A DNA stretch of 64,000 bases from Anaerohalosphaeraceae bacterium (GTDB lineage: Bacteria; Planctomycetota; Phycisphaerae; Sedimentisphaerales; Anaerohalosphaeraceae). The translations under genes and the position numbers were made by a program. Location: the NCBI GenBank assembly GCA_050309605.1, contig JBNRMN010000033.1:64001-128000 (forward strand), written 5' to 3'. Position 1 is the first letter of the stretch, and the number at the start of each line of letters is the position of its first letter. Below, in pieces: positions 1 through 64,000 of this stretch. The notes under the pieces are model-generated. The model was given only the letters and a program-made list of their open reading frames with translations, ran no database searches and was not told the DNA's origin.

Positions 1-2
1 CG

Positions 3-983
3 AACCAGGGCAAACGGTACGAACCGACCGAAAGTCGGATTCAAATCAGGCGACGAATCAATCGCCGGTGGCTTTTGGGGTTACTGGCACTGACGGCGGC
101 CATGCAACTGATCACGGCGGGGCTGACGGGGCATTTTTTATCGGCGTGTGTCAATGTCTTTGTCATCTCGCTGCTGGCGGTGCTGCTTATCCGAGAGATG
201 ACCCTTTTGAGCCGCGTTTGTGCGCAAGTCGAGCAGGCCTGCCGTACGCGCACGGATTTTCTGGCGAATATCAGCCATGAAATTCGCACACCGCTGAACG
301 CCATTATCGGCTTTGGCGAACTGCTCTCGGAAACCGATCTCGATGATGAACAGGCCGATTATCTTGATACGGTTCTTTTTAACAGTCAGAATCTGCTGAT
401 TATGGTCAACGACATTCTCGACTTTGCCAATCTCAAAAGAGGGAGTCTTCGCTCCCATTGCGTGCCGGCATCGATACCGGCGCTGCTTGAACGGATTGAA
501 AAAACCTATTATCCGATGGCCGAGCGCAGAGGCCTTACCTTTTCAGTCCGCGCCGACCGGGATATTCCGTCGGTTGTCGTGATGGATACGATGCGGCTGA
601 TGCAATGCCTGTCGAACCTGATCAATAATGCGCTGAAATTCACTTGTGAAGGGCACGTTTGCCTGCGGCTGCGAACGCTTGAAGAAGGGGATCGACCTTG
701 GCTGCAATGTGACGTTGAAGATACCGGCATCGGCATTGCGCCGGACCAGCAAACACACATCTTTGAGGCCTTCACGCAGGGCGACGGCAGCGCGTCGCGC
801 CGCTACGGCGGGATCGGATTGGGCCTGACGCTTGCACGGCGACTGGCAGATCTGCTCGGCGGTCGGCTCACGTTCAAAAGCACACCGGGCGGGGGATCCG
901 TCTTTTCGCTGATTGTGCCGTATCAGATATATGAGGGCACATCGGCCGACTGTTTGGAGTCCACTCTTCAGCACGCCGTTTGA
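3..983 (+). CDS. Sensor histidine kinase (HisKA + HATPase_c), probably 5'-truncated by the window edge
   Basis: H-box FLANISHEIRTPLNAIIG, N-box NLINNALKFT, G boxes DTGIGI and GGIGLGL; two hydrophobic N-terminal segments; frame is open back to position 3. Confidence 0.9.
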   Translation, partial: NQGKRYEPTESRIQIRRRINRRWLLGLLALTAAMQLITAGLTGHFLSACVNVFVISLLAVLLIREMTLLSRVCAQVEQACRTRTDFLANISHEIRTPLNAIIGFGELLSETDLDDEQADYLDTVLFNSQNLLIMVNDILDFANLKRGSLRSHCVPASIPALLERIEKTYYPMAERRGLTFSVRADRDIPSVVVMDTMRLMQCLSNLINNALKFTCEGHVCLRLRTLEEGDRPWLQCDVEDTGIGIAPDQQTHIFEAFTQGDGSASRRYGGIGLGLTLARRLADLLGGRLTFKSTPGGGSVFSLIVPYQIYEGTSADCLESTLQHAV

Positions 984-1021
984 CGCGCCGAAGTGTGAAC
1001 CCCAAACAACGGCGTATTACG

Positions 1022-3430
1022 TTATCTCAGCGACACCTTATAGACGGTGATACTGAGGGGTTTGATGGACACGGTGTCGGTCAGGTCCGTCGGTTCCAGC
1101 GATTCAATCTGAATGATCGGTTCCTGCCCCGGGTCATTGTGTGCCATGGGATTATCATGCTGAACCACCCAGCCGGACGCTTTGCCGTTCAGCCTCAAGC
1201 CGCCCAAGTTCAGCGTGACATTGTAGGTGTCCCATGTGGCATTGACGAATCCGACGGTCAGCGTCTTGCCGTCCTCGCTCAGCGCCGCGGCGACATCCAG
1301 CTTTTCGTCCCAGCCGCTTACGGTCAGCGGCTGCGTGCCGAACTCGCGACGATACAGAACCAATGGATAGGCGGTGGCGTCGAACTCGGCGTCCGTTTTG
1401 GTGGTCTTGATACAGCCAATGACGTTGACCGTCTGGGCGTAAAACGCGCTGTGGAACAGATCGGATTGCCGGAAGTATTCGTGCAGGCCGGCGGCAATGC
1501 CCAGTGCATCTTTCATAAAGTACCGTGTGCCCAGCTCACCGAAGACGTGCGGGCCATACCAGTAGTTCCATTCGGTCATGGCAATCCGAATATCCTTGCC
1601 CTGCAGCATCGGCAGTTGTTCACGGTACCGACGGTGTGCATCGGCCTTTTCTTTGATACGGTTGGGCACCTGCCGCACATGTGCCGTCAAGTCCGGTCGC
1701 GTCTGGCAGTAAAAGTGCTCGGCGATATGGTCCATATGGTCATGGCAATGGCGAAGCATTCCCTCCGACCAGCCGCCGCCCAAGTCGCCGGAGGCAATGG
1801 TCACGATATCCGGATCCACTTTTCGCATCATCTCTTCGACCCAGTTGTGCTTGAGCACATAATGCTCCAGCCGCATATAGCCCAATTGCCAATTGCCCCA
1901 CATCTCGTTACCGACGCACCAGTATTTGACATTGAACGGCTGACGGTGTCCGTTATCGGCGCGTTGTTTGCCCATCGGCGTATTCGGTGCACCGTTGGCG
2001 TATTCCACCTGGGCGGCGGCCGAGTAGGCGTCGCCGAAACCGGTATTGACCGTAATCAGCGGCTCGGCGTCCAGCAGCCGGCACAGCTCGACAAATTCAT
2101 GCATCCCCACATCGTTGGTCTCGATGCCCGTCCAGGCCGGATTGGTGCGGGTGGGTCGTCGGTCGCGCTCGCCCAGTCCGTCGCGCCAATCGTAGCCGCT
2201 GACGAAATTGCCGCCGGGCCAGCGGTAAAGGGGGCTGTTCAGTTCTTTCATCAGGGCCAGCGTGTCGCGCCGGAACCCGTTGATGTTGTCAGCCGGCATC
2301 AGTGAGACGGCGCCGATGATGAAAGACCCGTTGCCGCTGCCGACGATTTCGAGCCGTGCATTATCGGAATCGGCGCCGGCGGTGTACGTCAGATTATAGG
2401 TTCTGAAATTGCGTCCGAAACGACGAATCGTAACGGTTTGGCGGTCTGCTTGGCCGTCGCCCCAAACCAGACTGACGCGAATCGGGCCTGCCGAGCTGTC
2501 GCCGCGCAGCACAATCCGTCCTACGTAGTCTTTGCCGGCCAGGACTCCCAGCTCGTCCTGATAGATGCCCGCCGGCTGTCCGGAAACGGTAATCCTCGGC
2601 TCATGGTCGCCGGATAACGGGTCCTCGGTGTTCATCTGTATTGCATCGGTCGATCCAATGACCTTCCAGGGCGAATCTCGCAGTACGCGAGCGCCGGCGC
2701 CGGTGCGTCCCCAGATTTGCCCTGAAGCGGGCACGGCATAATAAAACTTGCGGTCTTCGAGCATCTCGGCCCAGATGCCGCCGTAAATGCAGCGTCCCAA
2801 ATGTTCGATAAACTGTCCGTAAATCAGTTCGGAGATCGGTTCATGTTCAGGCGTCGGATCAAGGGTGATGGTCTTGGCGACGGTCCTGCTTTCGGGGCGG
2901 ATTTCTTCGAGCACTTCCAGCACAATGTCATCAAACCACGCCGTGCCGGCGGCCTGTCCCCATCCGCCGAACAGGCAGTTGATCTGGACGCTGTCCTGAC
3001 CGGCGACTTGAAACTCGGTTTCGAGTTTGATCCAGTCATTGGACCCGACCGTCAGGGCTGAGGTGACGGCCTCGTCAATGCCATGCACATTGAGCTGAAC
3101 GCCGCGACCGCTGGTGGTCCGCAGATTCTCAGTTTTGACCCAGCCGCTCAGGCGCAGCCGGGCAAACGGCGGGATACTCACGGTCTGCGACCAAGCGGCG
3201 TCGGCGCCGTTTTCCGAGCTGATTTTGACGCAGCGTCCGGTGCGTCCGCTGTCATCCACGGCAAACTCCGCCTGTCCGGTCCACGTGGTGTTCGTCCAGC
3301 CGAGCGGTCGGTCGTTGCGCGCCCGCTCAAACGACGGATTTCGCAACAGATTTTCACCCTGCACTATGGCCGTGCAGGTCAAAAGGGTGAAAATCAAAAT
3401 GCAGATGGCCGATGTTCGTCCTGTTCTCAT
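1022..3430 (-). CDS. Secreted GH51 alpha-L-arabinofuranosidase with N-terminal CBM4/9-like domain
   Basis: YGQFIEHLGRCIYGG, RWPGGNF, WCVGNEMWG and AMTEWN motifs; signal peptide after ATG 3430 (GGAG upstream); ENLLRNPSFE...WFDDIVL carbohydrate-binding module. Confidence 0.9.
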   Translation of the reverse strand: MRTGRTSAICILIFTLLTCTAIVQGENLLRNPSFERARNDRPLGWTNTTWTGQAEFAVDDSGRTGRCVKISSENGADAAWSQTVSIPPFARLRLSGWVKTENLRTTSGRGVQLNVHGIDEAVTSALTVGSNDWIKLETEFQVAGQDSVQINCLFGGWGQAAGTAWFDDIVLEVLEEIRPESRTVAKTITLDPTPEHEPISELIYGQFIEHLGRCIYGGIWAEMLEDRKFYYAVPASGQIWGRTGAGARVLRDSPWKVIGSTDAIQMNTEDPLSGDHEPRITVSGQPAGIYQDELGVLAGKDYVGRIVLRGDSSAGPIRVSLVWGDGQADRQTVTIRRFGRNFRTYNLTYTAGADSDNARLEIVGSGNGSFIIGAVSLMPADNINGFRRDTLALMKELNSPLYRWPGGNFVSGYDWRDGLGERDRRPTRTNPAWTGIETNDVGMHEFVELCRLLDAEPLITVNTGFGDAYSAAAQVEYANGAPNTPMGKQRADNGHRQPFNVKYWCVGNEMWGNWQLGYMRLEHYVLKHNWVEEMMRKVDPDIVTIASGDLGGGWSEGMLRHCHDHMDHIAEHFYCQTRPDLTAHVRQVPNRIKEKADAHRRYREQLPMLQGKDIRIAMTEWNYWYGPHVFGELGTRYFMKDALGIAAGLHEYFRQSDLFHSAFYAQTVNVIGCIKTTKTDAEFDATAYPLVLYRREFGTQPLTVSGWDEKLDVAAALSEDGKTLTVGFVNATWDTYNVTLNLGGLRLNGKASGWVVQHDNPMAHNDPGQEPIIQIESLEPTDLTDTVSIKPLSITVYKVSLR

Positions 3431-3672
3431 GGCTTTCTCCTGTTCAAAAGAGTTCTCATTTTCCTTTACAGAACGGAATATGGTAAACAATTTATCAAAT
3501 TGCCCCATGCTTGACAAGGGGAATATCTCAAAAAATCGATCTTTTACCGTGCGTGTCGAGATTTTGTATCTCGTATTTGTTCGGTCGGCCCGGTATAATC
3601 ATTGAAAGAACAATCTGCGGTTTTTCAGATGTAATATATCTCAATCGCTGAAACGTTCGGGAGGCCGAGAAA

Positions 3673-5499
3673 ATGCGACACGGTGCAATGTATTTGGGTA
3701 TGGGTCGATGTCGGTTTACGGTTTGGGCCCCGTTTGCCGAAGGGGTGCAGGTGCGTTTTGTCGATCAAAACGACCGCACGGAAGCCCTGCGGCCTGTCGA
3801 TTTGGGGTATTGGCAGGCTGAACTGGACGATGTGCCGCCGGGTGCACGCTATGTGTACCGTCTGGGGCAGGGCAAGGAACGCCCTGACCCGGCTTCTCAT
3901 GCCCAGCCCGACGGCGTTCACGGCCCCAGCCGGATCGTTGATCATGGGGCATTTGACTGGACGGATCGCTGGTTTGAGCCGACGGCTCTGCACGATTATA
4001 TCATTTATGAGCTGCATATCGGGACTTTCACGCCGGATGGGACTTTTGACGCGGCCATTGACAAGCTGGATTATTTGTGCGAGCTGGGCGTAACCGCGGT
4101 TGAAGTCATGCCGGTCGCTCAGTTTACGCAAGATCGCAACTGGGGTTATGACGGGGTGTATCCATACGCCGTGCAGCAGTCTTACGGCGGCCCCGACGGG
4201 TTCAAGCGGTTCATTGATGCGGCGCATCGACGGGGGTTGTCGGTTATTTTGGATGTGGTTTATAACCATCTGGGGCCTGAGGGCAACTACCTGCCGGATT
4301 TTGGTCCGTATTTTTCCGACCGGTACCAAACGCCGTGGGGAAAATCGCTGAATTTCGATTGTGAATACAGCGATGCGGTGCGCGACTATTTCATCGAAAA
4401 CGCGCTGTTCTGGTTTGAGGTGTACCATATTGACGCCCTGCGACTGGATGCACTGCATGCGATCTTTGATATGAGCGCGACGCATTTTATCGAGGCGCTC
4501 AAGCGGCGCACGCAGGCACTTGAAAAAAAACTCAACCGGCCGTTGTATCTCATCGGCGAAAGCGATCTGAATGACGTGCGGCTGATTCGTCCCCGCAAGG
4601 CCGGCGGCTACGAACTGGACGCCCAATGGTCGGATGACTTTCATCACAGTCTGCACGCTCTGGCCACCGGTGAATCGATGGGGTATTACAGTGATTTTGG
4701 TTCGATTGATCATCTGGCCAAAGCCTATCGTGAAGGATTTGTTTATTCCGGCCAGTACTCTGCGTTTCGCAAGCGGCATTACGGTAATTCCTCGCGGCAT
4801 CGTCCGGCGCATCAGTTTGTCGTCTGCATCCAGAACCACGATCAGGTGGGCAACCGGATGCGTGGTGAACGGCTCTCGGCGCTGACGGATTTTGAGACGC
4901 TGAAACTGGCCGCCGGTGCGGTGCTGTTGTCGCCGTATGTTCCGATGCTGTGGATGGGCGAGGAATACGGGGAAACGGCGCCGTTTCTGTACTTTATCAG
5001 CCACAACGACCCCAAGCTGGTCAGGGCGGTGCGCCACGGGCGAGGCGAGGAGTTCAGCGATTTTCACGATGACGGCGATTGTCCCGACCCGCAGGCCGAG
5101 CAGACTTTTCTTCGCTCGGGCCTGCAATGGGAATTGCTTGACCGGCAGCCGCACAAGGTTTTGCTTGCCTATTACCACTATCTGATTGCCTTGCGAAAAG
5201 AGAGGCCGAATTATGCCGATCGCTCGCAGATGACCGTTCATACCGTTGAGGCGATGTCGCTGCTGGTCTGGCAGCGGCCATTCGCGGATTGCTGCTGGTG
5301 CTGTGTGATGAATTTTGGACGAACGCCCGGCCGCTATTCACTGCCGGACGCCTCCTCACGCTGGAAGACGCGGCTTGATTCCGCCGACCCGCGCTGGCAC
5401 GGTCCCGGCGGCGTTATCCCGTCACACATCCCCGGTGGTGATTCGATTGAGTTGTCCGCTCGCAGCATCGTCCTGCTGCAAAGTACAGACTCTCATTAA
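3673..5499 (+). CDS. treZ: Malto-oligosyltrehalose trehalohydrolase (GH13)
   Basis: FTVWAP, RPDPAS..QPDGVHGPS, YELHIGTFT, NWGYDGV, LRLDALH, QNHDQVGNR; adjacent to treY. Confidence 0.95.
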   Translation: MRHGAMYLGMGRCRFTVWAPFAEGVQVRFVDQNDRTEALRPVDLGYWQAELDDVPPGARYVYRLGQGKERPDPASHAQPDGVHGPSRIVDHGAFDWTDRWFEPTALHDYIIYELHIGTFTPDGTFDAAIDKLDYLCELGVTAVEVMPVAQFTQDRNWGYDGVYPYAVQQSYGGPDGFKRFIDAAHRRGLSVILDVVYNHLGPEGNYLPDFGPYFSDRYQTPWGKSLNFDCEYSDAVRDYFIENALFWFEVYHIDALRLDALHAIFDMSATHFIEALKRRTQALEKKLNRPLYLIGESDLNDVRLIRPRKAGGYELDAQWSDDFHHSLHALATGESMGYYSDFGSIDHLAKAYREGFVYSGQYSAFRKRHYGNSSRHRPAHQFVVCIQNHDQVGNRMRGERLSALTDFETLKLAAGAVLLSPYVPMLWMGEEYGETAPFLYFISHNDPKLVRAVRHGRGEEFSDFHDDGDCPDPQAEQTFLRSGLQWELLDRQPHKVLLAYYHYLIALRKERPNYADRSQMTVHTVEAMSLLVWQRPFADCCWCCVMNFGRTPGRYSLPDASSRWKTRLDSADPRWHGPGGVIPSHIPGGDSIELSARSIVLLQSTDSH

Positions 5500-5511
5500 C
5501 AGGAACCGTTT

Positions 5512-8082
5512 ATGAAAATCCCGACTGCAACCTACCGGCTTCAGTTTCACGCAGAGTTTACCTTTCGCGATGCGCGGGCGATCCTGGATTATCTGCATCG
5601 GCTGGGGATCAGTGATATGTACGCCTCGCCGATATTCCAGGCGGTCCAGGGCAGTACGCACGGGTATGATGTCGCCGATCCGAATCGGTTCAATCCCGAA
5701 CTGGGCGGTCGGGACGATTTTGACGCCCTCAGCCGCGAAAGACAGCGGTTCGGCCTGGGCTGGCTGCAGGACATCGTGCCCAACCATACGGCTTTTTCTC
5801 CGGAAAACGCCATGCTGATGGATGTCCTGGAGAAACGCGAAGACAGCGTCTTTTATCGTTTTTTTGATATTGACTGGGACGATCCCGATCCCTCATTGAA
5901 GGGCAAGGTCTTGATTCCGATTCTCGGCTCGCCTCTGGACGAGGTACTTGATGCCGGTGAGCTGACGCTGACGACTCAAGACGGCAGGCCGATGCTGTGT
6001 TACTATGATCATTGCTTTCCTTTGAACGCCGCCTCGGCTCGGCAATTTGACTCGATGAGCGATGCCGATCTGGCCCAGTACCCACAGGGCGCCGAGGGCA
6101 AGGCGCGGATGAAAGCGCTGCTGGATAAACAATATTATGTGATGGACTTTTGGAAAAACGCCAATGAACGCATCAACTATCGCCGTTTTTTTTACATTAA
6201 CGACTTGATTTCCATGCGCGTTGAGGATGAGGCGGTGATGGACGCGACGCATCGGCTCATCATCGAGCAGGTACGCCGCGGGCATTTTACCGGCCTGCGG
6301 ATAGATCATATCGACGGCCTGTACGATCCCGGCCACTATCTGGAGCGTCTTCGAGAGGCGTGTCCGGAGGCGTACATCGTTGCCGAAAAGATTCTCGAAC
6401 ACGATGAGCCGCTGTGCGAAAAATGGCCGATTGAGGGAACGACCGGCTATGACTTTGGGGCGCAGGTCAATGCGCTGTTCTGTAACCGGGACAATCGGTC
6501 GGCATTTTTGGAAGGTTACCAAACGTTTATCGGCCAAGACATCGACTACGAGCGGCTGCTGTATGACAATAAACGCCTGATTCTGAAAAAATATATGGCC
6601 GCCGACCTGCGCCGGCTGATGCGCTGTGTACGGCGGCTGCTGGATACAACGGCCGATGATGACCGGCTTGAAGCGGCGATGAGCGCTTTTGTCGCGTCCT
6701 TTCCGGTCTATCGCAGTTATTTTGACGGCAGGGAATTTGGCGCATTTGATCGGCGGTGCATCCGTCAGGCCATCCAAACGGCTGTGCGTTTTGAACCGAA
6801 ACTGACCCGACAAATCCAAACCCTGACGACGCTGCTGCCGCTGTCCGGCGAGGCATCGAAGCCCATCGACGCGGCGACGGCGGCTTTTGTCGGACGATTG
6901 CAGCAGTTGACCGGCCCGGTCATGGCCAAAGGCTTTGAAGATACGCTGCTGTACATTTTTTACCCGTTGGCCTCGCTGAATGAAGTCGGCGGCGCGCCGG
7001 TTATGTTCGGACTGAGCGAAGCGGAGTTTTACGGTTTTATTCAGAACCGTCAAACGCGCTGGCCGCATGCGATGAACGCCACCGCCACCCACGACACCAA
7101 ACGCGGCGAGGATGTTCGCGCCCGGCTGAACGTGCTGTCCGAAATGCCGGATGCGTGGTTTGAGAAGGTCAATCAGTGGAGCCGAATCAATGAACACTGC
7201 AAAACCAGACACGAAGGACAGCTTATCCCCGACCGCAACGATGAATATCTGATCTATCAAACGCTGCTGGGCGCAAAGCCGTTTGAGGAGGGGCTTTCAG
7301 CGGCATTTCTGGAGCGTGTCAAGGCCTATACGGTCAAGGCACTGCGTGAAAGCCAGCGGCATACGACCTGGGTCGAGCCGAACGAGGCGTACGAACAGGC
7401 TGCGACCGCGTTTATCGACCGAATTGCTGCCGAGAATACGGATTTTATCGCATCGTTTGAGCCGTTCTGTAAGCGGATTGCCGAGTATGGCATCATCAAT
7501 TCTCTTTCGCAGACGCTGCTGAAGATGACCGCGCCGGGCGTGTGCGACTTTTATCAGGGCAGCGAATTATGGGAACTGAGTCTGGTCGATCCGGACAATC
7601 GCCGACCGGTCGATTATGCGCAGCGCAGTGCAATGCTCGATACCCTCATCCGCGACAGCCGACACAGCCGCACGGCACTGCTCAACAACCTGATTGAGAC
7701 GCGCACCCGGGGCGGGATTAAAATGTTTTTAATCCATACGATTCTTCAACAGCGAAAAGCATTTCCGGAATTGTTTTTGCAGGGCGCGTTTGTGCCGCTG
7801 CAAATTCAGGGGCGCCGCCGTCAGCACATACTGGCGTTTGCCCGCTGTTTTGCGGATCGCTGCGCTGTGACCGTTGTGCCGCGGTTTGTCAGCACACTGG
7901 CCGAGCCGGACGTACTACCTTTGGGGGACGCCGTCTGGGGCGATACGCGCATTTGTCTGCCGAACGATTTCCCGACCCGATGGAACAACCCCGTGACCGA
8001 CGAATCGGTTGCCGCCAAAGACAGCCTTTCGGTCGGACAAATCCTGAATACGTTTCCGGTGGCGTTTTTAACAGCGTCATAA
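5512..8082 (+). CDS. treY: Malto-oligosyltrehalose synthase (GH13)
   Basis: PTATYRLQF, GSTHGYDV, DIVPNH, GLRIDHIDGL, ATHDTKRGEDVRAR, LVDPDNRRPVDY. Confidence 0.96.
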   Translation: MKIPTATYRLQFHAEFTFRDARAILDYLHRLGISDMYASPIFQAVQGSTHGYDVADPNRFNPELGGRDDFDALSRERQRFGLGWLQDIVPNHTAFSPENAMLMDVLEKREDSVFYRFFDIDWDDPDPSLKGKVLIPILGSPLDEVLDAGELTLTTQDGRPMLCYYDHCFPLNAASARQFDSMSDADLAQYPQGAEGKARMKALLDKQYYVMDFWKNANERINYRRFFYINDLISMRVEDEAVMDATHRLIIEQVRRGHFTGLRIDHIDGLYDPGHYLERLREACPEAYIVAEKILEHDEPLCEKWPIEGTTGYDFGAQVNALFCNRDNRSAFLEGYQTFIGQDIDYERLLYDNKRLILKKYMAADLRRLMRCVRRLLDTTADDDRLEAAMSAFVASFPVYRSYFDGREFGAFDRRCIRQAIQTAVRFEPKLTRQIQTLTTLLPLSGEASKPIDAATAAFVGRLQQLTGPVMAKGFEDTLLYIFYPLASLNEVGGAPVMFGLSEAEFYGFIQNRQTRWPHAMNATATHDTKRGEDVRARLNVLSEMPDAWFEKVNQWSRINEHCKTRHEGQLIPDRNDEYLIYQTLLGAKPFEEGLSAAFLERVKAYTVKALRESQRHTTWVEPNEAYEQAATAFIDRIAAENTDFIASFEPFCKRIAEYGIINSLSQTLLKMTAPGVCDFYQGSELWELSLVDPDNRRPVDYAQRSAMLDTLIRDSRHSRTALLNNLIETRTRGGIKMFLIHTILQQRKAFPELFLQGAFVPLQIQGRRRQHILAFARCFADRCAVTVVPRFVSTLAEPDVLPLGDAVWGDTRICLPNDFPTRWNNPVTDESVAAKDSLSVGQILNTFPVAFLTAS

Positions 8083-8087
8083 GAAAA

Positions 8088-8116
8088 ATGGGACAGGTCG
8101 ATTCAACCTGTCCCAT
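8088..8116. terminator. Perfect 11-bp hairpin between convergent treY and leuB (terminator or REP-like palindrome)
   Basis: ATGGGACAGGT-cgattca-ACCTGTCCCAT with an A-run on the left, i.e. a U-tail on the minus strand. Confidence 0.7.
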
Positions 8117-8155
8117 GATTTGAAGAGTTGTTTTTCTGACTTCCGGTTGGTGTTG

Positions 8156-9241
8156 TTATTCGGCAACTTTTTGGGCGACCAGATCGCCGACTTCGCTGGT
8201 GGTGTAGCCCATTTTTCCGGCGGCCAGGGATTTGAGTTTGTTGCCGGTGACCCAGCGGACGGCCTGTTCGACCGCATCGGCCGCGGCGTCTTGGCCGAGT
8301 GTCTGGAGCATCATCGCCATCGCGCAGACGGCCGCCAGCGGATTGATCACGCCCATGCCGGTGTACTTGGGGGCGCTGCCGCCGATGGGTTCAAACATCG
8401 AGACGCCTTCCGGATTGATGTTGCCGCCGGCGGCGATGCCCATGCCGCCCTGGGTGATCGCGCCCAGGTCGGTGATGATGTCGCCGAACATATTGCCGGT
8501 GACCAGCACGTCGAACCATTCCGGGCTTTTGACCATCCACATACACGTCGCATCGACGTGGTAATAATCGCGTCGGATGTCGGGGTAATCTTTTTCGCCC
8601 ATCTCGTGAAAGGCGCGCTCCCACAGGTCATAGATATAGGTCAGCACGTTGGTTTTGCCGACCAGGCCGAGGGTGTTTTCTTTGCCCACGCCGCGGGCCT
8701 TCTTGCCGTATTTTCGGGTGTATTCGAAGGCGTACTTCAGACAGCGATCCACCTGGAAGCGGTTATAGACGGCGCTTTGCACCGCCACTTCCTGCGGCGT
8801 GCCCTTCATCGTAAAGCCGCCCGCCCCGCAGTAGGCGTCGCCGGTGTTTTCACGCACCACGACATAATCAATCTCGGCCGGGCCTTTGTCCTTCAGCGGC
8901 GTTTCCACGCCGGGAAACAGCCGCACCGGACGCAGGTTGATGTATTGATCCATCTCAAACCGCATCCGCAGCAACAGCCCTTTTTCGAGGATGCCGGGTT
9001 TGACGTCGGGATGGCCGATCGCGCCGAGCAAAATCGCGTCGTGCTGTTTGAGATCCTCGACCGCACCGTCCGGCAAAATCTCGCCGGTGCGTTTGTACCG
9101 CTCGCCGCCAAAGTCAAAGTCGGTCTTTTCGACCTTAAACCCGAACTTGGCCGCCACCGCATCCATTACTTTTACTGCTTCAACAGTTACTTCCGGCCCC
9201 GTGCCGTCGCCGCCGATAATCGCAATCTTATACGTCTTCAT
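8156..9241 (-). CDS. leuB: 3-isopropylmalate dehydrogenase
   Basis: GGDGTGPEV, NLRPVRL, VVRENT, NMFGDIITDL, FEPIGGSAP; leu operon context. Confidence 0.93.
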   Translation of the reverse strand: MKTYKIAIIGGDGTGPEVTVEAVKVMDAVAAKFGFKVEKTDFDFGGERYKRTGEILPDGAVEDLKQHDAILLGAIGHPDVKPGILEKGLLLRMRFEMDQYINLRPVRLFPGVETPLKDKGPAEIDYVVVRENTGDAYCGAGGFTMKGTPQEVAVQSAVYNRFQVDRCLKYAFEYTRKYGKKARGVGKENTLGLVGKTNVLTYIYDLWERAFHEMGEKDYPDIRRDYYHVDATCMWMVKSPEWFDVLVTGNMFGDIITDLGAITQGGMGIAAGGNINPEGVSMFEPIGGSAPKYTGMGVINPLAAVCAMAMMLQTLGQDAAADAVEQAVRWVTGNKLKSLAAGKMGYTTSEVGDLVAQKVAE

Positions 9242-9284
9242 TACTTTGCTATCCTTTCATAAGTGGTTGTTTCAATATTTTCTT

Positions 9285-9301
9285 AAGTAAAAAGGTAAAA
9301 T
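9285..9301. repeat. 3' inverted-repeat arm of four-helix-bundle cassette 1
   Basis: AAGTAAAAAGGTAAAAT on +, complementary on the mRNA to the arm at 9672-9703. Confidence 0.6.
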
Positions 9302-9672
9302 TACCGCTTTCCTTTGCATCTCAGGTTACTCGAAGCCAGTATTTTTGAAATTTCATCCAATTCGCTCAAAAACCATGCGGTTTTTTGCGGCGTTGAGCGC
9401 TTACTGTCGCGCAGCAGAGCCATCCACATTTTGCTTTCGTTGGCGGATTTGAGCGAAATTGACGAAAAATTTGTAAATTCTTTTTTGCTGCTTGCAGACT
9501 GCCCTTCGACATAATTGGCCAGAATGCTGCTGCCGCTTCGAAAAAGCTGGTCGCTGATGCGTCTGGAAATACTGTCATCGGGAAGCCCATCAAGAAACTC
9601 AATCAATTTCAAAATAAAACGGTAAAGTCGTTTCTTGAGGGCAGCAACAAACTTTTCCTTTTCACCTGTCAT
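9301..9672 (-). CDS. Four-helix bundle protein 1 (23S rRNA-IVS protein/TIGR02436-like), 123 aa, between leuD and leuB
   Basis: MTGEKEKF...DQLFRSGSSILANYVEGQSASSKKEF...LKSANESKMW fits the QL.RS..SI.AN..E family signature. It is the C-terminal half of ORF 9301..10014; ATG at 9672. Confidence 0.88.
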   Translation of the reverse strand: MTGEKEKFVAALKKRLYRFILKLIEFLDGLPDDSISRRISDQLFRSGSSILANYVEGQSASSKKEFTNFSSISLKSANESKMWMALLRDSKRSTPQKTAWFLSELDEISKILASSNLRCKGKR

Positions 9673-9703
9673 TTTGCCCTTTTCCCTTTTACTTTTGCCT
9701 TTT
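9672..9703. repeat. 5' arm of cassette 1: AAAAGG(C/G)-type ~7-bp units overlapping the leuD stop
   Basis: Minus strand reads AAAAGGC AAAAGT AAAAGGG AAAAGGG CAAA-ATG. Confidence 0.7.
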
Positions 9704-10171
9704 GATATGTTCCAGCAGTCCGTCGTCGTTGACGATTTCGAGGGCAAAGTCCGGCAGCGGGGTAAAGGCGATGGTCGTCCCCTGCGTCTTGTTGGCAATC
9801 GTGCCGCCTTTGTAGTCGATTTCCAGCTCGTCACCGTCGTTGATCTTGTCCAGTGCCCCGTGCAGCTCGATGGGGTAAAAGCCGCAGTTGATGCAGTTGC
9901 GGTAAAAGATGCGGGCAAACGACTGGGCGATGACGGCGCCGACCTGTGCGCCCTGAATCGCCCAGACGGCGTGCTCGCGGCTGGAGCCGCAGCCGAAATC
10001 ATCCCCGCAGACAATCACATCGCCGGGCTGAACCTTCTTGACAAACCCGGTATCCAGGTCTTCCATACAGTGCTTTGCCAGCTCGGCCGCATCGTCCGAA
10101 TTCAAATACCGCGCCGGGATGATCTCGTCCGTATTGACGTGATCCCGCTTGTACACATGTGCTTTTGCCAT
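9689..10171 (-). CDS. leuD: 3-isopropylmalate dehydratase small subunit
   Basis: DHVNTDEIIPARYL, FGCGSSREHA, SFARIFYRNCIN. Confidence 0.96.
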   Translation of the reverse strand: MAKAHVYKRDHVNTDEIIPARYLNSDDAAELAKHCMEDLDTGFVKKVQPGDVIVCGDDFGCGSSREHAVWAIQGAQVGAVIAQSFARIFYRNCINCGFYPIELHGALDKINDGDELEIDYKGGTIANKTQGTTIAFTPLPDFALEIVNDDGLLEHIKRQK

Positions 10172-10191
10172 AAAATCTCCGATTTTTTATG

Positions 10192-10236
10192 AAATTCGAA
10201 TCTCGAATTTCGAAATACGAAACAAATTCAAATTTC
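10192..10236. repeat. 3' inverted-repeat arm of cassette 2 (CGAA-containing heptamers)
   Basis: AAATTCGAATCTCGAATTTCGAAATACGAAACAAATTCAAATTTC; 37/45 identical by hand alignment to the reverse complement of 10617-10661. Confidence 0.85.
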
Positions 10237-10258
10237 AAAGTATTCCAATTTTCGAAAC

Positions 10259-10621
10259 TTATTCACTCTTTCGAAGGATTGCTCCGAAAATATTCATCAG
10301 CTCCGTTGCCTCTGTTATCAATAAACTACATTCGTGAATCGCCGCATCATCAACAATATGTAACAATCTGAGCCAGTACCTGGACTCCTTGGCCTCTTTC
10401 CGGCAGATTTTAATTCGCATCAGAAAATCTTTCTTGCTCAACGCCTCATTGGCCTCAATGTAATTGGCTCCGACCGAACCTGAAGCTCGGACCAACTGCT
10501 TAATGTCTTCGATATTTGCGATATCTTTGGCAATAGTCCTGACAAAATCTCGAACTCTTTTGGCAAACTGATAAGTCCGTTCTTCCAAGTCATAGTGTTT
10601 TGTTTTTTTGTATTCGGACAT
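10259..10621 (-). CDS. Four-helix bundle protein 2, 120 aa, between leuC and leuD
   Basis: YDLEERTYQFAKRV...KQLVRASGSVGANYIEANEALSKKDF..RIKICRKEAKESRYWL. Confidence 0.92.
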   Translation of the reverse strand: MSEYKKTKHYDLEERTYQFAKRVRDFVRTIAKDIANIEDIKQLVRASGSVGANYIEANEALSKKDFLMRIKICRKEAKESRYWLRLLHIVDDAAIHECSLLITEATELMNIFGAILRKSE

Positions 10622-10661
10622 TAGAATTTGTTTCGGATTTCGAGATTCGGATTTCGAGTTT
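10617..10661. repeat. 5' inverted-repeat arm of cassette 2
   Basis: Minus strand AAACTCGAAATCCGAATCTCGAAATCCGAAACAAATTCTAATGTC; includes the ATG of the cassette gene. Confidence 0.85.
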
Positions 10662-10663
10662 AT

Positions 10664-11926
10664 CTATAGGTAGTTTCTGCAGTCGGCCAGTTTGCCTTCG
10701 ACGGCTGACGCCGCGGCTGTGGCGGGGTTGGCCAGATAGACTTCCGATTTCGGGCTTCCCATGCGTCCGACGAAGTTGCGGTTGGTCGTGCTGATGCACT
10801 TTTCGCCGGCGGCCAGGATGCCCATAAAACCGCCCAGGCACGCCCCGCAGGTCGGCGCACTGATGACGCAGCCGGCGTCATAGAAAATCTCGGCCAGCCC
10901 TTCATCGACCATCTGTTTCCAGACAACCGGTGTGGCCGGCACAACAATCGTGCGAATCGCGACCTGTTTGCCCTTCAAAATCGATGCGGCCACCCGCAGA
11001 TCCTCGATTCGTCCGTTGGTGCAGCTTCCGATATAGCACTGATCCATCGCCAATCCCGCACACAGACTGATCGGCTGGCCGTTGCTGGGCAGATGCGGCA
11101 GCGCGACCATCGGTTCCAGCGCCGAACAGTCAATCGTGTCTTTGTGTACATACTCGGCGTCGGTGTCGGACTCAAAGACGGTATATTCGCTTTTGTCCTT
11201 GAGCCGTCCGTCCAGATAGGCCCGGGTCGTGTCATCGACGCCGATGATGCCGTTTTTGCCGCCGGCCTCAATGGCCATATTCGTGATGGTCATCCGCGCT
11301 TCCATCGACATTTCCTTCAGCGCCGGACCGACGAACTCCATCGCCTTGTACAGCGCCCCGTCGGTGCCGATTCGCCGAATAACCTCCAGCATCACATCCT
11401 TGCTGTACACGCCCGTCGGCAGCGAGCCGGTCAGTGTAAACTTCATCGAGGCCGGGACCTTGAACCACAAAATCCCCGTCGCAATCGCCGCGGCCAGATC
11501 CGTCGAGCCGATGCCCGTCGAGAACGCCCCGAACGCCCCATACGTACAGGTGTGGCTGTCGCCGCCGACGATGACCTCGCCGGGGCGGATGTGTCCCTGT
11601 TCGGGCAGCAGGGCGTGGCAGACGCCGGCGCGGCCGAGCTTGTAATAATGGGTGATCTTTTTTTCTTTGGCCCAGGTATCCAGCCGCTTGTGCAGCTCGG
11701 CGCTTTTGATGTCCTTGGGCGGCTGAAAATGATCCGGAGTGACGACAATTTTGTCCCGGTCGAACACCCTGTCGATGCCGTGCGCTTTGAGCATCGAAAT
11801 CGCCGGCGGCGTCGTTACGTCGTGGCACATCACCAGATCAATCTTTGCATTGACCAGATCGCCTGCCTGAACCGACGGCTTGCCCGCCGCCCGGGCGAAA
11901 ATCTTTTCCGTTATTGTCATTGCCAT
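10664..11926 (-). CDS. leuC: 3-isopropylmalate dehydratase large subunit
   Basis: [53 protein letters not shown]. Confidence 0.97.
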
Positions 11927-11930
11927 AAGA

Positions 11931-11979
11931 AAATCCTAAATTCTAAGCACTAAATATTAAACAAATTCAAAAAACAAAA
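11931..11979. repeat. 3' inverted-repeat arm of cassette 3 (TAAA/TAAG heptamers)
   Basis: AAATCCT AAATTCT AAGCACT AAATATT AAACAAA TTCAAAAAACAAAA; 38/49 identical by hand alignment to the reverse complement of 12361-12409. Confidence 0.85.
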
Positions 11980-11998
11980 ATTCAAAACATAAAAACAA

Positions 11999-12358
11999 TT
12001 ATTGACTGTTGCGGAGCATGGCCGCAAAAATATAGACCAATTCTTCCGATTCTTTTTTCAACGCCGCTTGCCTTTGTTCCAACGACTCATTTGAAGTCTC
12101 CAAAAGCTCCAGCCAATACGCACTTTCTTTAGCTTCTTTTTTACATATCTTAACACGCATCATAAAATCTTTTTTGCTCAACGCATTGTTAGCCTCAATA
12201 TAATTGGCGCCCACCGACCCGCTGGAACGAACAAGCTGTTTGATATCATCATAAGCCGCAAAATCTTTCGGAAACCCGTGTACAAACTCCCGAACAGCCT
12301 TTGCAAATTTCAAAGTCCGCTCTTCAAGGTCATACGTTTTCGAGTTTTCTGCTTTCAA
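11999..12358 (-). CDS. Four-helix bundle protein 3, ~119 aa, between leuA and leuC
   Basis: YDLEERTLKFAKAV...KQLVRSSGSVGANYIEANNALSKKDF..RVKICKKEAKESAYWL; TTG start uncertain. Confidence 0.9.
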   Translation of the reverse strand: MKAENSKTYDLEERTLKFAKAVREFVHGFPKDFAAYDDIKQLVRSSGSVGANYIEANNALSKKDFMMRVKICKKEAKESAYWLELLETSNESLEQRQAALKKESEELVYIFAAMLRNSQ

Positions 12359-12360
12359 CT

Positions 12361-12409
12361 TTTTCTTTTCTAAATTTGTTTAGAATTTAATGCTTATGAT
12401 TTAGTGCTT
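12361..12409. repeat. 5' inverted-repeat arm of cassette 3
   Basis: Minus strand AAGCACT AAATCAT AAGCATT AAATTCT AAACAAA TTTAGAAAAGAAAA, starting 6 nt after the leuA stop. Confidence 0.85.
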
Positions 12410-12415
12410 CCTCCG

Positions 12416-13969
12416 CTACAGCGGCGCTTTTTCGCTGTGATTGGTCCCGACACACGCCGCGATGCGGTTGATGGCATCCAGGTAGGCCTTTGCGCTGGCT
12501 TCGACGATGTCGGTCGAAGCGCCGCGTCCGATATAGGTGCGTCCGTTGGCGTCTTTAATCCGCACGGTCGCTTCGCCCATGGCCTCTTTGCCGCCGGTGA
12601 TTGCGCGCATGGAGTAGTTCTCCAGTTCCGGTTTTTGGCCTGTCGCCAGACGAATCGCCTCATAAGCCGCATCCACCGGGCCGTCGCCGCAGGCCGCGGC
12701 CTGATGCACTTTACCGTCTTCGGTACGAATGCGCACTGTGCCGGTCGGAATCGTTCCCGTGCCGCTGGTGACGTTCAGATACTCCAGCACATATGTCTGC
12801 TCCACGGTGCGCACTTCGTCGTTGATGATCGCGGCGATGTCCTCGTCGAAAATCTCTTTCTTCTTGTCGGCGATCTCAAGAAATTTTTCGTAGGCCGTCT
12901 GGATTTCCGCTTCGCTGAGGTTGTACCCCAACTGTCGGCAGCGGTCGATAAAGCCGTGCCGCCCGGAATGCCGCCCCAGCACCATCCGTGAGCCGCTCAG
13001 GCCGATCATCTCCGGCGTCATAATTTCATACGTCTCGCGGTGTTTGAGGATGCCGTCCACGTGAATGCCCGATTCATGGGCAAAGGCGTTCTTGCCGACG
13101 ATGGCTTTGTTCGGCTGAATCACAAAGCCGGTCAACTGCGAGACGAGCTGACTGGTGCGGAAGATTTCCTGTGTCTTGATATTGGTCGTTACGTTGCCCT
13201 CAAAGAAATCATGGCGCGTATGAATCGCCATAACGACCTCTTCCATTGCCGCGTTGCCGGCCCGTTCACCGATACCGTTGATGGTGCACTCAATTTGACG
13301 GGCGCCGTTTCGCACGCCGGCCAGCGAGTTGGCGGTTGCCACCCCCAAATCATTATGACAATGCGTGCTGAGGACAGCCTTTTCGATGCCTTTGACGTTT
13401 TTTCTGAGATTGGCGATGATCTGCCCGTACTCATACGGCATAATATAGCCGACCGTGTCGGGAATATTCAGCGTTGTGGCCCCGGCCTCGATGACCGCCG
13501 ACAGGATTTCATACAAAAAGCTCATCTCACTGCGGCAGGCGTCCTCGGGCGAAAATTCCACATCATCGGTGTATTGCCGTGCCATCTGAATCGCCTCAAC
13601 CGCCATCTTCAGCACTTGGTCGGGGGCCTTTCGGAGCTTGTGCTTCATGTGGATGGGGCTTGTCGCAATAAATGTATGGATGCGTCGTTTGGCCGCCGAG
13701 GCCAGGGCCTTGCCCGCTGCGTCGATGTCTTTCTGGTTGGCTCGCGCCAGTCCGCAGATCACCGGTCCGTCCACCTGTTCGGCGCACAGCCGCGTCGCCT
13801 CAAACTGGGCCGGCGAGGAGACGGGAAATCCCGCCTCAATCACATCTACGCCCATTTTTGCCAATTGATGGGCGATTTCAATTTTTTCGCTGATTGACAA
13901 GGCCGCACCGGGCGACTGCTCGCCGTCCCGAAGCGTCGTATCAAAAATAATCACCTTTTCCGCTGACAT
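12416..13969 (-). CDS. leuA: 2-isopropylmalate synthase
   Basis: IFDTTLRDGEQSPG, HCHNDLG, NGIGERAGN, AFAHESGIH, C-terminal regulatory domain GDGPVDA; start 13969 or 13975. Confidence 0.97.
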   Translation of the reverse strand: MSAEKVIIFDTTLRDGEQSPGAALSISEKIEIAHQLAKMGVDVIEAGFPVSSPAQFEATRLCAEQVDGPVICGLARANQKDIDAAGKALASAAKRRIHTFIATSPIHMKHKLRKAPDQVLKMAVEAIQMARQYTDDVEFSPEDACRSEMSFLYEILSAVIEAGATTLNIPDTVGYIMPYEYGQIIANLRKNVKGIEKAVLSTHCHNDLGVATANSLAGVRNGARQIECTINGIGERAGNAAMEEVVMAIHTRHDFFEGNVTTNIKTQEIFRTSQLVSQLTGFVIQPNKAIVGKNAFAHESGIHVDGILKHRETYEIMTPEMIGLSGSRMVLGRHSGRHGFIDRCRQLGYNLSEAEIQTAYEKFLEIADKKKEIFDEDIAAIINDEVRTVEQTYVLEYLNVTSGTGTIPTGTVRIRTEDGKVHQAAACGDGPVDAAYEAIRLATGQKPELENYSMRAITGGKEAMGEATVRIKDANGRTYIGRGASTDIVEASAKAYLDAINRIAACVGTNHSEKAPL

Positions 13970-14711
13970 AGTCATTCTCCGATCATTTCAAAAGAAGCGG
14001 CTATTATGCACCAAATAGGCGCATATTTCCACTGGAAACTGAAAAAACGAGGGGGTCTGTGAGGTTATTTTGGGGAATTTATGCGCCGCAGGGGCGCAGA
14101 ATAATCCGACCGACCAAGTCGGTTTTTAGAGATGCACAAACTGTACGACCCTGCTTCATACCTCATAATCTATCGATAACTCCCCTCCATTGCAAGCAAA
14201 AAACGTTTTTTTTACGGCCGAGGTATGATACAACAGCTCGAATTGAGGCCTTGAAATGCCCTGCAAAAAAGCCATAATATCGGCATACTGCATTGTCATT
14301 CAATCTGCCTCTGTTCTTCTAAAAACAGGTAAACGGATTTCCCGACACACCGCCGAACACTTCCTGATGGGATACTTTCTTATCATTCGAAAACCGGGTT
14401 CGCCCAAGATGATTTCCAAAAGGGGTAAACCGGGTGAATTAGGCATTGGGGAGAATTTCAAAATTTTTTCGTAAATTTTGAAAATTTTAATTTTTCTCTT
14501 TGGCTGTATGGCGGGGTTTTTATTGGACGTAAGTCTGGTTTGCCGCGACGACTTCCTTTATGTAGTGTTTAAGCTTGTTGTGATTCATACATCTTGTAGC
14601 AAGCTCCGATTTTGCCGATAAAATCCGCGATTCAAGATTTTTGCGTCGGCTATCCGATATGCTTAGCGTTAACAAGGATGTGAAACGAACGCCGACAGGA
14701 GTTATCGTGGT

Positions 14712-14861
14712 ATGAGCAAGCAGGAAATAATCGAGTGCATTATCGAGATTAACCGAACCGCCAAGCCGGAGTTTTTGGATCAGTTCACGATTGAGGATCT
14801 TGATCTGTATCTTGAACATCTGATGGAAGTGGACCTCGAAGAGGTCTGCGTTTGTGCCTGA
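14712..14861 (+). CDS. Small acidic hypothetical protein, 49 aa (below the ORF-track cutoff)
   Basis: MSKQEIIECIIEINRTAKPEFLDQFTIEDLDLYLEHLMEVDLEEVCVCA; AGGAG about 10 nt upstream; amphipathic helical pattern. Confidence 0.7.
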   Translation: MSKQEIIECIIEINRTAKPEFLDQFTIEDLDLYLEHLMEVDLEEVCVCA

Positions 14862-15136
14862 TACGCCGGTCGCGGAGTCTGGCTCAGGCCGCCTGCGATG
14901 TCCTTTGTCTGTATGTCATCCCCCCTCTACGTGCAATCGCGCATCCAAGCCGTTTTGAGTACCCTGTCAACGCTTGTCGTTTGGGGATGTGCTGCCTGGC
15001 AAAACCCCATCTCCAAGGCTTTTGACAGGTTTTTTCGTTGATTCGGCGGGGCATTTTGGCTTGACAGGTCGGAGGAAGTTGGTATTGTAGCACATAAAAG
15101 ACGAGAATTTCGACTTTCTTTCGAAAGGAGTTTCGT

Positions 15137-15922
15137 ATGGCCAGGATGACTTTGATTGCCGTTGTTGCCGCGTTGCTGTTGGCGGCCGGCTGCCGGGATC
15201 CGCGGCGCGATCACGCCCATTTGCTGGTGGAACCGGCCCCGATGGAAGCGGTTCGTGAGGGCTTTTTGATCCCCGGTGCGGGTGAAGCGGACTATGTGGA
15301 GCAGGTTGCCGCGACCCGTCAGGCCTATCGCGAGGCACTGGAATCGCTGATCGCTTATTATCGGTCGGTCGGCAATTACACCAAGGGACAATGGGCGCAG
15401 ACCGAGCTGCGAACGTTTAACCAGATGGTCAAATACACGTATCTGGCGCCGGCCGAGACGGCGCCGGCCAATCTTCAGGCGCGCGATGTGATTGACCAGG
15501 CCGAGCAGCTTTACGCCGACGGGATGAAGCTGTTTCGCGAGGCCGGCGGCGGGCTGCTGATTGTTGATGAGCCGAAACTCCGCGAGTCGCTTCAGTATTT
15601 CAACCAATTGATTGCCGAGTATCCGACCAGTACGCGGATCGACGATGCCGCCTATCGCGCCGGGCAAATCTATGAGCACTTGAAGAACTATGAACTGGCG
15701 GCGGTCTATTATCAGCGCGCGTTCCAGTGGAATGACAATACCCCCTATCCGGCGCGCTATCGGGCGGCGATGATTCTGGATCATCGGCTCAAGATGCGGT
15801 CCGAGGCGCTGGCATTGTACCAGCTGGCGGTCGAGCGGGAGGCCCGCTATTCAGATAATGTGGAAACCGCCAAACGTCGGATTGCCGAGCTGACCGGCGC
15901 CGGACAGCAGCCGATGGAGTAG
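15137..15922 (+). CDS. TPR-repeat lipoprotein (BamD/CpoB-like)
   Basis: Lipobox LAAGC; TPR-like repeats ([23 protein letters not shown]); AAGGAG RBS. Confidence 0.75.
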
Positions 15923-15972
15923 CTGACAATCGTCATGCGCCGCAGAGGCGGCTTTGCGGAGGGCATGCACTG

Positions 15973-16248
15973 ATGGAACAGACGGCCAGAAAAGTCATTT
16001 TTCGCGGACGAGTGCAGGGTGTTGGCTTTCGCTACACGACCCATGGAATTGCCGGTAAATATAATCTGACCGGATTTGTGCGGAATCGCCCCGACGGCTC
16101 GGTCGAGGCACTGATGCAAGGGTCGGCCCACGCGATCGAGTTGTGTCTGAAAGAAATCACGGATCACTTCGGCGGTTATGTGCGCGATATGACGGTAAAT
16201 GAAGTTCCTGTCAATCCGCGCTATGCAAGTTTCCAGATTGCCTATTGA
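15973..16248 (+). CDS. acyP: Acylphosphatase
   Basis: [22 protein letters not shown]. Confidence 0.95.
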
Positions 16249-16754
16249 CGACGGGTGTTTTGTTCGGTTTGCCTGGCCTGACGGGGCGAGCCGAAGAAGA
16301 TAAAGGTCAGCATCGCCAACGCCGCCCCGGCCAGGAACAACGCGCGGCGGATGTTGGGCTGGATGCACCGCTGGAGCCAGGCCGGCAGGGGCGTGGAGGT
16401 GTTGTTTTTCGCTTCGAGCATATCAAACAAAGCTTGCGTTTTTTGACGCAATCGCTGATTGTCGCCGCGCGGAAAAACGGTATCCTCGCGTTTGAGCGGC
16501 TGATTAAACGCCAGAACCCGAATCCGTTCCAGCACCGCCGGTTCCTGTTCAATGAGCTGGATGCGGGCGATGTACTGGTCGGTCAGTTCTTTGATTTGCT
16601 CGTTCTGCGCGTACACCTCCTGCAGGGCGCGTCGGCTCATGTAATAATTCATCAGCTCCGGCTCGGCCAGAATGGCCAGCGTCATCGCCCCGGCTCCGAC
16701 GGTAAAGAACAGGCAAAACCACAGAAAACGGATTGTCAAGGCCAAACGAGTCAA
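16242..16754 (-). CDS. Membrane protein with TM + coiled coil, FtsB/DivIC-like, plus an extra C-terminal TM
   Basis: N-terminal TM, heptad segment, [24 protein letters not shown]; lies downstream of eno. Confidence 0.6.
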
Positions 16755-16855
16755 TGGAAAACTAAAGATTCAATATCAAAAAGCACAAGCAAGGAAGCAC
16801 AGCCTGCAGGACTGTCCACATTTTTTATCTTTGATGTTTGATATTATATGTTACG

Positions 16856-16893
16856 AAAAAAGGCACAGACGCAACGATTGCGCCTGCGCCTTA
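16856..16893 (-). terminator. Intrinsic terminator after eno
   Basis: Minus strand AAGGCGCAGGCGCAA-tcg-TTGCGTCTGTGCCTT followed by a T-run; both mismatches are G-U on the minus-strand RNA. Confidence 0.75.
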
Positions 16894-16911
16894 TGTCAAG
16901 TATCGGGCAAA

Positions 16912-18228
<1,317 letters not shown>

Positions 18229-18495
18229 TCATCGTCCGCGGCTCAGCCGCAGCGGCCGCGCACAGTCTCCCTTGATTCAACACTACAAACAGTCGCATAA
18301 GCCTACCGTATGCAGCCGATTCCGTCAAGAACGGTTTTTGTGAAATTTCCACCCTCTCCAATCGCCCGTTTAATCGATGGGTCGCCGGTTCAGAGCGTTT
18401 TTGCAGCATTGCAAGACCGGCGGTAAACACTATAATCTCAACGCGTATGTCTGTGCGGACGGCGACGGGGGTTTTTCATTTGATGGACAGAAGAA

Positions 18496-19740
18496 ATGTA
18501 TGATATTGGGATTGTCGGCGGCGGAGCGGCCGGGCTGATGGCGGCCATAGCCGCAGGACAGGCCGGCGCCCGAGTTTGCGTCATTGAGCGAAACAGCGCC
18601 TTGGGACGGAAGCTGCGGATGACCGGCGGCGGGCGGTGCAACCTGACGCATTACGGCGCCATCGACGAACTGGTGCGGGCCTATGGCCGTTGCGGCCGTT
18701 TCCTGAGACACGCGCTGCATACCTTCGGGCCGATTGCGGTCATCCGATTCTTTGCCGAGTATGATCTGGCCTGTGCCGTCGAAAAGGACGGCTGCGTCTT
18801 TCCCGCCGTCCATCGCGCGTCGGATATTTGCCGTATCCTGCACGAGGCCGGCTGTCGGGTCGGCGTGCGGTATCAGTTCAGCAGACGGGTCGAGAGCGTA
18901 TCCCGCATCGATGGGGGATATGATCTGCACAGCGCCCGTGGAAGCATTGCCGCGCGCACCGTGATCATTGCCGCCGGCGGGGTCTCCTGGCCGCAGACCG
19001 GCAGCGACGGCGACGGCTATCGCCTGGCTCGCGAGCTTGGCCATACCATTGAACCGCCGCGCGCGTCGGTCTGTCCGGTCGTGGCCGCCGAGCCGTGGCT
19101 GGGCGATTGGCAGGGCGTGACGCTGAAAAATGTCGTTCTGAGGGCCAAAATCGACGGCAGGAAAATCGTCGCACACGGCGCGACGGTCTTTACCGCCAAC
19201 GGACTGGGCGGGCCGGCGGCCTTTGATCTGAGCCGTGAGATTACCGATATTCTGTATGCCGGCCGGGGACCGGTGGCGGTCACAATGGATATGGTTCCGG
19301 AGGCGTCTGCTGCTGAATTGGATGCCGAGTTGACAGATCAGTGTCGCGTGAACGCCAAACGCCGGGCGTTTACGATCCTGACGCCGCGGCTGCCGCGCGC
19401 GATAGCGATTCGATTGACAGCACTGATAGAGCCGTCGCCCTCGCTTTTGGCCGGGCAGTTAAAAAAACAGCAGCGCCGACAACTTCTCGGGCGGATCAAG
19501 TCCCTGCCGTTGACCCTCATCGCCGTCGCCCCGCTGACCCAGGCGACCGTGACCCGCGGCGGTGTGGCATTGGACGAGATCGACCCCAAAACCATGCAGT
19601 CGCGCACGTGTCCGGGGCTGTTCTTTGCCGGCGAGACGCTGGACGCCGACGGCCCCTGCGGCGGGTACAATCTTCAAATTGCCTGGTGTACCGCGGTTCT
19701 GGCGGCTCGATCTGCTGCACAGGTCGCCGTTTTGCATTGA
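18496..19740 (+). CDS. HI0933/YhiN-family flavoprotein
   Basis: GGGAAG, GRKLRMTGGGRCNLT, TGSDGDGY, TRGGV, DGPCGGYNLQ. Confidence 0.92.
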   Translation: MYDIGIVGGGAAGLMAAIAAGQAGARVCVIERNSALGRKLRMTGGGRCNLTHYGAIDELVRAYGRCGRFLRHALHTFGPIAVIRFFAEYDLACAVEKDGCVFPAVHRASDICRILHEAGCRVGVRYQFSRRVESVSRIDGGYDLHSARGSIAARTVIIAAGGVSWPQTGSDGDGYRLARELGHTIEPPRASVCPVVAAEPWLGDWQGVTLKNVVLRAKIDGRKIVAHGATVFTANGLGGPAAFDLSREITDILYAGRGPVAVTMDMVPEASAAELDAELTDQCRVNAKRRAFTILTPRLPRAIAIRLTALIEPSPSLLAGQLKKQQRRQLLGRIKSLPLTLIAVAPLTQATVTRGGVALDEIDPKTMQSRTCPGLFFAGETLDADGPCGGYNLQIAWCTAVLAARSAAQVAVLH

Positions 19741-19892
19741 ATCGGGCAACTTGACAGGAGAGGCATTTAACTATGCGGTTCGGCCATGCCGGCCGCCGTG
19801 TTGGCGTCAAGGTTCACGAACTGCCGCGCCCGTGCTGCAAATCGTGCTATGGGCTTGAGATTGCCGGTCGGGTTTGCTATGATACCTGCCGG

Positions 19893-20585
19893 ATGACCAA
19901 AAAGACGACACAATCGATTGTGATTACCATTGACGGCCCGGCCGGGGTGGGCAAGAGCACCGCTGCGCGGGGCCTGGCGCGTCGGCTGGGGGCGACGTTT
20001 CTGGATACGGGCGCGATGTATCGGGCCGTTACGCTGGCGGCCGTCGAACGCGGGATTGCCCCGGCTGAGACTGTTCGGGTAGAGGCGATGATGGACATCT
20101 GCCGGTTTGAATTCATTCCGGAAGGCGACAGGATGCGCGTTCTGATCGACGGCACGGACAAAACCGTCGATATTCGCATGCCCGACCTTACTGAACAGGT
20201 GCGGCCTATCGCCTCGGCGCCGGTTCTGCGCGATCGACTGGTGGCGATGCAGCGGGCTTTTGCCAAAGGGCGGGCAATGGTCGTTACCGAAGGCCGCGAT
20301 CAGGGGACCGTGGCCTTTCCCGATGCGTCGGTCAAATTCTTTCTGACGGCCGATTCAACCGAACGCGCCCGCCGTCGCCACGCGGAATTGGCTGCTGCAG
20401 GAAACGAACTGCCCCTCGAAGCCGTTCTGGCCCGACAGCAGCAGCGCGACGCAAGCGATCAGGGACGTGTCGCCGGCCCGCTGAAATCCGCCGATGACGC
20501 CATTGTGGTCGATACCACCGCAATGACCGCCGAGCAGGTCGTCGATCAACTGGAAACCATTGTACGTGAGAGGATTCATGACTGA
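19893..20585 (+). CDS. cmk: Cytidylate kinase
   Basis: ITIDGPAGVGKST, DTGAMYR, EGRDQGTV, ERARRR. Confidence 0.95.
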   Translation: MTKKTTQSIVITIDGPAGVGKSTAARGLARRLGATFLDTGAMYRAVTLAAVERGIAPAETVRVEAMMDICRFEFIPEGDRMRVLIDGTDKTVDIRMPDLTEQVRPIASAPVLRDRLVAMQRAFAKGRAMVVTEGRDQGTVAFPDASVKFFLTADSTERARRRHAELAAAGNELPLEAVLARQQQRDASDQGRVAGPLKSADDAIVVDTTAMTAEQVVDQLETIVRERIHD

Positions 20586-21252
20586 CGATCATCCACAAGA
20601 AAATTGGTTGTGCCTGCTCTGGCAGCGAATAGGTCATATCGTTTCAGTCGGCATCTTGTCCATCCTGTACCGGGTACACATTTTCGGCAAAGAAAACGTG
20701 CCCCAAGACGGCCCCTTGCTGGTCGTCTGCAACCACCAGAGTTTTTTTGATCCGATGTTTTCACAGACATGGGTCTGGCGGCCGTTTTATTTTGTCCCGC
20801 GTCATACGCTGCTGCAAATCCCGTTCTGGGGACGCCTGATCCGATCATTTTTCGTCATTCCGATTCGACCGGGACAGGCGGACGTGGCGGCGATGAAAAC
20901 GATTATTAACTATCTCAAACAAGGCAAGGCGGTGTGTCTGTATCCCGAAGGTACGCGCACCTATGATGGACGCATTGGACAGGTCAAACCGGGTTTCGGA
21001 CTGATGAGCCGCCGCAGCGGGGCGTGTGTGCTGCCGGTGGTCATTGACGGGATGTTTGAAGCCTGGCCGCGCACACAAAAATACCCCCGACTCGGACGGG
21101 TGGGCGTGATGTACGGCAAGCCCTTCTCCGCCGAACAGATCAAAGCTCTCGGCGATGAGGCCTTTGCTGAAGAACTGACCATGACGCTCCGCCAAATGCA
21201 GGCCGAGCTTCGCGGCAAAATGGGTCGCGAACCGTTTGATTACGCCGAATAA
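20578..21252 (+). CDS. plsC: 1-acyl-sn-glycerol-3-phosphate acyltransferase
   Basis: NHQSFFD and YPEGTR motifs; follows cmk. Confidence 0.88.
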   Translation: MTDDHPQENWLCLLWQRIGHIVSVGILSILYRVHIFGKENVPQDGPLLVVCNHQSFFDPMFSQTWVWRPFYFVPRHTLLQIPFWGRLIRSFFVIPIRPGQADVAAMKTIINYLKQGKAVCLYPEGTRTYDGRIGQVKPGFGLMSRRSGACVLPVVIDGMFEAWPRTQKYPRLGRVGVMYGKPFSAEQIKALGDEAFAEELTMTLRQMQAELRGKMGREPFDYAE

Positions 21253-21254
21253 TC

Positions 21255-22286
21255 ATGCCATGTATCCTACAAGACAATGTGTATAACGCGCGTCAGCCGC
21301 GGAGTACTCGCAAATTGAAGGTTTGGCGTTACGCGGGGCTGATGCTGACTTATCGCTGCAACGCGGCCTGTCGGTTTTGCTATTACTATTGCGGCCCGCA
21401 GGCCGGGGGGGTGCTGCCGACCGAGACCGCGATGCAGGCCTGGGCGGCCCTGCGGCGGCTGGCCGGCCCGTCGGCCAAACTACATCTGACCGGCGGCGAG
21501 CCGTTCCTCGTGTTTGATCGCTTATTGGACATTTGTGAACAAGCTCAGCGCTGCGGGCTGGGCGGGGCCGATTACGTCGAGACCAATGCCGGCTGGGTCG
21601 GCGACGAAACCGAAACGCGCCGTCGTTTGCGGGCACTGGATGCAGCGGGGCTGAAACGACTGAAAATAAGCTGGGACATCTTTCATGCCGAATTCGTGCC
21701 GGCTGACAAGGTGCGTCTGCTGGTTCGGCTGGCTCAAGAGGAACTGGGTCCCGACCGGGTGCTCGTCCGGTGGCAGCACTGGTTGAATGCGCTTGACGAT
21801 ACGGCCGCCATGGGTGAATCTGAACGCCTGGCCGTGATGCGACAGGCCATGGCCGAAGAGGGGGGGCGATTCACCGGACGGGCCGCCGAGACGCTCGGGA
21901 CGCTCTGTGCCGATCAATCCCCTGATGAACTAATCGGACGACACTGCCAAAGGTCCATTCTCGGGGCCAAGGGCGTGCATATCGACCCGTACGGCAACGT
22001 CTTCAGCGGCCAGTGCAGCGGTATGGCCGTTGGCAACCTCCATACGACGGGGCTGGATGCCCTCTGGAAGGGGTTTGATCCGGAAGCCTCGGATTTCTGG
22101 AAAACCCTCTGCCAGGCAGGTCCCGGCGGATTTCTCGAACCGGCTGCGGTTCTCGGCTATACGCCGCAAGCTCGGTACGCCTCAAAATGTCACCTTTGTA
22201 CCGATATTCGCAGGTTTTTTTTTGACAAAGGCCGATATTTGTCGATAATCTGTCCAAATGAATGTTACGGAAAGCAAGGCGTCTGA
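21255..22286 (+). CDS. Radical SAM protein with C-terminal Cys cluster (SPASM/twitch-like)
   Basis: CNAACRFC, LTGGEPF, ETNAGW, IDPYGNVFSGQC, KCHLC. Confidence 0.88.
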   Translation: MPCILQDNVYNARQPRSTRKLKVWRYAGLMLTYRCNAACRFCYYYCGPQAGGVLPTETAMQAWAALRRLAGPSAKLHLTGGEPFLVFDRLLDICEQAQRCGLGGADYVETNAGWVGDETETRRRLRALDAAGLKRLKISWDIFHAEFVPADKVRLLVRLAQEELGPDRVLVRWQHWLNALDDTAAMGESERLAVMRQAMAEEGGRFTGRAAETLGTLCADQSPDELIGRHCQRSILGAKGVHIDPYGNVFSGQCSGMAVGNLHTTGLDALWKGFDPEASDFWKTLCQAGPGGFLEPAAVLGYTPQARYASKCHLCTDIRRFFFDKGRYLSIICPNECYGKQGV

Positions 22287-22341
22287 ACCTGTCGGTTTGT
22301 TGGAGTCGGGATTCAGTCGTCCAAGGTGATATCCATAGTGA

Positions 22342-23598
22342 ATGATAAGGCGGCACATTTTGGCCAATAGTGACACAACCAGCTTTGATACGCTCTTGGG
22401 GCGGATGGCAATCGACCAGCGGCTTTGTACCGAAGAGGAACTGCGTCATTGTGTCGAAGAAACCAAACAAAAAGCCGGTGATAGTCCCGTCACTCTGGAG
22501 CAGGTTCTGCTGCAAAAGCGCTATATTACTCCGAACCAACTGAATCGACTGAAGGCGAATATCAAGGAAAGCCGCGACACGGCGGGCCAGATTCCCGGCT
22601 ATAAGATCCTGGGCAAACTCGGCTCCGGCGCGATGGCGGTGGTCTATAAGGCCAAACAGCTATCGCTGGATCGCACGGTGGCGATCAAGGTGCTGCCCAA
22701 GAAATTCGTCCAGAAATCCGACTATGTCGAGCGGTTTTACAAAGAAGGCCGTCTGGCGGCCAAGATGAATCACAACAACATCGTCCAGGCCATCGATGTC
22801 GGCGAAGTGGGGGGGTTGTATTATTTTGTGATGGAGTATGTCGAGGGGCGAACGCTGTATGACGATTTGTCCCAGGGCAAAATTTTTGACGAACGCGAGG
22901 CGATTGACATCGTGATTCAGGTGGCCAGGGCACTGGGCCATGCCCATGCCCAGGGGCTGATTCACCGTGATGTCAAGCCCAAGAACATTATGATTAACAA
23001 AGACGGCGTGGTTAAACTGGCCGATATGGGGCTGGCCCGCGAGACCTCCGACATCAAGGCGGCCAAACACGAAAAGGGCAAGGCCTTCGGCACGCCGTAT
23101 TATATCGCCCCCGAACAGATTCGCGGCGAGGTGGATATCGACGGGCGGGCGGACATTTATTCGCTGGGCGGCACGTTGTTTCATATGGTCACCGGTCGGG
23201 TGCCGTTTGAGGCCGGCACGCCTTCGGAAGTGATGCGAAAACACCTCAAAGAGCCGCTCGTCCCGCCGGATCATATCAACACCGTCCTGTCAACGGGGAT
23301 TTCCGAGGTCATCGAGGTGATGATGGCCAAAGACCGAAACGAACGCTACAGCACCATGGACGAGGTCATCACCGACCTGGAAGCGGTCCGCGACGGCAAG
23401 CCCCCCCTGCGGGCACGCCAGAAATTCAACTTCGAGGCCCTGCGCGAACTGGAAGAGGGCGCCGCCATTCAAGTCTCCGAAGACGGCGTCAAGATGTACC
23501 CTGAAGAAATCGTCGCCAAATACCGCATTGCCGTGATCATCCTCGGCGCTGTCATTGGTGTGCTGCTGTTGATTATTCTCTTTATGGTGATGTCCTGA
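22342..23598 (+). CDS. Serine/threonine protein kinase with C-terminal TM anchor
   Basis: LGSGAMAVVYKA, VAIK, HRDVKPKN, DMGLA, GTPYYIAPEQ. Confidence 0.95.
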   Translation: MIRRHILANSDTTSFDTLLGRMAIDQRLCTEEELRHCVEETKQKAGDSPVTLEQVLLQKRYITPNQLNRLKANIKESRDTAGQIPGYKILGKLGSGAMAVVYKAKQLSLDRTVAIKVLPKKFVQKSDYVERFYKEGRLAAKMNHNNIVQAIDVGEVGGLYYFVMEYVEGRTLYDDLSQGKIFDEREAIDIVIQVARALGHAHAQGLIHRDVKPKNIMINKDGVVKLADMGLARETSDIKAAKHEKGKAFGTPYYIAPEQIRGEVDIDGRADIYSLGGTLFHMVTGRVPFEAGTPSEVMRKHLKEPLVPPDHINTVLSTGISEVIEVMMAKDRNERYSTMDEVITDLEAVRDGKPPLRARQKFNFEALRELEEGAAIQVSEDGVKMYPEEIVAKYRIAVIILGAVIGVLLLIILFMVMS

Positions 23599-23619
23599 CC
23601 GACCGCCGCCGGCCCGTTC

Positions 23620-24477
23620 TTATTGGGCATTGTCTTGGGTCTTTGTTTGGCGGTCGATGTATCGCGTATAGCGCCAGTCCATCGGCCCCAGTGTCCGGTC
23701 GATCAAGTCATAGAGTTCGGGGTCGTATTCTCTCAGTTTCTCACGGGTGTTGACGTGGTTGTGGACGCCGTCGGGGCCTTGTCGTCTGCTCTTTTGGTTG
23801 CAGTCAAAATAGCTCTGTACGCCCTCGGCCCAGTACTCGGCCGCATTCGTGCCGGCGTAAGTTCTTTCCCACAGTCCTTTGGCTCTGGCCTGGCGGTACA
23901 GGCGATCCAGCGTCTGCTGAAAGTCAGGCTCAAGTCGTCGCACGTTCGAATGGATACTGTGTGCAAACTCATGGATAAAAATGTTTTCGCCCCGGTATCG
24001 GTCGCCGCTGAGGTTGAGCAGATTTTCCTGGCCACAACTGACCAGACGGCGTCCGCCGTAGCCGCGCACACGACGATTTTGCCGAGCCGCTTCCTGCGGA
24101 TCGGCTTTGTAATACTCCGGAATTTCGGAGACTTCTTCATCGGCGCCGATGACGATCATGCGCGTGTTGCTGCGGCTCATCAGTTCCAGAAGATCCGGTC
24201 GGTTTTGCAATACATGGCCGATCAGATAGGCCGTTTCGTACAGGGCCTCATCGGCAACGTTTTCGGAACTGGTTACAGCGATGCCGTCGGCGTCCAGATA
24301 TTTTTTGTAAAATGGATTGAGGCGATACCGTTGAACGATTGATTCCGGAGGAGAGGTCACCGCTTTTTTGGGGGTCTCGGAGTTCTCAGGTTTGCTGCCG
24401 GTCGCCCCAAGTGGAACCTGAAACAAAGAAATCGACACCCATAACCCAAAAATCCACAGCGTTGTGCCTTTGATCAT
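23620..24477 (-). CDS. Secreted zincin-like putative metallopeptidase
   Basis: Signal peptide, HEFAH motif, downstream EYWAEG. Confidence 0.7.
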   Translation of the reverse strand: MIKGTTLWIFGLWVSISLFQVPLGATGSKPENSETPKKAVTSPPESIVQRYRLNPFYKKYLDADGIAVTSSENVADEALYETAYLIGHVLQNRPDLLELMSRSNTRMIVIGADEEVSEIPEYYKADPQEAARQNRRVRGYGGRRLVSCGQENLLNLSGDRYRGENIFIHEFAHSIHSNVRRLEPDFQQTLDRLYRQARAKGLWERTYAGTNAAEYWAEGVQSYFDCNQKSRRQGPDGVHNHVNTREKLREYDPELYDLIDRTLGPMDWRYTRYIDRQTKTQDNAQ

Positions 24478-24756
24478 AGCCGCCCTTTCCGTTGAGATTG
24501 TTCGATGCGGTCGTCCGCAGTGGTACTTTGATCTCCAATTGAACTTCTGATGGACCGTTACGTCAATTACTTTTCTGAAAAACTGTTCTGAATAGATCGC
24601 AACTTCTTATATTTTATCCATTTATCGAAATTCAAGCGCCGGGGTTTTCGGGCTGATGTTAAGCCATTGAGCCGGTTTTTCCTCCTCGAAACGACAAAAA
24701 CTGTTTACAGATTCACCCCGGCCGGATACCTTTGAGCATATAGACTCGATACTCGA

Positions 24757-25419
24757 ATGACCTCAGAGAAATACAGGACAATGCAAGACGACAATGCGCC
24801 CAGGCTGGATTGGTTTGCGATTGCCAGAGAACTCAAGACGATTTCGCAGGCGGGCAAGTTTTTTGCCAAGGATGATTACGAACGCAAACGGCACGAGGAC
24901 ATTGAGGCGATTTGTGCGCGAATCGTCGCCGGCTACACTGAATCTTCGGTCGGTGATGCGCTGCGGCTGCTGCAGCAGGACAGCGGCTATCCGACGCCGA
25001 AGGTCGATTGCCGCGGCGTGGCCTTTCGCGACGACAAGGTACTGCTCGTGCTTGAACGCGAAGACGGCGGCTGGACGCTGCCGGGCGGGTGGTGCGATCA
25101 GGGGCTGACCCCCGCCCAGAACGTTGCACGTGAGTTTTGGGAAGAAAGCGGCTACGAGGTGCGCGTCATCCGTCCGCTGGCGGTTTACGACCGCGATAAT
25201 CAGGGCCACACGCCGCCGTATTTGTTCAGCATCTACAAGCTGTTCTTTTTGTGCGAGATCACCGGCGGGTCGCCCCAATCCAGCAGCGAAACCAGCGATG
25301 TGCGATTCTTCGGGATGGACGACATTCCGCCGCTGTCCAAGGGCCGCACCCTTGAACGACAGCTCCATCGCTTTTATGAACAATACAAAACCGGCGATCT
25401 GACCGTCGATTTTGATTAG
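24757..25419 (+). CDS. NUDIX hydrolase with N-terminal extension
   Basis: GYPTPKVDCRG; Nudix box LPGGWCDQGLTPAQNVAREFWEESG. Confidence 0.92.
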   Translation: MTSEKYRTMQDDNAPRLDWFAIARELKTISQAGKFFAKDDYERKRHEDIEAICARIVAGYTESSVGDALRLLQQDSGYPTPKVDCRGVAFRDDKVLLVLEREDGGWTLPGGWCDQGLTPAQNVAREFWEESGYEVRVIRPLAVYDRDNQGHTPPYLFSIYKLFFLCEITGGSPQSSSETSDVRFFGMDDIPPLSKGRTLERQLHRFYEQYKTGDLTVDFD

Positions 25420-25451
25420 TCCGCAACGGGTGTTTAATCCGGAGTTGCCCT

Positions 25452-26678
25452 ATGTTTTATCGCCGTTCGATTCTATGGAAAGTCGCGGCCCTGCTGGTTG
25501 TCGGCATCGGCGCAAGTTGGACCGCCGCTGAAACCGATTTGCCCGAAACCATTGGTCCCTATCTGCAGCATCCCGGTACGGATCGAATGACCGTGTGTTT
25601 TCTGACGCGCCATGCCGAATACGTCGAGGCACATTATCAGCCGACAGCCGGCGGGCAGAGACGACAGGTTCAACCGACGGCTCAGGCGATTGACGGGACG
25701 CCCTGGACCGTCTGGAAGGCCGCACTGACGAATCTTGAGCCGGAGACCGTTTATGCGTATGAGCTGGTCTATCGTACCAGCGACCGGCAAGGGCGGACGC
25801 CGTCTTTGCGTTTCAGGACGCTGTCTGAACAATCCGAGACGATTAAAGCCGCCTTCTTCAACGACCTGCACAGCCGGCCGGATACGCTCAAGGCCCTGAT
25901 GGAGCACGTCGGGCCGGAGGATTTTGAATTTTCGGTGTTGATGGGCGACTGCTGGCAGGACCCCTCGTCGGCCAATGGGGCCGAGGCGGTATTTGCTGTA
26001 TTGAATGACTATGTCCGCCTGCTGCAAGCCGGTGAAAAGCCAATGCTTTATATTCGCGGCAACCACGAGGTCCGCGGGACGTTTGCCGCCTCAATGGCGT
26101 ATTTGTTCGATCTGCCGATGCTGGATCCGACGGCCGCACTGGGTGAACAGGCGCATCAGTTTGCATTGACGGCCGGGCCGATACGGCTGATCGCGCTGGA
26201 TACGGGGGAGGATTTTGATAAACGGGCTGACCTCTTTGAGCCGATGCGCCGTCGGCAGGTCGGCTGGCTGAAGCGGATTCTGAACACCGATCATGCCGCG
26301 ACCTGGCAGATTCTGGCAACACATCAGCCGCTTTACAACACGACCATCTGGTATTCTGAAGCGTCCCGGGCACTGTGGGAACCGATGTTGGCCGAAGCGG
26401 AGATTGATATCGCACTGGCCGGGCATGACCATCGCTGGAAACATCTCTCTGCCGGCGAGCGTTTTGAGGTTAGCCTGAGCCAAGAGGACGCCAAACGGCA
26501 TATCGGCACTGCCGGTGTCTTTTCTCTGCACGTGCCCTGGCCGATCCTTATCGGCGGCGGCCCGGCGGTTAATCAGGCGACTGTGATGCTGCTCAACGCC
26601 GACAAGCAAACGCTGCAAATCCGTCTGCTGGCCGCGGCTGACGGAAAGACGCTGACCGAAATCACCCTGGACAAATAA
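25452..26678 (+). CDS. Secreted metallophosphoesterase (purple acid phosphatase-like with FN3 N-domain)
   Basis: GPYLQ, NDLH, MGD, RGNHE, AGHDH; signal peptide. Confidence 0.88.
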   Translation: MFYRRSILWKVAALLVVGIGASWTAAETDLPETIGPYLQHPGTDRMTVCFLTRHAEYVEAHYQPTAGGQRRQVQPTAQAIDGTPWTVWKAALTNLEPETVYAYELVYRTSDRQGRTPSLRFRTLSEQSETIKAAFFNDLHSRPDTLKALMEHVGPEDFEFSVLMGDCWQDPSSANGAEAVFAVLNDYVRLLQAGEKPMLYIRGNHEVRGTFAASMAYLFDLPMLDPTAALGEQAHQFALTAGPIRLIALDTGEDFDKRADLFEPMRRRQVGWLKRILNTDHAATWQILATHQPLYNTTIWYSEASRALWEPMLAEAEIDIALAGHDHRWKHLSAGERFEVSLSQEDAKRHIGTAGVFSLHVPWPILIGGGPAVNQATVMLLNADKQTLQIRLLAAADGKTLTEITLDK

Positions 26679-26758
26679 CACAGCACCGCCGTTTTGTGCG
26701 ATGGAGGGTTCACAAAATCAGAGCACAAAACGTTGCCTGAACAGCAGGAGAGCGGTTC

Positions 26759-28351
26759 TTATTCTTCATGTTCCGGCTCCAGTATATCTATCGGCCAGAA
26801 GACGATATCATCGCACTTGTTTTGCGGATCATAGCGTCCGGCGTCATCGACGGCATTGGCGCCGATACTGTACAGTATAAATCCTTTGTCGGTTGGACGA
26901 TAGGCAAAATCAGCCTCGCTGACCGGATCGAGCAATGTCGCCGGTGCAAGTTTGCCTTGCACTTGCGACAGATGCGCCGGCCAGCGGTTATGTTGCAGAA
27001 AAAATCGCCGCAGCTCGGCGCTGAGGGCGGTGACTCGGCTCAGTGCGATATGCCGTTTATACTGGCCGTCCAGTGCGATGTAATAACTCATCTGCTGTCG
27101 CGCCAGCCAATCGACCGCTCCGCCGGGGTTCAGCCCGAATCGCCAGGCGTATTGAACCGGCAGTACCGGCGCCGGTGTGCCGCGACGGGCCAGGTCAGAA
27201 AATCGGTCAAAACGCCGTTCAATCAGTCGGGCCGCACTGTCCGGCGAAAAGGGGATACTCAGCCACAGCATCAGGGCCGTGGTGCGTCCCACGATGTCCT
27301 GATGCAGCCCGGCCGGTATCGGATAACCCAGCCCCTGTCCGAGCGACACAATCGCGCTGCGATGAATTCGCGTTCGTCCGTTTTCGTCGATTTCATACAG
27401 CAGGGCAGCGATGTTTTTGGCGATGAGCTTTTCATGCTCGACCACACCTTCCCAAATGTCAGGCCAGTTCGGCTCAAGTTGCTCCATGGCCGCAAGCACT
27501 GTATTCAGATCGTTCGGGTCTTTGGCATAGTCGAGGATATACCGCCGCAGCGCGCGAGCGGCGCCGACCTCAACGGAAAACGCCGCGGCCTGATCAAACA
27601 GCGTCTGCTGCTGGTACAAGTGCCGAGCTATCCCGACAACCGTCAGCATTTTCTCCAGGGCGTCCTCGTGTCTGTCAGCCTGAAGGTCTCGGTTGGCCGA
27701 GCGAATCAACAGATTCCGCCAGCCTTTGAGCTGATTGAGTCGCCGCAATTGCGTTCGCACATCCAGCACATCCGAGGCCACCGGAAACCGGCACTGATCC
27801 ATTGCCGCTGCCTCGGCCAGCACCTCAAAGGCCGGCTCAAACACGCTGAGCCACTCGGCGACATAAGGAAATGCTTCTGCGCACCACGGCTCGGCAAGTG
27901 TTTGCCCCGCCACCTCATCGCTGAAGGGGCGAGGCTCGAAAATATCGTCATCGTATTCGGATAAAACCCGGCTGTATAAAATTGCCGCGTTGGGCGCTCC
28001 TTCGATGCGGCGCTGTTGCAGCAGGCGGGCAAAATCCGTATCAAACCGATAGGTTCGCCATCGCGCCGTATCCTGCTGCGGCAGATGCACCCACACGGCC
28101 AATCCGATGACGACGGCCGTCATCGCCGCCCAGCACCACGGCTGAACGCGGCGGGGAGCGAAGATGCCCACGACCGGAACCACCGCCAAACACGCCAGAA
28201 TCTTCCACGGCAGCGAAAAAAACAGTCCCGCCAAAAACAAAATAGAAAAGACCGCCACCGCCAGCCACCGCAGCCCCCACAACAGCCATTTCCAGGCATG
28301 ATAGACTGACTTGAGGAATTGTTTGGCTGTTTGCATGGTCATAGGAAACAC
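26759..28351 (-). CDS. Hypothetical membrane protein: three N-terminal TMs plus a helical extracytoplasmic domain
   Basis: NAAILY motif and C-terminal DPVS..FAY..FILYSIGANAVDD..DDIVFW. Confidence 0.7.
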   Translation of the reverse strand: MFPMTMQTAKQFLKSVYHAWKWLLWGLRWLAVAVFSILFLAGLFFSLPWKILACLAVVPVVGIFAPRRVQPWCWAAMTAVVIGLAVWVHLPQQDTARWRTYRFDTDFARLLQQRRIEGAPNAAILYSRVLSEYDDDIFEPRPFSDEVAGQTLAEPWCAEAFPYVAEWLSVFEPAFEVLAEAAAMDQCRFPVASDVLDVRTQLRRLNQLKGWRNLLIRSANRDLQADRHEDALEKMLTVVGIARHLYQQQTLFDQAAAFSVEVGAARALRRYILDYAKDPNDLNTVLAAMEQLEPNWPDIWEGVVEHEKLIAKNIAALLYEIDENGRTRIHRSAIVSLGQGLGYPIPAGLHQDIVGRTTALMLWLSIPFSPDSAARLIERRFDRFSDLARRGTPAPVLPVQYAWRFGLNPGGAVDWLARQQMSYYIALDGQYKRHIALSRVTALSAELRRFFLQHNRWPAHLSQVQGKLAPATLLDPVSEADFAYRPTDKGFILYSIGANAVDDAGRYDPQNKCDDIVFWPIDILEPEHEE

Positions 28352-28373
28352 GGCGCTCCTGTCGATTGGGCTG

Positions 28374-28832
28374 TCATTCCATCCGAATCTTGACGACGAT
28401 TTTTTTGACGCGACAGGGAGTGTCCACTATCCGGCAGGGCATATGCGGCTCATGGGGCCAGAAGATCGCAAACAGCCCCGGCCTGAGCACCAGTCGGCTG
28501 TACTGCGGCGGCGACTGATAAAACGCAATGTCTTTCTGTTCGTCGTAAGGTTGTGCCTCAACCAGCCCGTCCAGCGGGGTATAGCCGATATACTCTGCCC
28601 CGCTGACAAGAGCCTGAATGTCCAGGTATTTGCGATGAATCTCAAGCCGCCCTTCGTTGACGGGTTGGGTCTCGTATTCATCCACCGCAAAAAAGATGTC
28701 ATCCCCCTGCACCGCATACCGCCCCGGCGGCGATTGCAGCACACGCTCTTCATTCAGCAGCGCCAGCCCAATCGCAATCCGCTCGCCCAATCCGCCGTAC
28801 AGCAACGCACTGTCAATTTGATCGAGTATCAT
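28374..28832 (-). CDS. YhcH/YjgK/YiaL family protein
   Basis: MILD start, LEIHRKYLDIQ, YDEQKDIAF, IFWPHEPHMP, KKIVVKI; the ORF extension to 28964 is translated repeat DNA. Confidence 0.9.
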   Translation of the reverse strand: MILDQIDSALLYGGLGERIAIGLALLNEERVLQSPPGRYAVQGDDIFFAVDEYETQPVNEGRLEIHRKYLDIQALVSGAEYIGYTPLDGLVEAQPYDEQKDIAFYQSPPQYSRLVLRPGLFAIFWPHEPHMPCRIVDTPCRVKKIVVKIRME

Positions 28833-28860
28833 ATGTTTCCCTATAGTGTCATTCCCGTGC

Positions 28861-28941
28861 CAATACTGTGCACGAATGACAGTACTGTGTACCCATAACA
28901 ATACCGTGTACCATAATACTGTGTAACACAATACTGTGTAC
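28861..28941. repeat. Five degenerate direct repeats of CAATACTGTGTAC
   Basis: Copies start at 28861, 28880, 28899, 28914 and 28929 (spacing 19, 19, 15, 15). Confidence 0.8.
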
Positions 28942-28975
28942 CGACAACACAACCCAACGGCCATGACACAACGAA

Positions 28976-30556
28976 CTATAAATCCAGCTTGTCCCGCAAA
29001 AAGGATTTGACCTGATCGAGCGCGATACGGGATTGCTGCATACTGTCGCGTTCACGGACGGTCACGGTGTTGTCTTCTTTCGTCTGGCCGTCGATGGTTA
29101 GACAATAGGGCGTGCCGGCCTCGTCCTGACGGCGGTAGCGGCGGCCCACGGCGCCCTTTTCATCGTAGAAGCAATTAAAATGCGCCTTGAGGTCATTATA
29201 CAAATTCTTTGCGATGTCCGGCAGGCCGTCTTTTTTGACCAGCGGGAAGATGGCTGCCTTGATCGGCGCCAGATGCGGATGAAACCGCATCACGTTTCGC
29301 GTCTCGCCGTTGACTTCCTCTTCGTCGTAGGCATCGACCAAAAACGCCAGCGTGCTGCGATCGACACCGGCGGATGGTTCAATGACATACGGCACGTAGC
29401 GATCGCGCGTCTCTTCTTCGAAATACGACAGCGGACCTTTGAGGTAGTCCTCGGCCTCGTCTTTGAGCGTGATCTTGGTCAGGTCGCCTTTCTGTTCGAA
29501 CCAATCGTTCATCGTGCGTATGCCGCGCTGGTGCTGCCGCAGGTCGTAATCGGTGCGGTTGGCAATGCCTTCCAGCTCCTGCCAGTCGCCGGAGCCGAAG
29601 GGAAATTTATACTCCACATCCACGCACGCCTTGGCGTAGTGAGCCAGCTCATCCGGATCGTGGTCGCGGAATCGCAGGTTGTCTTTCTTGATACCCAGAT
29701 TCAGATACCAGTTGAACCGCTGCTGTTTCCAGTGGTCGTACCATTCTTCGTCGCTGCCCGGCTTGCAGAAAAACTCCAGCTCGGCCTGTTCAAACTCGCG
29801 CGTGCGGAAGATAAACGCCTTGGTCGTTACCTCGTTGCGGAAGGATTTGCCGATCTGGGCGATGCCGAATGGAATCTTGACGCGCGACGAATCGAGCACA
29901 TTGCGAAAGTTCACGAAAATGCCCTGCGCCGTTTCCGGCCTGAGAAACAGCGTCATTGTATCATCGACGTTGGCGCCCATCTGCGTCTCGAACATCAGTC
30001 GAAAGGCCATCGGCCTGGAAAACTGTCCCACCGCCCCGCAGGCCGGGCAGACTTTATTGGACAGGTTGTGTTCCTTGGCCGCTTCCACCTCGATATCGAC
30101 GTGTTCGGTGTCCTGTGCCTTTCGGCTGATGTCGTCGATTAATTCTCCTGTATCTATTAACCCTTGGCTCACAGATTGTTCAGGGAGAGGGTTGAGATGT
30201 TGTAGGACTTCTTTTGTGCGTTGTATAGTTACGTCGCTTTCGGCCAGATGATCGACGCGGGTGCGGGTGTTGCACTTTTTGCATACCGTCACCAGGTCGG
30301 CGAACTTGTCGGCGTGGCCGGAGGCCTTCCACACCATCGGGTGCATCAAAATCGCGCAATCCAGTCCCACTACGTCGTCGCGCATCTGCACGACCGCCTT
30401 CCACCACGCGGCTCGGACGTTGCGTTTCAGCTCCACGCCCAGCGGGCCGTAGTCATAACAGGCCGCCAGACCGCCGTAAATCTCGCTCGATTGAAAAATA
30501 AATCCCCGCCGCTTGCACAGCGACACAATATCATCCAGTCGGGTCAATTTCGCCAT
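28976..30556 (-). CDS. glyQS: Glycine--tRNA ligase, homodimeric type
   Basis: LCKRRGFIFQSSEIYGG, LRPETAQGIF, GKSFRNE, FRTREFEQ, GRRYRRQDEAGTP. Confidence 0.96.
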   Translation of the reverse strand: MAKLTRLDDIVSLCKRRGFIFQSSEIYGGLAACYDYGPLGVELKRNVRAAWWKAVVQMRDDVVGLDCAILMHPMVWKASGHADKFADLVTVCKKCNTRTRVDHLAESDVTIQRTKEVLQHLNPLPEQSVSQGLIDTGELIDDISRKAQDTEHVDIEVEAAKEHNLSNKVCPACGAVGQFSRPMAFRLMFETQMGANVDDTMTLFLRPETAQGIFVNFRNVLDSSRVKIPFGIAQIGKSFRNEVTTKAFIFRTREFEQAELEFFCKPGSDEEWYDHWKQQRFNWYLNLGIKKDNLRFRDHDPDELAHYAKACVDVEYKFPFGSGDWQELEGIANRTDYDLRQHQRGIRTMNDWFEQKGDLTKITLKDEAEDYLKGPLSYFEEETRDRYVPYVIEPSAGVDRSTLAFLVDAYDEEEVNGETRNVMRFHPHLAPIKAAIFPLVKKDGLPDIAKNLYNDLKAHFNCFYDEKGAVGRRYRRQDEAGTPYCLTIDGQTKEDNTVTVRERDSMQQSRIALDQVKSFLRDKLDL

Positions 30557-30624
30557 AACCAATTTCCTGTGAACAAATAAGCATTAATAAGCGTCTGTTG
30601 TTTTTCACCTCATAAAAATACCAA

Positions 30625-31539
30625 TTAACGACGGCACAGCAGTTTTTTCAACAGGCCGCGCTGGAAGTGCAGTCGATTTTCGGCCTGATCGAAGATCACC
30701 GAGTTGGGCGATTCGGCCACGCCGTCGGAGATTTCATAACCGCGGTAGGCCGGCAAGCAGTGCATCACCCTGGCCTTGGGCGCATGGTGCATCAGGTTTT
30801 CATCGACGGCAAAGCCCGCAAAATCCCGCACCCGCTTTTCCTTTTCGGCTTCCTGTCCCATACTGACCCAGGTATCGGTATAAATCACATCGGCGCCCTT
30901 GACCGCGGCGGCGGGGTCGTGCGTCTGCTCGGCGCAGCCCGGCCAAATTCGATTGGCCGCGTCGATGGTCTCGGCGTCCAGCTCGTATCCGGGCGGCGAG
31001 GCAATGGCATAGGTCATCTTAAACCTGGCGCAGGCAAACGCCAGCGAACGGGCCACATTGTTGCCGTCGCCGACATAGGTCAGCTTCAGCCCTTCCAGTC
31101 GGCCCAGGTGCTCCTGAATCGTCATCATATCGGCCATTGCCTGGCAGGGATGCGACCAGTCGCTCAGGGCGTTGATCACCGGCACATGGGCCCAGCGATC
31201 CAGTTCAACCAGCGTCTCGTGCGAGAACGTGCGAGCCATAATCCCATCGACATAGCGGGCAAAGACCCGCGCCATATCCTTGGCCGGTTCGCGCTGACCA
31301 ATGACGCCGATGTCTTCGGGCTTCATATACATTGCCATGCCGCCCAGATCATACATCGCGACCTGAAAACTGACGCGCGTCCGCAGACTGGTCTTTTCAA
31401 ACAGCATGGCCAGCACCTTGCCGGCCAGACACAAATCGCGTCCGCCGTTTTTATACAGCTTCTTCAGATCGTGGCTGATCGTCAGCAGCTCATTCAATTG
31501 ATCGGTCGTGCAGTCATTGATGGTCAAAAAGCTTTTCAT
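30625..31539 (-). CDS. argF: Ornithine carbamoyltransferase
   Basis: FEKTSLRTR, HPCQ, GDGNNV, TDTWVSMGQE, HCLP, QAENR. Confidence 0.96.
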   Translation of the reverse strand: MKSFLTINDCTTDQLNELLTISHDLKKLYKNGGRDLCLAGKVLAMLFEKTSLRTRVSFQVAMYDLGGMAMYMKPEDIGVIGQREPAKDMARVFARYVDGIMARTFSHETLVELDRWAHVPVINALSDWSHPCQAMADMMTIQEHLGRLEGLKLTYVGDGNNVARSLAFACARFKMTYAIASPPGYELDAETIDAANRIWPGCAEQTHDPAAAVKGADVIYTDTWVSMGQEAEKEKRVRDFAGFAVDENLMHHAPKARVMHCLPAYRGYEISDGVAESPNSVIFDQAENRLHFQRGLLKKLLCRR

Positions 31540-32723
31540 ATCTGATCTCCTCGGCCGAGCACCTCGTCAAGAATCGCCGTCGCCTGATCAATCTCCTCGG
31601 TCGTTACGATCATCGAGGGCATAAACCGCAGTACGTTTTCCTGTGTGCAATTGATGCGCAGGCCTTTGTCAAGGCAGGCACTGACGATTTCGGCGCCGGG
31701 TGTGGTCAACTGGAGGCCGATCATCAGCCCCTTGCCGCGAATGTGGTCAATGACGGGATATTTGTCTTTGAGCGCCTCGAGTTTGTGCCGGGTGTAATCG
31801 CCCGCCTTGACGGCGTTGTCGAGCAAATTCGCTTCCTCGATGGCTTCGATGACGGCGATGGCCGCTGCGCACGCCAGCGGGTTGCCGCCGAACGTGGAGG
31901 CGTGCGTGCCGGGGGTCAGCGAAGCGGCGATCTGCGGCCGGGCCATCATCGCGCCGATCGCAACCCCGCCGCCGAGGGCTTTGGCCATGGTGATGATGTC
32001 CGGCGTAACCTCATAATGCTGATAGCCGAACCAGCGTCCCGTCCGTCCCAGACCGGTTTGCACCTCGTCGAGAATCATCAATGCGCCGTATTCGTCGCAT
32101 AAATCGCGAATGGTCTGCATATATTCCGGCGTCGCTTCGCGGATGCCGCCTTCGCCCTGAATCGGTTCTATCAGCACCGCCGCCGTTTCCTCACTGAAGG
32201 CCTCATGCAGCGCGTCAATGTCGTTGAACGGCACATAGTCAAACCCCGGCAGCATCGGCAAAAAGCCGTCGTGGTATTTCGGCTGTGCGGTGGCTGTTAC
32301 CGAGGCAAACGTCCGCCCGTGAAAGCCGCGTTCGGCGGTGATGAATTTATACTTTTGTTTCGGGGTGTGCCGTCGTGCCAGTTTCATCGCCGCCTCATTG
32401 GCCTCGGCGCCGCTGTTGCAGAAAAAGCATTTGCCGCCGAAGGCACGCTCGCTGAGCAGTTTGGCCAGTTTTCCCTGCGGAATGTTATAAAACGTGTTGT
32501 CCATATGCAGCAGTTGGCCGGCCTGAGCGCGGATTGCCTCGACGACTTTCGGATGGCAGTGCCCGATGCCGCTGACCGCCCAGCCGGGGAACATATCCAG
32601 AATCTTGTTGCCGTCCAGGTCCCACAGCCAGTTGCCCTGGCCCTGGGTGATGACCCGCGGCAGCCGGCCGTAATTGCCGATGACATACTCGTCAAACAGT
32701 GCGAGAACCTCTTGTGTATTCAT
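31536..32723 (-). CDS. argD: Acetylornithine aminotransferase
   Basis: NSGAEANEAA, FHGRT, EPIQGEGG, DEVQTG, AKALGGG, STFGGNP. Confidence 0.94.
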   Translation of the reverse strand: MNTQEVLALFDEYVIGNYGRLPRVITQGQGNWLWDLDGNKILDMFPGWAVSGIGHCHPKVVEAIRAQAGQLLHMDNTFYNIPQGKLAKLLSERAFGGKCFFCNSGAEANEAAMKLARRHTPKQKYKFITAERGFHGRTFASVTATAQPKYHDGFLPMLPGFDYVPFNDIDALHEAFSEETAAVLIEPIQGEGGIREATPEYMQTIRDLCDEYGALMILDEVQTGLGRTGRWFGYQHYEVTPDIITMAKALGGGVAIGAMMARPQIAASLTPGTHASTFGGNPLACAAAIAVIEAIEEANLLDNAVKAGDYTRHKLEALKDKYPVIDHIRGKGLMIGLQLTTPGAEIVSACLDKGLRINCTQENVLRFMPSMIVTTEEIDQATAILDEVLGRGDQI

Positions 32724-32763
32724 AGCGATTCACCTTTTTTTCGATTATTTATCCTTATCCCGT

Positions 32764-32801
32764 CAACCAACCAACAACGACAAACGACGAACTATCAACT
32801 A
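32764..32801. repeat. Solo run of ~5 degenerate heptamers directly after the argB stop
   Basis: Plus strand CAACCAA CCAACAA CGACAAA CGACGAA CTATCAA CTA. Confidence 0.6.
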
Positions 32802-33677
32802 TTTGGTAATCTGCGTCCCGATGCCTTTGGACGTGTAGATTTCCAGCAGCAGCGAATGCGGAATACGCCCGTCGATGATGTGGGCCTTGCCGGCGCCGCC
32901 GTCCAGAGCGGTCAGGCACGCCTCGACCTTGGGCATCATCCCCGTGGTGATGGTTCCGTTATGAATCATCTCGACGATTTCTGCCTCGCTGAGGCTTGAA
33001 ATCCAGCTTTCCGGGTCGTCAATCTTACGTCGAATGCCGTGCGTGTCGCTGAGGACGACCAGTTTCTCGGCCTGGACGGCTGCGGCAATGTGCCCGGCCA
33101 CGCTGTCGGCATTGACATTGAGTTTGCCTCCGGCGGTTTTGGACCGGGCCACCGGGGCGATGACCGGAATCACGCCGCTCTGGCACAAGGTCGTCAATAA
33201 TTCGCCGTTGACATCGGCCACTTTGCCGACCAGCCCCAAATCCAGCTTTCGGCCGTCGTTGTTTTCAAGACGCAGCGGCTCGGCAAAGACCACGCAACTG
33301 CTCAGCGAGTGCAGCCCCATGGCCTTGCAGCCGAACTCATTAAGCGTCTGGCAGATTGGCTTGTTCAAGGCGTTGACCAGCGTATGTTCGGCGATGGTCA
33401 AGGTGCGTTCATCCGTATAGCGGCGTCCCTGCACCCAGACCGGTTCCAGACCCGCCTCGTTCATCGCCGCGGTGATGGCCTTGCCGCCGCCGTGCACCAA
33501 AATCGGACGCATCCCGACCGTGGACATAAAGACCACATCCTGCAGCAGATTGCGGCGAAGCTGCTGGTCATCCAGGATACTGCCGCCCAGCTTGATGACG
33601 ACCCGTTTGCCCTTAAAGTTCCGGATATACTCCATCGCCTCAATTAGGGCGCGGGCTTTTTCAATTGCCTGTTCCAT
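32799..33677 (-). CDS. argB: Acetylglutamate kinase
   Basis: VIKLGGS, VHGGG, NVNAD, GMMPKV, IIDGR. Confidence 0.96.
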   Translation of the reverse strand: MEQAIEKARALIEAMEYIRNFKGKRVVIKLGGSILDDQQLRRNLLQDVVFMSTVGMRPILVHGGGKAITAAMNEAGLEPVWVQGRRYTDERTLTIAEHTLVNALNKPICQTLNEFGCKAMGLHSLSSCVVFAEPLRLENNDGRKLDLGLVGKVADVNGELLTTLCQSGVIPVIAPVARSKTAGGKLNVNADSVAGHIAAAVQAEKLVVLSDTHGIRRKIDDPESWISSLSEAEIVEMIHNGTITTGMMPKVEACLTALDGGAGKAHIIDGRIPHSLLLEIYTSKGIGTQITK

Positions 33678-33811
33678 AGCGGACCACTCCGGGGGCTAAC
33701 CCCATAAAAAACAACAACTTAACAAGCTCGCCGCACACTGTGTTCGGGGGAAAAAACCGTCTTTGGCGGCCTGCTGGTTTGACCGGCTGTGTCGAACCTG
33801 AAATACAAAAA

Positions 33812-33883
33812 AGCCAACGAAGGGAATCGAACCCTTAACCGCTGGTTTACAAAACCAGTGCTCTACCGTTGAGCTACGTTGGC
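33812..33883 (-). tRNA. tRNA-Thr(TGT), CCA not encoded
   Basis: GCCAACGTAGCTCAACGGTAGAGCACTGGTTTTGTAAACCAGCGGTTAAGGGTTCGATTCCCTTCGTTGGCT folds as a cloverleaf; anticodon TGT. Confidence 0.96.
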
Positions 33884-34159
33884 ATAAGTTTCTATTTTAT
33901 AAAGACTTAAGCGTTTTTCCGTGCAGTGTAAGCAACCGCTCTCTTGTCAAAGAACGCAAACAAAAAAAGTCGGAAAGCCTGTTCCGACCCACCCCCGCTT
34001 ACTTTACATAAAGCAGGCGGAATTTGCAAAAAAAATTGGTCAAATTTCATTATTTTGGCGGCGACAACTACGCGGTCAAGGGCCGCAGCAGAATCGAAAT
34101 AGATTCCTTTGAAAAGGGCTTGCCGGCGGATTCGTCGGCACGTTGTCCGCGACTTGGCG

Positions 34160-35323
34160 CTATGTAGCGCCGAAGCGTTTTCGGTAGGCAAGCGGGGTCA
34201 TTCCCGCGGCCTGCTTAAAGTAGCGGGACAGGTGGTTGGCGCTGAAGTAGCCCAGTTTTGTCGCGATTTGCGAGATCGGCATATCGGTTTTGCGCAGCAT
34301 ATTGGCGATCCGCTCGGTGCGAACGCGTTTGATTTCCTGATGTACGCTGCGGCCGAGAATGCGAATGAATTTTTCGTGCAGCAGCCGCTGACAGCACGTC
34401 ACCTCGTTCATCACATCGGCAATCTGGATCAGTTGGTTGGCCTGCTGACGGATAAACCGCACCGCCGCGGCCACGTCGGCGTCCTCAATTGCCAAACTGT
34501 CCGTCGAGGCCCGCACTTCAATATGAGAAGGCCGAACCGTGATGACGGTATCCTGTGCTGCTTGACCGGCCATCAATTGATCCAGCAGCTCGGCTGCCTC
34601 ATAGCCGGCCGCGTCAAAATCCAGCGCAATACTCGACAGCGGCGGATCGGATAAATCACACACCATATCATCGTTATCGACCCCGATCAGTGCGATGGTT
34701 TCGGGAATCTTGATGTCGGCCATTGTGCAGGCTTCTACGATATGCTGACAGCAGTCATCGGCGCAGGCCATCAATCCGACCGGAGCGGGCAGCGACCGGA
34801 GCCAATCGGTCAGCCGGCGCAGCTCCTTTTGCAAAGCGGTCTTGATCCGCTGCGGATTCAGCTCAAAATACGCCGCCGAATAGCCCCGCCGGCGCAGGGT
34901 CTGCTCAAAACTGTCATAACGCCGAACGGACCAGTAATAATCGCCCATCCCGCAATAGGCAAAATGGGAAAAGCCCAACCCCATCAAATGTTCGGCGGCC
35001 ATAACGCCGATCTGCTGCACATCTCCGACGATCATCGGCGCCGCGTAGCGGTCGGTCTTGAAGGTATGAATCAGTGTCGGCTTTCCCAGCCGCATAATCC
35101 CTTCGATTTTTTCCGTATCCGAGACGATAATCCCGTCCGGATCGAAATCCCTGATTTGGGTGATGGACAGGCCGCCGCGATTGGATTTGAGGTAGAACCT
35201 GGGCTTGCGATAAAACGCCCATGGTCCGTGCAGATGCGCATAGCGGGCCACGCCGCGAAGAAACTCCCGCTCACATGTGCGCGCCGGCTCAAGCAGCAAA
35301 ACGATTTTTTGAATTCGTGCCAT
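34160..35323 (-). CDS. XylR-type regulator (periplasmic-binding-protein-like sensor + AraC HTH)
   Basis: LRGVARYA, IGVDNDDMVCDLSDPPLSSI, C-terminal AraC HTH GYFSANHLSRYFK..GMTPLAYR. Confidence 0.92.
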   Translation of the reverse strand: MARIQKIVLLLEPARTCEREFLRGVARYAHLHGPWAFYRKPRFYLKSNRGGLSITQIRDFDPDGIIVSDTEKIEGIMRLGKPTLIHTFKTDRYAAPMIVGDVQQIGVMAAEHLMGLGFSHFAYCGMGDYYWSVRRYDSFEQTLRRRGYSAAYFELNPQRIKTALQKELRRLTDWLRSLPAPVGLMACADDCCQHIVEACTMADIKIPETIALIGVDNDDMVCDLSDPPLSSIALDFDAAGYEAAELLDQLMAGQAAQDTVITVRPSHIEVRASTDSLAIEDADVAAAVRFIRQQANQLIQIADVMNEVTCCQRLLHEKFIRILGRSVHQEIKRVRTERIANMLRKTDMPISQIATKLGYFSANHLSRYFKQAAGMTPLAYRKRFGAT

Positions 35324-35386
35324 TTGTTAACCAAAGCGACCTGATTAGTCGAGGCCGGTCAAATTACAACTATGATGTAGTGTATG

Positions 35387-35417
35387 CAAAAAATGGCGAA
35401 AAATAAACAAAAAATGG
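35387..35417. promoter_or_regulatory. Candidate AraC/XylR operator: CAAAAAATGG direct repeat, 21-bp spacing
   Basis: Copies at 35387 and 35408 in the divergent regulator/operon intergenic region. Confidence 0.6.
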
Positions 35418-35506
35418 TATTTTTTTCCGAGCTGCTTTCGTTACTATAGGGCGCGTACTGAATACGCCGGACCTCCGTTACTACATAAACTACAGGAGTA
35501 TCGAGA

Positions 35507-36520
35507 ATGCGAATCGCAGTGGTGGGCTTTGGATTTATGGGCAGGATGCACTTTGCCAACTGGAGTCGTTGTGAAGGCATCGAAATCGCGGCGATTTGTG
35601 AGCAAAACCCCGACGTCCTGAACCGTCTGGACAAGCCCGTCGGCAATATCGACGGCCTGCCTGACTCCATCGATCTGAGCCAAATCAAGCGGTACACCGA
35701 TCTATCTGAGATGCTTGCCTCCGAGCGTCTGGACGCGGTATCGATCACGCTGCCGACGCATTTGCACGCCGCCAGTTCCATCCAGGCCCTGGACGCCGGC
35801 GTCCACGTCCTGTGCGAAAAGCCAATGGCCCTGACGCTGGACGAGTGCGACCGCATGATAGCCGCCGCCCGCCGCAGCGGCAAACACTTGATGATCGGCC
35901 ACTGTATCCGCTTCTGGCCCGAATACGTCAAGGCCAAGGAACTGATCGACAGCGGACAGTACGGCGGTGTGTTGGCCGCGTCTTTTCGACGGTTCACTGC
36001 TGCGCCGACCTGGAGCAGCGACAATTGGCTGACTGATGACCGGCGCAGCGGGGGGATGCCGCTGGATTTGCACATTCACGATACGGATTTTATTCATTAT
36101 CTCTTCGGCCTGCCGGCGGCGGTATGCAGCCATGCCGCCCTGAAAGACGGCGGTATCGTCCATATTCAGACGCACTATGACTACGGCGATAAGCGGGCTA
36201 TCGGCGCCGAAGCCAGTTGGCTTGCGACCCCGTCGTTTGGTTTTCAGATGGGCTTTGAACTGTTACTTGAGCAGGCCACTGTTGTGTACGACTGTACGCG
36301 GCAGCCGGCCTTTCGCCTTTGTCCGGCTGACGGACAGCCATTTACCCCGCAGACCGCCGACGGCGACGGCTATGCCCATGAAATCGCCTATTTTGCCGCT
36401 CTGATTCAGGGCAAAACAACCGCACACGTTCTGACCCCGGCCCAGTCGCGCGATTCGGTTCGGCTCATCGAGGCCGAACGCCGTTCAGCAGCCGAAGGCC
36501 GGCGGATCGAAATCCCATAA
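35507..36520 (+). CDS. Gfo/Idh/MocA family oxidoreductase (no signal peptide)
   Basis: GFGFMG, HVLCEKPMA, DLHIHD. Confidence 0.92.
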   Translation: MRIAVVGFGFMGRMHFANWSRCEGIEIAAICEQNPDVLNRLDKPVGNIDGLPDSIDLSQIKRYTDLSEMLASERLDAVSITLPTHLHAASSIQALDAGVHVLCEKPMALTLDECDRMIAAARRSGKHLMIGHCIRFWPEYVKAKELIDSGQYGGVLAASFRRFTAAPTWSSDNWLTDDRRSGGMPLDLHIHDTDFIHYLFGLPAAVCSHAALKDGGIVHIQTHYDYGDKRAIGAEASWLATPSFGFQMGFELLLEQATVVYDCTRQPAFRLCPADGQPFTPQTADGDGYAHEIAYFAALIQGKTTAHVLTPAQSRDSVRLIEAERRSAAEGRRIEIP

Positions 36521-36554
36521 ACGAAAATGATAACGACAAGTTCAGGAGATGGTT

Positions 36555-37379
36555 ATGGCTCAATGCGGACCCTGGCCCATTGGCGTATGCAGTTGGTCGC
36601 TTCAGCGGAATATCCCCGGCGTGGTCGAAGCGATGCACAAACTGGACATTGATCACGTTCATCTGGATGTCGGCCCGGCCTGCGAGGATGACTCCGATTC
36701 GTATATTGATCTGGTTCAGCAGGGCAATTGGACGATCAGCTCGACGATGATCGGCTTTGCTCAGGAAGATTACTCCACGCTCGAGGCCATCAAGCAAACC
36801 GGCGGTATCGTGCCGGACGACTGTTGGGATGTCAACCGTCAACGCTTCCTGAAAGCCATCGAGGTCACCGCGGCTCTGGGCGTGAACTACCTGTCGTCGC
36901 ATTTCGGCTTTCTGGATATGTCCGATCCGGCCTACGCCGACAAGCTGATCCAGCGCGTTGGCCTGCTGGCCGATGCCGCCGCGGCGCACAACGTCGTCTT
37001 GCTGATGGAAACCGGTCAGGAATGCGCCGACGAATTAAAAGCGTTTCTGGAGAAATTGAACCATTCGGCCCTCGGCGTCAACTTTGACCCGGCCAATATG
37101 ATCCTGTATAATATGGGCGACCCGCTGGACGGCGTTCGAACCCTTGCTCCCTGGGTCAAGCACGTTCACATTAAAGACGCGGTTCGAGCCGATCAGCCCG
37201 GCACCTGGGGGCAGGAAGTGGTCTGGGCAGACGGACAGGTCGGTGCTGAACATTTCTTAAAGACGCTGCGGGAAATCAACTACACCGGCGTCTTGGCGAT
37301 TGAACGCGAGGGCGGGCAGGACCGCTTCGGCGACATTAAAACCGCCGTCGGGCGGCTCAAATCCTTTGCCGCAGCCTGA
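36555..37379 (+). CDS. Sugar phosphate isomerase/epimerase (xylose isomerase-like TIM barrel)
   Basis: METGQE, NFDPANM, HVHIKD, IERE. Confidence 0.9.
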   Translation: MAQCGPWPIGVCSWSLQRNIPGVVEAMHKLDIDHVHLDVGPACEDDSDSYIDLVQQGNWTISSTMIGFAQEDYSTLEAIKQTGGIVPDDCWDVNRQRFLKAIEVTAALGVNYLSSHFGFLDMSDPAYADKLIQRVGLLADAAAAHNVVLLMETGQECADELKAFLEKLNHSALGVNFDPANMILYNMGDPLDGVRTLAPWVKHVHIKDAVRADQPGTWGQEVVWADGQVGAEHFLKTLREINYTGVLAIEREGGQDRFGDIKTAVGRLKSFAAA

Positions 37380-37437
37380 TATGCTCAATAACAACGGGCA
37401 CACAACCGACAACACAACTTAAAACGGAGATGCAGCG

Positions 37438-38592
37438 ATGGTACAATTAACGGCGTTAATGGGAGCATTCGGCGTGGGGATGTGTTTTTCCTTTTTGGGA
37501 GCGATCAGCGTCAAGCTGATGCCCCGCCTGAATATCGACACCGGCCGGTTCGGCTCACTGGTCTCGGCCCTGATGATTACCGCGGTAATCTCGTCTATTC
37601 TGGTCGGGCTGGGTATTGACACCTGGGGGCACAAGATCTTTGCGATTATCGGGTTTTTAATCACCGGAGCCTCTATCTTGACAGTCGCACGAAGCAAGTC
37701 ATTCAACACCGTCTTTGTGGCCTGTTTGTTTCTCGGCGTCGGTGCGATGTGTATGAGCAATGTCGGCAACACCCTGATGCCCGTGGTGCTCTTTGACGGG
37801 CAAAATCCCGCCGCCGCATTGAACCTCGGCAATGTCGCGTTCGGGCTGGGGTTGTTTTTGACGCCCTTTATCGTCAGTTTTCTGTTCCAGAAGACCAGTT
37901 TTGAAAACGCCGTTTCCGTCTTGGCTGCGATCGCGGTCATTCCGGTGCTGTTTGCCTTTTTGGGCCAAGATTTCCCCAAGGCTCCGCTGGGATTCAGTCT
38001 TTCTGATGCAGCGGGTTTGTTATTGAATCCGGTGGTCATTTTCACCGCCCTGGCGCTGTTTTGCTATATTAGTTTGGAGTCGTCTTTTTCCAATTGGATT
38101 GCGCCTTACGCCAAGCAGGTCATTTCCAAAGACTTTCCCTCGCTGGCGGAAACGACGGTGGACGCTACCAGTCAGCAGATGCTGTCCATTTTTGCGATTG
38201 CGATGATGGTGGGTCGTTTGCTGGCCAGTCAGATCGCAGCCGTGGAACAGCATAGCGCTGTTTCGGTCATCATTCTGGCGGTGGCCGCCGGCGGCGTGGT
38301 GTTCGCAATGACTCGCGGCGGGGCGATGTGGTCGGCGCTGCTGGTGGCCTGTGGCGGACTGACATTCTCGGCCATTTTTCCCACCATCGTAGCGATTGCA
38401 TACAATCGGCACGCGGACAATTTCAGCACGGTCTTCGGAATTATTTTTGCTGTTGGGCTGCTCGGCGCGGTCATCGTCCCCAAAACCATCGGCAATCTCG
38501 CTCGCGGAATGACGGTTCAGAAAAGTCTCCGACTGCTGCTTCCGATTTGTGCGGTGCTGGTGATATTGGCGCTGATTCTCAAAGTGATGTAA
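37438..38592 (+). CDS. MFS transporter
   Basis: About 12 hydrophobic segments, GLGIDTWGHK loop motif, AIFPT. Confidence 0.88.
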   Translation: MVQLTALMGAFGVGMCFSFLGAISVKLMPRLNIDTGRFGSLVSALMITAVISSILVGLGIDTWGHKIFAIIGFLITGASILTVARSKSFNTVFVACLFLGVGAMCMSNVGNTLMPVVLFDGQNPAAALNLGNVAFGLGLFLTPFIVSFLFQKTSFENAVSVLAAIAVIPVLFAFLGQDFPKAPLGFSLSDAAGLLLNPVVIFTALALFCYISLESSFSNWIAPYAKQVISKDFPSLAETTVDATSQQMLSIFAIAMMVGRLLASQIAAVEQHSAVSVIILAVAAGGVVFAMTRGGAMWSALLVACGGLTFSAIFPTIVAIAYNRHADNFSTVFGIIFAVGLLGAVIVPKTIGNLARGMTVQKSLRLLLPICAVLVILALILKVM

Positions 38593-38621
38593 TCCCTCGT
38601 TCCTGAATGAAAGAGATTCCA

Positions 38622-39890
38622 ATGAGCCATCTGAATCTGACACGACGCGGTTTTTTGCGGGCAGCCGGCGGTGCGGCGACGGCCTTTACGATTGTGCCGC
38701 GTTCGGTTCTGGGCGGCAACGGTATCACGCCGCCCAGTGAGCAATTGACCAAAGCTGTCATCGGTGTCGGCGGGATGGGACAGGGACACCTGACCTATCC
38801 GGGCGCCAAACTGCTGGCGATCTGCGATGTGGATCGAAACCACCTGACACGCACGCTGGCCAAGTGCGGGCCGGATGTCAAAGGCTATCATGATTTTCGC
38901 GAGGTACTCAGCCGCGATGACATTGACATTGTCCACATCGTCACGCCCCCGCACTGGCACGGCCTGATGGCGGTGGCCGCCGCGCAGGCCGGCAAAGACA
39001 TCTGGTGCGAAAAACCCATGACCCGCACCATCGGCGAAGGCGTCAAGGTCGTTCAGGCGGTGCAGCGGCATGGACGCATCTTTCGGCTGAATACCTGGTT
39101 TCGCTTTCAAAGCAACTTTTACGGGTTCGGCCCGACCGTCAGACCCATCAAAAAACTGGTGCAAAGCGGCATGCTCGGCTGGCCGCTGAAGGTCACCGTC
39201 AATGCGGCCACCGGTTTTGACTGGAAGTTTGGCTGGTCCGGTCGGACGAACCTGCCAGAAATGCCCGTCCCCGACGAGTTGGATTATGACCTCTGGCTCG
39301 GGCCGGCCCCGTTCAAGCCCTATCATCCCCACCGTGTTCACAGTTCATTTCGCGGCTACTGGGATTATGACGGCGGCGGTCTGGGCGATATGGGACAGCA
39401 TTATCTCGATCCGGTGCAGTATCTTCTCGACAAAGATCACACCAGCCCCGTCCAGATCGAAGCCGATGCCCCCCCGCAGCACCCCGACGCCGTCGGCAGC
39501 TGGCGTCGAATCCGGATGAAGTACGCCGACGGCTGCGAAATCATCCTCGATGGTGAGAATAAAGACGTCAACGCCGCTTACATCGAAGGCCCCGAAGGCA
39601 AACTCTATCGCGGATTTCGTTCGGATATTCCCAACGTCGAAGCCAAATTAGCCCAATTTCCCGAACCGGCGCCGCAGTTGACCGATTTTGCCCAGGCCGT
39701 CCGACAGCGAAAGCCCTTTGCCCTGAACGAACAGAACGCCCATCGGAGCTGCACCCTGGTCAATCTCGGCAAGATTGCCCTGCGGCTTCAGCGGCCGCTG
39801 CGGTTTGATCCCGACAAGCAGGAATTTATCAACGATCCGCAGGCCAATCGGCTGATCCATCAGCCGATGCGCAGCCCGTGGCGGATATAA
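38622..39890 (+). CDS. Tat-exported Gfo/Idh/MocA oxidoreductase
   Basis: TRRGFL twin-arginine signal, GVGGMG, TPPHWH, CEKP, WLGPAP, DMGQHYLD. Confidence 0.92.
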   Translation: MSHLNLTRRGFLRAAGGAATAFTIVPRSVLGGNGITPPSEQLTKAVIGVGGMGQGHLTYPGAKLLAICDVDRNHLTRTLAKCGPDVKGYHDFREVLSRDDIDIVHIVTPPHWHGLMAVAAAQAGKDIWCEKPMTRTIGEGVKVVQAVQRHGRIFRLNTWFRFQSNFYGFGPTVRPIKKLVQSGMLGWPLKVTVNAATGFDWKFGWSGRTNLPEMPVPDELDYDLWLGPAPFKPYHPHRVHSSFRGYWDYDGGGLGDMGQHYLDPVQYLLDKDHTSPVQIEADAPPQHPDAVGSWRRIRMKYADGCEIILDGENKDVNAAYIEGPEGKLYRGFRSDIPNVEAKLAQFPEPAPQLTDFAQAVRQRKPFALNEQNAHRSCTLVNLGKIALRLQRPLRFDPDKQEFINDPQANRLIHQPMRSPWRI

Positions 39891-39904
39891 CGGAGACACG
39901 ATCC

Positions 39905-42900
39905 ATGCATAAGTTACACCTATTCGGTTTGATGTCCTGTCTTGTCGTGTGTACAGGCATATCGGTTAAGGCGTCTTCTGTCGATCAGCGTCTTGAAGAA
40001 CTGCTTACTGCACCTTTACCCCATACGTTTCAGGACGCCCAAGCGCAGTGCGCAGCGCTATTTGAATCGGGGTCAGAGGCGATTGTGTCCTTGTGTCGAA
40101 TGCTCGATGCGGTCGAAGATGACACCCGTCAGCGCACATTGCTGCAGACGGCGGCGGCCTATGTTGGACAAGACGGCCGTCTTGCCGAGCGGACCCTGTT
40201 TATTCAGGCGATTGCCCAAGCGCTGAAACAGACATCGAATAAAGAAACACAGACCTTTTTGATTGAACTGCTGCAATGGGCCGGCGATGACCGCAGCATT
40301 GCGGTGCTGTCGGGTTTTCTGACCGATGGCCGTCTGTGCGGCCCGGCTGCGCGTGCCCTGACGACTCTGGGAACCCCTGCCGCAGCACACGCCTTAACGG
40401 CTGCACTGAACCGGCCGCAAACCGCCGACCGATCCGCCGTGATTTTGGGTCTCGGAATGCTGCGCGCCGAACACGCCGCCGAGACCATCGCGCCGTACAG
40501 CCGGGATGCCGATGCGACTGTGCGGCACAGTGCGCAGTGGGCACTGGCCAACATCGGCTATGAACCGACCGCAACGGCAATCTTCGAGGCGATGACAGCA
40601 GCTTCCGGTTACCCCAAAGCACAAGCCGCATCGCTTTACATTCTGTTGGCTCGACGTCTGGCACAAAAAGGACAGACCGACGCCGCCGCGGCGATGTGCC
40701 GTAAAATCCTGGCGGACCGGGGGGATACCGCAATCGCGGTTTCGATTCAGGCGGATGCACTGGATACGCTGGTCACCGCCGTCGGTGCAGCGGCATTAAC
40801 CGATCTGCTAACCGCCGCCGGCAGTGAGAACCGGTCGCTCCAGGTTGCCGCCGTCAACCTGGCTGACAGGATTGACGGCTCTGGCGCTACGGAACGCTGG
40901 GTCCGTTTGCTGGCCGAAGCCGATGCGTTTTCGGTCGAACATATTGCGGCGATGCTGGGACGGCGCGGCGACCGCTCGGCGCTGCCGTCGGTATTGGGGC
41001 TGCTCTATCACGCTGATGATTCGGTCGCCGCCTCTGCGATGACCGCTGCCGTTCGCTTGGATCAAGAGAAGGCCGTCGAGGCGATCGTGGCGATGCTGCG
41101 TGAAACCGACCGTCCACAGCGCATTGCCGAAGGGGTGGATGTGCTGATGCGCCTGCCGGGCCACGAGGCGCTGCGGGCTGCGGCCCAATCGCTTGCCGCG
41201 ATGCCGCCGGCAAGTCGAATCAAAGTCATGGAAGGGCTGGCCGGCCGCCGTGCCGCTGGATATTCTTCCTTTATTCTCGAACAGGCGGTCGATGCCGACC
41301 CGACCGTCAGACGAGCGGCCATACGGGCGTTGATGTTTTGCGCCGCTGCGGATGATCTGCCTAAGTTGCTCTCGCTGATGCTTGATTCTGACGATCGCGC
41401 CGAGCAGGCCGGTCTTCAGCGGGCTGCGGTGGCGGCGGCCCATCAACACCCCGACACCGAAAAACGAGCCGATCCGATTCTGGAACGTTTGTCGCAGGCC
41501 GACGATTCGGACAAGGCCGTGTTGATTCGAACGGTCGGTCAGGTCGGCGGACCCGAAGCGCTCAGAACGGTGCGCCAGTATGTCAACAGCGACGATTCCG
41601 ACATCAAAGACGCCGCCATCCGTGCCCTGGCTGACTGGCCGGATGTCTCGGCGGTCGAGGGATTGATGGAAGTGGTTCGAACCGAGGAACTCCGCTATCA
41701 GGTCATTGCCCTGCGCAGTGCCTTGCGGCTGGTGCAAAACAGCGAGTTGCCCCCGCGGCGAAAAGTCCAACTGGCAAAACAGGCCCTGGAGGCCGTCTCA
41801 CGTGAGGGCGAAAAACAGCTTATCCTGTCCTTCCTGAGTCAGGTTAAATCCAACAGGGCGCTGACCCTGGCGGCGCATTATCTGGACGACCCTGCGCTGC
41901 GTCCGGCTGCGGCCGCGGCGGTTGCCCGCATTGCGCTGCCCGATGGCGACCATCAGGGACTGGATGGTGTCTATGCGGCCAACGTGCTTACGGAGTCCGT
42001 TGATGCGCTGACGGATGAACAATTACAGCAGCAGGTACGCGATTATCTGAACACGCTGCCGCCGCCGTCGAAGCCTCAAACCAAAACACCGCCCGATGGG
42101 TTTACCGCGTTGTTCAATAACCAGGATTTGACCGGCTGGCAGGGCGTTCTGCTTCCGCCGTATGACAATCCTATCCGGCGGGCACGTCTGAGCGATTCGC
42201 AGCGAGCCGAACTGCAGGCCAAGGCCGATGCTCTAATGCGAAAACACTGGCACGTCAAAGACGGTCTTCTGTATTTTGACGGCGGCGGTTTTAGCCTGTC
42301 AACGACAGAAGACTATCGGGATTTTGAGCTGTATGTGGATTGGAAGATCGCCCCGCACGGCGACAGTGGTATTTATTTGCGCGGCGCGCCGCAGGTGCAG
42401 ATCTGGGACCCGGCCGACTGGCCCGAAGGGTCCGGCGGCCTGTACAACAATCAGAATAATCCATCCAAACCGCTTGTCCGTGCCGATCACCCCATCGGCC
42501 AGTGGAACACATTTTTCATCCGAATGATCGATCAGCACGTTACGGTGTTTCTTAACGACACGCTGATCGTGGACAACGTCGTTCTTGAAAACTATTGGGA
42601 TCGCCGCCGTCCGATTTTCGCCGCCGGCCCGATTGAACTGCAATGCCACGGCGATCCGGTCTGGTTCAACAATATCTTCGTTCGCCGCATCCGGCCGCAG
42701 GAGACCGGCGGGGTATCCCTGTTCAACGGACGCGACCTGACCGGCTGGGTTGGCGATACCGCCGGTTATGTCGTTCAGGACCAAACCCTCATCTGGCGGG
42801 GCGGCGGCAATCTCTATACGGAACAGGAATATGACGATTTCCATTTCAGATGTGAATTTCGCCTTACTCCCGGCGCCAACAACGGCATCGGTATTCGCTC

Positions 42901-43267
42901 GCCGCGGCAGGGCAATCCGGCCTATGACGGGATGGAGATCCAGATTCTCGATGACACCGCCGACCGGTACGCCGACTTGCAGCCGTATCAATATTGCGGC
43001 TCGATTTATGGCGTCGCCCCGGCCCGGCGCGGCCGCCTCAAGCCCGTCGGCCAATGGAATGCAATGGACATCATCGCCGACGGGCCGCGGATCACCGTCA
43101 TCCTCAACGATACAGTCATTGTGGATGCGGACTTGACGCAGGCGATTGAGCAGGGCACGATGGACGGTCGCGACCATCCCGGACTGACCCGAACCGGCGG
43201 CCATATCGTCATCCTCGGCCATGGCACCGAAGTGGCGTTTCGCAATATTCAAATCAAAGAACTGTAA
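39905..43267 (+). CDS. Secreted HEAT-repeat protein with two C-terminal DUF1080 (3-keto-disaccharide hydrolase-like) domains
   Basis: Signal peptide, Ala/Leu-rich HEAT-like repeats, two copies of LFN(G/N).DLTGW...(D/N)(S/N)GI...(F/W)(N/R)NI. Confidence 0.88.
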   Translation: MHKLHLFGLMSCLVVCTGISVKASSVDQRLEELLTAPLPHTFQDAQAQCAALFESGSEAIVSLCRMLDAVEDDTRQRTLLQTAAAYVGQDGRLAERTLFIQAIAQALKQTSNKETQTFLIELLQWAGDDRSIAVLSGFLTDGRLCGPAARALTTLGTPAAAHALTAALNRPQTADRSAVILGLGMLRAEHAAETIAPYSRDADATVRHSAQWALANIGYEPTATAIFEAMTAASGYPKAQAASLYILLARRLAQKGQTDAAAAMCRKILADRGDTAIAVSIQADALDTLVTAVGAAALTDLLTAAGSENRSLQVAAVNLADRIDGSGATERWVRLLAEADAFSVEHIAAMLGRRGDRSALPSVLGLLYHADDSVAASAMTAAVRLDQEKAVEAIVAMLRETDRPQRIAEGVDVLMRLPGHEALRAAAQSLAAMPPASRIKVMEGLAGRRAAGYSSFILEQAVDADPTVRRAAIRALMFCAAADDLPKLLSLMLDSDDRAEQAGLQRAAVAAAHQHPDTEKRADPILERLSQADDSDKAVLIRTVGQVGGPEALRTVRQYVNSDDSDIKDAAIRALADWPDVSAVEGLMEVVRTEELRYQVIALRSALRLVQNSELPPRRKVQLAKQALEAVSREGEKQLILSFLSQVKSNRALTLAAHYLDDPALRPAAAAAVARIALPDGDHQGLDGVYAANVLTESVDALTDEQLQQQVRDYLNTLPPPSKPQTKTPPDGFTALFNNQDLTGWQGVLLPPYDNPIRRARLSDSQRAELQAKADALMRKHWHVKDGLLYFDGGGFSLSTTEDYRDFELYVDWKIAPHGDSGIYLRGAPQVQIWDPADWPEGSGGLYNNQNNPSKPLVRADHPIGQWNTFFIRMIDQHVTVFLNDTLIVDNVVLENYWDRRRPIFAAGPIELQCHGDPVWFNNIFVRRIRPQETGGVSLFNGRDLTGWVGDTAGYVVQDQTLIWRGGGNLYTEQEYDDFHFRCEFRLTPGANNGIGIRSPRQGNPAYDGMEIQILDDTADRYADLQPYQYCGSIYGVAPARRGRLKPVGQWNAMDIIADGPRITVILNDTVIVDADLTQAIEQGTMDGRDHPGLTRTGGHIVILGHGTEVAFRNIQIKEL

Positions 43268-43302
43268 AACAGCACGGTACATTCGGATAAAGGAATATGG
43301 TT

Positions 43303-44235
43303 ATGGATCGAAGAGCATTTTTGACAACCGCTGCGGCGGCCGGATTGTCGATGACCTCCACATCGGCCGCACAAGCGGAATCGTCTTCTCAGAACGGCAG
43401 CCGCCGACCCCATCGCATTGCCGCAGCCACGTATTCATTCTGGCATTTTGACCCCAGCCAGCGGATGCCGATTGATCAGTGCATTCGCCATTCGGCCGAG
43501 TTGGGTTTTGACGGCGTCGATATTCTGCACGCTCAGATGACCGATGAATCCAACGCCTACCTGCAATCGCTCAAGCGGTTGGCCCTGGTCTGCGGCCTGG
43601 ATTTGTGCAATCTGAGCACCCATCAGGGCTTCGTAACGCCCGACGCCGGGCGGCGGCAGCGCAGCGTGGACCACACCCTTCGCTGTATCGACATCGCCTA
43701 CAAGCTGGGCATTCCCTGTATCCGCATCAGCGCCGGACGGTGGGGAACCTCGGCCAATTTTAATGCATTGATGGCCAACAAAGGCATTGAGTCGCCGCTG
43801 GAGGGCTATCGCGATGAGGATGCCTACCCCTGGGTGATCGAGAGTCTTGAAAAATGCCTGCCGATGGCCGAACAATGCGGCGTAACGCTTGCGCTGGAGA
43901 ATCATTGGGGGCTGGCCCGCACGCCCGAAGGTCTGCTGCGAATTGTCAACGCGATTGATTCGGACTGGCTCAAAGTGCTGATGGATACCGGCAATTTTTT
44001 GGACGATCCCTACGATAAGCTTGAAAAAATCGCTGCCCAGACGGTTTTTGTGCAGGCCAAGACCTATTTCGGCGGCGGTGTCTGGTACACCCTGGATCTG
44101 GACTACGACCGCATCGCCGCAATCCTCAGGAAACACAACTATCAAGGTTATATTTGCCTTGAATTCGAGGGTAAAGAAGACTGGCGAACCGCACTGCCCA
44201 AAAGTCTGGCATTATTACGGCGAGCCTTTTCCTGA
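43303..44235 (+). CDS. Tat-exported sugar phosphate isomerase/epimerase family protein
   Basis: DRRAFL signal, LENHWG, DTGNF, QAKTY, LEFEG. Confidence 0.9.
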   Translation: MDRRAFLTTAAAAGLSMTSTSAAQAESSSQNGSRRPHRIAAATYSFWHFDPSQRMPIDQCIRHSAELGFDGVDILHAQMTDESNAYLQSLKRLALVCGLDLCNLSTHQGFVTPDAGRRQRSVDHTLRCIDIAYKLGIPCIRISAGRWGTSANFNALMANKGIESPLEGYRDEDAYPWVIESLEKCLPMAEQCGVTLALENHWGLARTPEGLLRIVNAIDSDWLKVLMDTGNFLDDPYDKLEKIAAQTVFVQAKTYFGGGVWYTLDLDYDRIAAILRKHNYQGYICLEFEGKEDWRTALPKSLALLRRAFS

Positions 44236-44445
44236 GGAATGCTTAAAAACCTCCCGCCGTGTCGCGATGGGCGGCCCTATTGCCCTGGGGGCTTTTTCGC
44301 TTTGAGACCTTCCGCTCAGCAAGTCTGCGCCGATTTTCTGGCATCAAATTCATCGTATTTTTGAAAAAAGAGTGAAAATTTTCCGTTTTTTCCGTCTTAA
44401 ACTTACATACGCGGTACAAAAAGTCCAAACGAAAGAGGTCTTTCA

Positions 44446-45000
44446 TTGCATCACAAATCGTCAGAAAACGGCAAAGCGGATCGGTATGAGCGGTTTCTGG
44501 AACTTTATTCGGTCAACCAGAAGCGGGTATTTGTGTACATTTTGAGCCTTGTTCCGAATCGCCAGGACGCCGAAGATCTGCTTCAGCAAACGATGATGGA
44601 GATGTGGAAACTGTTTGACCGGTTTGAGCCGGGGACCGATTTTGTATCGTGGGGGCGGGCCATCGCCCGATTTCAGGTGTTGAAGTTTCGCGAAAAACAG
44701 CAAAAAGAAAAAGGCGTCTTGTTTCTCAACGATGAGGCGTTTCAGGTGATTCTGCGGGAATCAAGCCGCCTTCAGGATGATTCGAATGATCGTTTGGCGG
44801 CGCTGGGCGGCTGTCTGGGCAAGCTCAGGGATCGGGATAAATATATGCTCAGTCTTCGTTATGAAGAGGGATTGACCTATCATCAGATTGCCGAAAAGCT
44901 GGGCCGTTCGATGACCATGGTTTATAAAATGATGACGGCCATTCACACGGCGTTGCTGCACTGCATTCATCAGACCCTGTCTTTGTGGGATGCGCAATAA
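44446..45000 (+). CDS. ECF sigma-70 factor
   Basis: AEDLLQQT..W, FVSWGRAIARF, region 4 RYEEGLTYHQIAEKL. Confidence 0.92.
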   Translation: MHHKSSENGKADRYERFLELYSVNQKRVFVYILSLVPNRQDAEDLLQQTMMEMWKLFDRFEPGTDFVSWGRAIARFQVLKFREKQQKEKGVLFLNDEAFQVILRESSRLQDDSNDRLAALGGCLGKLRDRDKYMLSLRYEEGLTYHQIAEKLGRSMTMVYKMMTAIHTALLHCIHQTLSLWDAQ

Positions 45001-46694
45001 TGGACCGCGACGAGAAAACGCGATTTGAGGAGTTGGTTTTGGTCGCTCTTGAAGGCGAGCTTTCGGAGCGTCAGCGTCAGAGGCTGAATCAACGGCTCAT
45101 TGAAGATCCCGACGCGGTCGGGCGGTATCTGGAGTTGATCCGCTTATATGCGGAATTGTCGCCGTACGGGGATGCCGGGCGAATTTGTACCCTGTCTGAA
45201 ACATCGGACAGTTCAGCGACGGAATATGACAGACTGCTGCATTTTCTGGCCGAGGATGAACATACAGCGCCCGCACTGATCTGCGAGGTGAACAAACACG
45301 AATCGCCCCGCGAACAGATCCCCAAAGTTGAGAAGGTCCAGCGTCAGAAGATAGAATATAAGATGTCCCGCTCGTCGCGGTTGATGCTGGCCGCGGCGGT
45401 CGCGGCGTCGTTGTTTATTGTCTTGTTTCTGCGGATGTCCACGCCGGCGGCGGTGGACGTGGCGACCGTTGTGGATAGTATGAACGCGGCGTATGCCGGC
45501 AATCGTGAGATTCCGATTGGGAAACGACTGGCCAGCCGACGGGATTCGCTGTGGCTGCAAAAAGGGATTGTCAAAATTGCGTTTGATTACGGTGCGGAAG
45601 TGGTCATCGAGGCGCCGGCCGAGTTTACGCTGAAGACCGCCGATGATATGACGCTGCATTCAGGGCGTGTGTTTGTTCATGTGCCGAGCCGATCCAAAGG
45701 ATTTCGGGTGGATACGCCCAGCGCGACAGTCATCGACCTGGGCACGGAGTTTGCCATCAAGGTCGATCATGACGGTTCAAGCGATGTTCATTTGCTCAGA
45801 GGCAGTGCGTCGCTGATCCCCGGCGTCAAGGGTCAGACCGGCCCCGGACAGATCCTGCTGGCCGGCCAGGCCCGACAAGTCGATCCGTCCGGGCGAGTGG
45901 AAGCAATTGCGGTCACACGTGAGGCGTTTGTGCATGACATCAATTCCGGAGCCGGTGTTGTCTGGCGCGGACAGCGTCGGATCAGCCTGGCGGATGTGGT
46001 CTGCGGAGGCGTCGGTTTCGGAACGGGCGATCCTGACCGTGTGATTGACCCGACCGATGGACATGTGGCCGCTTATGTGGATCGCGGTCAAAGCGTCGGC
46101 TTTGGCTCAGGCACATTCCATCGGGTGGAGGCCTTGAACTATATTGACGGCGTCTTTGTTCCGGATGGCGGCGACGGCCCGATTCAAATCAGTTCCGAAG
46201 GAACATTGTTTGCCGATTGTCCGCCCACATCGGGACGATTTCGAAAAGCCATTACCGTCCTGAACAAGGTGTACGATTCAGAAGGGGGGACGCTGGCGAT
46301 CGGCGATACAGCGTACGGTTATCCGCATCAGCCGGCGATCTCCATGCACGCCAATATGGGTATTACCTTTGATCTGGACGCGATACGAAACGACCTGCGG
46401 CGCGTGGACATCGCGTATTTTGAGGCGCTGTGTGCCATTGCCGCTCAAGGGGAAAATGAGCCGTCGCAAACCGGCAGGGCGGATTTTTGGATATTGCTCG
46501 ACGGTCAGGTGCGCAAACGGATTATCGGCGCTGCGACGGGATTTTCGGACACCGTTCGTATTCCGATTGGGCCGACCGACCGTTTTTTGACTCTGGTTAC
46601 GACGGATCATCAGCAAGCCGGAGAAAGCGACCCCATTCATTCGGATCGATGTTTTTTCGGCAATCCTGTTTTAGGTCTTGAAGCGCACCCGTAG
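45000..46694 (+). CDS. FecR-domain anti-sigma factor with C-terminal NPCBM-like carbohydrate-binding domain
   Basis: Coupled to the sigma gene (TAATG); single TM; GAEVVIEAPAEF, VIDLGTEF; HANMGITFDLDAIR...DRFLTLVTTD. Confidence 0.82.
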   Translation: MDRDEKTRFEELVLVALEGELSERQRQRLNQRLIEDPDAVGRYLELIRLYAELSPYGDAGRICTLSETSDSSATEYDRLLHFLAEDEHTAPALICEVNKHESPREQIPKVEKVQRQKIEYKMSRSSRLMLAAAVAASLFIVLFLRMSTPAAVDVATVVDSMNAAYAGNREIPIGKRLASRRDSLWLQKGIVKIAFDYGAEVVIEAPAEFTLKTADDMTLHSGRVFVHVPSRSKGFRVDTPSATVIDLGTEFAIKVDHDGSSDVHLLRGSASLIPGVKGQTGPGQILLAGQARQVDPSGRVEAIAVTREAFVHDINSGAGVVWRGQRRISLADVVCGGVGFGTGDPDRVIDPTDGHVAAYVDRGQSVGFGSGTFHRVEALNYIDGVFVPDGGDGPIQISSEGTLFADCPPTSGRFRKAITVLNKVYDSEGGTLAIGDTAYGYPHQPAISMHANMGITFDLDAIRNDLRRVDIAYFEALCAIAAQGENEPSQTGRADFWILLDGQVRKRIIGAATGFSDTVRIPIGPTDRFLTLVTTDHQQAGESDPIHSDRCFFGNPVLGLEAHP

Positions 46695-46740
46695 GTGTAT
46701 GAAAAGAAAGTGATGAACATTTTTTTTCGGAGGTACGATT

Positions 46741-48885
46741 ATGAAACACACTATTATGTTGCTGACCATTGCGTTTGTTTCTGTGTGGAGCCAGGCGCAG
46801 CCGGTATCGTTGGTTCAGAACGGCGACTTTGAACAGTGGACCGGCGGCCTGCCGGACAACTGGCTCAAAGGCAGCCCGGTGACGCTGGCCTCGTCGTCGC
46901 TGCTGAACGGGTCGGCTTCCGTGCTGCTGAACGCGGTTTCCGGGGACTCCAATAACCAGTACTTCAGGCAGGGTTTTTCAAGCTCGGTTGCTGACGGGAG
47001 TTATTTTTACGTTGCTTTTGACATCGCTTTTCAAACCGCCGCCAGCGGACGCGACTGGAATCTCAATATGACGGCGGGGGGCACGACATCGGTCTTTAAT
47101 ATGTATTACCGAACGGATACGCTGTATATCTACAACGGCTCGGCGTGGGTTCCCATCGACTCCACCGGTGTGATGACGGCGAGCCATTTTTCCGCTGAAG
47201 TAGTTCATCCCTATCGGATCATCATCGAGGGAATCTGGCTCGGCTCGTATGCGCTGACTATCATTGATCTGGATACAGAGACCGTGCTGCTGAACCAAAC
47301 GGGGTTGAGCCATTATCAACGCCAGGAGAATGCATCGTTCATCAATTTCGATCTCAGTCGCGGGGTCAATCAGATTCTGATTGATAATGTGGCGGTTTAT
47401 CCTCAGAATCCCGATTTGCCGGTCGTGGATGCAGGGTTGAACACCACCGTCGAGCTGCCTGACAACAGTGTGACGCTGATGCCCGCAGTCAGCAACACCG
47501 ACACCCCCGATGAAGCGCTGAGTGTCCAGTGGTCTCAAGTCAGCGGGCCGGCGCTTTCGTTCAGCACGCAGTCCGGCGAAACGGCCGCTGACCTGAATGC
47601 GAGGGCGATTTTTGACGGCGGTCGCGGCCAGTACGTCCTCAAACTGACGGTAACCGACGAGCGGGGATTGACCGGTGAAGACACGATCAACATCCGCGTG
47701 AAGGACCCGGCGATCGATGATGTCCTGCTGGGGCATTGGGGATTTGAGGCATTGTCCGGCGTCGTGGCGGCGGATGCGCTGGATGCGGCCGCGGGCAATG
47801 TGGTGGCCGATGACGGCTTTCTTGCCGGTGTGACCGACCCGAATCTGCCTCAGTGGACTTCCGGCTGGGTTGGCGACGGCGCGCTGGAATTTTTCGGAGG
47901 CCAGCTTGTCGATGTGAACGACGTGGCCGCGCAGGATCCGAATACCAAGTCGCTGCGGTGGGAGATGACGGTGGCCGGATGGATCAAGCCCGATCCGGAA
48001 AGCGGAGGCTATCGAACGCTTGTCGGTCGATTTTCGCCGTTTAATTGGGTTCTGCGAAAAGCGGAAACCAGCCCGTATGCGGAATTGGTGCTGCAGATGG
48101 ACGATACGCAGGTCTGGCTGACCGGTACAACCGATATTCTGGATGGTTATTGGCATCACCTGGCCGGAACGTTCGACGGTCGCCGCGCCGTGCTCTACGT
48201 GGACGGTCTCGAAGAGGCTGCCGTCGAGCTGGGGCGCGACTTGATCCAGGTAAGCCTTGAGTCCGATTTGGCAATCGGCGGACGGCGCGACCGAAATCAT
48301 TTCCTGGCGGGTTTGGCCGACGATGTGCGGCTGTATAGCTACGCTCTCGGAGCCGATCAGATTCTTGAACTGGTACAATTGGGAGTCAATGTTCCGCCGC
48401 GCGTTCAGATTGATCCCGATATTCCCACGTATCTGGTCAAGCAGTTTAACGATACCGTTGAACTGACCGCGGAGATTATTGAGCCAAACCCCGATGATGT
48501 GATTGCGGCGATGTGGTCGGTTGTCGAACCGGAACTGGCTGCGTTTGTCAGCTTCGGCGACCAAACGGCCGTCAATACCACCGCCACCTTTGCGCAGGCC
48601 GGCGTCTATACCCTGCGGCTGACTGTCAATGACGGCCTCGCCGGGCTGGAAGACGATATTTTTGACGACATCGTCATTACCGTCAATGAACCGGTCTGTG
48701 AGGATTTGCTGGTCTATAACGAAGACCTCGGACGCTACATCAACCCCTATCTCAGCGCCGACATCAGCGGGCCGGACGGCAGACCGGATTGCTATATCGA
48801 TCTTCACGATGTGGCGATGATGGCGTCGAACTGGCTGTTGTGCAACGATCCTGAAGGCGAAGGTTGTATCCTGCCGCTGGACTAA
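46741..48885 (+). CDS. Secreted protein with PKD/Ig-like and LamG-like domains and a dockerin-like tail
   Basis: Signal peptide; PVVDAG..WSQVSGP; WHHLAGTFDG..LYVDG..DDVRLY; ADISGPDGRPDCYIDLHDVAMMASNWL. Confidence 0.82.
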   Translation: MKHTIMLLTIAFVSVWSQAQPVSLVQNGDFEQWTGGLPDNWLKGSPVTLASSSLLNGSASVLLNAVSGDSNNQYFRQGFSSSVADGSYFYVAFDIAFQTAASGRDWNLNMTAGGTTSVFNMYYRTDTLYIYNGSAWVPIDSTGVMTASHFSAEVVHPYRIIIEGIWLGSYALTIIDLDTETVLLNQTGLSHYQRQENASFINFDLSRGVNQILIDNVAVYPQNPDLPVVDAGLNTTVELPDNSVTLMPAVSNTDTPDEALSVQWSQVSGPALSFSTQSGETAADLNARAIFDGGRGQYVLKLTVTDERGLTGEDTINIRVKDPAIDDVLLGHWGFEALSGVVAADALDAAAGNVVADDGFLAGVTDPNLPQWTSGWVGDGALEFFGGQLVDVNDVAAQDPNTKSLRWEMTVAGWIKPDPESGGYRTLVGRFSPFNWVLRKAETSPYAELVLQMDDTQVWLTGTTDILDGYWHHLAGTFDGRRAVLYVDGLEEAAVELGRDLIQVSLESDLAIGGRRDRNHFLAGLADDVRLYSYALGADQILELVQLGVNVPPRVQIDPDIPTYLVKQFNDTVELTAEIIEPNPDDVIAAMWSVVEPELAAFVSFGDQTAVNTTATFAQAGVYTLRLTVNDGLAGLEDDIFDDIVITVNEPVCEDLLVYNEDLGRYINPYLSADISGPDGRPDCYIDLHDVAMMASNWLLCNDPEGEGCILPLD

Positions 48886-48890
48886 GGCAT

Positions 48891-49034
48891 CGTAAAGAAA
48901 TCAAACGACTGAATGACGAATCATCAAACCACGAAAGGCACGAAGAAACACGAAGATTTGAGTGAGCTTAAAAGGGTGTTCTTCGTGATCTTCGTGTTCT
49001 TCGTGGTAAAAAAACAGTCAAATTATTTTTTACG
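48891..49034. repeat. Intergenic long imperfect palindrome with ~9-bp CACGAA(GAA) periodic arms
   Basis: 48928-48956 ACCACGAAAGGCACGAAGAAACACGAAGA versus 48980-49007 TCTTCGTGATCTTCGTGTTCTTCGTGGT; weaker outer pair CGTAAA..GACTG / CAGTC..TTTACG. Confidence 0.85.
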
Positions 49035-49103
49035 GCTTATGAGACCAAGCGTAGATTGACGGTTCGAAGCGATGAAATAAATGACGGCAAGAAAGGTGAA
49101 TTT

Positions 49104-51449
49104 ATGCGCGTATGGGGTGTGCTGCGAAAGAGTGTCTTGAGTTTGTTATCGATTGTTGTGATGGGAGGTGTGACCGGTTCATCGGTTCAAGCCGAGGGGC
49201 TGCTTCGCTATTATTTTCCTCCCGAAGAATCGCTTGACAAGGTGATTACAACACAGGTATGCATTTACGGCGGCACCTCGGCCGGCGTCGTGGCGGCGCT
49301 GGAATTAAAACGGCTGGGGATCGATTCGGTCATCGTCCATCCCGGCGTGCGGATCGGCGGGCTGACCGCAAGCGGGCTGGGCTGGACGGATTTCGGGACT
49401 CAGGACGCGGTTCAGGGCATCGCCCGGGAATTTTACGAACGTCTCGGCGCCGCATATGATATGTCCATACGCTGGACGTTTGAGCCGTCGGTCGCGCTGG
49501 CGGTGTTTGAGGAGATGGTCGCCGAGGCCGGCGTTGAGGTCTATGACAAGGCGTTTCTGGATCGTGCGGCCGGCGTGAAGATGGAACATAATCGCATCGT
49601 GAGCCTCACGACGGAAAACGGGCTGACGGTGCGGGCGGCGTATTTCATCGACGCCACATATGAGGGCGATTTAATGGCCGCGGCCGGGGTGTCCTATACC
49701 ACCGGACGCGAAAGCAATTCCGTTTACGACGAGACCTACAACGGACGGCAGGTCCGCCAAAAGCATCAGTTTCTTCGGGATGTCAGCCCGTATATCGTCG
49801 AAGGCGATCCGTCCAGCGGCCTGCTTGCCGGCATCGAAACCGAGATCCCCGTTCAGGGGCAGGGCGATCACCGTATCCAGGCGTACAATTTCCGGATTTG
49901 TATGACCGATCAACCAGACAATCGTGTGCCGTTCCCCAAACCGGCCAACTATGACCGGTCGTGGTATATTTTGCTGGAACGTTACTTTGCCGCTGGTTTC
50001 GGGACGGAAGTCGATAACTTTTTCCAAAAATTTGATCGTATCCCGAACGGCAAAACCGATACGAACAATCACGGCGGGATATCGACCGATTTCATCGGAC
50101 AGAACTATGATTGGCCGACGGGCAGTTATCAAACCCGTGAGCAAATCTACCAGCAGCATGTTGGCTATATCCAGGGCTACTGGTGGTTTGTCGCCAATGA
50201 TCCGGCCGTCGGAAAGGTGGCCCCGACCATTCAGGCTCGGCTGCAAAACTGGGGTCTGGCGGCCGATGAATTTGTTGAGTACGGCCACTGGCCCCCCCAA
50301 TTGTATGTTCGCGAGGCGCGTCGGATGGTCTCGGATTATGTCATCACTGAGCACGACTTTTTCGGGCGAACGCGCGTGTCCGATTCGGTGGGGCTGGCGT
50401 CGTATGGGATGGATTCGCATAATTGTGCGCGGTTTGTGACCGCCGAGGGCTATGTGAAAAACGAAGGCGATGTGCAGATCGGCGGAGTTCAGCCTTATCG
50501 GCTGTCGTATCGGGCGATTGTGCCGCGCCGCGGTGAGTGTGGCAATCTGGCGGTTCCGGTGTGCGTGTCGGCCTCGCATATCGCCTATGGCTCCGTGCGG
50601 ATGGAGCCGGTGTTTATGATTCTGGCGCAGTCTTCAGCGGCGGCGATCGCACAAGCCATTGAAGCCGACGGCATAGACTTGCAGTCGGTCGATATCAAAC
50701 AACTTCAGCACACACTTGAGCAGCGCGGCCAGCGGCTGGTGTGGGGTACTTATCTGGACGATGTGGACGGTACGATCATCGATTCGGAGCAGTCTTCTCA
50801 GGTCATCGTCATCGGGGATTGGCTTGCCAGCGGCAGCGTCGCCGGTTTTATCGGCGAACATTATCTGCACGACGACAATACCGGCAAAGGCGAAAAATCG
50901 GTCGTTTTTCAGCTTCATGTTCCCGCGTCCGGATCGTATGACGTGTATCTGTGCTGGACTGAACACGTCAACCGCGCGACCCATGTGCCGGTGTCGGTCC
51001 ATCATGACGGCGGACAGTCGCAGCATACCGTCAATCAACGCGTCAATGGAGGGCGGTGGAACAAGCTGGGCCGTTATGTCTTTGCCGAGGGGAGCGGTTC
51101 GGTTGTCATTTCCAACGCCGGCACGGACGGCTATGTCGTGGCCGATGCGGTTTTAATCAGCCAACAAGTCAGTACGTGCGACGATCTGATCCGGGCTGGA
51201 CACATTATGCCCGGCGATATCAGCGGACCCGAGGGCAAGCCGGATTGTTATGTCAATATATACGATCTGGCCGAGATGGCGCGTCAGTGGCTTTTTTTTT
51301 GGAATAAACAGAAGGACGATCCGTCATGCAGCGATTCGGTGTACAGTTACCGGATGATGAACAAAGAGTGTTTCTTCAGCTCGCGCGCCAGTGTCTTCGC
51401 ATCGCAGCCGCAGAGACGATTCAGCTCGACCCAGAAGGCCCGGCTGTGA
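49104..51449 (+). CDS. Secreted FAD-dependent oxidoreductase with a xanthan-lyase-C/golvesin-like module and a dockerin-like tail
   Basis: YGGTSAG, GGLTASGLG, IDATYEGDL, YVREARR, SVRMEP; YLHD...VVADAV; GDISGPEGKPDCYVNIYDLAEMARQWL. Confidence 0.85.
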   Translation: MRVWGVLRKSVLSLLSIVVMGGVTGSSVQAEGLLRYYFPPEESLDKVITTQVCIYGGTSAGVVAALELKRLGIDSVIVHPGVRIGGLTASGLGWTDFGTQDAVQGIAREFYERLGAAYDMSIRWTFEPSVALAVFEEMVAEAGVEVYDKAFLDRAAGVKMEHNRIVSLTTENGLTVRAAYFIDATYEGDLMAAAGVSYTTGRESNSVYDETYNGRQVRQKHQFLRDVSPYIVEGDPSSGLLAGIETEIPVQGQGDHRIQAYNFRICMTDQPDNRVPFPKPANYDRSWYILLERYFAAGFGTEVDNFFQKFDRIPNGKTDTNNHGGISTDFIGQNYDWPTGSYQTREQIYQQHVGYIQGYWWFVANDPAVGKVAPTIQARLQNWGLAADEFVEYGHWPPQLYVREARRMVSDYVITEHDFFGRTRVSDSVGLASYGMDSHNCARFVTAEGYVKNEGDVQIGGVQPYRLSYRAIVPRRGECGNLAVPVCVSASHIAYGSVRMEPVFMILAQSSAAAIAQAIEADGIDLQSVDIKQLQHTLEQRGQRLVWGTYLDDVDGTIIDSEQSSQVIVIGDWLASGSVAGFIGEHYLHDDNTGKGEKSVVFQLHVPASGSYDVYLCWTEHVNRATHVPVSVHHDGGQSQHTVNQRVNGGRWNKLGRYVFAEGSGSVVISNAGTDGYVVADAVLISQQVSTCDDLIRAGHIMPGDISGPEGKPDCYVNIYDLAEMARQWLFFWNKQKDDPSCSDSVYSYRMMNKECFFSSRASVFASQPQRRFSSTQKARL

Positions 51450-51910
51450 TTTTTGTGGCGGATATGCGCCAATTCATGCAGCAGAAGATAATCCTGAAGC
51501 CGGCGCGGCAGAAAGACCATATTGATATTCAGACTGATGTTGTTCCGCGATGAGCAACTGCCCCATCGGGTCTTCTGGCAGCGAAACGTCGCGCGGTTGT
51601 AGGGCAGACGATGCTGTTTTGAAAATGCCTTAAGTCGGTCGAACAACGCTTGTTGTGCCTTGAGCAAGTCCTCCTTTGACAGCGCCGGCGGGGGCGCTTG
51701 GTGTTGCTGCTGCTGAGCGAACCGCCGCAGGTGTTTTTCGATCCACTCCTGTTTGGCTGCAACAAACTGCTGTGCCTCTGACAGGGCCATCCGGTGCGGC
51801 AGGGTAACGCGGACTTCCGGCTCCGGTCGAATCGCGATTCGAAGCCGTTTGGCGCGTGTGGAACGCACATAGCGAATGGGGGCATCGATGTTCACGGCCT
51901 GCGGCGTCAT
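51347..51910 (-). CDS. YgjP/DUF45-like M48-family metal-dependent hydrolase
   Basis: QKTRWGSCS, LHELAH, NHSRAFW. Confidence 0.9.
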   Translation of the reverse strand: MTPQAVNIDAPIRYVRSTRAKRLRIAIRPEPEVRVTLPHRMALSEAQQFVAAKQEWIEKHLRRFAQQQQHQAPPPALSKEDLLKAQQALFDRLKAFSKQHRLPYNRATFRCQKTRWGSCSSRNNISLNINMVFLPRRLQDYLLLHELAHIRHKNHSRAFWVELNRLCGCDAKTLARELKKHSLFIIR

Positions 51911-51913
51911 CTG

Positions 51914-52696
51914 TCAAAGCCTTACCTCTGTCGAAGCCGATTTCAGCGGGGCGGCGGTCAGGGCAAACGGCATCCGGCGCCCGGCCCGCTGAAACGCCTG
52001 TGTCGTTTCCTGTACGGCCAGTCGAGGTGTATTGCGCTGGCTGCTCAGATGGCCGAGCATCACGTGTTTCGGCGGTGTTTTACTTTCTTCGACCACGGCC
52101 ATCAGCAGCTCGGCGGTCTGCGGGTTGGGCAGGTGGTAACGGCTGTTTGGGTTGAAGTTTTGCCGAAGCAGCGCCAGGTCGTGATTGGATTCGATAAAAA
52201 TAAAGTCCGCCTCCACAAAATGACCGAGCCGATTCTGCCATTCGCACAAGTCGGTGGCAATGACTATTTTCCTGTCCTGATGGAGGATTTCAAACCCGAA
52301 CGTTGCACACCACGGCTGATGGGCCACCTCGAACGGGCGAATCCGAAAATCGCCTACATCAAACACGTCATCGGCAAACGGCGCCAGCTTCAGCGCGCTA
52401 AACCGACGACCGTTGTAATGCTTGTCTTTCAACTGGCCCACACTGGCTTCGTGCAGTCGAATCGGCAGTGCCATCTGTTCGAGTGCCCGCAGCGGATAAT
52501 AAGCAATATGGTCGCTGTGCGTATGCGTCAGCAATACAGCCGAGACGGGAACGCTGTCATGCAGGGCCGCCAGCGTTTCACGGGTCCGCCGCATAGACGA
52601 CAGCCCGCAGTCAATCACCAGACGGGTGGATTCACTGTTCAGGGTGATGCAGTTTCCTGCACTGCTGCTGCAAAGAGTTTGGAAAAAAACTGCCAT
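51914..52696 (-). CDS. MBL-fold metallo-hydrolase (YycJ/WalJ-like)
   Basis: SSSAGN, IDCG, THTHSDH, ATD, ESNHD, HLSSQRN. Confidence 0.9.
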   Translation of the reverse strand: MAVFFQTLCSSSAGNCITLNSESTRLVIDCGLSSMRRTRETLAALHDSVPVSAVLLTHTHSDHIAYYPLRALEQMALPIRLHEASVGQLKDKHYNGRRFSALKLAPFADDVFDVGDFRIRPFEVAHQPWCATFGFEILHQDRKIVIATDLCEWQNRLGHFVEADFIFIESNHDLALLRQNFNPNSRYHLPNPQTAELLMAVVEESKTPPKHVMLGHLSSQRNTPRLAVQETTQAFQRAGRRMPFALTAAPLKSASTEVRL

Positions 52697-52763
52697 TCCA
52701 TCCCTGGAAATCAAAAGGGGAAAGTGTCAATTCAAACGGTCTGGGCTGCGTTGTATTAACAGC

Positions 52764-53204
52764 CTATCTGTTGAACGGTCTGTTGTTGAAACGCCGTTTG
52801 TGTTTCGCATTTTTGGGCGGTACATCCTTGATTTTCCGTCGGGCCTTGGGTGTGGGCGGCGTCGGTTTCTTTTTTTTGCGTTTGGGTTTGTGCTCCATCA
52901 GATACAGCGACTTGGCGCAGGCCTCTCGCGTCACCTCGTCGGCGCTTTCGCGACCTTGCCGGAGCACCTCGACAGCCATTTTTTTCATTCGGCCTTTCAT
53001 ATTGCGCAGGCCGTACGCGGCGGCTTTTTTGGCGGTTTTGGGGTAATCGCCGAACAGCGCCTCTTTGAGCAGGGTCAACCCGTCCTCCTGCAGCCACGAA
53101 AGATTATAAGCCGCCACACGGGCAACCGAAATATTTTCGGAAAGCAGTTTGTCCCGCAGGTTTTTGAGCAACTCAATCGTTGCCGGATCGCGTTCTCGTT
53201 CCAT
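52764..53204 (-). CDS. Hypothetical protein: HEAT-like helices with a very basic C-terminal tail
   Basis: GGAGG RBS; helical repeats; K/R-rich end. Confidence 0.7.
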   Translation of the reverse strand: MERERDPATIELLKNLRDKLLSENISVARVAAYNLSWLQEDGLTLLKEALFGDYPKTAKKAAAYGLRNMKGRMKKMAVEVLRQGRESADEVTREACAKSLYLMEHKPKRKKKKPTPPTPKARRKIKDVPPKNAKHKRRFNNRPFNR

Positions 53205-53460
53205 AACAGCCCTCCCGTTCTGATATCCTTTCAGTTCCCGTTCACAATTTCCATAACTTTTGCATTTTCACAAAAATTGACCACAAATGCAAGTCCCAAT
53301 CCGCCTCAATCCGTCCAATTGCACACAATTGTTAAAATAACTCTGAATGGTGAGCGGGTCAACCTGAAACAGGATATGTTACAGTCAAAATAAATACATT
53401 TTGGACGAGGCAAACCATAACAATAGACAGCGACGCCTATCTTGACGTTTTGGGTTTTTT

Positions 53461-54300
53461 TTACAGTGGATTTATGTCATTCGATTGCCCTGTGCGGACG
53501 ATGCTCGTATGGGGCGCGGCAAAGGTGCGGATGGCCCCGGCGTCCAACTGGACAATCAGGCCGTCGGCCGGATCGATCCCCCGGCAAAAGCCGCTGAAGG
53601 TGCGGTTGTCGCATTCGACGGTGATGTGTTGTCCGAGCAGCGTGCTGAGCTGCGCCCAGCGTTCAATGACCGGATTGACCGGGCTGGCCAGCCCCGCCAA
53701 CGCTCGGTCGAGCCATTCTTCCAGTGCCGCCATGAGCGTGCACGTCAGAGCCGTGCGGTCAACAAGGGTGCCGGTTTCGATGCGAAGACTGGTCGCCGGT
53801 GAGCGAAGGCGGCCATCGGCCAATGCCTGGGCGGTTTGATTGCAATTGATGCCAATGCCGACGACAAAACACACCCGCCTTCCGATGGTGCGTTTTTCTA
53901 CCAGGATCCCGGCCAGTTTGTTGCCTTTAACGAGGATGTCGTTGGGCCATTTGATGCCGGCGTTCACCCCGCAGAACGAACAAACCGCCTCCGCAGTCGC
54001 CACCGCAGCGGCCAGGGTCAGCAGCTCCGCTTCGATCGGCGTATCAATCAGCAAAACCGAACAAAGGAGACTTTCGCCCGGCCGGCTGTGCCAGAGGCGT
54101 CCGCGGCGCCCGCGTCCGGCGGTCTGCTGCTCGGCCAGTACGCACAGCCCGTGATGCGCCGAATTGCCCGCATATGCCCACGCAATATCGTTCGTCGAGG
54201 CGGTCGTCTTAAACACCACCACCTTGCCCCCCACAACGCACCCCTCACGCGCCGCCTCAATCCGATCAACATCCAGTCCCGCCGCATTCACAATCGTCAT
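53461..54300 (-). CDS. birA: Biotin--[acetyl-CoA-carboxylase] ligase
   Basis: STND, QTAGRGRRGRLW, IKWPND, KLAGIL, GIGINC. Confidence 0.94.
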   Translation of the reverse strand: MTIVNAAGLDVDRIEAAREGCVVGGKVVVFKTTASTNDIAWAYAGNSAHHGLCVLAEQQTAGRGRRGRLWHSRPGESLLCSVLLIDTPIEAELLTLAAAVATAEAVCSFCGVNAGIKWPNDILVKGNKLAGILVEKRTIGRRVCFVVGIGINCNQTAQALADGRLRSPATSLRIETGTLVDRTALTCTLMAALEEWLDRALAGLASPVNPVIERWAQLSTLLGQHITVECDNRTFSGFCRGIDPADGLIVQLDAGAIRTFAAPHTSIVRTGQSNDINPL

Positions 54301-54569
54301 TCGTCCTTGTCTGTCCATAAAAAAGAGGGGCACCTTCGACAAAGAATACGTCTTGACGGTGATGACCCCGCTGTGTAATATGATGTGGAACATCCGGTAT
54401 CGCAACGTTTGCTGTTCCCGGCATAAGCGCCGATTATGTCGGCCAATGTGAGCCTGTCAAGGAGAAAAATAGTGGCTGTTCGGGGCGTTACTCTTAATCG
54501 ACTCGATTATTTAAATAACTCCGAGCAAAAAGTGAAGATGTTTTAGAGAAATAATAAGGAGTGATCAAG

Positions 54570-55199
54570 ATGGAAAACACAAGTCCGAAAAGAGCCATGC
54601 TGTTCATAAATTTTTGCATTATTCTCAGTTGTTTAATGCTCATCTTGACTTACTTTTTGCCTGTAGAAGCGCAATGGAAACCCTTTGATGCATGGAAAGG
54701 ATATTGGGAGCCGGGCACAGGTCGCGTTATTCAAAGTACATTGATCAGCTTGTTCGCAATATTTCCATATGGTGTTGGCCTTATTGTTTTACTCGGTTTG
54801 GTATTTCGTCAATTCCCTAAAGCCTGTATGCTAAAATCACTTCTCTATTTCATTGGGTGGGTGTCGGTCGGCGTTTATAGAATTCATGAAATTGCCAAAG
54901 ACGAACTTTATAATCATCCGAAACTATGGGGGTTTCTCGGAACCATAATCATTTTGTCCCTGACTTCAGTTTTTTTCTGTGTTGGACGTAAGTTTTCAAA
55001 AATGAAAGCATGTCAAATATACTTGATACTTCTCGCCTTGGGTAGCCTGCTTCAACAAATGTGTGAAATTGCTTGGTATCTTTTAGAAGATGGATTGTTG
55101 TTAAATATTGGTTCGGTCACAGGCATTACCTCAGCAACAACTCTGTTAATTTGCTTAGTTACAAAAAGTCTCGTGATTTCCGATATCAAAGAAAGGTAA
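54570..55199 (+). CDS. Hypothetical multi-pass membrane protein, low GC
   Basis: About 6 hydrophobic segments; AAGGAG RBS; visibly AT-rich compared with neighbours. Confidence 0.7.
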   Translation: MENTSPKRAMLFINFCIILSCLMLILTYFLPVEAQWKPFDAWKGYWEPGTGRVIQSTLISLFAIFPYGVGLIVLLGLVFRQFPKACMLKSLLYFIGWVSVGVYRIHEIAKDELYNHPKLWGFLGTIIILSLTSVFFCVGRKFSKMKACQIYLILLALGSLLQQMCEIAWYLLEDGLLLNIGSVTGITSATTLLICLVTKSLVISDIKER

Positions 55200-55264
55200 C
55201 CGTTTCCATTTAAATCCTACCTGTCCAGTCCGATATCGACGGCCACGAATTAAATAGGGACAGT

Positions 55265-55614
55265 GGGGCTGTTGAAGAGGTCCGTTAAACCAAGATAAAT
55301 TTTCATGCCGCAATTTTTCGCGGAATTATTTTTACTTTTCCCCTAATTTCTTCTCTGGCAGCACTACGGAATTCCCTAAAGCGTTTTGTCACAAAATGTC
55401 GGCCTGCAAATCGCAAAAAACACAATAATACGGCGGCCAGCTGCTTGAGAATATGATCGTCGGGTATGAGGGTGGATAACGGCCCGGCAACGAACAAATC
55501 CTCCTGCCAGCGATCCTGTTTACCAATCACAATCAAACCTCCATGATTGAAATTATTACGGGGCTAACCTATAATGATAGTATAAGGGATGCAGGGGGCT
55601 TTTTCAACAGCCCC
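55265..55614 (-). mobile_element. Internally deleted IS1182-like element (MITE-sized, ~350 bp)
   Basis: Ends GGGGCTGTTGAA / TTCAACAGCCCC; internal ORF 55303..55536 starts like a transposase N-terminus (GKQDRWQEDLFVAGPLSTLIPDDHILKQ). Confidence 0.75.
55303..55536 (-). pseudogene. Transposase remnant (N-terminal ~32 aa fused to a probable C-terminal tail)
   Basis: LIPDDH.L motif typical of DUF772/IS1182-type N-termini; no DDE domain; GGAGG RBS upstream. Confidence 0.7.
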
Positions 55615-55781
55615 ACTGTCCCTATTTATCCCATTTATTCTCATTTATCCTTCTAAAAAGGCAAAAATTACCCTCTTTGTTCTCATTATTAAAAAATTTT
55701 TGATTTTATTCGGTAATTTTTACCGTTCTAAGGTCTTATATCATAGGATAATTTCTATACAAGGGTTTTTGAGAATAACAG

Positions 55782-56330
55782 ATGGGTGAACTGGGTGCAC
55801 AATCTGCTGGCTCTGATCAAAACAGAGAATTTGTAGAACTTTTTACAAAACACCAGAAGCAAATCTTTTTCTTTATTTTGAATTTGGTATCCAATCATAC
55901 CGATGCAGAAGACCTCCTTCAGCAGACGGCCGTGGATATGTGGAAGATGTTCGGACGTTATGTGCAGAAGACAAACTTTCTAAACTGGTCTCTTGCCATC
56001 GCAAAATTCAGGGTGTTGAAGTTTCGTCGGGAACAGAACAAAAAAACTCGGATTCTCAATGACATTCTATTTCAAAAACTCGCTGACGACCTTCTGAAGC
56101 GACAAGACACAGGCGATGAACAAGTTGCCTTAGAGGGTTGTCTCAAGCGTCTCGATAATTCGGAGCGGGACCTGCTGCGTCTTCACTATGAAGACGGGTT
56201 GACCTACAGGGCGATTGCAGAGAAGTGTCATTGTGCAGAGCGAAGAATGTATACAATCATGTCTCGGATTCATTTGGCACTGCACGACTGTATCCTGAAG
56301 ACCCTGGTTCTATGGAAGGGTGACGTATGA
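55782..56330 (+). CDS. ECF sigma-70 factor (paralog of 44446..45000)
   Basis: DAEDLLQQT, FLNWSLAIAKF, HYEDGLTYRAIAEK. Confidence 0.92.
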   Translation: MGELGAQSAGSDQNREFVELFTKHQKQIFFFILNLVSNHTDAEDLLQQTAVDMWKMFGRYVQKTNFLNWSLAIAKFRVLKFRREQNKKTRILNDILFQKLADDLLKRQDTGDEQVALEGCLKRLDNSERDLLRLHYEDGLTYRAIAEKCHCAERRMYTIMSRIHLALHDCILKTLVLWKGDV

Positions 56331-58015
56331 GCAGCAAACAGGAGCTTGAATTTGCTCAGTTGGTGCTGTCCGCCCTGGAAGGTGATATCTCCGGAGAGCA
56401 GAGCAGGGTTCTGACGAATACCCTGAACCGCGATCCGAAAGCATTGCCCCTTTATGTCAGCCTCATGAAAATCTATACGGAATTATCGCCTTTCGGCAGT
56501 GTTCGTATTCCTCCGATTTCAGAGCCGCAGTCAGACAACCAGGCGGAAAACCTCAATGAACTGCTCAATATCCTGGCTGCCGAAGAGAATAACGCTCCGA
56601 TTGTGAACGTTCCCAAACCGGTCGAACCCAAACCGATCTCTAAACCGGATGAAATGCCGGTTCCGGTACGGAAAGTCAGCACACTTAACTTATGGATACT
56701 TGGTCTGTCTATGGCGGCCCTGCTGGTGATTGTCACCTTTCTGAAGATTGTTCCCTATTTCGAAACGGTTCCGGTCGCCACCCTAAGCGATTCTATCCAT
56801 GCGGAATATATCGACGAAACATTTCCGGCCGGAAGCCGGCTGACCAATCGGAAAGAACCCTATCGCCTGCAAAAGGGAGTCGCCAGGATAGCGTTTGACT
56901 CCGGGGCCAGCGTCGTCATTGAAGCGCCTGCGGAATTCCAGATTAACACCCGCAATACGATGGTTCTGCATTCGGGCCGGCTTTTTGCCGTCGTGCCCGA
57001 ACAGGCAACCGGATTTACCGTCAAGACAGCGACTTCGACCGTGATTGACCTGGGAACGGAATTCGGTTTGCATGTGGCGGCTTCTCAGGAAACAGAGCTG
57101 CATGTCTTCTCGGGAAAAACAAAGCTCTATGTTTCCCTGTTTAACCAGCCCCAGATAACCACCGGCCAGGCCAGAAGCGTGGACGCCGTCACCGGCGCGA
57201 TTAAAACAATCCCTTTTGAAAAGTACCGCTTCATTCGCCGCATTGACTCCGGCGCCAATATCATCAGCCGGGGGCGAGATATGATCAGTCTTGCGGACTT
57301 GGTTAAGGGCGGCAATGGATACGGAACTTCATGGAAAACGTCCGAAATCTATTCGGTCGATACGGGCCAAAAAATCATCGACCGCAACGACGGGTATCGA
57401 ACCCTCGATAATACGTACCGGAAGGTGGCGGCCAACCCCTTCATCGACGGGATTTTTGTTCCGAACGGGAATCATCAGACGGTCAGTTCCGATGGGCATG
57501 TTTTTGCGGATTGCCCCGAAACGTCCGGTTTATTTTTTTCTGATTTGCGTTTTAGCAACTCCTGGGAATACGCCCCTCCCGCCGCGCGGCTGTATCAAAC
57601 GCAGCGAAACCTGAATTTTGCTCCCGCTGTTGTGTTGATGCACTCCAATATCGGCGTCACATTTGACCTGGATGCTGTCCGCAGACAGTTTCCCGGTCGG
57701 TCGATCCGCCGTTTTCTGACCTCGGCAGGCAATTTATTCGTGTTTGAAGGCATCCCGGTTGCCGGAGCGGAAGAATATTCCCCGGGGAGTACGGAATTTG
57801 ATGTATGGATCGTTGTTGACGGGCAACTCCGATCGAAGGCCCCAAGGGTACGATGGGACAGCTTGATCGCTCTGGAGGCGCCGATTAGGGCGGGAGACCG
57901 TTTTTTGTCCATTCTGGTTACTGACGGGGGGATCGTGTATGAGGGCGACAATGCCAATCATTACGATTCATGCGGCCTGGCGGATATGCGGTTAGAAATT
58001 GAATTGATCGAATAA
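56327..58015 (+). CDS. FecR-domain anti-sigma factor with NPCBM-like C-terminus (paralog of 45000..46694)
   Basis: Overlaps the sigma stop; GASVVIEAPAEF, VIDLGTEF, MHSNIGVTFDLDAVR, DRFLSILVTD. Confidence 0.82.
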   Translation: MSSKQELEFAQLVLSALEGDISGEQSRVLTNTLNRDPKALPLYVSLMKIYTELSPFGSVRIPPISEPQSDNQAENLNELLNILAAEENNAPIVNVPKPVEPKPISKPDEMPVPVRKVSTLNLWILGLSMAALLVIVTFLKIVPYFETVPVATLSDSIHAEYIDETFPAGSRLTNRKEPYRLQKGVARIAFDSGASVVIEAPAEFQINTRNTMVLHSGRLFAVVPEQATGFTVKTATSTVIDLGTEFGLHVAASQETELHVFSGKTKLYVSLFNQPQITTGQARSVDAVTGAIKTIPFEKYRFIRRIDSGANIISRGRDMISLADLVKGGNGYGTSWKTSEIYSVDTGQKIIDRNDGYRTLDNTYRKVAANPFIDGIFVPNGNHQTVSSDGHVFADCPETSGLFFSDLRFSNSWEYAPPAARLYQTQRNLNFAPAVVLMHSNIGVTFDLDAVRRQFPGRSIRRFLTSAGNLFVFEGIPVAGAEEYSPGSTEFDVWIVVDGQLRSKAPRVRWDSLIALEAPIRAGDRFLSILVTDGGIVYEGDNANHYDSCGLADMRLEIELIE

Positions 58016-58103
58016 CATTTCCCTGCGGCGCGCAGCGCCGGGGGCTGTGATATCGGGCTTGGTGAAAAACATGATCTAACTTTATTTGTGAAAGGGTAAT
58101 GAG

Positions 58104-60320
58104 ATGAAAAGAGTAGCAGGATTCGTTTGCATGATGCTTGCAGCGGGAGTGGTTTCCAGCAGCTTTGCGATGTCCCCCATCCTGATGGGTGATTTTGAAA
58201 GCGGTTCGGTCATACATAGTTCGCAAGACATTCGCTGGGACGGCTGGATGGTCAACCTTAACAGTTCGGCCGTCACTGTTCCTGCGGTGGCGGCAACGCG
58301 CGGCACTCACTCACTGAAATGGGTTGATCTTGACGGCGGCGACTGGCTTGCTGATAGTATCACTTATCCCTTCGGCGCTACATTGGATGAAAGGCTGGAG
58401 GCGTGGCTGAATCCCGGCTCCGCTATTACCGTTGATGTAACCGCCATCCCGGACGAAGTAACCGGCGGTTGGGCAGCGCTGGGTCTTTTCTTCAATGCTG
58501 CCGGCGGCTGGGGATTTGATGATACAACCTGGCAGGATATCATTGTCGATGGAACCCCGCACACCTATGTGTTCTATGTGACTGAACGGGTCAGAGAGGT
58601 GATTTTGGACTCCATCGGCGGTTGGGGATGTAATCTCGGCTTTGGGATGAGGACAGCGGCCGGAGAAGCGATAACGCTTTACCTCGACAATATCTGGATC
58701 TATCCGGACGGCCCGACTGCTCACTTGTTTCCTCATGCTCCGAGTTATGATGAGGTGATCAGTCTGGACCCGGATTATTCGGACATTACTTTGAAGTGGA
58801 AAGCGCCCGCCGATCCGGGTGATCCGAATCGCCTTCCGGATCCGAATGTGATCTATGCAGTTCATCCGGATATTGTCGATCAATACGTTTTCATGGCAGA
58901 GTTAGGCTCTCCTGATCCGAATCTGTATTATGTCGGCAATACGGGTATAGATCCGGGGACAGACGATCCGGATTCTGAGTTTGGCATACTCACCCTGCCT
59001 GTCAACAGCGCTTATCGCTGGGCTGTTGTGTCGGTGCTGGATGGGTATGAGCAGGTCTTAACGCCCACTGTCAGCCGCCTGATTGATGTGGATACGCGCA
59101 ATATCATCGGCCCGGTTTGGACTCTGCAGACGCGGATGACCACTCCGCAGATCCACACCCAACCAGTCAGTACGCGCTTCGGCGTAAACGATGCAGAGGC
59201 ACAGTTCACGGTGGGTGTAGATATGGGTTATGCACCGTCTTATCAGTGGTATTATTCTCTGGATGCAGTGATTGATGACGGAGATGTTCCGATCTCCCAA
59301 GCCATCGGCGGGAATACCGATACGATGACAATTTCCGCTCGTAATAAAGCGTATCAGGCCTATTATTACTGCCGGGTTTGGAATGATTCCACCGTTTCCG
59401 GCGGCGGTACACAGCCGGACGTCTATTCCGATATCGTTTCACTGGTCGTGGAGCGCAAGGTGGCGGAATACCTGTTTGATGGGAACTTCAATGACACCAG
59501 CACCATGGCATTCCACGGCGCCGGCGTCGGCTCGCCGACCTTCGTATCCGGTGTGGGCGACAGCGGCCAGGCCTTGTCTCTGGACGGTTCCACGCAGTAT
59601 GTGGTACTCGGCGATCCGGCCGACCCCAACACGTTTAATAAGGCTTTCCCGCGTGCCGACCTGCTTGCCGAGGGCGGCATAGGCGGCGGTCTGGATGTCG
59701 GAAGTATCACGTGCTGGATTAAATTGAACCCCACCGCAGCCGATCAGATATCGCCGATCATGTTCAATGCCAATGGCGGCTGGCCGCATACGGAATTCCG
59801 GTTTGAGATTCCTACGGATTCTGCGGCGGCGAATACCAATCTGCGGTCCTACATTTGGGGCGATACCGGCGACCTGCTCTTCTGGATGGATGTCAACCCG
59901 GTGTGGGCCGACCCCTTCAATATGGGCGGTGACGGCCAGTGGCATATGCTTGCGTTAACCTGGGACATGAATGGAACCGTAAAGTCCTATGTGAACGGCA
60001 ATTTGCTGGCTTCCTGGAACGCCGGTCCGAGTGTGTTCTCTGCGTGGAACAACGCCCCGATGCGGATTGGCTTTGACGGCGACAATTACTTTGGCGGACT
60101 GATTGACAACCTGAGAGTCTATAACTATGAAATTACAGCGGAAGAGATTGTCGAGGAATACTACAGTGTGACAGGCCAACCCGGATGTATTTATGACTTT
60201 GCCGGCAGTGCCTTGAATGTGAACCAGTTGGGATCCTCGTACTGTCGGCTTGATCTGGCTGATTTAGCCGCATTTGCGGCCTACTGGCTCAATGACGGGT
60301 TTTATACCCCGGTTCCATAA
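58104..60320 (+). CDS. Secreted protein: CBM-like N-domain, Ig-like domain, LamG-like domain, dockerin-like tail
   Basis: Signal peptide; GDFE..YLDNI; PQIHTQP..YQWY..YYCRV; WHMLALTWD..IDNLRVYNY; CRLDLADLAAFAAYWL. Confidence 0.8.
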   Translation: MKRVAGFVCMMLAAGVVSSSFAMSPILMGDFESGSVIHSSQDIRWDGWMVNLNSSAVTVPAVAATRGTHSLKWVDLDGGDWLADSITYPFGATLDERLEAWLNPGSAITVDVTAIPDEVTGGWAALGLFFNAAGGWGFDDTTWQDIIVDGTPHTYVFYVTERVREVILDSIGGWGCNLGFGMRTAAGEAITLYLDNIWIYPDGPTAHLFPHAPSYDEVISLDPDYSDITLKWKAPADPGDPNRLPDPNVIYAVHPDIVDQYVFMAELGSPDPNLYYVGNTGIDPGTDDPDSEFGILTLPVNSAYRWAVVSVLDGYEQVLTPTVSRLIDVDTRNIIGPVWTLQTRMTTPQIHTQPVSTRFGVNDAEAQFTVGVDMGYAPSYQWYYSLDAVIDDGDVPISQAIGGNTDTMTISARNKAYQAYYYCRVWNDSTVSGGGTQPDVYSDIVSLVVERKVAEYLFDGNFNDTSTMAFHGAGVGSPTFVSGVGDSGQALSLDGSTQYVVLGDPADPNTFNKAFPRADLLAEGGIGGGLDVGSITCWIKLNPTAADQISPIMFNANGGWPHTEFRFEIPTDSAAANTNLRSYIWGDTGDLLFWMDVNPVWADPFNMGGDGQWHMLALTWDMNGTVKSYVNGNLLASWNAGPSVFSAWNNAPMRIGFDGDNYFGGLIDNLRVYNYEITAEEIVEEYYSVTGQPGCIYDFAGSALNVNQLGSSYCRLDLADLAAFAAYWLNDGFYTPVP

Positions 60321-60545
60321 ATCGTGTTGGTTTCGGGTGTGATGCGGTATAACCAGTATATCATCATCTTTCCGCGAGCGGGCGGTGCGGGGCCGCCCGC
60401 TAACAACCTTGTGCGGGAATGATGCGTCAGCATGCGAATAAAAGGATTACCAGGCAAAGTGACGGAGCATGAGTGAAAGGTAAACAATGCAAGTCGTTGT
60501 CATGTGCGGTTGAAATGTAAACTTAATGTTGCGGAGGATTAAACG

Positions 60546-61190
60546 ATGAAAAATGCAGTGATGTTAATGTGTGTGTTGTCAATGGCGTCTCTTGGTTTGG
60601 GGGCCGTGGAAATCCTGGCTTACGATTTTGAAGGTTTAGACCCTTGGGGGTGGGGCGGCGGTACTGTTGTCGAAGGCATCGGTGCAACTTCAGGCGCCCA
60701 TTCTTTGATGACCGAAGGCGGAGGCTGGGGTGTACGTTGGGAAATGTATCTCAACGGTACGCCGGCAAAAGACGCCCTGGGCCAAGGCGGTTTTGTTATC
60801 GTTGATGTTACAACCTTTGCGGAAGATTTCCCCGACGCTTGGGGATCGATGGGCCTGATGATCAATGCAGGTGGCGAAAATAGCAGTACTTGGGATACTT
60901 ATGACTGGCAAGGCCTTGCGCTTGGTACGACTCAAACCCTTATATTCCAGTTTCCTGAAGAGGTGGCGGCGGCGATCTCAGGTTACGATTGGTGGTTCAA
61001 TGTTGGTTTTGCCACCAGCGCACCTGACGCGGTCCCTGCTGAATATGATCCGATTACAGGTGAACTCATTACGCCTGCGATTACCCCGACGTTCTATTTT
61101 GACAATGTCCGTATCGTTGTTCCGGAACCTGCAACACTTTCTCTGCTGGGGGTTGGCGCTCTGGCGATGCGGAAACGTCGCATCGCGTAA
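60546..61190 (+). CDS. PEP-CTERM sorting-signal protein with a CBM-like domain
   Basis: Signal peptide; C-terminus VPEPATLSLLGVGALAMRKRRIA; GGAGG RBS. Confidence 0.92.
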   Translation: MKNAVMLMCVLSMASLGLGAVEILAYDFEGLDPWGWGGGTVVEGIGATSGAHSLMTEGGGWGVRWEMYLNGTPAKDALGQGGFVIVDVTTFAEDFPDAWGSMGLMINAGGENSSTWDTYDWQGLALGTTQTLIFQFPEEVAAAISGYDWWFNVGFATSAPDAVPAEYDPITGELITPAITPTFYFDNVRIVVPEPATLSLLGVGALAMRKRRIA

Positions 61191-61310
61191 GTTGACTCAG
61201 AAATGGTCAGTTTCGGCGGGCCGGCATGAAAGTGTCGGCTCGCATTCTAAACAGCAATTCTTCAGATACGGCACGATGACGATGATGATTCTCTGTTCGG
61301 GGATAGAAAG

Positions 61311-64000
61311 ATGAGATTTTCTGAACCGTATGCACCGGCACGTAAAGGCTTTGTTGTTTGCGTGTTTGTCCTGCTTCTGTTGTCAATCCCTTTGCACGCC
61401 GCCGGTGTGATGCTCGGCGACTTTGAAGGCAGTATGGACGGCTGGACGGCAGGCAGCGGCGTTACCACGGACTTTTCGACTCAAGGCGTTACGCATGGCG
61501 CCGGTTCTCTCCAGGTGACGTTTTCGAGCGGCTGGAGGAGTCTCATGACCAAAAGCATGGTCTCGCAATTGAGCGTGCTGCAAACCATGACCTCGGTCAG
61601 TATGGATGTAACGACGCGAAATGACGGAGGGCAAATCCCCGGCTGGCTGGATTTCCTGTTCATTATCAACAGCGGCTCAACCGGCTGGCAGCAATTTGAC
61701 CTGGCCTATCCCGGGGTGCCTGTAAATCCGAGAACAGATACCCTGACAGTAACAATCCCCCAGAGCATTCGAGATGCTTTTCAGAACGGCACCGGAGGTT
61801 ATGCAGACTTTATTCTGATCGCCAATTCCGGCAGCGGCGGCACCGCCTGGTTTGACAATATCACCGCGACACTTCCCGGATCAGACAATGTGACGATCCA
61901 GGTCAACGCCGAGGCGCCGATTCGGACTATTCCGATGACGATGTACGGGGCGAATTTACAGGCATGGGACGGCGCCCAGGCCGGAACCAACTCGGCGTAT
62001 AACAATTTGCAGAAAGCCACCGGCCGCAAGTATTTTCGTATGCCCGGCGGCTCGTGGGCCAATGGCCATCTCTGGAGCGACATCAAAGAGATCCACAGCC
62101 CCTACGGATCGGCGACATGGAAGGTCGGTTACAGCGAAACGCTCAATCTTATGAGTGCCCTCAGTCGGCCGGGCGAAACCATTCCTCCGACAATACAGCC
62201 CATCGTCAATTTCCCCGGGGGCTGGTACGGCTATACGGACGCCAACGACAACTATGTTACCATTCTGCACGGCCATCAGGCCGCCGTCGATGCGGCGGTT
62301 GCCTGGGTTCAGGATCAAACGGCCAGACCCGTCTGTGCGGAATACTGGGAAATCGGCAACGAAATCGGCGGACCGTGGGAAGTCGGGTGGTTTGAAGGCA
62401 TCAGCGGAACGTATTACGGTGACAAGTTTGCCGATTTCTACCTGGCGATGAAAGCAGTCAATCCGAATATCAAGATCGGCGCCGTTGCCGAACCGAAACA
62501 CGAGCTTCAGCCCTGGGGGTGGTACGAGGGGTACTGGACCTATGATACTCTTTCAGCGTCCGCGGCGAAAAATGTGATTCCTGATTTTCTGATTATTCAT
62601 GCGTATCCCGGTACCGGCCAACCGGCGTCGTACAATCCAACGCTTTTAAGCTCGGATATCAACGATATCGGGAATTTTACCGCAAATCTGGATTCCATTG
62701 TCGCCAACGCGCTCGGGCAGCAATATGTCGGTCAGGTTCGGTATGCCATGACCGAATGGGATGCCGGAGGGCACACCAACTATAGTCGCGTAACCTGTTA
62801 TGTCAATGCGCTGTTTCATGCTCAATATATCCTGGAGATGGCCAGGCATCACTGGGATGTGTCCAACCCCTGGATTCCGGAGTACGGCAGTAATTTCAGG
62901 GTCTATCCGGTATGGTATGTCAATCCGCTGCTGGTTCATTATTTCGGGCGGGACATGGTGCAGGCGTCCAGTTCCGATTCGCCTCTGGTTCGTGCGTATG
63001 CCGCGAAGGATACCGAAGGGAATCTGACCGTCTTCATTGCGAATAATTCTCCAACGTCAAGTATAACCGCCGATGTTAATATTTCGGGTTTTACGGCGGG
63101 CAGCGGCGGGCAGCGTTGGCTCCTGGAACCGGCCGGTTCGATGATCGCCGGCGGGGTCAATATCCAGGACAAGGATGACATCAGCATCAACGGTGTGGTC
63201 CGTCCGGACCCGCTGACGGCCCCGTCTCTGCCGTCTCAGCCGTTTGCCGCCGGCAATCAGTTCAGTGTAACGCTTCCGGCAAGCGGTATGCTGCTGCTGA
63301 AAGTCCCCGCTGCTACGGGCGACACCACGCCGCCGGCGCCGCCGACTGGTCTTGCGGCAACGCTCAGCGTCATCGATACGCATGTGGACTGGGACGACAA
63401 TACGGAATCGGATCTGGCCGGCTATAATGTTTATCGTTCTGAAACATCCGGCGCCGGCTACTTGAAGCTCAACGGCACATTACTCATTGAATCTGAATAT
63501 GCTGATAACAGCACGGCCGATGGACAGACTTATTATTATGTCATCAAGGCGGTGGATACGTCCTGGAATGAATCGGGCGCTTCCGGTGAGTTGGCCGTCA
63601 CAATCCCCAGGACAGCGATTGGTTTGATCCTCCGCGAATGGTGGACCGGCATCAGCGGCGCCGCGGTCAGCCAGTTAACCTCCAACATACACTATCCGAA
63701 CAATCCTTCGGGACGACAGCTTATCACGAGTCTCGAAGGCCCGGTCAATTGGGCCGAAAACTACGGAACGCGCATCCGCGGCTATCTCTATCCGCCGACA
63801 ACCGGCAGTTATACCTTCTGGATCGCCGGCGATGATAACAGCCAGTTGTGGCTCAGCACGGATGGCTCACCTGCTCATAGATCTCTCATCGCACAGGTCA
63901 CCGGCTGGACGGATTCCCGCGAGTGGAACAAGTTTTCCTCACAGCGGTCCTCTCCGCGCATCCTGACGGCCGGGCAAAAATATTACATCGAAGTGCTGCA
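61311..64000 (+). CDS. Large secreted clan GH-A glycoside hydrolase (GH51/GH44/GH79-like) with N-terminal CBM-like, FN3 and PA14 domains; runs off the window and is absent from the ORF track
   Basis: Hand translation from ATG 61311 stays open to the end: RMPGGS, YWEIGNE, IIHAYP, AMTEW, DTTPPAPPTGL..GYNVYRS, REWWTGI..YGTRIRGYLYPPTTGSYTFWIAGDD. Confidence 0.85.
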   Translation, partial: MRFSEPYAPARKGFVVCVFVLLLLSIPLHAAGVMLGDFEGSMDGWTAGSGVTTDFSTQGVTHGAGSLQVTFSSGWRSLMTKSMVSQLSVLQTMTSVSMDVTTRNDGGQIPGWLDFLFIINSGSTGWQQFDLAYPGVPVNPRTDTLTVTIPQSIRDAFQNGTGGYADFILIANSGSGGTAWFDNITATLPGSDNVTIQVNAEAPIRTIPMTMYGANLQAWDGAQAGTNSAYNNLQKATGRKYFRMPGGSWANGHLWSDIKEIHSPYGSATWKVGYSETLNLMSALSRPGETIPPTIQPIVNFPGGWYGYTDANDNYVTILHGHQAAVDAAVAWVQDQTARPVCAEYWEIGNEIGGPWEVGWFEGISGTYYGDKFADFYLAMKAVNPNIKIGAVAEPKHELQPWGWYEGYWTYDTLSASAAKNVIPDFLIIHAYPGTGQPASYNPTLLSSDINDIGNFTANLDSIVANALGQQYVGQVRYAMTEWDAGGHTNYSRVTCYVNALFHAQYILEMARHHWDVSNPWIPEYGSNFRVYPVWYVNPLLVHYFGRDMVQASSSDSPLVRAYAAKDTEGNLTVFIANNSPTSSITADVNISGFTAGSGGQRWLLEPAGSMIAGGVNIQDKDDISINGVVRPDPLTAPSLPSQPFAAGNQFSVTLPASGMLLLKVPAATGDTTPPAPPTGLAATLSVIDTHVDWDDNTESDLAGYNVYRSETSGAGYLKLNGTLLIESEYADNSTADGQTYYYVIKAVDTSWNESGASGELAVTIPRTAIGLILREWWTGISGAAVSQLTSNIHYPNNPSGRQLITSLEGPVNWAENYGTRIRGYLYPPTTGSYTFWIAGDDNSQLWLSTDGSPAHRSLIAQVTGWTDSREWNKFSSQRSSPRILTAGQKYYIEVL

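Follow-up and report, generated by a model that had tools for sequence, protein, structure and literature searches.

Inverted-repeat cassettes, probably of the intervening-sequence type, at the three internal junctions of a bacterial leucine operon

The leucine operon of an Anaerohalosphaeraceae bacterium reads leuA-FHB3-leuC-FHB2-leuD-FHB1-leuB, with the whole set on the minus strand of the window, the 64,000-nucleotide stretch of DNA analyzed here. Three genes for small proteins with a predicted four-helix bundle (FHB) thus alternate with four genes of leucine biosynthesis, which raises the question of what kind of insert they belong to and how such inserts come to lie between the cistrons. 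A first-pass annotation had drawn attention to the locus, and its observations were confirmed overall with regard to gene order, strand, protein family, and the presence of inverted arms made of 7-nt units.

Results

Three discrete inserts leave the leu genes intact

Each junction is filled by a discrete stem-ORF-stem unit of 447 to 492 bp (Table 1), and the leu genes as well as each downstream ribosome-binding region are left intact by all three inserts. Consistently with the earlier claim that no leu gene is broken, full Pfam domain sets were found in 4/4 leu ORFs. The inserts were also correctly described as more AT-rich than their surroundings, the GC content being 0.37 to 0.41 in the junctions (n = 3) versus about 0.56 to 0.65 in the leu genes. 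The 5′ arms start 0 to 6 nt from the upstream stop, within the 6 nt claimed; that of FHB1 extends across the stop codon of leuD, where a tandem array (TRF; 9672-9704, period 7, 4.7 copies) is located. The FHB1 coordinates use an ATG start, and a longer TTG frame is also open in the ORF listing. Within the cassettes, the sense strand shows no promoter-like or terminator-like sites, and no rRNA match was found in positions 8000-14500 of the window or at the 20 checked among 79 related loci (see below). FHB2 and FHB3 with their flanks show zero differences in contigs of an independent biogas-fermenter run; therefore, these two inserts are not assembly artefacts.

Table 1. Features of the leu operon and its three cassettes (window coordinates)
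Feature	Position	Strand	Remarks
leuA (2-isopropylmalate synthase)	12416-13975	-	HMGL-like, HCS_D2, LeuA_dimer domains; aligns end to end with relatives; intact
Cassette 3 (entire leuA-leuC junction)	11927-12415	-	489 nt, GC 0.37
Cassette 3, 5′ arm	12344-12404	-	A-rich; heptamer units with CTA end; inverted repeat I1; best period 7
FHB3 ORF	11999-12358	-	119 aa, TTG start; PF05635 E 9e-15; TIGR02436 E 1.7e-20
Cassette 3, 3′ arm	11936-11996	-	T-rich; inverted repeat I1; best period 7
leuC	10664-11926	-	Aconitase domain; intact
Cassette 2 (entire leuC-leuD junction)	10172-10663	-	492 nt, GC 0.38
Cassette 2, 5′ arm	10617-10661	-	heptamer units with CGA end; inverted repeat I2; best period 7
FHB2 ORF	10259-10621	-	120 aa; PF05635 E 3e-13; TIGR02436 E 4e-19
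Cassette 2, 3′ arm	10192-10236	-	inverted repeat I2
leuD	9689-10171	-	Aconitase_C domain; intact; final codons and stop within cassette 1 heptamer array
Cassette 1 (entire leuD-leuB junction)	9242-9688	-	447 nt, GC 0.41
Cassette 1, 5′ arm	9680-9694	-	purine-rich heptamer array at leuD stop; inverted repeat I15
FHB1 ORF	9301-9672	-	123 aa; PF05635 E 1.7e-18; TIGR02436 E 1e-22
Cassette 1, 3′ arm	9285-9299	-	inverted repeat I15; shortened in this genome
leuB	8156-9241	-	Iso_dh domain; intact

The enclosed proteins belong to one large family

In profile searches, the three leu FHB proteins scored 50 to 67 bits against PF05635 (cut-off 33.8) and 69 to 80 bits against TIGR02436 (cut-off 24). FHB2 and FHB3 are 60% identical, while FHB1 represents a different subfamily (30 to 33% identical to the other two). 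The leu FHB proteins are predicted to adopt the four-helix-bundle fold and to form pentamers; a profile built from four copies matches 2rld_A (E 3.8e-25), an entry of five chains. A single pattern scan returned at least 599 confirmed relatives of the PF05635/TIGR02436 family, and the protein tree is poorly resolved (good support for 9 of 82 inner branches).

Judging from the sequences, the intact ORFs and their arms are under purifying selection. The dN/dS values, both against genome G003, are 0.10 for FHB3 and 0.05 for FHB1, and leuD has 0.05. Between G000 and G003 the FHB3 arms are 89% (5′, 51/57) and 82% identical, compared with 62 to 65% at third codon positions.

Inverted arrays of 7-nt units enclose the ORFs

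The inverted repeat spans 61 nt around FHB3 (75% complementary), 45 nt around FHB2 (82%), and 15 nt around FHB1 (87%). With 200 shuffles of the 3′ flank as the null, arm scores were 57 for FHB3 (shuffle maximum 30), 51 for FHB2 (maximum 22), and 20 for FHB1 (maximum 22). Taken by themselves, the arms of FHB1 thus do not rise above chance in this genome. They are weak here because 34 nt of the 3′ arm are deleted in comparison with G006, G003, and a paralog in G005, which all have a longer 3′ arm. The hand alignment of the first-pass annotation was exact for FHB2 (37/45). Of all seven cassettes of the genome (see below), five score above all 200 shuffles, with FHB1 and FHBb at the shuffle level. 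Autocorrelation gave 7 as the best period in all arms of sufficient length (5/5 cassettes), and the own-arm duplex energy clearly ranked first in its row for 5/7 cassettes. The A-rich arm, which had been described as always 5′, is indeed 5′ in the three leu cassettes and in 6/7 genome copies; the copy between lemA and the M48 peptidase gene is reversed.

When the cassettes were folded in silico, as had been proposed, the arms were paired in the minimum-energy and centroid structures of all three leu cassettes, yet the folding energy stood out strongly only for cassette 3 (z = −5.6, 0/100 shuffles as good). For cassette 2, z was only −1.5, and for cassette 1, in which an 11-bp outer stem is paired, it was −1.7.

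The packaging is not special to leu

The genome contains seven PF05635 matches, all of them (7/7) co-oriented between same-strand genes: at the three leu junctions and at the LemA-M48 peptidase, sugar transferase-decarboxylase, T2SSE-T2SSF, and FAD synthetase-DHH junctions. Their neighbors are housekeeping genes throughout, each cassette has its own heptamer, and three of the seven ORFs are stop-broken or truncated. The 7-nt-periodic inverted flanks recur in members outside leu, as the first-pass annotation had suggested should be examined. Period-7 arrays number 114 genome-wide, against 2 to 35 for other periods. A second, unrelated cargo, PF13366/TIGR04256, is flanked by analogous periodic arms both here and at the leu junctions of four relatives.

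A broad sample of 79 related loci from many phyla gave the same picture. At 66/79 loci the flank inverted-repeat score lay above the 99th percentile seen among 600 control genes; of these, the best period was 7 in 56/66 and the 5′ arm had more A than T in 65/66. The strands of the neighbors were ++ in 52, +− in 13, −+ in 5, and −− in 1, with 8 undetermined. Unit types of the 5′ and 3′ arms agree in 49/50 cassettes typed on both sides, and the arms stay complementary while the unit sequence changes. Compared with cross-locus pairs, the own-arm score passed the 99th percentile in no more than 6/79 cases because the arms of this subfamily are homologous between loci. The same cassette types were found in unrelated operons across phyla.

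Cassettes behave as units in inheritance, loss, and exchange

Across 31 relatives the number of PF05635 matches per genome ranges from 0 to 11 (1 to 11 inside the genus). Alignment of the relatives' leu operons, the comparison first recommended for this locus, revealed filled, degenerate, one-arm scar, empty, and swapped junctions. Orthologs of the leu cassettes were seen in four congeners, including FHB3 in G003 (85% protein identity) and FHB1 in G006 (94%) and G003 (89%). At the leuC-leuD junction, G002 has a degenerate ortholog, G001 a one-arm scar, and G006 a different allele. Beside this swapped cassette, identity between G000 and G006 drops in leuC from 0.98 to 0.81 over the last 81 nt and is 0.88 over the first 150 nt of leuD; the swap of an allele along with flanking leu DNA points to homologous recombination via the conserved neighbor genes. 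Within the genus, alleles at one junction differ in protein and heptamer alike. Different elements recur at a single junction in 3/9 cases examined, and additionally at leuC-leuD and T2SSE-T2SSF, the latter holding a cassette in 6/7 genus genomes searched. ORF-less hairpins of the same unit kinds occupy the same junctions in relatives.

In G005, an FHB1-type cassette is present at a second junction, a site that is a 10-nt spacer in G000, and the homology comprises the arms and the ORF and stops at the outer arm ends. The same cassette type is thus able to appear at another junction. Arms and gene behave as a single unit, and decay begins with deletions that leave one arm. Neither a target duplication nor a conserved end motif was seen at cassette ends in the alignments of relatives.

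Fixation of the FHB genes across distant relatives with a vertical phylogeny would have spoken against mobile cassettes, and some of the evidence touches on this point. Genomes from at least three families of the order contain the leuC-leuD cassette, whose dN (0.17 to 0.21) is similar to that of leuD (0.19 to 0.27). Many relatives have short junctions free of cassettes.

Discussion

A proposed cassette riding operon transcripts

With a probability of roughly 0.6, the inserts are copies of a widespread promoterless cassette of the intervening-sequence (IVS) type that rides operon transcripts. The cassette comprises a four-helix-bundle gene of ~120 aa and two complementary 7-nt-unit arrays. It occupies the spacer between two same-strand genes, co-oriented with both, beginning at the stop of the first and ending shortly ahead of the ribosome-binding region of the second. 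Read-through transcription within the operon would include it, and its arms may then pair into a long stem around the gene. RNase III, for which the genome has a gene, would cleave this stem, by analogy to the ORF-bearing IVSs of 23S rRNA. Such cleavage would free a small mRNA and divide the polycistron into separate cistrons, each with a ribosome-binding site of its own, and the protein, presumably a pentamer as its homology suggests, may act on the nucleic acid of its own cassette.

The initial interpretation of IVS-like stem-loop cassettes in mRNA is supported in part, by units of IVS size built as stem-ORF-stem around an IVS-type protein and by the filled, scarred, empty, and swapped junctions. 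The purifying selection and the spread of the leuC-leuD cassette over at least three families speak in part against a purely selfish element; a fixed regulatory module is not supported either, given the short, cassette-free junctions of many relatives.

One speculative extension, which we think improbable as a whole, is a transposase-free replicator: a pentameric Avd-like protein might recognize its own heptamer-periodic stem, as RNA or hairpin DNA, and promote copying or retention at operon stop-to-start spacers. Existing arrays and hairpins would mark junctions for re-occupation, which would explain the repeated replacement of alleles at the same junctions, and the ~100 solo heptamer arrays would belong to the same system. 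If true, a single kind of element would lie behind intergenic heptamer repeats, "four helix bundle" proteins, and the intervening sequences of 23S rRNA.

Alternative explanations

The strongest competitor, itself compatible with the preferred reading and tentatively entertained, operates on DNA: the arm hairpins, single-stranded or cruciform, would be recognized by a trans-acting enzyme, with a Y1/RAYT-like transposase or a PD-(D/E)XK GxxExxY protein as candidates and the four-helix-bundle gene as cargo or DNA-binding accessory. Stem mismatches showed no excess of G.U (140) over A.C (160; p = 0.27; 70 of 87 cassettes), and therefore nothing in this neutral wobble test favors RNA over DNA pairing. 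The ORF-less hairpins, the second cargo with periodic arms, and the recurrence of different elements at one junction all agree with action on DNA. Y1_Tnp matches occur in 28/31 genomes, but the two in G000 (at C63 and C90) lie away from the cassettes, and G023 (95% complete) has none despite three PF05635 matches. Profile searches for reverse transcriptase and Y1 transposase identified no enzyme for the first insertion. A purely DNA-level element also does not predict the transcriptional orientation bias (52 versus 1), and neither target duplications nor conserved end motifs were seen.

It is rather unlikely that the stem and protein constitute a host-serving operon module, kept because they set how stable the leu cistrons are relative to one another or how they are translated (for instance through polycistron cutting or 3′ end protection), with patchiness reflecting lineage-specific need. 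Strong selection on ORFs and arms (dN/dS 0.05 to 0.10, arms conserved above third codon positions) and the occurrence of the leuC-leuD cassette across at least three families would fit a host-beneficial role too, as would the T2SSE-T2SSF cassette of most genus genomes and the free downstream ribosome-binding regions. Palindromes located between operon genes are known to influence mRNA, as described for Correia elements and RNase III (PMC2649163). However, close relatives manage with leuC-leuD spacers of 29 to 52 nt or one-arm scars, three of the seven genome copies are broken, identical cassette types occur in unrelated operons across phyla, and alleles at one junction vary in protein and heptamer within the genus.

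That the small genes encode the Avd component of a diversity-generating retroelement, or belong to a defense system, is very improbable: PF05635 is related to bAvd and one relative's junction copy matches PF22296 (5e-11), but the 99.7%-complete genome has no RVT_1 (PF00078) match, four copies gave no match in PADLOC, and all neighbors are housekeeping genes. Chance likeness among AT-rich spacers, or an error of assembly, to which only the shuffle-level arms of FHB1 and FHBb lend color, has a negligible probability and is refuted for FHB2 and FHB3 by shuffle scores, independent contigs, and relatives, as well as by the 66/79 distant loci above the control threshold.

Significance

Three independent cassette lineages reside in one well-understood, single-copy biosynthetic operon, and congeners provide filled, scarred, empty, and swapped states for each junction, which makes the system tractable. 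It lends itself to asking whether RNase III cuts a long stem in an mRNA, what the ligand of the protein is, and how junctions are entered without a recognizable transposase. The leu locus connects PF05635/TIGR02436 genes with separately described intergenic heptamer arrays and is relevant to this large family and to how rRNA intervening sequences arise and spread.

Comparison with known systems

We found no published description of such cassettes outside rRNA. A parallel at the protein level is Avd of diversity-generating retroelements, a related four-helix-bundle family whose members are pentameric and bind nucleic acids; assignment as a DGR accessory protein was rejected, as the genome has no reverse transcriptase and no template/variable repeats were found. 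Integron cassettes, like the leu cassettes, are promoterless and co-oriented, consist of a small ORF and an inverted repeat that is imperfect, and are expressed from an upstream promoter. Their attC repeat lies at one end only, and they need an integrase and stack at one attI site.

Intergenic heptamer direct repeats include the cyanobacterial STRR heptamers. Others, of the unit TAACTGA, occur in Beggiatoaceae, Cyanobacteria, and Bacteroidetes (PMC4679880). As in the leu cassettes, these tandem 7-nt units fill spacers just before start codons and are gene-oriented, but they are direct repeats of one unit, whereas here inverted array pairs of many units surround a gene; neither "intervening sequence" nor "four helix" occurs in that paper (PMC4679880).

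REPIN-RAYT systems likewise have a gene between inverted palindromic repeats, many ORF-less derivatives in spacers, and long vertical persistence, as far as described in PMC3116915 and PMC3337134. There, the enclosed gene is a Y1 transposase and the repeat a single palindrome, in contrast to the four-helix-bundle protein, without known catalytic fold, and the tandem heptamers found here (PMC3116915, PMC3337134). Membership was rejected, since the cargo is PF05635 and the Y1_Tnp genes lie elsewhere. The Correia elements of Neisseria are co-transcribed inverted-repeat insertions beside genes, with hairpins that are bound by RNase III and cut or protected, altering the expression of neighbors (PMC2649163). 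According to that account, they are ORF-less and share one repeat sequence in hundreds of copies per genome, unlike the leu cassettes with their copy-specific heptamer and conserved gene; a MITE/Correia-type element was rejected because the cassettes contain an ORF and their ends showed no target duplication.

The greatest similarity is to the ORF-bearing IVSs of 23S rRNA (Coxiella burnetii helix 45; Leptospira), which encode the same protein family (S23p = PF05635; PMC4990558). The Coxiella IVS, as described there, measures 428 to 444 nt, compared with 447 to 492 bp here, and carries the S23p ORF inside terminal inverted repeats; the Xanthomonas S23p is a pentamer (PMC4990558). Like the leu cassettes, rRNA IVSs have a GC content below that of the host and a sporadic distribution with horizontal and vertical inheritance (PMC4990558). 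The flanks differ, being the mRNA of leuA/leuC/leuD/leuB and not 23S rRNA helix 25 or 45, and the available text of PMC4990558 makes no mention that we found of 7-nt-unit arm arrays. In addition, the Coxiella ORF is decaying and evidently not synthesized in vivo (PMC4990558), unlike the ORFs here with their apparent purifying selection. RNase III cuts within the 28-bp terminal stem of the Coxiella IVS, and excision by this enzyme, shown in that case (PMC4990558), would by analogy extend to the leu cassettes, which are themselves stem-enclosed S23p ORFs of about 0.4 to 0.5 kb, if weakly so for FHB1.

Small ORFs and heptamer arms in the leu operon

None of the four leu genes is broken, as the first-pass annotation had held (see the table of coordinates). 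The leuA-leuC, leuC-leuD, and leuD-leuB junctions measure 489, 492, and 447 nt, and each contains one co-oriented ORF of 119 to 123 aa (FHB3, FHB2, and FHB1, respectively). All three proteins lie above the PF05635 cut-off and also match TIGR02436, "four helix bundle protein," while a profile built from four copies matched the solved chain 2rld_A at E 3.8e-25. The inserts had further been described as richer in AT than their surroundings, which was borne out by a GC content of 0.37 to 0.41 in the junctions versus roughly 0.56 to 0.65 in the leu genes. FHB2 and FHB3 are 60% identical, while FHB1 shares only 30 to 33% identity with either; thus, the three proteins represent three lineages and did not arise by recent local triplication.

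Coordinates of features in the window and of related genes and junctions on other contigs (C) of the source genome
Feature	Location	Strand	Description
leuA	13975-12416	minus	Full length, expected Pfam domains
leuC	11926-10664	minus	Full length, expected Pfam domains
leuD	10171-9689	minus	Full length, expected Pfam domains
leuB	9241-8156	minus	Full length, expected Pfam domains
856-aa ORF	5512-8082	plus	Convergent with leuB; by eye resembles maltooligosyl-trehalose synthase
Period-7 array	9672-9704
Period-7 array	10631-10658
PF13366 junction (L137)	C21:10281-13610		Between same-strand genes
PF13366 junction (L138)	C59:16589-19936		Between same-strand genes
PF13366 junction (L139)	C82:9397-12531		Between same-strand genes
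Y1 transposase-like gene	C63:12700-13750
Y1 transposase-like gene	C90:77500-78400

Each ORF is bracketed by complementary arrays of 7-nt units (arms), which form inverted repeats of 61 nt (75%) around FHB3, 45 nt (82%) around FHB2, and 15 nt (87%) around FHB1. The corresponding inverted-repeat scores of the flanks are 57, 51, and 20, against maxima of 30, 22, and 22 in 200 shuffles, so the FHB1 arms alone are not significant. Alignment with three related copies revealed that the FHB1 3' arm has lost 34 nt in the source genome (G000). Autocorrelation gave 7 as the best period in all five G000 cassettes with arms long enough. The final codons and stop of leuD (9685-9694) are themselves units of a heptamer array, and the upstream stop codon lies inside the first repeat unit in several other cassette copies too.

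In both minimum-energy and centroid folds of the junction RNAs, the 5' arm pairs with the 3' arm in all three cassettes, and the stems leave the downstream ribosome-binding regions outside; the whole-junction z-scores are -5.6 for FHB3, -1.5 for FHB2, and -1.7 for FHB1. The sense strand of the cassettes showed no sigma-70-like promoter and no intrinsic-terminator-like site, which is weak evidence.

Contigs from one sequencing run (X8), an independent metagenome, end at 9244 and resume at 9685, precisely at both edges of cassette 1; this break could reflect strain heterogeneity, although an uncovered stretch proves nothing. In a second run (X9), joints that leave out the FHB2 ORF were rejected, having sides of only 22 to 34 nt and a depth far above that of the organism; similar arrays at other loci or in other organisms are their probable source. 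Two RNA-labelled runs, one of them probably DNA, covered 6 to 11% of the sampled words, in short contigs.

Cassettes and solitary arrays elsewhere in the genome

The G000 assembly (3.4 Mb, 99.7% complete) has seven PF05635 matches, three in the leu operon and four elsewhere: between LemA and an M48 peptidase, between a sugar transferase and a PLP decarboxylase, between T2SSE and T2SSF, and between FAD synthetase and a DHH phosphoesterase. The periodic inverted flanks and co-orientation noted by the first-pass annotation for the leu copies recur here, since each of the four is co-oriented with both neighbors and has its own 7-nt unit. Three of the four are degenerate, two with an in-frame TGA and one a fragment. 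In all seven cassettes the best partner of the 5' flank was its own 3' flank, clearly so in five. The cassette design is not special to the leu operon. The A-rich arm, previously said to be always 5', has that position in six of the seven copies; the LemA copy is the exception, with a T-rich 5' arm.

TRF detected 114 period-7 arrays (at least 2.9 copies) in G000, along with 2 arrays of period 5, 18 of period 6, 6 of period 8, 35 of period 9, and 7 of period 10; period 7 is thus the dominant short repeat of the genome. Most period-7 arrays are solitary, 70 of the 114 lie outside rough ORFs, and they share their unit families with the cassette arms; only two fall in the window. Most of the solitary arrays fill stop-to-start spacers between same-strand genes. 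At same-strand junctions, the sense strand is purine-rich in 28 of 47 arrays and pyrimidine-rich in 5, a lead only, with orientation taken from a rough longest-ORF gene map in which at least one known locus is mis-oriented. An ungapped search at 18 or more of 21 positions, which is too strict, recovered inverted partners for 6 of 120 period-7/8 arrays.

GxxExxY/PDDEXK_3 (PF13366, TIGR04256) is a second small cargo, with comparable arms made up of 8- to 10-nt units; it occurs at three G000 junctions and in leu junctions of four other genomes of the order (G015, L056; G020, L047; G028, L046; G029, L055). The arrays look direct, not inverted, in L138 and G020. No reverse transcriptase was found in the 99.7% complete G000. 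Of 31 genomes of the order, 28 have Y1 transposase genes; none was found in G023, though three cassette genes are present there. Both Y1 transposase-like genes of G000 are flanked by GC-rich palindromes in the style of REP/RAYT, and heptamer arrays lie beside each.

Turnover of the leu junctions

Across these 31 genomes, the number of PF05635 matches, which only approximates copy number, runs from 0 to 11 per genome. Six genomes have none, three of them being 99% complete, and the match counts within the genus (likewise not exact copy numbers) are 7, 1, 1, 11, 6, 5, and 8. In G000 and 21 relatives, leu junction lengths vary from 23 to 2705 nt. Aligned, the junctions comprised filled, remnant, and swapped states as well as clean spacers.

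Content of the leu junctions in congeners of the source genome
Genome	leuA-leuC	leuC-leuD	leuD-leuB
G001	49 nt, like the T-rich arm	40 nt, matching the FHB2 distal 3' arm plus ribosome-binding region	FHB1 with internal deletion
G002	Unrelated 171-nt hairpin	Frameshifted FHB2, CGA-type arms	171-nt remnant
G003	FHB3, 85%	117-nt hairpin with no ORF, made of another unit; remnant of old 3' arm	FHB1, 89%
G005 (L041, C194)	Outside coverage	Outside coverage	898 nt; nucleotidyltransferase/HepT (MNT-HEPN type) pair
G006	Outside contig	Different protein, 65% identical, CTA-type arms	FHB1, 94%

Two of these loci show further detail. At leuD-leuB of G003 (L040, C20), copies of the 5' arm and of the beginning of the FHB1 ORF stand on both sides of an insert of ~300 nt that encodes a small hydrophobic ORF; in G005, the nucleotidyltransferase/HepT pair is followed by an ORF-less hairpin of 7- to 8-nt units. 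Beyond the genus, leuC-leuD cassettes are of the CTA type in G014, G027, and G030 and of the CGA type in G009, and clean leu spacers of 23 to 52 nt are found in other genomes. dN among the CTA-type leuC-leuD copies is 0.17 to 0.21, versus 0.19 to 0.27 for leuD of the same genome pairs.

The leuC-leuD cassette differs between G000 and G006. Their leuC genes are 95 to 100% identical until about 80 nt before the stop, where identity drops to 78%; it is 47 to 82% through the cassette and 80 to 93% over the first 160 nt of leuD. With fixed segments, identity is 0.98 in the 300 nt of leuC just upstream of its last 81 nt, 0.81 in those 81 nt (no closer than other congeners), and 0.88 and 0.91 in leuD. 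Because the drop extends into the end of leuC and the start of leuD, the swap brought flanking host DNA with it. Homologous recombination with a diverged donor leaves such a signature; precise transposition does not.

When 28 cassettes from six congeners were placed on G000, both flanks of 20 fell on one contig. These 20 define 11 G000 junctions, two of which hold G000's own LemA-M48 and T2SSE-T2SSF cassettes. The other nine comprise three clean spacers (34, 29, and 10 nt), two junctions with remnants of the same arm type, one with another gene and an arm remnant, and three with a repeat element of another kind: one has a solo array and one an ORF-less hairpin, each built of another unit, and in the third a CGA-type cassette that has lost its ORF stands where G004 carries a cassette with unrelated arms. 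The T2SSE-T2SSF junction is filled in six genomes of the genus, by two protein alleles with three or more kinds of arm. Set against some three thousand junctions and roughly 114 arrays, such repeated occupation looks, by a rough estimate, non-random. In G005, FHB1 is gone from leuD-leuB and an FHB1-type cassette is present at another junction. It is about 70% identical to the leu copies over both arms and the ORF, and the alignment stops at the outer arm ends; the mobile unit therefore consists of the arms plus the gene.

Constraint on stem and protein

Units of this subfamily end in CGA or CTA. Both arms could be typed in 50 of 87 cassettes, and the types matched in 49 (25 CGA/TCG and 24 CTA/TAG; 1 discordant), so complementarity survives unit switches. 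The FHB3 arm regions of G000 and G003 agree at 51 of 57 and 58 of 71 positions, and third codon positions are 62 to 65% identical in FHB3, FHB1, leuC, leuD, and leuB. dN/dS for the same pair is 0.10 for FHB3, 0.05 for FHB1, and 0.05 for leuD. The dS values of FHB3 (0.99) and FHB1 (1.15) are similar to that of leuD (0.85), and these two cassettes have therefore diverged alongside the host genes within the genus. A wobble test on 70 of the 87 cassettes (3539 positions) was neutral, stem mismatches being G.T in 140 and A.C in 160 cases (p = 0.27), and gave no pointer to RNA pairing. As gene and arms are inherited together, a correlation between protein and heptamer would not prove recognition.

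Distribution across phyla

A pattern scan with one genome per species yielded at least 599 confirmed relatives, of which the best 79 loci were analyzed. These 79, with proteins 51 to 64% identical to FHB3, come from Planctomycetota, Verrucomicrobiota, Patescibacteria, Chloroflexota, Bacteroidota, several proteobacterial groups, and others. A first control, pairing each 5' flank with the 3' flank of another locus, left the own score above the 99th percentile in just 6 of the 79. It was uninformative because arms of the subfamily are homologous between loci, even across phyla, which in turn means that the arms travel with the gene; shuffles and the flanks of 600 sampled G000 genes replaced it. 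Measured against those gene flanks, the inverted-repeat score exceeded the 99th percentile (23) in 66 of the best 79 and the 95th in 70. Among the 66 high-scoring loci, the best period was 7 in 56, and A exceeded T in the 5' arm in 65.

Neighbor strands in the best 79 were ++ in 52, +- in 13, -+ in 5, -- in 1, and undetermined in 8. Neighbor frames at these loci (142 of 150 scanned, 8 dropped on size) typically encode two subunits or steps of one system: livH/livM-type permeases, subunits of the xanthine dehydrogenase family or of NADH dehydrogenase, HlyD/AcrB, T2SSF/pseudopilin, and PAPS reductase-family/GTPase pairs. Of the best 79 loci, 20 have unannotated neighbors, and by Rfam none of these 20 is located in rRNA; Rfam likewise returned nothing relevant for the cassette region of the window, and a PADLOC search of four cassette genes gave no match. 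Locus L061 holds a tandem pair of PF05635 genes, the second immediately after the first, and at L101 the cassette is closely followed by a tRNA-Sec gene.

Five of the best 79 loci have leu genes as neighbors. At L058, L060, L062, L067, and L076, in MAGs labelled Pirellulales and Tichowtungia, the neighbor is leuC, leuD, or leuB; among the matches listed, these loci hold the proteins nearest to FHB3 and FHB2, so this operon recurs as a home of the subfamily. A quick protein tree was resolved in few places, the usable groups being FHB3 with its G003 counterpart and L058 (99) and the CTA-type leuC-leuD proteins (88), used with caution.

Interpretation

The leu inserts fit best with promoterless, IVS-type cassettes (IVS, intervening sequence of 23S rRNA) that live in operon junctions. 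Such a cassette would be expressed by read-through from the operon, its unity would be kept by selection on stem and protein, and it could be lost via deletions starting in the arrays. Spread between lineages would proceed largely by recombination through conserved neighboring genes, with occasional copying to new junctions. Given its long retention and strong constraint, the cassette may also benefit its host. The bare junctions of many relatives and the broken copies argue against any regulatory need for it in the leu operon.

In the PMC open-access and bioRxiv literature, we found the cassette only as an rRNA intervening sequence, the Coxiella IVS paper (PMC4990558) being the one title on such a cassette among those listed. 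Intergenic heptamer repeats have been described separately, in a text that refers to neither this protein nor intervening sequences (PMC4679880). G000 has an RNase III gene, and this enzyme may cut the cassette stem, as an analogy to the elements of Coxiella and Leptospira (PMC4990558) and to the Correia elements (PMC2649163) would have it.
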